A DNA stretch of 64,000 nt from Octopus bimaculoides (taxonomy: Eukaryota). This document shows positions 1 to 64,000 of this stretch, piece by piece; positions within the stretch are counted from its first letter, which is position 1; each line of letters opens with the position of its first letter. Location: assembly GCF_001194135.2 (NCBI RefSeq), contig NC_068988.1, positions 12,881,947 to 12,945,946 on the forward strand, written 5' to 3'. The translations under genes were made by a program, and so were the position numbers. The notes under the pieces are model-generated. The model saw only the letters and a program-made list of their open reading frames with translations, made no database searches and was not told where the DNA came from.

Positions 1-1626
1 CTCTGCCCAATCTTTGATAAGATAATACAAGCAATTTATTAACTGGGGACCACAAAAATAATTATACATATTGAAGTGAATGAAATCTACAAATACAACC
101 AAGTTTACAAAATAAGCTATCTAAAAAGAATTCAAAATTACAAACTGTAAAAGATTATAATTTTTAAAAAATTCTTAATGTAGAAATTGATACCAGCAGA
201 AAATAGCAGACAGACAATTTACTACATAACAAAAAGCTTAGAGATAATTATCACAATCTTTAACCAAACTATTACCAAATATCTGACCCAAATGCCTGCT
301 AAAGTGCAGACACTGCTAAAGGAATCCATTGAAGCCAAACTTTTTTTTTTTTTTTTACACAGTCTAACAATCAAAATGTATGCAACACAAACTCTGCAGA
401 ATGAATTTTATTCAATTCAGACATAGGGAAAATATTATTTTGAAGATTATTTTATGTAATCACTCTAACAGTACTTTTCAACAGAAAATCATGAAATTAC
501 TATTGTCAAATATATTGAAGTTTGTGCTTTCCATAAATACTGGTGAAACCTATCTTGGGACATTATAACTTTATCATAATTTCAAATTTTATAAATAAAT
601 CTAACAATCAGCAGTGGATTTGTTAATGAGCTGTCTTGTTATTAAAGATGAAATTTATGTACTTTCTGAACAAGCTCTATGATTACAAATGCACCTAACA
701 CCTCAACTTCAATGAAATCAAGCCAATGCTGGAGCCTCTATGCAATCTTTCAACCTGCTAGCCATAGCAGTCAAGCCTAATTCTAGACCTAGTCTTTTGG
801 CTGACTAATTACACACTATTGATTTACACCCTCAAAACTAACCTGGAGCTACACAGCAAATTCAATAAAATTCAATATTTCAAGAAATCACTTTATCTAT
901 AAGTTTCTTGAATTAGAAATTAAGTCAAAATTTAGCAAAATAAGAAACAAAAATAAGTTTCTTGGGCATATTTCAAAATAAATTCCAGTCACTTATACAC
1001 ATATATTTGACAGCTTTTGAACTACCATGCTAGTCTTGATAAATCATTAACTCATAAAAAGAACAGCCAATAAGTCTTAAACAGAAACAACTGATTGAGG
1101 CAAAATGACATTTTAAACTAATAAAACCTGCTGTATTTATAACTGTTCCTTACATAGGCAGAAGGTCAGAAATGCTTTGTGAGAAAAAATATTAACATTA
1201 AGTTTAGTACCAATGTGTTATGGGTTCATTTGAGATGGGAAAGTGAAGTTCATTAGTAAAACAGCTTTAAATTTCTGAAAAATATTAGAAATGTATGGAT
1301 TTTTAAACATAATTTTACAGGATTTCCCTCACTCAAATTTGTCATCATCCTCAATCTCTAAAATGTCCATCTCAAATTCATCATCATCATCAACCTCAAT
1401 TTTCATTACATTATCTGTTTTAATTTTATCATCAGCTTAAATGTCATCACTTTAGGTAGGAGGGAGGTTTTTTTTGGTTTTTTTATATGTACCGACATTG
1501 TCACATAATTACAAAAAAAAATATAAACATTAAGAATGTTTTGTGAAGGATTAGAAGGTTTGCATTATAAAAATTGCCACAGCTTACATTACTGTAAATA
1601 TACATATATTCAATACAAATGTGCTG

Positions 1627-1900
1627 ATGCTACATAAAAAGCATCCAGTCCACATTGTAAAATGGTTGGCATTTGGGAGGGCATCCAGCTATAAAAACTT
1701 GGCCAAAACTGACCTCACCTGTGTTTGTGACACATAAAAAGCAGTTAGTCCGCTCTGCTGGGTGGTTGATGTTATGAAGGGCAACCAGCCGTAAAAACCC
1801 TGCCAAAACAGACACAGAAGTTTGGTGCAGGCTCCTGCTTGGCCAGCTCCTGTCAAACTGTCCAACCCATGCCAGCATGGAAAGGCGGACGTTAAATGAT
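1627..1900 (+). mobile_element. SINE-like repeat with RTE-type tail (two tandem pieces)
   Basis: TGGTTGGCATT.GGAAGGGCATCCAGC...CCATGCCAGCATGGAAA..GGACGTTAAATGAT. The same family recurs at ~21400, 22231, 28650, 41150, 45430, 45990 and 63690. Confidence 0.8.
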
Positions 1901-3969
1901 ATGTAATATACATACTATATACATATATACAACACAAAATATCAAATGAATTAACCTTACATTCATTCTTCCCATTTCTGAACTATTAAATCAACCACAA
2001 CTTTGGTCTCAGCTTGTAGTCGATATATTTATGTATATAAATTACACTGAATGGCACAGGGCTGACCTTGATTACCAAAGATGATTGTGCTGGATTTATG
2101 AGAGTTAAATGGGAATAACGCATAAACAGTTATTTATTTTTCTCTGATGTATTGTGTATATGTATATACTACATAGTTTTATATACATCTAATGTACTAA
2201 CTGTATTGTATATTTTTGATAATATAAGGTGTGGTAATTTTTATTACACAAACCTTGTAATCCATCACAAAACTTTTTCATGTTTACATTACAATTATGT
2301 GATAAGAAATCACTGATATCAATGTTTGTACATGAAAATAAATGGTCCATCCTTCAGAGAAAACATTTAAGATGATGACAACAACATTAAAGTTGATGAT
2401 GACAATGTAATCAAGACTAATAATGAAATGATGCTAATGATGACATGTTGACGGTAACAAGACTATGGTCAATAAAAGAAAATTTGCAGGGAAAACCCTG
2501 TAATAGTGAATTTCAATGTCATAAAATTGCATCACAATGAGAGAATACATATAAAATGTATGAACAAAATTCTTATGAAAAAAAATCTTGGTGGAATAAA
2601 ATTAACCAAATATTAAATAAAATTCAAATCAATACTAATTAAGTAACCTAAGAATAATAATGTAACAGATTTGATAGCAAGTAAATTATAAAATGATTAA
2701 AATGTGTGTGTGCATATATATATATATATAATATACATGCACACAGAATATAGGCAACAATATTCATGATATAAAAATTCATTTTTTAAATAATTTTTCA
2801 TAGAGAATATAGGATATAATAATCTGCAATGATAATTGTACATTCAAAGTAATTTATATTAAAAATTTGACAAGACATTACTATTTGGAAAAAAAAAAAA
2901 GACTTTGTAATTTATATGTGAAAAATAAACTAAGAAAATCATATGAAAATTTTGTTTTAAGAAAAGAACTATTCAAATGAAAGAAATGATAGTCTCAGCC
3001 AGAAACAATTCATAAAAATCTACAGGACAATTTGATCTCCACTTCCAATTCCACCAATTTTATATTCAGTAATAGACATAGATGCAAATTATGTCTGAAA
3101 ATGGTGGGTACACAACAATGCAAAGATTTGAAAAACAAAATTTGTTATAACGATGAGAAAGAATAAACCCAAAGAAATGTAAAAATTAAATTATACATTA
3201 ATATTTGCAATTTTAAAATGATTCCTGTTCAAAAAGTAATTAATATGTATAAACACAAGTGAATTAATAGAAGAGAACTCACTTCCTTAACACAATCCCA
3301 ATTCTTATTCCAATTATATGGACAATGTCATTTACTATTGTAACTAATTTAAATGGAGATAAAATATCTTACGAGTTCTTAAATTTATGCATGGATCTCA
3401 AATTTATAAACTCATTTCTTGAATTCGAATGTTGAATTTTATTCCAGCAATAACTATAGAAAAATATAAACCTCAACAACAAAAACTTGTCAAGAATTAA
3501 AATCATTTTCTATACCATATGAAAAATGACAACTCATTATAGAAGTAACTTATTTCAAAATACTAATTCTATGATTTTGTCTCAAAGATTTAGTTTTCAA
3601 ACTATGAATTACTGAGCCAAACCTTTATGCCATGATTATGCAAAGCCAAAAAACTGTATAAGCAGTTAGCTTAATCACAAATTTAATGTTAATTAATAAT
3701 GTAGCCAGCCTTTAATATATTCAAAGGCAATATCACCTTTAACTTACTAATATCATTATTTGCCAAATTCAGTTAATATATGCAACTTTAGTCTAGATCA
3801 AACATAAGTTTGGTTAAAATCGCCTTCTTTATCCATGATAAATAAGCTTTAAAAATTCACCAAAACAGATTGGTTAGTCTGAATAACAAATATTAAAAAA
3901 ATTATAGTATCAACTAGCATAACATGAACAATTATTCAGCAATTTGTGATAGAACATTATGGTACAGGA

Positions 3970-4240
3970 TTTGCTGTGTGCTTTATACGTTGAGTTTGTA
4001 AATATAATAGCTTTTAGGTTCAATCCCACAGTACAGCACCCACAATAGTATCTTTGAATGGAATTTGGTAGTCATGGTCCATCATGTGTGTATATGTGTG
4101 TGTGTTCTGGTGGTGGTGTTTATGTCATGTCCCTAAACTGAAATAAATACTGGAATCAATATGACTGACTAAACCCTTGAAGGCAGTGCCCCAGCATGGC
4201 CACAGTTCGATGACTAAAACCAGTTAAAGAATAAAAGAAG
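3970..4240 (+). mobile_element. tRNA-derived SINE-like repeat
   Basis: B-box-like GGTTCAATCCC head and CCCCAGCATGGCCACAG...TAAAAGAATAAAAG tail, shared with 13262-13430, 60000-60430 and 62995-63335. Confidence 0.6.
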
Positions 4241-4534
4241 AGTTAGATAATTATGTTGATTTAACATGTGAAGCAACCAGAAGTAAATCAAAACAGCTGC
4301 TGTATATTTTCAACAGGAGATATACAATGAAATAAGATTTAAGAAAATCTTAACAGTCACAAGAATCTAAAAAAAAAAATTCTTTTTAATTAAAAAAAAA
4401 AGTAGAAACAAAATTTAACAAAAATAATATAAACAGCAGCTTTGCAATACTAAAATTTCTCACTTGTTTTTGGTAATCAGTGGCTATTGTACTCCAGGGG
4501 GGGCCAGTCATTAGAATAAAGAGATCACACTTAC

Positions 4535-4829
4535 CTGCCTGTACTAATTTCTACATAATAATAATCCATGTATTAATCCAATGTATATAAAGTGAATACA
4601 ATAAACAATCCTATAGGTGACCAATTCTGACCTGCCACACACAAGTAATAGTAATATGAAATAGCGCACCTCTTTCCAGTTTTTCCTTAGTTCTTTCAAT
4701 ATAAGTGGTCTTGTTCTGATATCGGGGACTATGACGACTTCTGGGGCTGTCATCTCTTGTCCTGTCGTCATCGGGGGAGCTTCGCAGCTTTTCACAGCGA
4801 CTGGTGATTGTATATGGGTACTGCATGCC
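4535..4829 (-). CDS. Internal exon (295 nt) of an unidentified minus-strand gene; two long open frames, one Arg/Ser/Asp-rich
   Basis: Acceptor TTTTTTCTTTTTAAATTTTAG|GGCATG at 4829 and consensus donor CAG|GTAAGT at 4535. Frame A reads GMQYPYTITSRCEKLRSSPDDDRTRDDSPRSRHSPRYQNKTTYIERTKEKLERG (stop 4611-4613). Frame B reads ACSTHIQSPVAVKSCEAPP...LLLCRN* (stop 4544-4546). Possible internal donors are CAG|GTCAGA (4632) and GAG|GTGCGC (4670). Confidence 0.7.
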
Positions 4830-7177
4830 CTAAAATTTAAAAAGAAAAAAATAGCAAAAATCCAGAAATGGGATTATATTAAAGGAAAGAAGATATATAA
4901 TCATATATTTAATTCTACATGTCATGTACTTAATTACCAAAACTGAAATAAGACTGATCAATTTTACAACAGAATCTAATTATTCAGTTTTTTTTAAAAA
5001 TATTGTATATGAGAAGGTAAGTAGAAAATTTTGTTCCTTTCTAATTAAAAAAAAAAAAAACTGAACCTGTCAAATATACTACAAATACTGATGGTTTCCA
5101 CATCACCCCAGTGGCAATCTCATATTCTTAACATAATAAAATAAATTATGATAAAAGTTAGAAAATATTTCAACTGATCTATTGATTCTCCACAAAGTTC
5201 AAAGTGCACAATGGAAGCTTTCTCCAACATTTGCAGCAGTATACATGCACATAACAAACTGAATAAAAATTTTTTTTAATAAAATAAAGCCAACAGACTG
5301 ATTTGCAAAGATTCATTCACCAACACATTACAAACACCCCCAGGTCAACAAGCAGACTCCTTGGACCCCCTGGCTACATAACACTGAAGCTAAGTATCTT
5401 GTCCCATATGTTTAGATCAACTGAAGTCTACCAAGTGAAATATGGTGGACAGAAAGTGCATGAAAATCAATTAGGTGGATATGTGTTTGTTCTAAATGAC
5501 AATCAGGGCTTCACAAAAATACCTTCAAATATTTATCATATTTGGGTTACACTCAGGCTGACTTTGCTGGTTCCAGCTTACAAGGTTGATAAATTTGTAA
5601 CATGCACAATCAACTAAAACTCTGAACACAAGTAATCCAATGAAACCAGTAAATAAAAGATCTATTTTCCAAAAGATTTATTCTGCCAAGACTAGGATTT
5701 AAATTTCAGATATACTCACAAATGAAGTCGAACATTTATTAGAAAATTTTAATTTTTCCCACACTAAAAAGTAAATATTTTTAAGCTTTGGTATATTTTT
5801 TCTTTTCTCTTTCTTTTTATCTCTATGCTTAATACAGTTTTTTTTTTTTTGTTTTAAATTTTTTTAATTATTTAACTATTAGTACTCCACAAATTTCATG
5901 CCCTTTTTTCTTACAGCCACACATTTTGCACCTGCCAATATCAAAGACTGAATTTAGTATGGATCTTTTTTGAATTCAAATTCTTCACAATTTCTTTGAC
6001 ATTGTCCTTCAAACAATATTGATTAGTTATAAATAGATCACCCACTGTACCAAAATAAAGCTTAATAGGTATCTGTACATGATAAACAAATCTTTAAAAA
6101 CTGCTGTGATGGTTGTATATGAAAAATTGTAAATTTAGATTTCTTACAGAAATTTTTTTTTATTTTAAAAATACGAACATAGATTATAAAAAAGTGGCAT
6201 TTTAATTATTTATTAATGATTTATTGAAATAGCTGAAGTAAAAAGATGAAAATAATCAAATTAAATTAATGTACATTAAATAAAATTTGTGTCAAAACAA
6301 AAAATAATTTGAATAGTAAAGAATTGCCATTTAGATGTGATTTGAGATTGAATACAAATAACATTGTATGTTGTGGCTTATACAGAGTGTTATTTTAATA
6401 AACTAAGCTCCATAAACTTTAAGAGTCACAAATAAAAAATAATTCATTATGGCAATTTAAAATTTTGCTGTATTTGAGTCTAATAACAGTATATATAACT
6501 CTTTAAACTGCCAATACAAAACATTTTTATACACTGTATCCACCAAGTACTGTAAAAACTGACTATGAAAATCTTTCTTGTTATGTAGATTTTTTTGGAA
6601 GTCGCTTTTAGCAATAAGTATACAAATTTTGTACAAAATAAGAAGTATAACAAGTAAGAAATTATAAAATATTAGATTTCAATAATTATTTACACTAAGG
6701 GAAAAAATTACAACTTTCCAGTGCTATCAGACAAGTAGCACAATTTGTCTTGTTAACTATTTATTCCTGCCTTAAAGTGGTTCTTTGAAATCATAAATTC
6801 TTGTAATTTTTTTCTTTGACATTTTCTCTATCATTTTTTAAAAATATGACCTATGTATTTCCATTACTAAATAAAGATACCATGGGTTGTTCAGACAAGT
6901 CTAACTTTTCAGTTGCTTTTGAATTAGTTATAATCTATATAAAATACTCCCAGAGTAAGTTTTCTTTCTATATTTCCTATAACTTCCTCTATGTTTCAAA
7001 ACTACATTTCCTTAATATAAAATTCTCCTTCATATTATTTTCATTACATTTGTTATTCAAAAGTATTTTTAGCAAAGCTGATCCATGATAGAACTATCTT
7101 GCATAAGATACAATTTGAGTGTAAAGTTGTTTCTATTGACATAATTTAACTTTTTAGTCAAAAACAAACAAATTTAC

Positions 7178-7218
7178 TTTGCATTTATTAATGTCTGACA
7201 GGATTCACACTTTGCAGT
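7178..7218 (-). CDS. 41-nt internal exon (TAKCESCQTLINA-K) of the minus-strand gene
   Basis: Very strong polypyrimidine tract TTTTTTTTCTTTTTTTTTTTCTTTTATAATCCTCAG|ACT and donor AAA|GTAAAT. Open in frame 0; ends in phase 2. Confidence 0.55.
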
Positions 7219-8279
7219 CTGAGGATTATAAAAGAAAAAAAAAAAGAAAAAAAACAGATGTAGACAAATGGCTTGTGAAAGCTGTATTAAATGCTACTGT
7301 TAACAAGTTCAGGATTAGCAATAAGCCTAATGAGAACTTGGTGTACAAGTAAATGTTGACCATACTATCATAAACCCCCTTATATTCATTATAGACACTG
7401 AAGCTATTAGAGTTCCAGCCTAACTGTCCTTGCAAGCATTTATCAAGTTCTCAGAGGAATCCGTCTCAAAGAATTGCAGAAAAAGTTCTAAAATTAGAAG
7501 CATGGCATCGAGCTTAAAAGTCAACATGATGAATGCTTAAATATTAAACACTAACATTAAATAGTGTACATAAAATCCGGCTGTCAAATGGGAAGTCGAT
7601 TGATATGTAGAAAGGAAGTTGGTAGGAACTTGATATTGCATATTTAGTGCAGGCAATGGGTACAAAAGGGGTGCCACGGGATTTCTGGCACATTAACAAA
7701 GATCCAAGACTTTACATGTGATACAAACAGTAGTAAGAATAAGAAGCATCCAACAGTTGAATTTCATAAATTGCTGACAGATAGACAACTAAGATATAGT
7801 TGAAAACTTGTTGCCACAATAATCTAGTGGTAGTTGCAGCAAAATTTGGAGCTTTAGTGCATCTGTTGGCAAAAAATGGTTTCTCTCCTCATGTAGACTG
7901 TAAAAAGTATGCACAAGTGTGATACAGCAGAGTAAGATATGGTTACTACAATGAAACACATGCACTGAAAGAAATGATCTGTTGGATGTGAACAGTTAAC
8001 CAGCATAGAAAACGGAACGAAAGTGTAAAAGAGAGAGGGGAAAATATGTGCTATCAATGGAAAGAACCAATGGAAAAGGCAAGATGTAAGAATACGGTCA
8101 GACCTCACAGAAATTATGAAAACCCAAAATGCTTGTTAATTATGCCTTACATCAAACCCATACAACTATGAAGGGGGGAAATGTTAAAACAATTACTACA
8201 CAAATTATATGCAAGAAATATTCCTTCTTTGAACATTAAATGAAAAAAATCCTTCCACATTATTATTTTACTGTGTCGT

Positions 8280-9322
8280 GAGGATCAAAGACTTGAAGTA
8301 TTTCGTGTTGCAAGACAGTGTGTGAGAGAGAATCGTGATGTCGTAGGAGAGAAATGTGTTCGCATGGATGATGGTATGCTTGCACTAAACGAGGCTGCAA
8401 AGAAAGAGGTTTGGAGACACCACTACGGAAGATTGCTCAATAAAGAGAATGAATGGGAGAAAGAGAGTCTGCCGAATGTCGACCCAACAGAGGAACCAGC
8501 TATCCGAGTTGACAGTACCATAGTAGATAAAACAATTAAGAGTATTAAGACAGGGAAAGTCCCCGGCCCATCAGGAATCACTGCAGAGATGCTCAAAATA
8601 TCTGTCAGTGTCGGCTATAGCCTAGTCACCCGTATTGCTAACTAGGTGATACACGAAGGAGTCATACCCAATGACTGGTATAGCAGCACCTTAGTCAACT
8701 GCTACAAAGGTAAAGGTGACGCTTTAGATACAAATAATTACAGAGGTATCAAGCTGTTAGATCAGGTAATGAAAGTCACAGAGAGGGTCATAGCTCAACT
8801 AATTAGGGAGCGAGTCAGTTTAGATGAGATGCAGTTTGGATTCATGCCAGGGAAAAGCACCACTGATGCTATATTTCTGGTAAGACTGCTGCAGGAGAAA
8901 TACCTAGCCAAGGATAAACCTCTGTACCTGGCTTTCGTTGACATGGAGAAGACCTTTGACAGAGTCCCCCCGATCCCTTATCTGGTGGTCAATGAGGAAA
9001 CTCGGGATAGAAGAATGGTTAGTGAGAGCTATGCGAGCCATGTACAGAAACGCTGTCAGTAAGGTGAGGGTTGGCAACTAGTACAGTGAAGAATTCCGAG
9101 TAGAGGTAGGGGTCCACCAAGGTTCTGTCCTCAGCCCCCTCCTACTTATCATAGTCCTCCAGGCGATAACAGGAATTCAAGACAGGATGCCCCTCGGAGC
9201 TCCTCTATGCTGATGACCTTGCACTAATTGTTGAGTCACTATCAGAACTAGAGAAGTTTCAGGTGTGGAAGAAGGGACTAGAATCAAAGGGCCTTAGAGT
9301 CAACCTAGCTAAAATCAAAGTA
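8280..9322 (+). mobile_element. RTE-clade LINE reverse-transcriptase fragment (truncated, one stop, frameshift)
   Basis: ORFs 8322-8645 and 8646-9062 contain GKVPGPSGITAEMLK, YKGKGDALDTNNYRGIKLL, QFGFMPGKSTTDAIF and AFVDMEKTFDRVP. They continue through GVHQGSVLSPLL to YADD (9206-9217). Confidence 0.95.
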
Positions 9323-9606
9323 CAAAATGCCTAACTGTGATTCAGTGATAAGTTACTTGAGCAACAACAAATCAGTACATGAAAATAAACAGGAATAAAA
9401 TGTATGTAATACTTTGGGAATTTAACGTGATTAAATATAGGTTTGTACAGCAATTTTTACCCCTGACATAAGGAAAATCAAAACACTACACTGAGAAACA
9501 AAAAATATGGAATAATATTTTACTGTACACTTAGTAAAAATACATGAACATAAAAAACAACCATTAAAATTAAAAGAATAAAGAATAAAAACAATACAAA
9601 TATTAC

Positions 9607-9670
9607 CTGTACATTATAAGGAACGCTTTTAACCTTCAAATTCTGAAAATTGTCTCTTGTTATCAATATC
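9607..9670 (-). CDS. 64-nt internal exon (R-ILITRDNFQNLKVKSVPYNVQ) with an alternative 3' splice site giving a 36-nt form (9607-9642)
   Basis: Donor CAG|GTAATA at 9607. Acceptors TTTTTATTTAAG|GAT (9670) and ATTTTCAG|AAT (9642). The long form starts in phase 2 and ends in phase 0. Confidence 0.5.
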
Positions 9671-9789
9671 CTTAAATAAAAATATCTTTAAAAAAAAAAA
9701 ACAACCAAAATTCACTGATGTTATCTATATCACTAATACTATCAAGGTTATCAATGTTGCCCACCATCCAAAGCCACAATTTTAAAGAA

Positions 9790-10800
9790 ATTTTGCAACT
9801 ATTTTGGTTTTTACAGCATTCCATGATTTTAGGACCTACTCACAGACCTGAGTGATTAACTGTTGGCCTTTTTGGGCCATCTGTTGGTATCAGTCACGAT
9901 TTATGGTGCTCATCTAGTGATTCCACTCTTCTTAAATGTCTTAAAAAGCTAGATAATGGCCACATCAGTCATAACTGATTTGTTACTGTACCATGGACCT
10001 TTGCCATTTTCATCTCGACTCTGTGCACCCTTTCTTTGATACTCATGCTTTATTAAAAACAAAACTGAGGCAGCATGAGTAAGGATACTTTTTAAGGAGG
10101 ACACTAGAAAACGCAGGTCAGATTTTATCCAGAGCTTAATCCCCTTTTTATCCATTCGCTCCTTTAGATGGATGTAAACAAATTCCACATGGAATTTTGT
10201 CCTTTGGTAAAGTTATTCTCTTAAATATCAGCAGTGGTAGCAATTTTGTTCCATCAGCACATCATGACAGCACCACAGTATATAATGGGGTTTCTCCAAA
10301 TCCAGATGTCTTAGCAGTTAGTTTTGGTCCCTTCAAGATCCATGTCCAATTTGAAATAAAATCAAACATTAATGGCACATCAGCCATGATTCGATCTTAC
10401 CCAGTTCATAGTCTTCTTTCTTGCACTGTGAAATTAAATTACTACTTTGTTCTTACAACACTATGGTATTTGTTGTACTATTCTCAAAAATAACCATGTC
10501 TTTTCATAAAACTGTAGCATCAACTTGGCATGTCATGAAAATCATTCAGACCTCATGCTACTGTTTTCAGTTTAGATTAATAGTTTTTGTTGATGTTGAA
10601 TTTTCTCCCAACACTATCCAATCCATTTTTGCCTCCAATTCTTGCAGTTTAGCTACAGGCTTATGCAAGTTATGTATACTTCTTCATACTGGCTTCAACA
10701 GATTCTTTTACTTCCTCCAGTAGCATATCATTTTCTCAGTTGGAGGTGGTCCAAAATACCTCTTCAGCTCAGTCGCCATGCTGTTTGGCATATTTAAATT
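9790..10800 (-). mobile_element. Degraded pogo/Tigger-like (DDE_1) DNA transposase pseudogene
   Basis: Minus-strand frames give MADVPLMFDF...TVVLS*CADGTKLLPLLIFKRITLPKDKIP and MDKKGIKLWIKS, which match pogo-family DDE_1 motifs. Many stops and frameshifts. Confidence 0.8.
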
Positions 10801-10995
10801 TTTTGCAGCTTATAGCCAATGGTGTATGAGTGCCTTTTAATTCCAGATGCTATAATATAAGTGTTAGAAATTTCAAGTCAAAAGTTTTTTGAAGCTGTAG
10901 AACAAACCTAACTAGAACATATTTGAATTTAAACTGATCAAAGGCAATACTTTTTAGACATTGAAGAGAAAGCCCATATTGATAAATTTTTTAAA

Positions 10996-11048
10996 GTATT
11001 ATCTACATGTTATTAATCTTAGTATTATCTACATGTTATTAATCTTAG
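10996..11048. repeat. Exact 26-bp tandem duplication
   Basis: GTATTATCTACATGTTATTAATCTTA, twice. Confidence 0.9.
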
Positions 11049-12249
11049 TGCAGCATGCACAGCTAACAACTGAACATTTTTAGATTGAGAAACATTTTCA
11101 AGTAGTTTTTAACATACATTAATCTACAACTGCAGTTGTCTGCTAAATTCAAGATTCTCATAGCTTGAGTGAGCCTGCCCTGAGACTGGCTGTTATGTTA
11201 TGACAAGTCAGCAACACCACATGTACAATGAAATAGTGCAATAGTATCGTTACATATACAGAGATACAAGAAATAAATCTTAAACTTTTCCAGAAAGATG
11301 CAAAGCATTTTTAAACAACTAAAAACAGCAACACTGTATAACAGTATTCCACAAGTGCACTCCATGTATCCTTTCAAGTTGAAACTTTTTCAAATACAAA
11401 TCACAAGTTTTTGTTTTATGATCTAAGCTGTTTCTTTAATATGAAGTTCTATATTTAAAACTTCTTCAAACCATTTGCCAAGCACTGCTGACTGAATACA
11501 TTTCATCACAGAATAACAAAATACTAACAGATGAGTGTCTGGTTATTATGGTTTTAATAAGATTTACTAAATAACACAGTACAATTTTACATTTTTTTTT
11601 TTTTGTCACCTGATATTACCCCACTTAAAGTCAGGGTTCATAGATGTAAACAAAATTGATTAATTTTTAGTATAATTTACACACTTCATTCAGAGGTCAT
11701 ATACAAGAGTTCAAATTACTAACACAAATCTTCCTCTAGGGTTAAAATAGATTATGAAAAATATAACCATCTTCTAGAAATTCACGGTATATCTTGAAGA
11801 CTTATTTCAGGGGTAAAGAATAGCATCCTCACTGCCAGAAAATATGGTACATAAAACTAGGAAGGTAACAAAAACCTAATCTGCCAAATGTAAAAGAAAG
11901 GTCTTTGGTTCAATGGCATCATCAGAAATGTATAAATGATACATGGTTAGTTCTGGGTTTTAATCTAATTAGAATTAATTTAGCCTTTTTAATACACCAG
12001 AATCATTAAATATCAGTAACACATTCTTTTTTTAACTACTACTATGCATTTAGTTAATTGGGCTTATGTGATTGCTTCATTTCATTTGAATTGCATAGTC
12101 AAGTGGTGTTCTTAGCCCTCAAGGAGTTTAGCTGAGGTTCTCCTCCATCTTACTTCTTGTACACAGTATACATCTACTTGCCCTCTTCTAGCATCTCTAG
12201 AATCTACAATCTCAAGAAAGAAGCAACTGTAGAAATATCAAACTGATAG

Positions 12250-13250
12250 ATCAAGTTATAAAAGTAACAAGTGTTTTAGAATAAATGTTCTGGCATCTCT
12301 AGAAATGATAATGAGATGCAGGTTGGAGCACTACTGATATAGATGAGAAGTTCTTAAGAATAAGCTATTCTTCTTAGCATATACAGAGTTCAAGAAGACC
12401 TTTGACATAATAGCATACTCTATAATCTGGTGGACATTAAGACAACTTGATATAAATGAAAAGTGTGCAAGTCATATACAAAAATGCTTTCAACATCAAG
12501 AGAGTTGCCAATGAGTTGAGAATTTAGTGGGAGGTTAGATGTCCACCAAGGATTAGTTCTCACTAGGCTCATGTTTACTAAAGTTCTCCAGGCCATAAAA
12601 GAGGAGTTGATGATCCAGTACTTATAACTGAATCTGTGAAATATTCAGATGAAATCCAAGATATGGAAACAAAACCTCCAATTGAGAGAAGTCGAGTAAA
12701 CTTTGCAAGGATTAAAATCTTAGTAAATAAGAATAAAGACAGGCACTCCAATCATTAGAGAAATGGTTGTAATCAATATGGAGAAAAAGAACAGATAGAA
12801 ACTGCATACATATTACTAAGGGTGTACATTCAGGTCTGCCAGGCTGCCAGAGAAAAGAGTCTCTGCATGTGACATGTATAAGAGTTACTAGCAGTTAGAG
12901 TACCAACAAAATAAATACTTTCCACGCCTCAAAATGGCTCCAGAGAAGTAACTGAGTTTCTGTGACCTAAACAGCCATGGAGAAATGTGCTGACAGACAG
13001 TAGTAGCCAAAATAAGAAGAGGGTGCGAGGTAAATTCAGAGAGCTATTAGCAAAGGGATTGTTTCTTCAAGCAAAGAACATTAAATAATACCTGTATATA
13101 AAGTGCAATGTTGCAATTTTGTGACACCAGTCGTGAGTGTAGATGAGCAAAGGCTGGAAAGAAAGGAAGTATGCTCTACTGGCTATGTAATGAGAGTGGA
13201 TATGGTAGATAGAAACTGTGCGGAAACCTGCAGTATGTGTGTGCATGTTT
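12250..13250 (+). mobile_element. Highly degraded RTE LINE remnant
   Basis: Residual KKTFD, VHQG and 3' 'SAML...RLERKE.SML.W.CN' type motifs similar to the 8280-9322 family. Confidence 0.6.
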
Positions 13251-15619
13251 GCCTTCCGTCACCACTTGAGAATTGGTGTTGGTTTGTTTATGCTCCCTTA
13301 ACTTAGCAGTGCAACATAAAGAGACCAATTGAATAAGTACCAAGCTTGAAAACAAACAATGGTGTCCATTTGTTTGACTAAACTTCTACAAGATGGTGCC
13401 CCAGAATGAATGAACAAGTAAAATATAAAAAGATAAAAAAGAGAAGATTGCATTAGTACAGTCTTGTAATGCATGTGGATTTTTGATAGTTGAGTAAAGG
13501 AGTCCCAGGTGATCCAAGTGAAAGGAAGGTGTGGAAGAGAAGGGTCAAAGAAGACAAGGGCAGGAGTAGTGAATAAAGAAAAAGAAAAGCAATAAGAGGT
13601 AAAATGTTATGGTAGCGAAGACCAGTCCAACCCACAACCATATGGAAAAAGACAATTATGATGAAAGCCATTTATGTTAATAACAAATGTTTCAAATGAA
13701 ATATTCAAGTATAACTGAGTTTTCAATAGTTTAAGTATAAAACATATCATATTTATGGAGCAATACTGATACAAGGAATAATTTTCAAAATCAGAAATGT
13801 TTACAATATGCAACCTCACAATTTGTTTTTGATAGTAAATCCACAGAATTTGCTAGGCATATTAAGTCAGAAAAAAATTTTAACAATAACAAATGAGTAG
13901 GAAAAAAAATTTGACAATAACAAATGAGAAGTAGACAAAAAATGATATTTTGGATTTAATAGGCTGCTTGATGGAGTGTAGTTCAGAGTCTGTTAGCTTG
14001 ATGCTTCACTTTTTTTTTTTCCTACTCATCACCATCAGCCATGCTGACACCACAAATTTACAATTACTATTGTTGCCAACTTTTACCAAACATACCATTT
14101 CATTCTCACCAGTACTTGTTAACCTACCTATCGTTCAATATAATATTTATTCCTTTGGTGGAATGCATTAGAAAACAATACTCTTGCATTAAATCTCAAC
14201 ATCGCATTTAATAGATCATATATTAAATCATAAATTTGTAACAGAGAATGGTACCCAGATCTAAAGTAATAACCTCTTTTCATTTCAATAACATAGTTAC
14301 GTATTTTATTATTCAAGGTATTCATAATAATCTAAATGTGAATTAACTCTCATCAGAATTGTCATTTCAAATTTAATTACGAAATGCTTTGTAGATTATT
14401 TACTCCATTATTTACATTTTTACATTTAGATTTTACTCAATTAGCAGGTACAAATTTCTGATAATTGGAAGGAAAAATTTTATGAAGATCTAATGTCCTA
14501 ATCAGCAACACTTGTGTTTATGTATTTAAAGTGAAACATGCTAATATAAAGACAACTCACATAAGAACCTGATAGGAACCTACATTTTACCAAAACTACA
14601 GTACAATGACCACTTATAACATGTTATGTTCAAATATCTAAAATGGCCCCAAAATTCTATGGTACCTGGTATAGGGATGATGGTGTAAATAATTTATTCC
14701 TGCTGAAGCATCAATGAGGTGTCCCACAAATTAGTCACATATTCTTTATTTGTATTATCCTAGGTTTTGTTTTTAAAAATACCAATATTTATATGTCCTT
14801 TCAATCACAATTAACCAACAAATTTGCGTATTTGTTAAATAGTTCATTTTAAATTTGTGTTGAAACATCAAAAGAACTAGTTATCAGACCTGATAAAATG
14901 AACAGTTAAAATCTGAATTAATAGATATAGCTACACCAACATATTTAAATTAAAAATTTTGAAGCTGATAAATGAAATTAATCTAATGAAATTTCTTTTT
15001 TCTGATAAATGGATACAAATATGAATGTAGTATGACTGACAAGTCAAATGCCAAACAGAAAAATCTTCAGAACAGCTGTTGTGATAACAATGATTAAAAA
15101 GTATGAAATAGTTCATGTAAGTACTGAGACTAATGCACTTTAAAGGAGGGAAAAAGAGGGGGGGAAATGAAAATCATTGATAACGCACATGGAATTTATA
15201 GAAATTAAGATAAACTACTCTTGCTTTGATCTAAAAGTGGAATTAGTAAATGGTATAAGATAATTTATAGGTAGATGAGGCTTTAATAAATTACTGAGAG
15301 AACCCTATTAATAACACCTTCAAAAATACAGGACATTTTATAAGGAACTTTATAATCCTCAAAAAAATATAAAACTAATCAATAAATTCTTTTTGTAAAC
15401 ATGTACTATCTATTATCAAATCCTTTATATTCTAACAATTATTTTGGTAACCTGTGTGCAAGAATGAAGATAATTTGAACAATTCACAGCTAAGAGGAAT
15501 GTAGAATAAAACTGGCAGCTTTTCTTGTCAAGGCCAACTAAACACAAACTTAGACATGAAAAATATACCACTTATCAACTTCTGATGACATTGAAAAATA
15601 AATACAAAACTATACTAGT

Positions 15620-16110
15620 TTCAGGCACTGGACAGTGCTCATGCTGGAATAATGTCTTATAAGGTATAGTCAATTTCAATGACTCCATCAAATATTTTAT
15701 GGACTGGCCTAGTATGGCTGTGTGGTTAAGAGGTTTCCTTCCAAACCACATGGTTTCAAGTTCAGTCCCTACTGTATGGCACCTTGGGCAAGTGTCTTCT
15801 ATAATTACCTTGGGCCAACCAAAGACCTGAGTGGATTTGGCAGATGGGAACTGAAAGAAGCCCATCATATGCGATTGTGTGTTTCCACATCTTGACATAC
15901 CACAATAGTTGCAAACAAGTTTCATCATCAAATAAGCAGTGTTGTTGTCAATCTTCAGTGTAAATATGTCTGGCTATAGAAAGGAAATTCTTTGCTTGGA
16001 AACAGGTGAGGGTTGGCGACAAGAGCATCTGGCGATAGAAAAATCTAACTCAATAAATTCAATCTGACCTATGCAAGCATGGAAAAGTGAACATTAAAAC
16101 AATGATGTAC
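15620..16110. mobile_element. SINE-like repeat(s)
   Basis: TGTGTGGTTAAGAGGTTTCCTTCCAAACCACATGGTTTCAAGTTCAGTCCC head followed by an RTE-type tail GGAAAAGTGAACATTAAAACAATGATG. Near copies at 24285-24765 and 62995-63335. Confidence 0.75.
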
Positions 16111-16730
16111 GTATTTTATTGACAATAGAAGGATGGAAAGCAACGCAGACCTGCGCAAGACAACCAATTACCACAAGATGTTTTGTCCAACATTTTACTG
16201 ACTCATTCATCCACTCGCAATTTTTGAAGATAAACCTGTAATATTTCTAAGAAAGCGATAAGCTGGAAAAAAATTCTTTAGAAAATATTGGTATTTATAA
16301 TTACAGCAGCAAAATAAGAACATTTACCAAGCCACAATTTACTGGTCACAGCTTGAACACAGCTAAAGGAATAGTAATGTGTATAAAGCACCTTTATAAC
16401 TGGGTGATATGATGTGTAAAACAATAAAGCAGAGCAGTCAATTTTAATTTGTTAGAATGAATTCTATATTTATTATTTATTTATAAAATGAAACAATGAC
16501 AGAAAGTGCTCGGGATGGGCTTCAATTCCCAAAATTGTTTAATAAAAACAACAGAAGCAGTATTAGACTAATAAAGTAAACATCTGTATATCATACTTCA
16601 ACCAATTACATCACGAAAAGGCAAATTAACTATGGTATTCATCCAGAGACGATATCGCTTCTGGACAGACTGCATTTAAAAACACATATATATATCAACA
16701 GATGAAAATTATCCAGCAGCATGTACTCAC

Positions 16731-16789
16731 TGTTAAATGTACCACATGCTAAGACAAAATCTGTTGTCACTGATATAGGAAAACAGTGA
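16731..16789 (-). other. 59-nt cassette exon candidate
   Basis: TTTTTCAG acceptor and ACA|GTGAGT donor. Open after MPV, but shifts the frame for the next exon. Confidence 0.25.
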
Positions 16790-17698
16790 CTGAAAAACCA
16801 CTGGTCTGACAATTAGCTGCCTGGCCAAATAAAAAAACCTTTTATATACAACAGCAATATTAGATTAAAATAGCCTTAAGAGAAAATACATAAAGAGAGA
16901 CAAAGCACAAATAACCAAGGAACATGTGCATGTTACATTTTAGATTGGCTGCAGTACAGAAGGCTCAAACAAGTGCAAAGACATGGAACAGTTGGCAACA
17001 CATCCAGCTGTATTTATCCAAGAGGAACTCGGGGATATGTCTAGTACCATAATATCAGTCTTACTTGAATACCACTCTCTTCAATGATTTATAAACAGGA
17101 GAAATGAAAGTATTGAAAGAACAAAAGTATTCAATACAAGTAAATCAATAAGGACTATTTTGTATAGTAGTGCCAAAAATTATTACACATGAAATAAAAA
17201 TTAGTAGTAATACACTTAATTTTCAAAAATTAAAATCTGGGTAGCAGCAAAAATTTTCAATAAAAAATTTGAAATTTGTCTAAAGACTTCTCATACGAAT
17301 GGGACTGTCCTGGGACTTCAACCTTGTTGATAAGATGATAAAAATTTATATTCTGAACGGTTGTCACCTAATTTTCAAATAAGTCATAGTGCTGACAATT
17401 TCAATATTTTAATACTACTCTCCCTTAACGAAAAAATATTTTTAATACTCGAAATGAATACTAATAGTTTTAAATAAATGAAAACTCTAAACTGATTTAT
17501 TGCTAAACATGTTATGATACAGTCAATGGAGTCTCGCCAAATTTATTGCCCAACTTTATCTTAAAGCAGATTGTCGAACATCTGTTTATGTCAACAGTGA
17601 AAACCACATAAACCAATTGATTGAAGTACTGGAGTGCTTATTGTTTGTGAATTACTGAGTTTTTATAAATATTGCATAATCAAAGTAGTTTCACTTAC

Positions 17699-18816
17699 CA
17701 GCTAGTGAAAGGACTATCAAGAGTGCAAAATGTACGAAATAACATGCTCTACTTGCTGCTGTATCAAGGAGATTTTCTCCAGTTCCTCCATCCAGCTTTG
17801 CCTCATCTGCTTCCCCATCATTTCCTAACAAACTCAGACACTTGTTTCTAACGTTCATGCATATAAATCTTATGGGGCATCCTATTGCCAAACTGCTCTT
17901 TTCAACACGTTTATAAATGTCAAAGGAAACAAAGGTCTCATTGTTCCTTGTTCAACACTAAGCATAAGTTAATACAAAATACATCAAACATCATAAAATA
18001 GTGCCAATTCTTGCTAAGCTCTTCCATACTCTTCTCTATACAATATACACATGTACCCTCATTTTCAAAGAGAACAGCTCCTTGAACCCAATTCACTTTT
18101 GCTCTTACAAAAATGATCATGATTGATAACCACCAGTATAGGTTCCAAAAAGCCCATTAGACAGCTCATGTCCATCATAATGAGTTCTCTTGAATCAACA
18201 ACCACACACTCTTATGTTGACATGCTCCCTAAATTCCTTCAAATCATCAAAAGCTATTATTGGACATAAACTTCTTCCATTAATAACCCTTTCTAAATAT
18301 GTTGCAATAATGATATTGTGGAAAATAGTTCATTCAATACCACCAAATAACAGGCAATACACAAAAGATCCCAACTCCTTTATCTCCTCTACAAATAATG
18401 CAAAAACTAGTAATCTGAACCCCTCATAGTGGTTACTCTTCAGCAAAATTACACTGTAAAAGTTGGATTTTCTTTTCATGGTCAAAAAACACTTCAACCA
18501 CAAGCCTTGCATAATCAAAAATCCATTTCACACTAGAACCATTAATATATCAGCAATAATGCAATAAAATACATTCTATACCACAAATTAAAAATTTCCT
18601 GCATCTTCTACACTAACAATAAATACTGGGCATTGAACTTTAATTTGCAAAGTAAACACCACCTAAATCTACTTTTGCTTCATTATATTTTGTTTCTTAT
18701 TCTCTGTACTAAAATACTCCAATCCTTTCACATGCTCTCTTTTCAAGCACTAACCAACAATAATCCAAATTAGTTTGTTAATCTCAAATTGTTCTAATTT
18801 ACCAAATTAGGTGAAC
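17699..18816 (-). other. Long non-coding (PTC-containing) cassette exon candidate with several possible 3' splice sites
   Basis: Consensus donor CTG|GTAAGT at 17699. Acceptors at 18816 (GCTTTTCTAG), ~18704-18708 and 18228. Purine-rich GAAGAG/GGAGGAA body; all frames contain stops; not recognisable as a repeat. Confidence 0.45.
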
Positions 18817-19539
18817 CTAGAAAAGCTCTATTATAAAAATGTAAACTCAGTTTAACAAAGGAAAAGTTTCTAAACCTAAAACTCTATACTTTAAAAAATC
18901 ATTAGTCATTTAACACAACCATGGAGTGCATAACTCAGCCAACTAGATCAGGAGTTAAAAAAAACTACCAAAAATTCATACATCTTAAAACGAACACCAA
19001 GTGCACTGTAATGAAGATGAACTTAGGATATCATACTATAAAATATCAAATGTTTTGTCCATCCTCTAAGTTACTAAAAATTCTCCAGAATCAGATGAGT
19101 TTTATCCCACTATTTCCAAAACTTCAATAAAATGTTTTAAAAATCTGGAATCAAATGATTAATTTGTTTAGCAGATGTTAGTCTTCTATTGAATTACAGC
19201 AAGGAACCTGCTTCAAGCAAGGATTAGTGACCTTGTTCAGCATAAAAGTAGACAACTTTCTATTACCTGATTGACTTTAAAGTATTTCAGCAAACAAGAC
19301 TTACAGAGTGAGTAAATAAACTGTCCAGTCAGTTTACTCAGTACTAATGGTAAATGTAGTAACAATTGCTTTTAATAGAGACACAAGGCCAGAAATTTTA
19401 AAAGTGAAGCTAATAAAATTGATTAGTGCATGACTGGTATTTTATTTTATTGACTTCTAAGGGACAAAAGGCCAAGCTGACCTCAATGGAGATTTGAACT
19501 CCGTACAGTTCTGCCAATCCACCACCCTTATAAAAGCAA

Positions 19540-20860
19540 TTGCTATTATCACACCCATTTTTCCATGCTTGCAAGGGACAAATGGTTTTCTCCAGTACAG
19601 TGTTATGCCACTTGTTGCTGTCCTTTGTCATTTCCTTCATGGCGTCCAGCCTCTTGAGATCAGTCCTCACCATTTCTTCTCTTCTGCAGCTTCTTTCCAT
19701 TTGGATCACTTGGCATTTTTGTACACCTCATGTGTATACCAGCAGTCTTCTCTCTTGCACAATGCATTTTATTCCTCTTATATTTAGCTTTTCTATCAAC
19801 TTATTTGTACATACTGTTGCCCAGTAGAGTATGCTCTTATTTCTTTCCAGCCTTCATACATCCTCCACATTCAATGTCCATGTTTTGCTACTATTCAACA
19901 TCACACAATATGCCTTTCACTTGGAGAGATAATTCCTTTGTTATTAGAAGATGCAATAAATTCTCAACCATTTCCACTCCATTCTTACTCTGGCTACCAT
20001 GATTTTGGAACACTGCTAATTAGATCACATAGGTAAGAGACGCTACAAATTACTCCTACTGAAACTTCCAAGCATTTTAAAGAATATATTTCACAGGTGC
20101 TCCCACAGACAACTATTCCCATGCAACTACACAGCTTTCTTCTCTCTCAGCCTGCTTGTAATTCCACTTCACAGCTGAAGCACCCATAGTTTACGTTAGG
20201 AAGTGCATACCTACTTCTTTTCTGCATTCTAAGTATGGCCACAACTCAGATGACAATGGAGCAGTCTTCTAACAGAAATTGAGAAAGAATACCAGTAGTA
20301 TCCATCACAGTACAAACCTAAATTGCATCCCATCTTTGCTAATTCCTCATCAGTGGTTCAATAACCATTTTTGTTACTTTCACAACTTGGTCCATCAATC
20401 TGATGCTTTTATGGAGGCTTCATTCTTTTGTTTTGTAGCTGTTGATTACACTACATTACTAATTATGCATGTTGCTAGCATGTGTTGTATTTTATTATGT
20501 ATCTTCAGCTACTTTCCCTGCCTTAAATCTTTAATCATGCCACCAAATATATAGTTGTCACCTTCAATAGCTGATGTCTATTCAGGTTGTTTTGAGGTAG
20601 TCTCTTCCATGCGTTCCCCGAGTACCCTCTCGTAATAACATTTTCAGACCCTTTCTTTTAGCTTCCTGTGAGGGCAAGTGTGCTACTATCATTCCATACA
20701 AACTTTTCCCACGACATCTGCACTACCACACAGCTTTGTAATCTGGAACATTTTGTGCCTTTGATCATCAATAACAATTCAATAATTATAGTAATCTCTC
20801 AACTATCGCAGGTGTTACATTCCAAAACCACCTCCCACAATAGGTGAAAATCCACCAAAT
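19540..20860 (-). mobile_element. Degraded RTE LINE remnant (3' end and parts of the ORF)
   Basis: ORF 19410-19709 (EEMVRTDLKRLDAMKEMTKDSNKWHNTVLEK) resembles the RTE C-terminus; upstream pieces resemble decayed RT. Confidence 0.6.
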
Positions 20861-22230
20861 AGAAACAGTTCTGTATATTTTTTATCATTTTTATAATTTG
20901 TATACATTGATATGGTGTGATATGGTGAGGGGTTATTGTATATCATTTGCAAAGCAAGAAATTGAGATTTTCTTTGTGATGATCTAATGTTATGAAAAGA
21001 CAATTAGAGACACAAACACAAATATATATTTGAAATTTGAGAATTACTTCATAGTTTTTGAAGTGTAAAGGTGATTTTGTTTTTCTAGTATGTACACACA
21101 CACAAAGAAAAAATCTTTTTATCACTGTTTTAATTTGAAATTACTTGGCATAAAATAACAAAAGTATGTTACTAATTGCCAGAAATAATAAAAATTGTGT
21201 CTCCTATTTTGCTATGTGATAATAGTCTGCAAGTTCATTGCTCTGACAAAGATTTTATCTGAATAAATTATCTAGACACAATAATAATGAACACCATTCT
21301 CAGGCTTCAACATGTATATTTCGTTTAATGCTTAGATTTAAAGAACTCTTTATTTTTCTATATTGAAACTTTTAACCAGTTTTCCTAAAATCACACATCT
21401 CCTGACCAAATCGTAAGCCCTCTTGCTTGCCAGCTCCTGTCAGACCATCCAATCCATGCCAGTATGGAAAACGGACGTTAGATGATGATGATTGTCAAAA
21501 GGCCTTCTATAAGTAAACATATGATGTGTATAGGAGCACACTACAAGCTAAGTACTTTACCTACAGTTGTCTCCTGCTGACAGCACCAATAATAGCTCTT
21601 CCTGAAACAAAGCTGAACTGCATTTTATCTAAGCTAATTCTGTTCCTAATCAGTTGTGCTATGACTAAAAGAAACTTTCATAACCTGATCAATCAACTTA
21701 ATGCCTTCATAATTTCCTCTCCCTAGTTCATTTTTACTCTTGTAACAGTTAATGAAGACACTGTTACCTTAGTGACTGTATGATGATTAACTATGCATGT
21801 GATGAGTACATGAACTAACCCTGCCAGATATTTTCAGCATTTCTGCAACTAAACCCGACAGTCCAACCACCTTCTCTACCTCATATTCTTAATCATTCTA
21901 TCTACCATTCAGCAATCAACCTGGATAGTTGATCCTTCTGTTGGGTCCACTAAGAATAGGCCCCTCTCTGTGTGCATTTACCTCATTTATCAGTATCTTA
22001 TATTAGAAGTACGATACACACTTAGAAAGACTGGACAAAAGGATATAGCAAAGAGCATTACCAAACAGCGAGATACAAGGCATACTTAGCTAGAAGAGAA
22101 AAGAAACTAAAGAGTTCACTACATGAGGAGTTCAAGATTGAAGCACTTAGCTTATAGTATGCTATGTACCTAGCATATGTTTATATATATAAGGCCTTTG
22201 ACAATATTGCACTTCGAAAATGTTATATGT

Positions 22231-22680
22231 GGGTTTATCATCATTTAACGTCTGCTTTCCATGCTGGCATGGGTTGGACAATTTGACTGACTGGCAAACC
22301 AGATGGCTGCACCAGGCTCCAATCTGATCTGGCAGAGTTTCTATAGCTGGATGCCCTTCCTAACACCAACCACTCCGAGAGTGTAGTGGGTGCTTTTACA
22401 TGTCACCGGCACAAGGACCAGTCAGGCAGTACTGGCAATGGCCACACTCAAATGGTGTTTTTTATGTGCTACCTGCACAGAAGCCAGTCTGGTGGCATTG
22501 GCAACGACCTCGCTCAAATTTTTTTTTTTTCGGGCCACCAGCACAAGTGCCAGTAAGGCAACACTGGTAATGATCACGCTCAAATGGTGCTTTTTATGTG
22601 CCACCAGCATGGAAGCCTCAGACGGTGCTGTTGGCGCTCCACTGGCACAGGTGCCAGTCATCAAATTTGATTCAATTTCA
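22231..22680 (-). mobile_element. SINE-like repeat with internal tandem subrepeats
   Basis: Tail ATCATCATTTAACGTCTGCTTTCCATGCTGGCATGG plus three ~60-70 bp internal repeats (...GCTCAAATGGTG...ATGTGCCACC). A related copy lies at 23370-23720. Confidence 0.8.
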
Positions 22681-25146
22681 CAGGTGATATATAAGAGTGA
22701 CAAATTCACCAACTTCTAGGCCCCTTTATTTTCAGTATCAGTGAGAAAAAATGTGCTACAATCATTTTAAATACATTTCTCCTCTACAATGTCCCCAGGA
22801 CACTATTTTTCAATAATGAACTCCTTACTTTCTGTTTCTCCTCTAAGTATACCTTGTATCCAGCTTCTGTTCTAGCTACTTGGTCAATGCCCTCTATTAC
22901 ATCCTTTCTTCTAATCTTTCCAAGTGTGTATCATATATAAGTTCTGTAATGTAAATGACCTAACCAGGAAATAGAGGTCAGTCATCTGATCTACCTACCA
23001 ATTAAGCAAACACACAAGATAAACTTTAGTAACCAGGAAACAGAATATGCAACTAGTTGTGAACATTATAAACTTCCCTTGCAAAAAAATGGATAACTCA
23101 ACATTAACTAGTGATCAACAAACTCAGAATCAGAGGTAGACAAGATATGGAAGCTGAAAGATTCCTCAACCAGATATTGCTCCAAAGAAGTTCTGGTTGA
23201 TATGCAAGACTTAGAACGTACGAGATAATCGGAAGTTTTTACAAAACAACCAATTGTAAGCATCAGATCAGATAAAGGATAGAACAAGCATCATGCAGAC
23301 AGGTGATATGGTTGAGTAGATTAATCCTAAACACAAAAAGACAGTCAGGGCGAGAAGGCTGGCATCTACCACATTCAGATGGTGCTTTTTACATGCCACC
23401 AGCATGGTTAGCCAGTCAAGGGGACACTGGCAATGGCCCACGCATGCATGGTGCTTATTGCGTGCCACCAGCATGGGAGCTAGTCAGGCGGCACTGGCAT
23501 CGGCCACAACTACAATTTCCATTTGCTTGTGATTAGATTTTACTTGACACAATAGGTCTCCTCAAACATGGAATGTCGCCTAACGATTCAAAGGTATTTT
23601 TCAAATGGGCTGATTATGTGACACTGGTGCAGGCTACAGCTGTGATCCCACTTTACTTGCCGGGTCTTCTCAATCACAGCATATCTCCAGAGGTCTCCGT
23701 CTTTTCAATAATGCATATTGGCAAAGTATATATATCAGTAAGAAAACTTAAATAGTGATTTATGAACAGAGTCCCATAATGTATTATTTTCCAACTGAGC
23801 TAGAAGTTCCCTTATCTTGCATCAGAAATTCAATGAAATAGTCACTATAATATAAAATTTACATAGCTTTTGTGTAGGAAAGTAAAGAAACGCTAAATAT
23901 TTTATGAAATTTTAAACCTGATTACCTTACAAAATTTCATAGTTAAAATTTATCTATAACAGAAGGGGAAAATTTCCTTCAAAATCAAATCATTCAGTCT
24001 TAAAACCATAAGCTATTCTATATGAAAGTAAACACACACATACATACAAAACTACTGACCTGAAGAGAAATTATTTTTTATATTTTAAACACAGAGAACA
24101 TTTTTGTTTTAAATATTATGAAGGTCATAGGCAAGGTGACATAACTATTAAAACATTAAACAGGTTAATAAAATATATGTAACACTTAAGGAAAAAAAAA
24201 AGCCAATTTGAAACATAACCCAGTTTTACAATGGATGGAGGTTATATAAATAAATTCATACTCACTCTTTTTACACACACAGGTAGGGGAAGGGTTGTGT
24301 AGTGAAGTTTGTTTCCTAACCATGTGGTTTCAAGTTCAGTCCTACTGCATGGCATCTTTGGCATGTGACTTCAACTGTAACCACAGGTCAGCCAAAGCCC
24401 TGTGAATGGATTTGGCAGATGGAAACTCAAAGCCCAACATGTATGTACATAGATACGCATGTGTGTGCGTGCGTGCAAGAGTTCATATTTCTTGCGTCTT
24501 TACACAAAGTTGTAAAGAATGGCACCACTGACTACACTGTTGTTTACTTGCAGTCCACTGCCAAAGCATGTCTGGACTTTTTGACATATTTCATGATCTC
24601 CCTGTAAACATGTCCAGGTTGTTTGTTATTCAAAAATCAGATTATCTCATTTGGAAACAAGTAGAGGTTGGCAACAGAAAGGGCATGTACCCATAAAAAA
24701 AAACTACCTTGACATATTCGCATCAGACCCATGCAATGCACTAATAGATGTTAAAACAATGATGATACACACACAAACACATTTGCAGTTACTTCAAAGT
24801 TTAGTTTTCATTCACCTACATTTCTCAGGTTAGAAAAAGATAATAGAAGTTTAGGTGCAAGAAGATAAATTTAACTGTACATGTTTTTAAACTTCAAGTG
24901 AGGATAATTTTAATTATTGAATTTTACAAATCAATAGTAATACCTGATTAGAAATCAGTGCTAATCATATCGAAAATTAATTACAGAATTTTTTTTTTTA
25001 AATTGTTTTCAATTCTTTTTGTACTTTAGTCCTATACTTTCCAAATATAATTTCTATAAAACAATATTACACTATTATCAGTGCTTTTAGGCACATGACA
25101 TTAACAAAATTTTGTTTGTTGTATTGTTTTTCTCTAAAATACCTAC

Positions 25147-25220
25147 CTGGCTGCACTGGTTTAGCTGGTTAATTATTCTCCCTAGAAAACTACTTTTATT
25201 TCTCCAAACATGAAATATTT
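25147..25220 (-). other. Small cassette exon candidate (35 nt from 25181 or 74 nt from 25220)
   Basis: Donor CAG|GTAGGT at 25147. Acceptors GTTTTCTAG (25181) and TTATCCTCAG (25220). Both forms give an early stop after MPVR. Confidence 0.35.
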
Positions 25221-25329
25221 CTGAGGATAACATCTTGTTTTAAATAACGAAAAAATAGTGAACATAATATATATTTATTGAACCATTTCATATATTTCTC
25301 CCTTTTGCCCAATGAGCCAATTATCCATC

Positions 25330-26090
25330 TTGCTCCCACCCTTACAAAAAGATTATGAGAAACAGCATCTTAGATCAACTATGGCCAAGAAAATGAACCC
25401 TGACATATCACTTGGAGCATAGATTATATCAGCTTTCTGAAACTGCCTCCTCTTCCCCAGTAATATATGCCTTTTTTCTTCATTTTTATATCTTCTTCCA
25501 TGTTCTAACATCTTAGTAACAAAACTCCAAATTGTAAGATATAGATACAGTATACATTTAGAACTACTTGAAGCTTTTCAACTACAGCCCCTTATACAAG
25601 AGAAATATGTTTCCAGGTAGTACCTTGATGTAAGTGACTGCTTATCATGGCACCTCTCATCTATAAACAAATGTTTGATGCATCACCATTTAATCTTAGT
25701 TACTGACCAAATCTTTAGCATGTAACTTTTGCCAAACCCAGGCTCTTGTTCTTTATGCTTCCTATATACCAGTTGAAATTTATCAATCAGATTTATAATT
25801 GTATTTTCTGTATCAGTGCTGCTGAAACATCTAACTGTTGCCCTTTTTCTTTTACCAGCACATTTTTCAATGTCCCCTTTGCAACAATTAAATGTCCTCC
25901 GTCCCCCTTTTTAATGACCATACTACACCAGACCAGTAGTTGAGTTCCAGGTACTATCTTGATGTGGCTCAGTACTTACAATACCACCTTACTATAATTA
26001 AGTCATTGTTTGAGGCATCAGTTCTTTGACCTTAGTTATTGGTACAACCTTTAGCACATGGCTCTGGGGTCACATGCTAAAGGGATGCAT
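25330..26090 (-). mobile_element. Degraded RTE LINE endonuclease-region remnant
   Basis: Decayed coding-like sequence resembling the APE region of the other RTE copies; no intact ORF. Confidence 0.4.
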
Positions 26091-26262
26091 CCTTTGTGCT
26101 TAATTTATGTATATACACAGGTATGTACCCATATAAGCTACCAGGTATAGTTATATTTTTTGTTTATACACACATGCTGATTGTTTATGTGAGGGCAGAG
26201 ACCTATTTGTATGTATGTATGTATGTGTATATATATGACAGTCTGTTAAAGTCTGTCATACC

Positions 26263-26302
26263 GGCCATGACGAAGGGAAATAGCCCTGAAACTCGAGTCG
26301 CC
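26263..26302 (+). ncRNA. Minimal type I hammerhead-ribozyme-like motif (Penelope-type), core slightly altered
   Basis: GGC-C(A)TGACGA-AGGG AAATAG CCCT-GAAA-CTCGAG-TC-GCC: stem I GGC/GCC, 4-bp stem II, palindromic stem III ACTCGAGT, GUC triplet. Confidence 0.6.
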
Positions 26303-26558
26303 TTTATATATTTGATCCTTTATATTGAACACTCAATATTTCATCTACATTCAATACTTTCTTTCATGGTGCCATTGATTTTTATTTTATTTTATTTTAT
26401 ATATTGTATATTCCATATTCTATACCCCACATTGGTTCTGCAGGAATATAAATAAAACATAAAAAACAGACAGTGTTGAAACTCTTTTAAACTAAATAAT
26501 ATATTCCTCTATACACAATCATACAAAAAAAACCACCTTTTTTGTATTTATTTTTACT

Positions 26559-26562
<4 letters not shown>

Positions 26563-26640
<78 letters not shown>

Positions 26641-26645
26641 CATAG
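26563..26645. repeat. (TA)n(CA)n microsatellite
   Basis: Direct reading. Similar tracts at ~34049, 37080, 37895, 41095, 44670, 46510 and 61953; (CT)n at 37505; (GA)n at 53148; (CTAT)n at 54386; (ATCA)n at 62099. Confidence 0.95.
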
Positions 26646-39359: not shown

Positions 39360-40555
39360 GACTAGTGGATGAGTACAGAGAAAATTGACAATGGGTACAG
39401 TGAGGAAGTTAAGGTGTAAGTGTATCCCAAAGCTCAGATCTCAGCCTACTTTAATTGTTATAGATCACCAAACAATAACAGGAATTTGAGACTGGTTGCT
39501 TATGGTGTCACAATGTGTGTTCATGTCCACAAACTGTAGCTGCTGTCTAGGTTGAGTAAAGACTCATGAGAATGACTCAAAAGCACCAAAATGAGCATGT
39601 GGTTAGCTTAGCTGCAGGTGGCCACAAACTGAACTTTGGTGCTCAAAACATGCCCATTTAAAAGCTTTGCAAAGGGACATTCTTGCAGTTTCTAGAAAGA
39701 TGCATCATGTCATGTCTCAATGCTGATTGTTCCATAACTTGGCTGATCAGATGAAAAGGCTGTGATTTTTACTTGGCAATTTGTTAATTCAGTTTCAAAT
39801 TTTGCTGCAACAGAAATCATTTATCCTGATAACCCAGTCCTCATAGTAAAGATTATTTAGGATTGAGAGAAATTTTTGACAAACTCTTGAATAAAGAGGA
39901 TGCCTCAGTGTAAACATAGCAAAGTAGGGAAAGACGGCAGAACTCTGATGCCATTAGGGAAATTATAGTGCTCAGTATGCAGAAAAAGGATTGGGTAGTA
40001 ATTCCATACAATGATCTGTGGATGAACAAGAGGTGTAGTGGAACCAAAGATAGGTTGACAGTGAATAAAATATTTTTGTAGAAGCACAAGAGTTGTTTGT
40101 AATACAAAACTCTTTATAATATTTACAAGAATGTATGGAAGTAGTTGATAACTTCTATAACCTAGGAAACCTCTTTAGCAATAGAAAGTGTTCTGAAAGT
40201 ATGCCAGTAGACAGAATAAAAAGAGGATGGAAAATGTTCAGGGAACTATTACCACTGTTGACATGAGGATGCTCTCTCTTTTCCTCCTCTCTCTGAGCAA
40301 AGGGTAAATTTTATATTGTGTATAAAGTGCAATGTTGCATGGTAGTGAGATATGGGGGCTGAATGTAGAGGATGTGTAAAAGTTGGAAAGTAATGAACCA
40401 AGCATGCTCTGTCGCATGTGGTACAGAGTGGCTGAGAGAAAACACTGATGCAAGAGAGACGAATGTGCTGGCAAGGAGATCCATTTGGAAGGAACAAGTA
40501 GAAGAAGGAGACTAAGGAAGATATGAGCAGAAGGGGTGAAAGCTGATCTTAAGAT
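39360..40555 (+). mobile_element. Degraded RTE LINE remnant
   Basis: 40130-40550 translates to EVVDNFYNLG...RIKRGWKMFRELLPLL...SAMLHGSEIWGLNVED..KLESNEPSML. The 5' part is more decayed. Confidence 0.7.
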
Positions 40556-40859
40556 ATTAAACCTCAGAAATATATATATATAGTAATATGTAAAGGTAAG
40601 ATCCTAGGATCAAGGTGTAGGAAGTTAGTCAGCTTCAAGCAGCCCGTAGTAGGTATAAAAACCAACTTTCAGGAACAATAGTGGTTTATTGACATAGAAG
40701 GTTGTAGATTTTTCTCGTATCAAAGTTTGATAAGCCGAAAAAAGTTATTTTATAGTTCACAGTTAGCAACTGAGGTTGCTGTGTAATGCAACTAAAAATC
40801 CAAATTTAGGGAACAGAGTGAATAAGATCGAGGCTACATAAGTTTCCTAATTAGCAGAG

Positions 40860-41000
40860 GTAGCAATTACCCAGATCAGGGGTACTCCGCTAGCTACTCA
40901 TCAGGTCAAAGATACCTTAGTCAAATGAAGGTACATTGACTGAGGTATCTTTGGCCTGATGAATAGGTAGCAGAGTACCCCTCATTTGGGTAATTACTAC
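40860..41000. repeat. ~140-bp imperfect foldback (MITE-like)
   Basis: Arms TAGCAATTACCCAGATCAGGGGTACTC...CATCAGGTCAAAGATACCTTAGTCAA and TTGACTGAGGTATCTTTGGCCTGATG...GAGTACCCCTCATTTGGGTAATTACTA. Confidence 0.85.
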
Positions 41001-41094
41001 TTCCAAGGTCTGCTAGCTAGGAAACATAAATACTCTATTCCTTAACTTTGGATTTTTATTCACACACACACAGCAACCCCAGGTGCTAACCATG

Positions 41095-41135
<41 letters not shown>

Positions 41136-41359
41136 CATATATAAGTCTGGACAGCTCCATGTCAAACTATCTGACCCATGCCAGCATGGAAAGCTGGTGA
41201 TTTTCTTTTTGAGGAGATTCATTTGGTTCAGGCTCCCTGGTATACTTGTGCCACAAGAAGACTTCACCTTCATCCTCTTGTCACACTTCGACAGGGACCA
41301 TGACATATTCATTGCTTTTTATATATACGTATGTGTACACACACATATATATAATCTTT

Positions 41360-41665
41360 TGTTTCAGACATTAGACTGAGGACATGCTGGGGCAGAATTT
41401 TTAGTCGAATGAATCGAACCCGGTACTTAATTTCTTTTTAAGCAAGGTACTTATTCCATCAGTCTTTTGTGCCGAACAGCTAAGTTACTGGGATGTAAAT
41501 ACAACACCGGCTGTCAAGCGGTGGTGGGGGACATCCTAAGACGCAAGGGGACACACACACACACACGACGGACTTCTTTCAGTTTCCGTCTCCTAAATCC
41601 ACTCACAAAGCTTTGTTCGGCCCGAGGGGTGATAGTTGAAGACACTTGTCCAAAGAGCCACGCAT
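41360..41665. mobile_element. SINE-like repeat
   Basis: GCTAAGTTACTGGGATGTAAATACAACACC...GAAGACACTTGTCCAAG. Near copies at 44830-45225 and 60050-60425. Confidence 0.75.
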
Positions 41666-43668
41666 ATATGTGTGTGTGTGTGTTCTATAGTGTATTACAA
41701 GCTTGCTGGACAAAATGTCTTTTGACCTGACTTTCATCACACTATGCAACATGTACCTAATTCAATCACAAACTTATTTTATATATTTTCTTCACTCTAG
41801 CAAGGCGGCAAGCATGTTTGCAAATGAATTTGTTCTATGCATGTATAACTGTGTCTCAATATTTTTGCTTGTGACTATTTTACGGTGTTATGTATAACGT
41901 GTTATATGAAATTTTTCTATTGACTTTTTAATACGTATATTTTTCTCTGTGCATGCATTGTTACTCTCCCTATCACTCACACTCTTTGTGTTTTACGGTT
42001 GACCTCTTATTCGGTTTACCGCTTACTCTGTCTACCTCTTACTTTTTCTCTCATATGTTGATGACATGCTCTTTTCTCTCTCCCTCCCCCATTTTCTTTC
42101 TCATTCACTCATCCTTTCTTTCTCTTAATATTTTCGACTCACGCTTTTTTTTCTCCCCTTCATTCTCTCTCTTTCTTTCTAACCTCTCTCTCACCCTATC
42201 TTCCTGTTACTCATACCCTCTCACCTCTTTCCCCCACACCTTTTCTTCCACCGGTTTGTTATGTGGTTAGTTTTTAACAAAAGAGTTAAAAATAAAATTA
42301 GAGAAAAATATTACATCTGTAACCTAAAATAAATATGTTACTCCTCCACACCCACAAAACCCACTAAATCAGCCGCTACGTGGTCGCCTGGTCTGCTAGA
42401 AATAATAGTCACATTCCTCTGAAATTACACTTTGTTATAAATGAACGATACATAGAAAGAGAAAGAATATAAGTGAGAAAAAACCTGCTAGAAATAACAG
42501 TCACGTTATTCTGAAACTACACTCAACCATATCATAAGAGAAAGGATACGTTGGATAATGTAAGACTTGATACTTTGTCCGAAAATAAAATAGGATTACC
42601 ATGGCCGGATGCTTTGATAATATATTTGTGTTAGATCAGAACGGACCTAGGTTGGAATTAATAAAACAACCACCACTCAGTTATTGGGGAGAGGAGTGGG
42701 GAAGAAATGGAAAGTTTTGACGTTTGCCTTTGTCAAGGCCATAAAGTCAAATGCACCAAGAAGCGAACCACTGAAAAATCTACTTGCACTCAGTTCTTTC
42801 AACCTCAATCTCTCCCTTCTTTCTCTCTAACAGATGTATACACACACACGTGTGTGTGTGTGTGTCTTTGAATTACAAGCATTTTTCTTTCATTTCTTTT
42901 AGTTAGATCATGTTTAAATGTTATATACAATATCTATTCACTAATCAACTCTTTCTTTTGCTAGTCTATATTTTCCTTCCATGTTCTATTTTCTTTTCAC
43001 TTCTTTGCACTGACGTAAAAACAGGTCTAACAACGATTTGAAAGCCAGGTTCATTTGGAGCAACTCTTGTTATATATTTCTTGATAATCGTCATGATGAC
43101 GATAGTCGTAGTGCGGGTGGGGTGATGATATGCAAAGAAACAAACATTGCGATAACAATGATTGCAGAAAATTAAACCTTCCATCTTGTAGGTACTCACT
43201 TAAAACAAAGATCGTTTTTATTTCAGTACTTCTTTACAAAGTCATCGTGAATTTAGCTGCAGGTCAACCCTGGATCGAGCAGATCTATAATCAAAAACAT
43301 TCCACTCATGATCGTACTCTATTTTTGTTTATCAGGAACAACTATATTACCCTATGCGTCCCTTTATTTTTAAGACGGCATGGTGGGTGTGATTTGAGTT
43401 AGATTTAGCTGCTATTTTTAGCATTTTCGGCGACTACGTAGAGGCTGTGTTGTTGGCTAGTTCTTTACAAAGTCTAAGTCTTCAGGAGGAGCACTTATAA
43501 TGTCAGCGCCAAAAAGAGTGGCGGGATGAGCAATTATTAAGACGGACATGCCGACTTAAATTAGTTCAACACATAGGTACGCACCACAGCAATTATACAA
43601 AAAAACCCCCCACTTCATATTCACACAAGCATACGCCTCTATTTTCTTAATTACATATATACACTCAC

Positions 43669-43691
43669 GTGTACTTTCTCCTCGTTTGTTA
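43669..43691 (-). CDS. 23-nt microexon candidate (V)TNEEKVH
   Basis: Acceptor TTTTTTTCTTTTAG and donor CAC|GTGAGT, both near consensus. Confidence 0.4.
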
Positions 43692-45429
43692 CTAAAAGAA
43701 AAAAAATTGGGCGACTTCTTTGCTTGCTAAAACAATTAAGTAATTTCCTAGTATAGAGTTGTACTGTGTCTGTATGTTTGACTATAATGTAACTCAACAA
43801 CAGAAAAGTATATATACACACAATTCCAATGACAATTATGGCAATTATTTTCTTCCTGGGAATTACATGTTTTACAAACAGGCATCGTCAACTATCATTA
43901 TATTTACAAGTAAATCCAAGCCTTAAAATTAACGCTTATTTTAAATACAATTTATTACATTTCCTTTCCTTTAAAACTATGGGGAATAGGTCGAATGTAA
44001 TTTCATTTGAGATTACAGACAAAAGAGAAAAAACACTTCCTTTTCAGAAAAAAAAAAAAATGAAGAGTTATCTCCCGAGGTTGTTTTTATGGTACACTGA
44101 CAGCCTTTCAAATTTGATTTTATATATATATATATATATAAGGCATAACTACAGATTGCTGCCCCACGACTTTGTTTCTGTATAACTTTTTGAAAAACGC
44201 ATATTTTTTAACGAAACTCTGCAGAGGTACGTTTTTGATGGTGTAGATTACGATTGTTCTATTGACAAAAAAAAATTCTCCGAAGGAATTTCGAGCCACT
44301 TTCTCCCAATTTGTTTGAAAATAACTTTCTTTAAAATCTGTTTTCAAATTACATTATACAGAAATACGCTTTCGTGAGGTGTAGATTACATATTATTGAT
44401 GTTTAAACCATATATAAAAATGCTTGAGTTACGAAAATTAGTGGTAACAAAGTTGGGGCAGGAGAAGGGAAGAACGCACCGAAATTCTTCCAAAGAAATT
44501 TTTTTTTAAATAAATTTTACCAGCATGATTGTAATCCACACTCTGGAAAACGTATCGCTGCAAAATCTTAAAGAATAATGTATTTTACAGACAGTTATAA
44601 GGAAACAAAATCGGTGAAGTGAGGGCACCACCAGTCTGCAGATCTATCTGTCTCTCTGTCTTTATATAAACACACACATACATATATATACACAGATAAG
44701 TACGTATATACACATACGTGTGTATATACGTATTTTACATATATGTATATTCATATATCTATGTACATATATATGTATGCAAATACACACACACACACAT
44801 ATATATATGTGTGTGTTTGTGTATTCACTTGTGGTTTTTAGTCGAAACAAAACAGCACTCAACTATATGAATATCATCTTTTACTTCATTCATTGGATTG
44901 TGGCCATGCTGGGGCACCACCGAAAAGGATTTAGGCAAATAAATCAACCCTAGTATTTATATTTCCTTAAAGTTTGGTACTTTTTCTGTCAGTCACTTTC
45001 GCCAAATCGCTACGTTACAGAGATGTAAACAAACCAACACCAGTTATCAAGCGGTGGGAAGGAAAAATACAAGCAAAATATACACGCCCACACACACTTA
45101 CGCATGATCGGCTTCTTTTAGTTTCTGTTAACCAATTTCGTTCACAAGGCTTTGGTTGGTCTAAGGTTATAGAAGACACTTGCCCAAAGTAACAGACAGT
45201 GGTACTAAACCCAAAACTACGTTTTCACTACCATCTTTATCTCTCCAGCCCCCCACCCCCACCCCCGATTACTCCTACCCACTCTTGTAAATGTGACTAG
45301 CCATGCAGCCACCCTACAGCCCCTGCTTTTATCTCTAACCTATTATCACCTGCCATAAAATTACCTCCCACTTTATTGTAGCTCCACTTGTTCAAAGTCG
45401 AAAGGGATCTTAATCTTGCAAGCTACAGG

Positions 45430-46235
45430 TTGACATGTTGGTGCCACAATAAAAGCACCCAGTACACTTTGTAAAGAAGTGGATGTTAGGAAGGGTATCC
45501 AGCTGTAGATAGCAGGTCAAAGCAGACTTTGGAGTATGATGCAGGCCTTCAGTCCATCAGATCCTGTTAAACTGTCCAATCCATGCCAGTGGCATGTAAA
45601 AAGCATCAAGTACACTGTTAAGTGGTTAGCGCTAGGAAGGGCATCCAGCTGTAGAAACCATGCTAGCTCCATGTCAAACTATCTAACCCCTGCTAGCATG
45701 GAAAACAAATGTTAAAAGATGAAGATAATAAATATATCATCATATATATGCTTATATACGTTATATAAGTTTTATTTATATATCATCATCATTTAACGTC
45801 TGTTTTTCATGCTGGCAGGGGTTAGACAGTGTACTGGAACTGGATGCTTTTTACTTGCCACTGTCATGTATATATATATTCATATATCATGTCAAGCTAA
45901 GTAAAATCTTGGTCCCTGCATCCCTCTTCAGCTGACCAATCCTAATCTTTTGGGCTCATGGATGCTGGTGCCATGTCAAAAGCAACCATGCTGGTGTTGC
46001 ATAAAGGCATCCAGTACATTCTGTGAAGTGGCTGGTGTTAGGAAGGACATCCAGCTGTAGAAATCATGCCAAACAGACATGGAATCCAGACATCTCTTCA
46101 ACTGGCCAGTTCTTGCCAAACCATCCAATGCATGCCAGCATGGAAAACGGAGGTAAAATGGTGATAATATACATGTATATATATATATATATATCATCAT
46201 CAACATTTGATAGCTGTTTTCTATGCTGGCATGTA
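45430..46235. mobile_element. Cluster of RTE-tail SINE fragments in both orientations
   Basis: Three forward copies (GTTAGGAAGG.CATCCAGCTGTAGA) and two inverted tail fragments. Confidence 0.8.
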
Positions 46236-46944
46236 TATACATACATACCTTTATTTGTGAATTAAGGTTACCATTGGTTTCATGTCAAGAAAAACAGAAA
46301 ACTATCTGAATATCGTAACAATTTTTCAAAGCAATCACATGGAGGAATGGTGTTTGTCCCCATTTTGGATAAAAGCACATATACACACACACACACACAA
46401 ATAAGCATATGCATACAATTGCATGCATGTACAAATTTTCATTCCTCATGCTCTAACAATAAATATGTAACTATGCATATCTCTATATCTTGTGTGTGTT
46501 TATGTATGTATGTTTGTATATATATATATATATATATATCATCATCATCATCATCATCATTTAACGTCCATGCATGCACACACACACACACAAACACGTA
46601 TGTGTGTGAAAGCAAGAGGAAGGTGGGGAGAGAGAGAAAACAAAAAGAAAAGGAAGTGTGTTTTAAGGAGATTTTCTCCTGATAAATATGAGCTGCTGTC
46701 ATGTTACAGGTGCTGAACATTCTTTTAACAACCATATTCCCTGCAGTTGACTGGTTGAAAACAAAGCTCTTCCTTGTGCTGTCAAACATAGCAGTGAATG
46801 GGGTGAAAGAAAAGAAGTCAGTATTCATGACTTCATTTATTTGCTTGTTGTTTTTTCCACTTTTATTTTTGGTTGTATTTATGTTAAAAAATATATATTC
46901 CAGAGACTGAGTTGAAATGAGCCAACAAGAAACGTTCTATATAG

Positions 46945-46992
46945 TCACTTGACCTGGAAAAGCAGTTGAATCTCCCCCCAAATCCAATACAA
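46945..46992 (+). CDS. 48-nt exon candidate SLDLEKQLNLPPNPIQ
   Basis: TTCTATATAG acceptor, CAA|GTAAGG donor, open in phase 0. The polypyrimidine tract is weak, so this could be chance. Confidence 0.25.
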
Positions 46993-47091
46993 GTAAGGGT
47001 TCTAATAGCTGAAATGGTTTTACCATATTTTCTATCGGTGCTGATCTAACTCTAAATAGTAACAACATGATTTGAAAGAAATTTTGCTTAC

Positions 47092-47128
47092 CTCTCCCCT
47101 TTACCATTTTCTTAACACTTCTTTTACT
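47092..47128 (-). CDS. 37-nt exon candidate SKRSVKKMVKGR-G
   Basis: ATTTTACAG acceptor and strong donor GAG|GTAAGC. Phase-compatible with 43669-43691. Confidence 0.35.
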
Positions 47129-50100
47129 CTGTAAAATTTTTGGTCTTTAAAGATAATATAAGCAGTGTGGAAATGCTCAAAGACTAATATTGTTTTATGC
47201 TTCACAGAAGAATATAAGACTATTAAAATTATACATTAGTTATTGGGCTTTTGTTGTCTTCTATCAATACATAAGTATTTCAGTAATTTTAATTAGATTT
47301 TTGATGCTCACTGCATTAAATATGTTAACATGTTGTCTTCAAGCATATGGCCATATCTAACCTCAGTGATGTATTCTTAATTAAAAAAAAAACTATGCTT
47401 AGCTTACAATTCAATGAATAAAATATATATATTTATTAGTGTACCTTTATCATTAAATATGAATGGCAGTCTGATTAATTATAGGAAGTGTTTTACAATA
47501 GAAAAATCAAATTTTCTTTTTATTGTGATGTTTACAAATATACATACACTATATTGGTATACTTTCAGAAGGACAAACGAAACAAAGAATGGCATGCAAA
47601 ATATAAGGGAGATAACTCCTGCTATCCTGTTTTAATCTTATAAATTACACGACAGCAATTTTTTCGCAATGAAAGTACAGTTGTCAATTAGCTGCCCCCT
47701 TCTTGTTGCGTATCTTATTCTAATTTGCTCTTATTTCAATTATCTCACTTATTGTTTCTCTGTTTGCTTTTCTGCACTGGTATAATAAACACATCATCCT
47801 TCCACTCATACTCATTTTACTTCTCTGATCGTTCCCTCTCCATTTGTGCTCTAACAGTGTCCTACTTACACATTATCTCTTTAGCTCAACAGTGGATAAA
47901 ATACACAAAGCTAATAAATATATGTGGATTAATAGCTCGATGCTTATGCAGTTATTCACCCTCCTCTACATTTACTCGCATATTTATTGGTATTTTGCAG
48001 TATATTATAAGTTTCTCATGGGGTTGACGTTTATTCCAACTTATATTCTCTGAAGAGTGGCGGTAAAGTAGGGACTGATAAATTTCTTTGTAGTATTTAG
48101 TTAAATTCTGAAATACAGGAATGCAACTTTTCTTTTCAGTTAACAAGTCAGATTAAAAGGCTGTAGAAAAATTGATGTTGTTAGCCCTTCGTCAGCTCTG
48201 ATTTAGTAGATCTCTGTAAAACAGATAAACACATCGACTCATCCTTCTACTCACATTCATTTTACTTCTATGACTATTTGTTGTGACAGTCTCTTTCTTA
48301 CACACTATCTCTTTAGTATGTCAGTGGATGAACACACAAAGCTAATTATTATATGTAAATAAATGGTATTGTGCTTTTTTCTGTTCTTCATTGCCTCGCT
48401 TATGTTCAAAGGTGTTCAAATCATAACCTTCTAGTTCTTCTCTAAAACCATGCTCGACATTATCTAATGTATCCTTTCTCTAGGATATAATTTGAGAGCA
48501 ATTTGGTTATTATTTCTAACAGTTCGTGCGACCAAATGGAGCAGCGTTCCCAACATTTGAATTAAGAAATTGTCTAAAGCTGCAATTATTTTTCCGATCA
48601 GATTTTTTGGTTTGCAGATTAAAATAAAATGCCGATTGAAATTATACATCAATTACCTTTTTTTTTTTTTTGGCTGTATATATTTTACTCTCAGTCGTGG
48701 GGTGTAATATTTAATAGCAACCCTATGTTTCAATTTTAAAAAAAAATTATCAATTATAGGATTATTATTGTCATTCAAGTGTTAAGATTTAAAAAACCTT
48801 AACAAGAAAATGAAATTAGAGACACAATCGAAATCTATAACTAAATGAAATATGTTATAGAGTTACGCTTTCAACAGCCTTTCAAAAATTACAACTGAGC
48901 AAAGCAAACACTATCGCCTCCTCGTCGTCGGTGTTTTCGTCATTATCGCCGTCAGCGTCTTCGTCACCATCACCACGAACACCACCAATAACAGTATAAC
49001 CATCATCGTCATCACCATTACCGTCAATGCCAACGTTCTCTTCACCTTTCAGCTTCTATTTGTCCCGAAATGTTTTCTGTCAAATCTGATTGCAGACGGT
49101 TATTTTGGTTTTGTTTATTGACTGTAAACATATACAGAACTAAATGTTCCCATTTTGTGACAAGAGTCACCACATCAGAGTAAAAGAATGAAACAATGGA
49201 GCAGATGTGAAAGAAAGTAACAGAGAGAGGGAAAGAGAAGGCATGAAAAAATGGCAAGAAAGAGGAAGAGAGAAAGGGAATGAGACAGAGAGATGGAGAG
49301 AGAAAACGACAACAAGTCTAAGTGAGGGAGAAATAGAGTATGAGACAAATGAACTGGGCCAGAAAAATGAGAGACGCAAATACAAATATAAATTCGCTAA
49401 GAGACTAAACTGACACACAATACATCACATAGAACTAAGAGAAATTATTTCATTACAATAGTTTCTCCATTTTTATCTCTTATAAACGCACTGAAGTTAA
49501 CTTTTAGCACACGTTTTAGTAGACATTTGTCAGTGTGGGAAACAGAGAGTGAGAGATAGACAGCGAAAAGGAGAGGAGAGAGCGCAGTAGTGTGTGTGAG
49601 AGAGATTTGTTGAGAGAAAGTGGGGGGGGGATAAGTGATAGACGTGTTTGTGAGAGAGAGAGAAAGCATGTTTTGTAAGCGAAAGACGAGAGTGTATAAG
49701 AGAGGGTGAGTGTGAATGTAAGTGTACATACATGCGTGTGTATGGGAGTTTGAGAGATGAAGTGTGTGTATGAGAGAGGGGGATAGAATTATATATTAGA
49801 ATGAGAGGGAGACTGTAAGTGCGCATGCAGTGGTGTGTTAATGATACAAGAATTCTGTTGTTTTTTTTTCTCCGACGAACTTGCCAGTTCTGTTAAAAAG
49901 CTCTTTTTCAACTTGTTCATATTCACACGAGGAGTTATGTTCTTTTTTGCATAATAGTCTTACAATTTCTTTGGCAATTTTTTAAAAATTCTCTTTTACA
50001 TTCATTTTTATGGTTTACATTACTTCTTTGAACTCCCATAGAGAAATTTCAATACTCGAATGGCTTCTCATATTATAAAATTGCAACAGTTGAAGTTGGT

Positions 50101-51233
50101 CCATTGCGAATGTTATTTCGTTCACCTTTTTTTAATTATTGATAATTTATTTGTTAAAATACGTCACTATAAAACCCTTTCAANNNNNNNNNNNNNNNNN
50201 NNNNNNNNNNNNNNNNNNNNNNNNNNNNNNNNNNNNNNNNNNNNNNNNNNNNNNNNNNNNNNNNNNNNNNNNNNNNNNNNNNNNNNNNNNNNNNNNNNNN
50301 NNNNNNNNNNNNNNNNNNNNNNNNNNNNNNNNNNNNNNNNNNNNNNNNNNNNNNNNNNNNNNNNNNNNNNNNNNNNNNNNNNNNNNNNNNNNNNNNNNNN
50401 NNNNNNNNNNNNNNNNNNNNNNNNNNNNNNNNNNNNNNNNNNNNNNNNNNNNNNNNNNNNNNNNNNNNNNNNNNNNNNNNNNNNNNNNNNNNATATATAT
50501 ATATATATATATATATATATACGTACAGCTTCTATATCCGGATTACAAGTTTACATTTATACCAATAAATAATTGGAGCATTTGGTTTTGTAAGTAAATG
50601 CTTTACTGTCAATCTGGATAAGCTTGAATTTCCAGAAAAAAGAGATCAACTGATTCGCACATTGCAAATACAATCTGTAAGCGGAACAGTAAAATTATGC
50701 AAGACTTTTCTCAGTTTTAATATGTAGCATTGTTTTCGTTGTCTACATTCCAAAGATTGAGCTTTGTGTCTTTGTTAGAAACCAGCTCCTTCTTCAGAAG
50801 AAGAATTTAAATGGTTAAGTACAGAACACACACACACACACACACATACATGCATATAAACAGACACGTGTGTGTGCGCGCACGCATCCTGCAGAGGCAC
50901 AGAAACGAAATCACGTTCAGTTTCAGACGACCAATACTACACGGATCATGTGTTTTCTCACAATATATTAAATATTTAAGCACGAGTTAATAATTCAAAT
51001 AGTAAAAAAAATAAAAGAAAGAGAGATAAGAACAGCTTCTTCCCCGTATATTTCGGTAATGATTTATTCAATACTTCTCTAGTGAATGATATTTTCCCTT
51101 CCTTATTCAGTTTAGTGTTTTGATAATTTAATGCATAGCTATTAAAAAAAGTCAACAAGAAATAAATTTTTGAAGAGTAAAGTCAAGGAAAACAAAATTA
51201 AGCAGTGACGATTATTATTTTCAAGGGAGACAT

Positions 51234-51274
51234 CTTCGGACATGTTTCGGGCATTTACGACCTCCTCAGTGAAG
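51234..51274 (-). ncRNA. Minimal type I hammerhead-ribozyme-like motif (Penelope-type)
   Basis: CTTCA-CTGAGGA-GGTC GTAAAT GCCC-GAAA-CATG-TC-CGAAG: intact core, palindromic stem III ACATGT, one mismatch each in stems I and II. Confidence 0.55.
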
Positions 51275-52444
51275 CATGACGTTCACCGTGAATGCCGAGG
51301 TGGTATTGAAAGAATTATTAAATGTACACGATAGTACATTTAATTGGTGAAGGAAAAGATAGTTGTTCAAGCAGTTACTAGTCTGAAGATACCGTTCACA
51401 TAAAAAAAAGCAATGCTTATGTTAATATTAATATATGTAATGCTTGGACCATTAAATTGCTAACTAGAAATATTGAATCTCTTTTAATCGAAGGATTAAA
51501 CTAAACGGGTATAAAATTAAAACCTATTTCTATAATTCAACATGACACTAAACATAAACTTAGCTAAATTGAAAAAATATTGAACAAAAGAAAGTTACAA
51601 GTTGCATTTCAATTTGAAAAAGTATCGTTTGGAAAGAAGTTTAGTGTCGAATCAGAGTAATCTCCCTTAATATACAGTTGACCCTTTTTCGGTTATTACT
51701 AGAATTCACGATCGTACAGCTACGCTGGATGTGACCTGTAAAATGAACTTTTGCATTCGACTTTCTACTCTACTTGTTTTGACAGATACAACCGAAACCT
51801 AAAGCCAGGATAATATTCTCCATATGTGCCAGTGTGTGACTTCTGTAGACTAATGGGCGAATAAGAATGCTGAGAATGAAAACGATACATAGAAACATGC
51901 GCACGCACATACATGCCAACATTCACATATGTATGTAAGCAGGTATGTATGATGCATATAAGTGTGTATGTACGAGATTAATCCGTTAGTGTGTGTATAT
52001 GTGTATGAGAATGTGTGGAGAGGGAGGGAGAGAGAGAGATACATACAGAAGACGAGGGAAGGAGAAAGTTCAAGCATAAGTTATATAATGTGTCATACTG
52101 GCTATGTGACTTCTTTATAAGATGCAGTTGACTTCTATTACATTCTGAACGAATGCTATGTTCACACATTTTTTTAAACACAAATATGTAAGTGTATTAA
52201 GACTGTGATTTACAAGCCGGACTGTAAGCGCATTAGGTTGTAAGGTTAGCACTACGAATGTAGAAAAATGATTGAAATTTTATTGCATATACTGCCCTTG
52301 TTTATACACGGGGCACAAATGCATAAGCATGCAAAAATATATGTGTTTGGAAGTATACATACACATGGGTGTGTATAAAATAATTAACTTTCTGTGCATT
52401 TTTTTTTTTTTGTAACGCATGTGCACAAGCGAAATTATATCATA

Positions 52445-52850
52445 TAGCTCAGGAAAATGATACAATTCAAAACTAACCCTAACTCTAAAACCCGAACCCT
52501 AACCCTAAAGCTAAAACCAGTACAAACGCACGAACGATGTCATAAATAAGAGTAACACGGGTAGTTGTTGACAAACGATGGCAATAATTTTATTCAAGGG
52601 AAAAGATCCCATGACACCGTTGTTTACATTCCACGGCATTAATTGTTTTCACCTCAATAGACGTCAGTGATTGGTTGAAATTACCGAAATACGACAACTT
52701 TTTACATGAAATAACTTCGAATACAAATTTTTTTATCTGTTCTATAATACAAAATATGCAAGTATACGAAGTTTGAAAGTGTTTCGGTACAAAAAACACT
52801 ACATAAAACATTAATGAAAAATGTTGCCCGTCAAACCAAAAAGATCCGCG
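52445..52850 (-). mobile_element. Interspersed repeat carrying a degenerate (TAACCC)n tract; Helitron-like non-autonomous element suspected
   Basis: CTAACCCTAACTCTAAAACCCGAACCCTAACCCTAAA at ~52474-52508; terminus TCAAACCAAAAAGATCC at ~52830-52847. The class is inference. Confidence 0.4.
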
Positions 52851-53311
52851 GACGCCTATTAGAGTGACACTGTTTTTCATGTTTTCAAGCTATCAGTGTA
52901 CGCAATTGTCTAGTTGCTGTTATTTACATATATTTTTATTGTCTCGAAGGACGTTCTATATTTGGTAACAAGGTTTTTTTTTTCTTTGATAATTGGATAT
53001 TTAGCTTGATTTCAGGGTTCACTCAAGACAGATCTTGCAAAGATCTGTTTATTTGAATGTGTTATTCAGTTTTCAAACCAGCGCATAATAACCCCCCCCC
53101 CCCCACTTTCTAACTTTGTCTTTCTCTCCATTCCAGTATTCCAGATACAGAGAGAGAGAGAGAGAGAGAGACTGAAGGCTGAGAAAACATAGGGATGTCA
53201 TCACATAAATATATTTGTGAATCTTTCGTGAATTCATACTACCACTCTTTCTCAACTTTATGCGTTTCTACTATTCTTTTGGTAACATTTAACGTTTTTC
53301 TTATTTCACAG

Positions 53312-53377
53312 AAAGTATAAGACTTGAAGGAGATTTGGTTGCTAGCTATCGAACTAAATGTTATGCAATTTTTCCAG
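53312..53377 (+). CDS. 66-nt symmetric (phase 1-1) coding exon candidate, x-SIRLEGDLVASYRTKCYAIFP
   Basis: Acceptor TTTTTCTTATTTCACAG, donor CAG|GTGAAG, open frame with protein-like composition. Confidence 0.5.
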
Positions 53378-53484
53378 GTGAAGAGATAAATAATAATATA
53401 TACGGTTTTCGTGGGTCTTCATTTGTAGTTTCTCGTTACAAGGCAGACATACATAGAGGCAACTCAAGCTGCAGCACGTCTCAT

Positions 53485-53620
53485 CAGTGGTGTAGTTTGT
53501 GAGTGTGTGCCGCCCAGAGCAATCCTTCTACAGGCTTCTATATCAGACCCAACTATCCCGTCCCTTTAAAAATGTCGCCCGGGGTGGATACCCTCCTACC
53601 TACCCCCTTAGCCATACTCT
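53485..53620 (+). mobile_element. GC-rich non-autonomous DNA-transposon-like fragment
   Basis: CAGTGGTGTAG...GTCGCCCGGGGTGGA...CCCCCTTAGCCATAC ends resemble CAGTGGCGTAGC-type TIRs. Confidence 0.35.
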
Positions 53621-53671
53621 ACGCCTAGCCTTTCGTCACCTCGGCCTTGCGATCAGATGTTCTCCTTCCCC

Positions 53672-53727
53672 CTCTCACATAGATCCTCGAAGACAGAAAT
53701 TTGTGTCTTGGAGGATCTATGTGAGAG
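53672..53727. repeat. 56-nt near-perfect hairpin (23 of 24 bp paired, 8-nt loop)
   Basis: CTCTCACATAGATCCTCGAAGACA-GAAATTTG-TGTCTTGGAGGATCTATGTGAGAG. Confidence 0.9.
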
Positions 53728-54591
53728 GTCCACAGCTTCGGTGATCTCCCACGTAGTCTGGAGCGACGGACGTCTTGGCAGAATGCCAACGCTCTATAAG
53801 TTAAAGGATGGTATTCTAATTACATAGTCGAACAACTTCAATCTGTATTACTTGTGTTACCGAAATCTCTTCATACAGAGATTTCTAAGCTTCTCTCATG
53901 ATATCCTCGTATAGAGCTTAAAAGAAGGCATTTCAAAAACTAGTCTGGATGCTTCAAGCAGAATTCACTCTATCACAGACATTCAAATCAAACCTCCAGT
54001 TTGAGGATATTTTACTTCCTTCTCACCAGTATCGGAGGCCCGGAAAAAGAGCATTCTTCTCTCTTTCTCTCATTGACTAATTCACTCCCATATATATTAC
54101 TGACATGAATAAACATTTATCAACATGTATGCGCTCATATGTATCTACATACACAGACATAGCATTAATATTAACGCACTCAGACCAACACCGATATCTA
54201 CATATGCGCCCATATGTGAATGCGACCGATATATGTATGTATGTATGTGTGTATATACGCACGCGCACACACAACTTTCACACTTCCTATTAAGTTCCTA
54301 TAAATAGGTTTGACTACAAAAACACTACACTGGCGCTCAAATACACGACCTGATTATCATCGGAGTATGCTGTGTTTCAACGTGTCTATCTATCTATCTA
54401 TCTATCTATCCATGCAACATACAGAATGAATTAGAAGAGAAGTTTCTTTGTCATTTAAATATATTGTTACAATTTGATTTTAAAAACTTTATATTTCAAA
54501 TACTACATTTGCTTTTTCTGTGAATATCTTTTACCCCCTCCCTACATAATATATATACAATAATCCCTCGACTATCGCGGGTGGGCAAGAC

Positions 54592-55400
54592 NNNNNNNNN
54601 NNNNNNNNNNNNNNNNNNNNNNNNNNNNNNNNNNNNNNNNNNNNNNNNNNNNNNNNNNNNNNNNNNNNNNNNNNNNNNNNNNNNNNNNNNNNNNNNNNNN
54701 NNNNNNNNNNNNNNNNNNNNNNNNNNNNNNNNNNNNNNNNNNNNNNNNNNNNNNNNNNNNNNNNNNNNNNNNNNNNNNNNNNNNNNNNNNNNNNNNNNNN
54801 NNNNNNNNNNNNNNNNNNNNNNNNNNNNNNNNNNNNNNNNNNNNNNNNNNNNNNNNNNNNNNNNNNNNNNNNNNNNNNNNNNNNNNNNNNNNNNNNNNNN
54901 NNNNNNNNNNNNNNNNNNNNNNNNNNNNNNNNNNNNNNNNNNNNNNNNNNNNNNNNNNNNNNNNNNNNNNNNNNNNNNNNNNNNNNNNNNNNNNNNNNNN
55001 NNNNNNNNNNNNNNNNNNNNNNNNNNNNNNNNNNNNNNNNNNNNNNNNNNNNNNNNNNNNNNNNNNNNNNNNNNNNNNNNNNNNNNNNNNNNNNNNNNNN
55101 NNNNNNNNNNNNNNNNNNNNNNNNNNNNNNNNNNNNNNNNNNNNNNNNNNNNNNNNNNNNNNNNNNNNNNNNNNNNNNNNNNNNNNNNNNNNNNNNNNNN
55201 NNNNNNNNNNNNNNNNNNNNNNNNNNNNNNNNNNNNNNNNNNNNNNNNNNNNNNNNNNNNNNNNNNNNNNNNNNNNNNNNNNNNNNNNNNNNNNNNNNNN
55301 NNNNNNNNNNNNNNNNNNNNNNNNNNNNNNNNNNNNNNNNNNNNNNNNNNNNNNNNNNNNNNNNNNNNNNNNNNNNNNNNNNNNNNNNNNNNNNNNNNNN
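54592..55400. other. Assembly gap (N). Other gaps: 35399-35408, 37927-37936, 50184-50492, 56446-56743, 57232-57388
   Basis: Runs of N, mostly flanked by (TA)n. The left flank TAATCCCTCGACTATCGCGGGT resembles a Tc1/pogo MITE terminus. Confidence 0.99.
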
Positions 55401-55419
55401 NATATATGTATGTATTGAA

Positions 55420-55900
55420 ACAAAGAACTATATTATACATACAATTACACGTACACACACACACACACACACACAGTTACATTCAACACGAATACAGTAA
55501 CATAATACATGTATACACACGCACAGTTACATTTAATACATACATGCATACAAAAACAGCTACATTTCATACGTACATACATGCACATAGCACCCTTCCA
55601 CCGTATACACCCACAATACTAACACACGAACAGTTAGATTTAATACATACACACCCAAAACTGACACACGTACACAATTGCATTAATACATGTACACATA
55701 CATGACAGTAGCACACACACACACACACGACACCAACACGCGCACATAAAGTTATATTTAATATATGGGCGCGCACGCACTCACACACACACATCCACAG
55801 TTACATTCCACACGTACCCACATACACAAACTCACACAACACTAACACGCAAGCACAAAGTTACATTCCCTACAATCACACACACCACAATACATTACAC
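55420..55900. repeat. CA-rich complex minisatellite with recurring ACAGTTACATT motif
   Basis: About seven degenerate (C/A)AGTTACATT(C/T) units, spaced 40-110 bp apart in (CA)-rich filler. Confidence 0.7.
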
Positions 55901-57929
55901 ACATACATTCGACCCAAAGATACGGTCCATTTAACTCATGCTTGCGTATTAATATTACAAAAAGAAAATAAGACAGAACATAATACTCCTATATATTCAT
56001 CTTCTTACATAGCTATATATAGCTTAAATATACAATGCTAAACCATTGGAACTAAATAAATGCATATTCTTCGCGCGGTACACAAACTATGACAACTTTA
56101 TTAGACTCATGTTAGACGATGGAAAGTTCCTCAGTTAGTTTCTATCCTGGTATTACTCGTCATGTTATTATTGTATTCATGATGGCAAAGCTAACGTTGG
56201 GCTAGGTGACATATTTTATTGTTTGTGGTGTGACGACGACATTATTCCCCGTTAAAGAGGATCTGGTTACTGTTTGAATACGTGCAATATGTTCAAGTGT
56301 GTTGGGCTGTGTGGGCGCGACCATGTTTCTTTCATTGTGTCGTTACGTGGTTACATGTTTGATATTGATGATACTGAGAATTATCTATCTATCTATATAC
56401 ATATATATATATAGATACAGATATATATATATATATATATATATANNNNNNNNNNNNNNNNNNNNNNNNNNNNNNNNNNNNNNNNNNNNNNNNNNNNNNN
56501 NNNNNNNNNNNNNNNNNNNNNNNNNNNNNNNNNNNNNNNNNNNNNNNNNNNNNNNNNNNNNNNNNNNNNNNNNNNNNNNNNNNNNNNNNNNNNNNNNNNN
56601 NNNNNNNNNNNNNNNNNNNNNNNNNNNNNNNNNNNNNNNNNNNNNNNNNNNNNNNNNNNNNNNNNNNNNNNNNNNNNNNNNNNNNNNNNNNNNNNNNNNN
56701 NNNNNNNNNNNNNNNNNNNNNNNNNNNNNNNNNNNNNNNNNNNCACACGTGTTGATATATACTAATGAGTATGTGGTCTGCAAGTACGTTTTGATTATAA
56801 AATGAGTGCTCAGCACATACTTATCTGGTTTTGGACTATGTTGGGTTCGTCGTTATGAGAAGTTGCTACATTGAGCACCTTCCATTCATCGGAATTTTGA
56901 TAAATTGAGTTTTGCTAATAGATTATTTAATCAGTTAATTTGTTTCTAAGAACGGAAATAACAAGAAACAACCCTTCTGACGAGTGCTAGGACTGGGTTT
57001 TTCCCAAAATCTTGTGTGCAAAAGCGATTGGGAAAATTGGCTGAAATGGATCTATAATACAATAATTGTATAAATATCAATATACACACTCTGTTGACAA
57101 ATATACAAGTAGTTGCCCGTTTTTTTCTGACTCATGGATTCTTAGACTAACACATACGCACACACACCACACACAATAAAATAAGAGTGGCTTATTCGGA
57201 ATTTAACAATGGAAAGGCAGAAATATATATANNNNNNNNNNNNNNNNNNNNNNNNNNNNNNNNNNNNNNNNNNNNNNNNNNNNNNNNNNNNNNNNNNNNN
57301 NNNNNNNNNNNNNNNNNNNNNNNNNNNNNNNNNNNNNNNNNNNNNNNNNNNNNNNNNNNNNNNNNNNNNNNNNNNNNNNNNNNNNNNNTATATATATAAT
57401 TTAGAATATTATATAGAATTCGTAATATATATGAACAGGAGAAAAATAAGGTGTTCTTACTGAACAATTACTGCTTTTTTTTTAATGAAATGTATAATTA
57501 ATTAATTTTGACTTGCAGAAGTGCGCAGATTGTTCACATGTAGATGCTTTTATCTAAATCGCGCGTAAACTTTTAAGTCCACCAAACTGGTTTCTTGTAC
57601 AAAGAGTATATTATTTTATTCTCAAGGGTTGGTTTGAGAGTTGCCTCCCAAATTAGAAATTTCACTCGTGATACAATATCTTGAATTTATACTTGTTACT
57701 TTTCTTGGGAACAATACAATTAGGAAAGCAAATATAACAAAATTAACAAGACGATATTTCTATATAAATCACAATCTTGAAGTGTTTCAGTCATAAATTC
57801 TGTCACCGATTGAAGGGAAACTACTCTTTCATCTTAACATTCAAGTAAAAATTATAAATTCTATCATTGGTTTTGTTCACATTTTTCATATCAGTCTCTT
57901 AGCCTTTATTTTAACTATTATCGATTAAT

Positions 57930-58580
57930 TATTATTATCATTGCAGTATTTCGTCCGTCTTTACGTTTTAAGTCGAAATTCTGCCGCGGTCGATTTTGCC
58001 TTTCATCCTTTCGAAATCGATGAAATAAACAGTAGTTGAACACTGGGGTCGATCTAATCGACTTCACCCCTCCCTTAAACTTGCTTGCCTTGTGCCAAAA
58101 TTTGAAACCGCTATTAAATATCAGAGTAAACGGCAAGCCGGCAGAAACATTATTGCGTCGGAGAAAATGCTTAGTAGTGTTTCTTTAGGTTTTGAGTTCA
58201 AATGTCATCAGGATCGACTTTGCCTTACATCAGTTAGAAGTCAGTAAAATAAATTCCAGTTAGTACTAAGGTCGAATGCGATCGACTTTCCCCTCCTCTC
58301 CAATATCGTTGGCCTTGTGGCAAAAATTGAATATGGAACTAAATATATTGCTGTATCCTGTTATATTCTGCAATTTAAGTCATGCTATGAGTAATTTAAT
58401 AAATTTGCTTCTATTCACAGAAGGAGGTGATCTGGCAGAATTGTTAGCACGCTAAGCGAAAAGCTTACCGGTATTTCGTCCATCTTCACATTCTGCTGAG
58501 GTCGACTTTGCCTTTCATATTATCAAGGTCGATAAAATAAGTACCAGTTGAGCACTGGGGTCGATGTAATCGACTTAACT
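57930..58580 (+). mobile_element. Three tandem same-orientation SINE-like copies
   Basis: The core GGTCGACTTTGCCTTTCAT...CACTGGGGTCGATGTAATCGACT occurs at ~57990, ~58215 and ~58500. Confidence 0.8.
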
Positions 58581-59189
58581 ACTGCTGGGTAAAAGTAGAA
58601 AAAACTGCACCCTTTTCCCAAGCCAGTGTGGCAGAGAAGGCTCGCTCATCAAACCAGTATGACCTGAAACACGAATTCATGGTCTCCTCATCAGACCGTG
58701 GTTGGTAGAGAGAACATGCAGAGACCTTCGTCCTGCAGTGGACTGAACATAGGCAATCCAATCCACTCCAATGGATTAAATACACCTTTCTTTGTTCCAG
58801 GATTAATGTAAAAAAACTTTTTTAATCACTCAAACATTGGGGATAATTTAATTAACTCTACTTTTGCCCAAAATTTATCATTTTGAGATAATATTCACAA
58901 GTCAAGATAAATTATTAAGTAGTTTTTATTTTCACCTGCTAATTAAAAAATTCTAACATGGAGTTGGGGTGGGTGGTATGGCTATGCATTATTTGACGGG
59001 AAGAAAATACTAAATACGTGATTGGCACCCATATATCAACTTTGGATGGTACCAATTTAAGACAGAGAAAGGGGACATGCCCTGCTAGTGTTTTCTTTCC
59101 TTTATTATTGCGGAAAGTGCCCAATATAATTCAAATTGAAATCAAGGCAAAATGTTCATAATAAATCTGATTGATTTAAGTTTCTTAAT

Positions 59190-59278
59190 AATGAAAACTC
59201 ACGCAAGCTTTTACACATAATAAAGTTCACGTAAGCTTTTACACGTAATGAAACTCACGTAAGCTTTTACACGTAACA
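59190..59278. repeat. Three tandem copies of a ~28-29 bp unit
   Basis: Unit AATGAAACTCACGTAAGCTTTTACACGT. Confidence 0.9.
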
Positions 59279-59467
59279 AAAATCAATATAATTTTATGGC
59301 AAACAAAATCGTTGTTTGAGCAAGTTGTTTGCCTCAAGTGAGTTTACGATTAAGGGGAGAGAATCACTTCTAAGTTAAATTAAGTTGAAAAACGATATCT
59401 GTACAAATCAGCGAGAACAGAATATATAATATTGTTTCCTGTAAACGTTGCAGAATTTTCCTTTCAG

Positions 59468-59563
59468 ACAATAATTTAATAAACATTATTGAATCGCTCG
59501 TTCTTTCGGAGAATTGGCTAATAAACAAAGCAGAACTCTTCTTTCAGTCAGCGAATTGTTCAG
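59468..59563 (+). CDS. 96-nt symmetric (phase 1-1) coding exon candidate, D-NNLINIIESLVLSENWLINKAELFFQSANCS
   Basis: Acceptor ATTTTCCTTTCAG, donor CAG|GTATAG. Only the phase-1 frame is open, and it joins 53377 in frame. Confidence 0.55.
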
Positions 59564-59588
59564 GTATAGCTGTGTAAGTTTTCCTTGT

Positions 59589-59651
59589 GAAGTGGTGGAA
59601 TGAAAATAGACGCGAGATATATCTCACGTTTTATTTTCATTCCTCCACTTC
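59589..59651. repeat. 63-nt imperfect hairpin (~27 bp)
   Basis: GAAGTGGTGGAATGAAAATAGACGCGAGAT-AT-ATCTCACGTTTTATTTTCATTCCTCCACTTC. Confidence 0.9.
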
Positions 59652-59708
59652 ATTCTCTATTTCATATCGTATCTAGAATAACTATTGCTTAACCATTTTC
59701 TCACACCA

Positions 59709-59755
59709 TCTCCGATGAAGGGATATACAAAAATATCCCGGAAACAGCTGTAAGA
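59709..59755 (+). ncRNA. Minimal type I hammerhead-ribozyme-like motif (Penelope-type) with CCGATGA core variant
   Basis: TCT-CCGATGA-AGGGATAT ACAAAA ATATCCCG-GAAA-CAGCTG-TA-AGA: 7-bp stem II, palindromic stem III ACAGCTGT, GUA triplet, stem I TCT/AGA. Confidence 0.6.
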
Positions 59756-60551
59756 CCTTCTATTTATAAATGTTCTGAAATCTTTCAGTCTTGGATTTTT
59801 ATCTCATTCTGTTAATTTATATATATATATATATAAGTATAGATATATATATATGTAGATATATATGATGGACCTCTTTCAGTTTCTGTTTGCCAAATTA
59901 ACTCACAAGGCTTTGTTTGGCCAAGGGCTATAATAAAAGACACTTTTCCAAGGTACTGTACAGTGGGACTGAACCCAAGGTCAAGTAGTTGGGAATGAAA
60001 GCATAATTCTCTAGAAAGAAAAAACTGCTAATTGGTTTATCTTGTTCCTTTTACTTGTTTCAGTCATTAGACTGAAGCCATACTGGGGCACAGCCTTGAA
60101 GAATTTTTTAGCCAAATGAACTGACCCCAGTACTTTATTTTTTAAAGCTTTGTATTTATTCTATTGGTCTCTTTTTACCAAACTGCTAAGTTATGGGGAT
60201 GTAAACACACCAACACCAGTTATTGATCAGTGGTGGGGTAGACAAACACACACACATATATATCTGACAGGCTTCTTTCAGTTTATGTCTACCAAATCCA
60301 CTTACAAGGCTTTGGTCGGCCTGAGGCTATAGTAGAAGACACTTGCCCAAGGTGCCATGCAGTGGGACTGAACTCGGAACCATGTGGTTGGAAAGTAAAC
60401 TTCTTACCACACAGCCATGTCAAGAACCATCATTTTTACATCCACTTTTTTCATGTTGACATGGGTTGGCAGAGATTTCTTGAGGCAACACTCTACAGTT
60501 GGATGCCCTCCTTGATGCCAGCATTTGGTTTTATTCCATGTCTTTGCACAT

Positions 60552-60710
60552 TTAACCTTTAGTATTCCAATTCCTCTATCAACTGTAATGCTTATTTAAT
60601 GAAACTGTTTTCAATTAATCATACATTATCTTGTAGCTTTGATATTTTGATGATGCGATTGCTTATTTTTAAAATGACATTGTAGGATAGGTGTGAGTGG
60701 CTGGATCTGT
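60552..60710 (+). mobile_element. Truncated piggyBac-type MITE
   Basis: Starts TTAACCTTTAGTATTC; the right end is missing. Confidence 0.45.
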
Positions 60711-61964
60711 TCAGGAGTCAAACCCACACTCTTGTGATTGTAACACCCTAACCACTAGGTTATGCACCCTCATTTGATAAAAGTAAAACATTAAGATAAG
60801 CATAATTAGAAATAAAAACATATGAAGATGTAATATTGAGATATACTTGATGCTGAAAATTTAAGCTAAATTTTGATTGGAAAGTATAATTAAGACTTTT
60901 ATAAACAACAGACCTGGAGTAGAGAGGGCATGTCATTGATGAGGTTGGGAATGATGACGTAAGCACTTCAATAAGCCTAGTTGATTGACTGAATGATTAA
61001 TTAAACAATTGATTGGTTAATTGGTCAACTAACTGACAAATAATAATAATAAAAAGTGAAATGGAATCAATGTGTGTATTCACTGTTGGCATAATGACCC
61101 TCCCAAGATACAACAAAATCTGTTTCAACACATGAGTTCATAACAAGAATCTTGCAAACTAAATACAAAAACAACACATTTTTTATTCTTCGTTGATCTA
61201 ATCACTTTATTTACACTGGAAAACACAAATAACAGAAGTTTGAAAAACCAAAAAAATTGTAAGAAATATTTCGTTAAAATTAGAGTTAACAGAATTCAAT
61301 CGGAAATTTGTAATGAAACGTTTTTTTAAACAATAGCAAGGAAAAAAAAATATCGAGTTTGTGAAAAACAACCCAAAATTTACAATAGCATGACCCTACT
61401 GTAGAAATTCACAACGGGATCAGGAAGTGGAGCATTTTAGAACAAATGGTTAAAAAAAAAATCTTAGCATTTTGGCTCCTCAGCAATAATAAAGTCGTAT
61501 ACACACACCAAGGCGAACCCAATACAATTAAACATACAGAAGACGGAAGGAGGCAAAAATACTTGGTGTTAACATTTTCTACTATGAAAAATGATTTGTT
61601 ATATATTGTATATAATTTTAAAATACCACATTTTGATTTTTAAAAAATAAAACTGAAGTGAATCAAAATATTTATGGAATGAAAAAAAAAAAAAAAAGAA
61701 AATACTGGAACGACTAAGAAATATAAATTTTGATAAACAATACATTTTAATGAATGCATATTCATTTAATGAGCCTCTTAATTTAATGGTTACAAGTTGT
61801 TTTCTGGCTCTTCTACCGGCCCTCCAGCTTTACCCCTTCAATTGTATATTCGCCATACTGAATTTCTAGTTTTTCCCAAGCTAATACCAAAATTTTAGCC
61901 ACTGGAATAACTTATTTCCAACACATTACAAACAAACTGTTACAGAAGAAAATATATATATATG

Positions 61965-62014
<50 letters not shown>

Positions 62015-63689
62015 GATATTATGTATATTTTTCATAGAAAAACACATTTCAGTTTCTTTTTGATATTAAAACAGATATATTATTTTCACAACACTCACTC
62101 AATCAATCAATCAATCAATCAATCATAGAACCAATATTATTTATATACTCAACACAACATCACATGATTGTGAGAAAGGTCGTTTAGTTTTCACAGAGAA
62201 GAAATAGAATATCACCAATGTTTGGATATATTTGATATTACGCTGCAGATTAAAAAAATATATCCTCCCCTAGTGGATTATACATGTTAGAGGAAGAAAA
62301 TGGAGTCACAACTAAAAAAAAAAACAAATCTAAAAGAATAAAAGAAACCAAAGACGAAAACAAATCAATCCTGAAGTTATAGAATGATATTTTCATGCAT
62401 TTTAGTACTTTATTTCAGTTTCCTAATTGGCAATGCTGAGACACTGTTGCAAAATACGCTTGGAAAATCCATCCAGTTATCAGATTCGTGTAACTGCATA
62501 TGCCTGTTCTCATGAAAACAGATATATATATATATATATATATATACATACATACACACACAAATGGATATTGTATTGATGGTAGATACATTTTACACCC
62601 AACAAAATATATCTCGAGTGATTCTGTTGACAGGTGCATACACACACAAATAATGCAATAACATGTTTACATACAGGTGCTCAAGTCTTAGTTGCACACT
62701 TGATCACTGCAGGATGCAATAATTTATAAAGGTTCTAAGTTGTTGTTTAACCCTAGGTCAGTCCTAATTGAGCAGACTTATGATCAAAGAATTTCCAGCC
62801 ATGACCATACCACCTAGGACTGCCATAATCCAATATGTCCCCCTTTTTTTTTTTGAAATGGTGTTTTCTGACAAGATAAGCAACTACATAGAGGCTCACC
62901 TAATCACAGGTTCACTTAACACTAATCATTCAAAGAGGGGCAACAACATACATATTTTTGTGTGTTTCTGTGTATGAGTGTGTAGAAAAATAAACACAAA
63001 TACGGCTGTGTGGTTAAGAAGCTTCTTTTGCAACCATGTGGTTTTGGGTTCAGTCCCACTGCAAGAGCCTTCTACTATAGCCCTAGGCCAACTAATGTGT
63101 TGTAGAAGGAAACTGTGTGGAAACCTGTCATGTGTGTGTGTGTGTGTCTTTGTGTCTGTTCCAATCCCTTACTACTTGATAACTGGTGTCAGTTTGTTTA
63201 CATCCTTATAACTAAGCAAAAGAGACCAGTTGAATAAACACCAAGCTTAAAAATAAATACTGGGGTCGATTTGTTTAACTTAAACCTTTCAAGGTGGTGC
63301 TCCTGCATGGCTGCAGTCCAATGACAAATCTAGAAAATAGAAAAGATTTTTGCATTGATTTCTAAAACAAAGTTTAATTACAAACTAATTCTTTGGTTAA
63401 CATGAACACTCTACACCCAAAGTAATTCTTTCATAAATGCTATCTCTGAAAAAACCTAAATAGCATAGCAAGTTTCTTCTTACTTCATATATGCTTCATG
63501 TAATAAACCCACACATGAAGAGATGTAGTTTCCTAACCATCTAGGAAGTTGGATCCTCCAATAAATCCAACAGTACATAAAAGGGGTCTCTGTGAGTTGC
63601 AGTGAAGGCAAACTATTGAGGAGTGCAGTAACTCAGAATGAAAATCTGATACAAGATAGAAGATCTATTTTAGTCCTGGCGAGGAGCAT

Positions 63690-64000
63690 TGCTTAGTACT
63701 AGTGACACTGTGAAATACACTTAATCCATGCTGTATAAAGGTTGGTGATAGACTAGAATATAGTTGTAAATCCATGCCAGCATGGAATGGCAAATGTAAA
63801 ATGATCATGATCATACATTTTTTATAGATACATAAATACATATATCATCATCATCATCATCGTCATCGTTTAACGTCCGCTTTCCATGCTAGCATGGGTT
63901 GGACGATTTGACTGAGGACTGGTGAAACAGGATGGCAACACTAGGCTCCAATCTAATTTGGCAGAGTTTCTACAGCTGGATGCCCTTCCTAATATGTATA
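63690..64000. mobile_element. Tail-to-tail SINE pair
   Basis: Forward tail CCATGCCAGCATGGAA and inverted copy ATCATCGTTTAACGTCCGCTTTCCATGCTAGCATGG. Confidence 0.8.

What the first reader, a model, noticed from the sequence alone, without database searches (positions are those of the whole stretch)
4535..7218. Dual-frame exon whose reading frame is toggled by an upstream 41-nt cassette
Seen: exon 4535-4829 has two long open frames in AT-rich DNA. Exon 9607-9670 ends in phase 0. Skipping the 41-nt exon 7178-7218 therefore gives the RS/RD-rich frame (GMQYPYTITSRCEKLRSSPDDDRTRDDSPRSRHSPRY...). Including it gives a different product ending in a hydrophobic tail (...EVRYFILLLLVCGR...IVYCIHFIYIGLIHGLLL*), with the stop only 9 nt before the donor. 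Frame A also has its own ATG 3 nt into the exon and in-frame exit options (donors 4632, 4670). Inference: one exon may encode an SR-like N-terminus and an alternative small membrane-type protein or uORF, switched by splicing.
Basis: partly seen in the sequence, partly recalled or inferred. Interest (0 to 1): 0.75.

Follow-up and report, generated by a model that had tools for sequence, protein, structure and literature searches.

The report
Octopus WAC exon 3, two frames
The interval is exon 3 of the octopus WAC gene: the proposed 41-base switch exon is not real, but the second open frame belongs to a 315-codon overlapping reading frame that is kept free of stop codons from octopus to a clam, so WAC may encode two proteins.

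Summary
The window is Octopus bimaculoides DNA. The finding lies on the minus strand in WAC (WW domain-containing adapter with coiled-coil).

- **Exon structure.** The constitutive exon 3 is 4829..4670 (160 nt). An RNA contig and all 12 listed octopod proteins join it from exon 2 at 36415..36382 and leave it at donor 4670. Frame A is WAC residues 26-78, not an N-terminus.
- **Small 'exons'.** The 64-nt and 41-nt 'exons' lie inside the 31.5-kb intron 2. They score no better than about 50 chance AG..GT pairs nearby and have no counterpart in Argonauta. The 64-nt one gives an in-frame stop when entered from the real exon 2. The splicing toggle is not supported.
- **Frame B.** Frame B is the +1 frame of the WAC coding sequence. 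It is open for 315 codons in Octopus, 325 in Argonauta and 359 in the bivalve Solemya. It starts at an AUG 10 nt after the annotated one. Synonymous shuffles expect 6-9 stops (P about 5e-5 per species). The +2 frame and the downstream region behave as expected. This suggests a conserved overlapping ORF reached by leaky scanning.
- **Tail.** The tail 4669..4535 is absent from the known mRNAs but is 94.8% identical in Argonauta. It ends at a conserved consensus donor and has stops in all three frames. It is probably an alternative 5' splice-site extension.

The parts
4670..4829 (-). WAC exon 3, constitutive form. 160 nt, enters in phase 0 and leaves in phase 1. Encodes residues 26-78 (GMQYPYT...KEKLER) plus the first base of Gly79.
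   Evidence: 100% match to RNA contig L001, with junctions CTGTATCAG|GGCATGCAG and GGAAAGAG|GCTCCACTG. The exact peptide is in XP_014778412 and 11 other octopod WAC proteins. The CDS was rebuilt exactly from L003. GC is 47.5% against 21-28% in the flanks. Four other species have the same acceptor and donor phases.
4535..4669 (-). Absent from known mRNAs. Candidate alternative 5' splice-site extension.
   Evidence: 128/135 nt are identical in Argonauta hians, and the donor is conserved. Conservation drops to 84% in the next 25 nt and to 54% or less beyond. The donor ranks 2nd of 3832 GT sites on this strand. No other WAC exon shows conservation beyond 5-14 nt past its donor. All three frames contain stops. 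RNA folding gives z = +2.1, so it is not a stable structure.
4611..4613 (-). In-frame TAG of the main WAC frame inside the extension. It would be a premature stop 76 nt before the 4535 junction.
   Evidence: The TAG is kept in Argonauta, which also has an extra TGA five codons earlier.
4544..4546 (-). TAG that ends frame B (+1) in the extension, 9 nt before the 4535 donor.
   Evidence: It is conserved in Argonauta.
4830..4874 (-). Conserved polypyrimidine and acceptor flank of exon 3.
   Evidence: 38/45 nt are identical in Argonauta, against 46% further upstream.
36615..36777 (-). WAC exon 1. Holds the 122-nt leader with six upstream AUGs. The annotated AUG is at 36655..36653, a second in-frame AUG at 36649..36647, and the +1-frame AUG at 36645..36643. 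The last of these opens the 314-315-codon overlapping ORF.
   Evidence: L001 positions 1-166 match at 99.4%. The leader is 119/122 identical in Argonauta. The first 45 nt of the CDS are 44/45 identical in Solemya velum.
36382..36415 (-). WAC exon 2 (34 nt, ...YGDKKETHLYQ, ends in phase 0). This is the true upstream partner of exon 3.
4670..4828 (-).
   Evidence: The +1 frame is open over codons 3-317 in O. bimaculoides, 3-327 in Argonauta and 3-361 in Solemya. Synonymous shuffles expect 5.8-9.1 stops, with P(0) at most 5e-5. The +2 frame control behaves normally.
7178..7218 (-). Judged a chance AG..GT pair inside intron 2, not an exon.
   Evidence: Its splice scores are at background level and there are 50 equivalent candidates nearby. 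It is absent from the RNA contig and all isoforms. It has no homologue in Argonauta intron 2, while the control cassette exon is found with E = 2e-33.
9607..9670 (-). Judged a chance AG..GT pair inside intron 2.
   Evidence: 197 equally good candidates lie on this strand. Entered from exon 2 it reads DIDNKRQFSEFEG-stop. It has no homologue in Argonauta. A tandem repeat overlaps its acceptor.

Best explanation
The interval is exon 3 of the Octopus bimaculoides WAC gene on the minus strand.

Shown:
- The productive mRNA splices exon 2 (36415..36382) directly to 4829 and leaves exon 3 at the donor after 4670.
- Frame A is the WAC frame (residues 26-78).
- The 64-nt and 41-nt segments are ordinary intron sequence.
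- Frame B is the +1 frame of the WAC coding sequence. In the spliced mRNA it runs stop-free for about 315 codons from an AUG 10 nt after the annotated AUG.
- That openness is maintained by synonymous codon choice in octopods and in a bivalve.

Inferred:
- Ribosomes reach the +1 AUG by leaky scanning or reinitiation. The leader has six short uORFs, and the annotated AUG has a weak -3 U context.
- If so, WAC mRNA would yield a second, overlapping protein with no need for a splicing switch.
- The 135-nt tail (4669..4535) is an octopod-conserved alternative 5' splice-site extension. When included, it stops the main frame 19 codons in and the +1 frame 41 codons in.
- That would give an unproductive, NMD-type isoform or short isoforms. 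The high nucleotide-level conservation of the tail would then reflect splicing control rather than protein coding.
For: Gene identity.
- HMMER hit P0001, with the exact peptide at residues 26-78.
- NCBI names for 11 cluster members from O. bimaculoides, O. sinensis, O. vulgaris and Argonauta.
- WW domain, PF00397.

Exon structure.
- RNA contig L001 junctions.
- All 12 proteins are identical over residues 3-41, and 11 of the 12 over the first 100 residues. The Argonauta protein differs at three positions there.
- Exact CDS reconstruction.
- The window is 100% identical to GCA_001194135.2.

Cassette rejected.

+1 ORF.
- 315, 325 and 359 open codons from the same AUG.
- Synonymous shuffles give P(0) = 0/20000 when codons are drawn gene-wide and 5e-5 when shuffled within the region, in each of three species.
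- Downstream of the ORF, +1 stops are at or above expectation.
- The +2 frame is normal.
- I, L and V codons that precede A-starting codons always end in C or T.
- Exon 3 is +1-open in four more species.
- Synonymous codons are retained at 93% inside the overlap against 82% outside between Octopus and Argonauta (p = 4.6e-4).
- The start region is 44/45 identical to Solemya, and the main AUG has -3 U in both.
- The leader has six uAUGs.

Tail.
- 94.8% identity, with the conserved donor marking the end of conservation.
- Stops in all three frames.
Against: - I could not obtain any RNA read or contig that uses the 4535 donor. Exact look-ups of the predicted products found nothing, and such look-ups have little power.
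- There is no Ribo-seq or peptide evidence for the +1 ORF.
- The predicted +1 protein has no Pfam family. In the HMMER search the exon-3 part of frame B found no homologue, and every hit fell on the frame-A half of the query.
- Its similarity between Octopus and Solemya (33%) can be a by-product of frame-0 conservation.
- At the Octopus-Solemya distance, synonymous-codon retention is no higher inside the overlap than outside it.
- Only two octopod genomes could be compared for the tail. The four non-octopod species and Solemya lack both the tail and the second donor.
- The splice scores come from an approximate matrix written from memory and were used only for ranking.
Confidence: 0.8

Rival explanations
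1. Inclusion or skipping of the 41-nt exon 7178-7218, downstream of a 64-nt exon 9607-9670, toggles exon 4535-4829 between an SR-like frame and a small membrane-type protein.
For: The arithmetic is right. The real upstream exon also ends in phase 0, so a 41-nt insertion would shift translation into frame B. Frame B stays open through the tail in Argonauta as well.
Against: - Neither small exon appears in the RNA contig or in any of the 12 isoforms.
- Their splice signals are at background, with 50 equivalent candidates in 4.8 kb.
- Neither has a homologue in Argonauta, although a true 36-nt cassette of the same gene is recovered at 96% identity.
- The 64-nt exon is closed by a stop in the real phase.
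- The tail lies beyond the donor that is used.
Confidence: 0.03
2. Frame B is open only because the N-terminal 60% of WAC is hydrophilic, T-poor, low-complexity sequence. There is no overlapping gene, and the absence of stops is a compositional accident.
For: - The CDS is 38% A and 22% T, with few Leu, Ile, Val or Met codons in the open span.
- Within exon 3 alone, frame B being open has P 0.16-0.24.
- The +1 protein has no known domain. The exon-3 part of frame B found no homologue in the HMMER search.
- There is no extra synonymous conservation at deep divergence.
Against: - Shuffles that keep the protein and the region's own codon usage still expect 5.8-7.0 stops, with P(0) = 5e-5. This holds independently in octopods and in Solemya.
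- The same genes show normal or excess +1 stops after the ORF, and a normal +2 frame.
- The start AUG and its surroundings are conserved nearly base for base.
- The synonymous rate is lowered inside the overlap among octopods.
Confidence: 0.2
3. The conserved tail 4669..4535 is never exonic. It is an intronic splicing-control or transcriptional element, for example a decoy or U1-recruiting 5' splice-site sequence with binding sites that help use of the weaker 4670 donor.
For: - No known transcript contains it.
- Conservation is equal at all codon positions.
- It contains UG-rich and U-rich runs (read from the sequence).
- A predicted helix pairs UUACUUGUGUGU with the 4535 donor, and two one-sided G-U to A-U changes keep the pairing.
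Against: - Conservation ends about 25 nt after a perfect CAG|GTAAGT. That is the pattern of an exon-intron boundary.
- The overall fold is weaker than shuffled sequence, z = +2.1.
- With only two species there is no covariation.
Confidence: 0.3
4. The tail is coding in frame B. A long-exon isoform, translated from the +1 AUG, would give a 116-aa protein that ends in the hydrophobic segment. This is the reader's product, reached by leaky scanning rather than by the cassette.
For: - Frame B is the only frame without an early stop in the tail.
- It has the same stop in Argonauta, 9 nt before the conserved donor.
- The tail contains two hydrophobic stretches.
Against: - Tail substitutions are 4 nonsynonymous to 1 synonymous and are spread evenly over codon positions. 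Real WAC exons show 38 synonymous to 13 nonsynonymous.
- At 95% identity, staying open is expected anyway.
- There is no RNA evidence for the long exon.
Confidence: 0.08

Closest known systems
WAC (WW domain-containing adapter with coiled-coil), e.g. XP_014778412.1 of O. bimaculoides
   Same: The exon encodes residues 26-78 exactly. The window also holds exons 1 and 2. The protein has the WW domain and the C-terminal coiled coil.
   Different: Nothing differs for frame A. This is the annotated gene. Neither the overlapping +1 ORF nor the conserved extension appears in any protein listed for the cluster or in the literature I could search.
Overlapping-ORF dual coding by alternative initiation: GNAS XLalphas/ALEX, POLG/POLGARF, altFUS, and SRD5A1 with three nearby AUGs (PMC13352861, PMC7788448, 10.1101/2020.03.06.980391)
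   Same: A long alternative-frame ORF lies inside a conserved CDS. It starts a few nucleotides after a weak-context main AUG. Its openness is conserved across species, and synonymous change is reduced in the overlap.
   Different: Translation is not shown here. The ORF is unusually long (315-359 codons). It is documented in molluscs, not mammals, and whether vertebrate WAC has it was not tested.
Frame switching by non-triplet alternative splicing or alternative first exons (CDKN2A INK4a/ARF; dual-coding exons in PMC13247117 and 10.64898/2026.05.28.727796)
   Same: One exon would be read in two frames.
   Different: No transcript places exon 3 in another phase. The proposed cassette is neither conserved nor distinguishable from chance.
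Unproductive splicing coupled to NMD with highly conserved 'poison' sequence (SR-protein poison exons; C. elegans rpl-3 and rpl-12 alternative splice sites; from my own knowledge)
   Same: The extra sequence carries premature stops, is as conserved as coding exons, and is bounded by a strong conserved splice site.
   Different: Use of the 4535 donor and NMD sensitivity are not shown. The element is seen only in octopods so far.

Membership tests
WAC orthologue | N-terminal MVMxARK..RL.DG motif, a single WW domain, and a C-terminal coiled coil (..RILFL.QQIKELE..) | tested here: met
   P0012 and P0001 carry all three. The WW domain PF00397 scores E = 2e-10. NCBI names the proteins WAC. Window exons 1-3 encode residues 1-78.
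   The RNA contig and all 12 proteins show only the phase-0 join from exon 2. The RNA sampling available here is thin.
   The donor is matched or beaten by 639 of 3832 GT sites and the acceptor by 315 of 3420 AG sites. There are 50 equivalent candidates. There is no Argonauta homologue, while the control cassette is found with E = 2e-33.
Overlapping-ORF dual-coding gene (alternative initiation) | An alternative-frame ORF far longer than expected given the main protein and codon usage | tested here: met
   Zero +1 stops where 5.8-9.1 are expected, with P at most 5e-5 in each of three species. The +2 frame and the downstream region serve as controls.
Overlapping-ORF dual-coding gene (alternative initiation) | ORF and start codon conserved across distant species | tested here: met
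   The same AUG and an open frame are present in Octopus, Argonauta and Solemya. Exon 3 is +1-open in four further species. Phyla other than the sampled molluscs and relatives were not tested.
Overlapping-ORF dual-coding gene (alternative initiation) | Reduced synonymous divergence of the main frame within the overlap | tested here: inconclusive
   Octopus-Argonauta: 93% against 82% same-codon retention, p = 4.6e-4. Octopus-Solemya: 53% against 45%, not significant.
Overlapping-ORF dual-coding gene (alternative initiation) | Evidence of translation (ribosome footprints in the alternative phase, or peptides) | not testable with these tools
   No Ribo-seq or proteomics resource is available here.
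AS-NMD 'poison' extension | Premature stop more than 50 nt upstream of the downstream junction, plus high nucleotide conservation of the alternative region | tested here: met
   The TAG lies 76 nt before the 4535 junction. The tail is 94.8% identical in Argonauta, against unalignable intron around it.
AS-NMD 'poison' extension | The alternative splice site is used in vivo and the isoform is stabilised when NMD is blocked | not testable with these tools
   No read-level RNA-seq is available. Exact product look-ups were negative and have little power.
   Pfam finds only a WW domain in the protein and nothing in the exon peptide. The exon has only a few isolated RS/SR dipeptides (read).

The most novel reading that the evidence does not exclude
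WAC is an ancient dual-coding gene. A +1 ORF of more than 300 codons, starting 10 nt after the annotated AUG, is translated by leaky scanning or reinitiation. It has been kept open at least since the cephalopod-bivalve ancestor. In addition, octopods carry a conserved alternative 5' splice-site extension of exon 3 that terminates both reading frames and so could tune the output of both proteins.
Probability: 0.4. Interest if true: 0.85.

Novelty: new member of a known kind. Interest (0 to 1): 0.65.

Why it matters
Long overlapping reading frames that are conserved across animal classes are very rare. The few known ones (GNAS/ALEX, INK4a/ARF, POLGARF, altFUS) each turned out to encode a functional second protein.

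WAC is, from my own knowledge, a dosage-sensitive chromatin and transcription adaptor, and loss of one copy causes a human neurodevelopmental syndrome. A hidden second product, or a conserved unproductive splice form, would change how variants and expression data for this gene are read.

The claim is directly testable. One can inspect WAC coding sequences from other phyla, and use existing Ribo-seq and RNA-seq data. If the +1 frame proves closed elsewhere, the finding reduces to an ordinary annotated exon plus an octopod-specific conserved intronic block.

Tried and rejected
- **Word-indexed protein search.** Frame A, frame B and an exon alignment found nothing or almost nothing. This is not evidence of absence. 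The index missed P0001, which contains the exact peptide. The index-free HMMER search found it.
- **Rfam.** No hit at gathering thresholds over the whole window.
- **RNA structure of the tail.** z = +2.1, with no compensatory pairs. A structured-RNA explanation is rejected.
- **Repeats.** The three segments are single-copy in the window. A transposon origin is rejected.
- **Exact look-ups.** Eight predicted ORF and isoform products were looked up, including long exon 3, cassette inclusion, the Argonauta variant and the bare window ORFs. None is in the collection.
- **Metagenome scan.** A conserved 22-mer of the tail gave 0 hits.
- **O. sinensis and O. vulgaris loci.** Their gene ranges exceed 100 kb, so no DNA was returned. 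P0001 itself is not on record as a gene product.
- **Literature.** I searched for WAC together with poison exon, ultraconserved, overlapping or dual coding, and leaky scanning. Nothing relevant turned up.
- **A test I withdrew.** My first synonymous/nonsynonymous test of frame B (1:8) is biased for the exon core. Third positions of the main frame are second positions of the +1 frame. I keep that test only for the tail.
- **Donor 4632.** It is destroyed in Argonauta (GT to GC), so I treat it as incidental.
Full report
**1. What is at the coordinates**

The feature lies on the minus strand.
- The segment 4829..4535 (295 nt) is flanked by ttttag| and |gtaagt.
- Frame A reads GMQYPYT...KEKLER, then GALFH..GHL, and stops at 4613..4611.
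- Frame B is open to a stop at 4546..4544.
- The 41-nt (7218..7178) and 64-nt (9670..9607) segments are AG..GT bounded.

The window is AT-rich animal DNA: 33% GC, 1594 N, microsatellites, and a LINE reverse-transcriptase fragment.

**2. Host gene**

The word-indexed protein searches with either frame found nothing. That later proved to be a limitation of the index. An index-free HMMER search with frame A and frame B concatenated gave six hits, all on the frame-A half.

The best hit, P0001, contains the exon peptide exactly at residues 26-78. Its 90% cluster holds 12 proteins. Eleven of them are named as WAC ('WW domain-containing adapter protein with coiled-coil', or a truncated form of that name) by NCBI, from O. 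bimaculoides, O. sinensis, O. vulgaris and Argonauta hians. The twelfth comes from a Logan RNA assembly. Pfam finds the WW domain.

The window is 100% identical to O. bimaculoides GCA_001194135.2, CM046608.1 (L003).

**3. Real exon structure**

RNA contig L001 is a close congener rather than O. bimaculoides itself: 99% identical in coding sequence and 87.5% in the 3' UTR. It aligns to the window as follows:
- exon 1 at 36777..36615;
- exon 2 at 36415..36382;
- exon 3 at 4829..4670, at 100% identity;
- then sequence that is not in the window.

The junctions read CTGTATCAG|GGCATGCAG and GGAAAGAG|GCTCCACTG. All 12 proteins share this arrangement. Their isoform differences lie elsewhere. I rebuilt the CDS exactly from the genome for O. 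bimaculoides, Argonauta and Solemya.

Three conclusions follow.
- Exon 3 is 160 nt and uses the donor after 4670.
- The ATG at 4826 is Met27.

Four non-octopod species have the same exon with the same phases.

**4. The cassette model**

I scored splice sites with an approximate matrix, used only for ranking.
- The 41-nt segment's donor is matched or beaten by 639 of 3832 GT sites on this strand. Its acceptor is matched or beaten by 315 of 3420 AG sites.
- Fifty AG..GT pairs between 4830 and 9606 score at least as well, and 540 across the whole strand.
- Entered from the real exon 2, the 64-nt segment hits a stop after 13 codons.
- Neither segment has a counterpart in Argonauta intron 2, even with 7-nt seeds. 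A genuine 36-nt alternative exon of the same gene is recovered at 96% identity over 78 nt, E = 2e-33.

The splicing toggle is therefore not supported.

**5. The tail (4669..4535)**

It was unexpected that the Octopus-Argonauta alignment does not stop at the 4670 donor.

| Segment | Identity |
|---|---|
| 45 nt before the acceptor | 84% |
| Exon core | 97.5% |
| Tail (128/135 nt) | 94.8% |
| 25 nt after the 4535 donor | 84% |
| Beyond that | 54% or less |

Across the whole locus, alignable blocks are exons plus short flanks, with only 5-14 nt conserved past each donor. Exon 3 is the only exon whose block runs 174 nt past its donor. Coding exons are 91-100% identical and the 3' UTR is 83%.

- The CAG|GTAAGT donor at 4535 ranks 2nd of 3832 GT sites and is conserved.
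- The 4632 donor is lost in Argonauta.
- All three frames contain stops in the tail. The main frame stops after 19 codons in Octopus and after 14 in Argonauta.
- The seven substitutions fall evenly on codon positions of frame B, with 4 nonsynonymous and 1 synonymous inside the ORF. Real WAC exons show 38 synonymous to 13 nonsynonymous.
- The RNA is not unusually structured (z = +2.1).
- Solemya and the four other species have neither the block nor a second strong donor.

My reading is an octopod-conserved alternative 5' splice-site extension that terminates translation. The rival is an intronic control element. I could not obtain RNA evidence for use of the 4535 donor.

**6. Frame B**

Exons 1 and 2 contribute 75 coding nt. 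Frame B of exon 3 is therefore the +1 frame of the CDS.

In the spliced mRNA the +1 frame has one stop at codon 2 and none again until codon 318 (codon 317 in the congener contig L001). It then has 19 more stops. The +2 frame has 67-72 stops in the two octopods and 51 in Solemya. The open stretch begins with an AUG 10 nt after the annotated AUG (AUGGUAAUGCAUGCAAGG gives MQGNFQDSMMGM...).

Tests of the open stretch:

| Test | Result |
|---|---|
| Permute codon order | 8.0 stops expected, P(0) = 0/5000 |
| Shuffle synonymous codons, protein fixed, gene-wide pool | 8.7 stops expected, P(0) = 0/20000 |
| Shuffle synonymous codons within the region only | 5.8 stops expected, P(0) = 5e-5 |

Every Ile, Leu or Val codon that precedes an A-starting codon ends in C or T.

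The same holds in other species.
- Argonauta: 325 codons open.
- The bivalve Solemya velum: 359 codons open, 7.0 stops expected, P(0) = 5e-5. Its protein is only 42% identical to the Octopus protein over this region.

Controls behave normally.
- After the ORF, +1 stops are at or above expectation: 20 against 14.6, 18 against 14.4, and 23 against 16.7.
- The +2 frame matches expectation in the same span.

Supporting observations:
- Exon 3 is +1-open in four more species. Exons 4 and 5 are +1-open in one of them.
- Between Octopus and Argonauta, identical residues keep the same codon in 93% of cases inside the overlap and 82% downstream (p = 4.6e-4). At the Octopus-Solemya distance the difference is not significant.
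- The first 45 coding nt are 44/45 identical between Octopus and Solemya. The annotated AUG has -3 U in both.
- The 122-nt leader has six uAUGs and is 119/122 identical in Argonauta.

The +1 protein has no Pfam family. I found no paper describing an overlapping ORF in WAC.

I therefore infer a conserved overlapping ORF entered by leaky scanning or reinitiation. Translation is not shown.

**7. Verdict**

- The exon is an ordinary annotated WAC exon.
- The cassette toggle and the hydrophobic product are not supported.
- The 'two open frames' are the local sign of a long +1 ORF conserved across molluscs.

Both of the last two are new members of known kinds and are directly testable.

Noticed in passing
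window 36643-36645 (the +1 AUG) and all WAC coding exons; L003, L002, L008: The +1 frame of the WAC coding sequence is stop-free for 315 codons in O. bimaculoides, 325 in Argonauta and 359 in Solemya, starting from an AUG 10 nt after the annotated one. Synonymous shuffles expect 6-9 stops (P about 5e-5). The ORF ends in or near the alternative 36-nt exon 8.
   Followed up: yes
window 36656-36777 (5' leader of WAC, minus strand): The 122-nt leader carries six upstream AUGs with uORFs of 1-11 codons. It is 119/122 identical between O. bimaculoides and Argonauta, which is more conserved than most of the gene's coding exons.
   Followed up: partly
window 36611-36655; L008 501-545: The first 45 nt of the WAC CDS are 44/45 identical between Octopus and the bivalve Solemya velum, synonymous positions included.
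   Followed up: partly
   Followed up: partly
window 1630-1940, with copies near 21420, 22240-22406, 28690-28814, 41148, 45436-46189 and 63769-63995: A SINE-like repeat is present in at least eight partial copies. The copy at 1719-1799 (minus strand) carries the best-scoring acceptor and donor pair in the window, showing how strong chance splice signals can be here.
   Followed up: partly
window about 50.2 kb, 54.6-55.4 kb, 56.4-56.7 kb and 57.3 kb: Assembly gaps (1594 N in all), flanked by TA/CA microsatellites.
   Followed up: no
The word-indexed protein search missed a database protein that contains the 53-residue query exactly. The index-free HMMER search found it. 'No homologue' from the indexed tool should not be read as absence.
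   Followed up: yes
L003 82057-82327 / L002 53867-54128 (outside the window): The 36-nt alternative exon 8 (ELNRETSITKVK) and about 240 nt of its flanks are conserved between Octopus and Argonauta. This served as the positive control for what a real small cassette looks like.
   Followed up: partly
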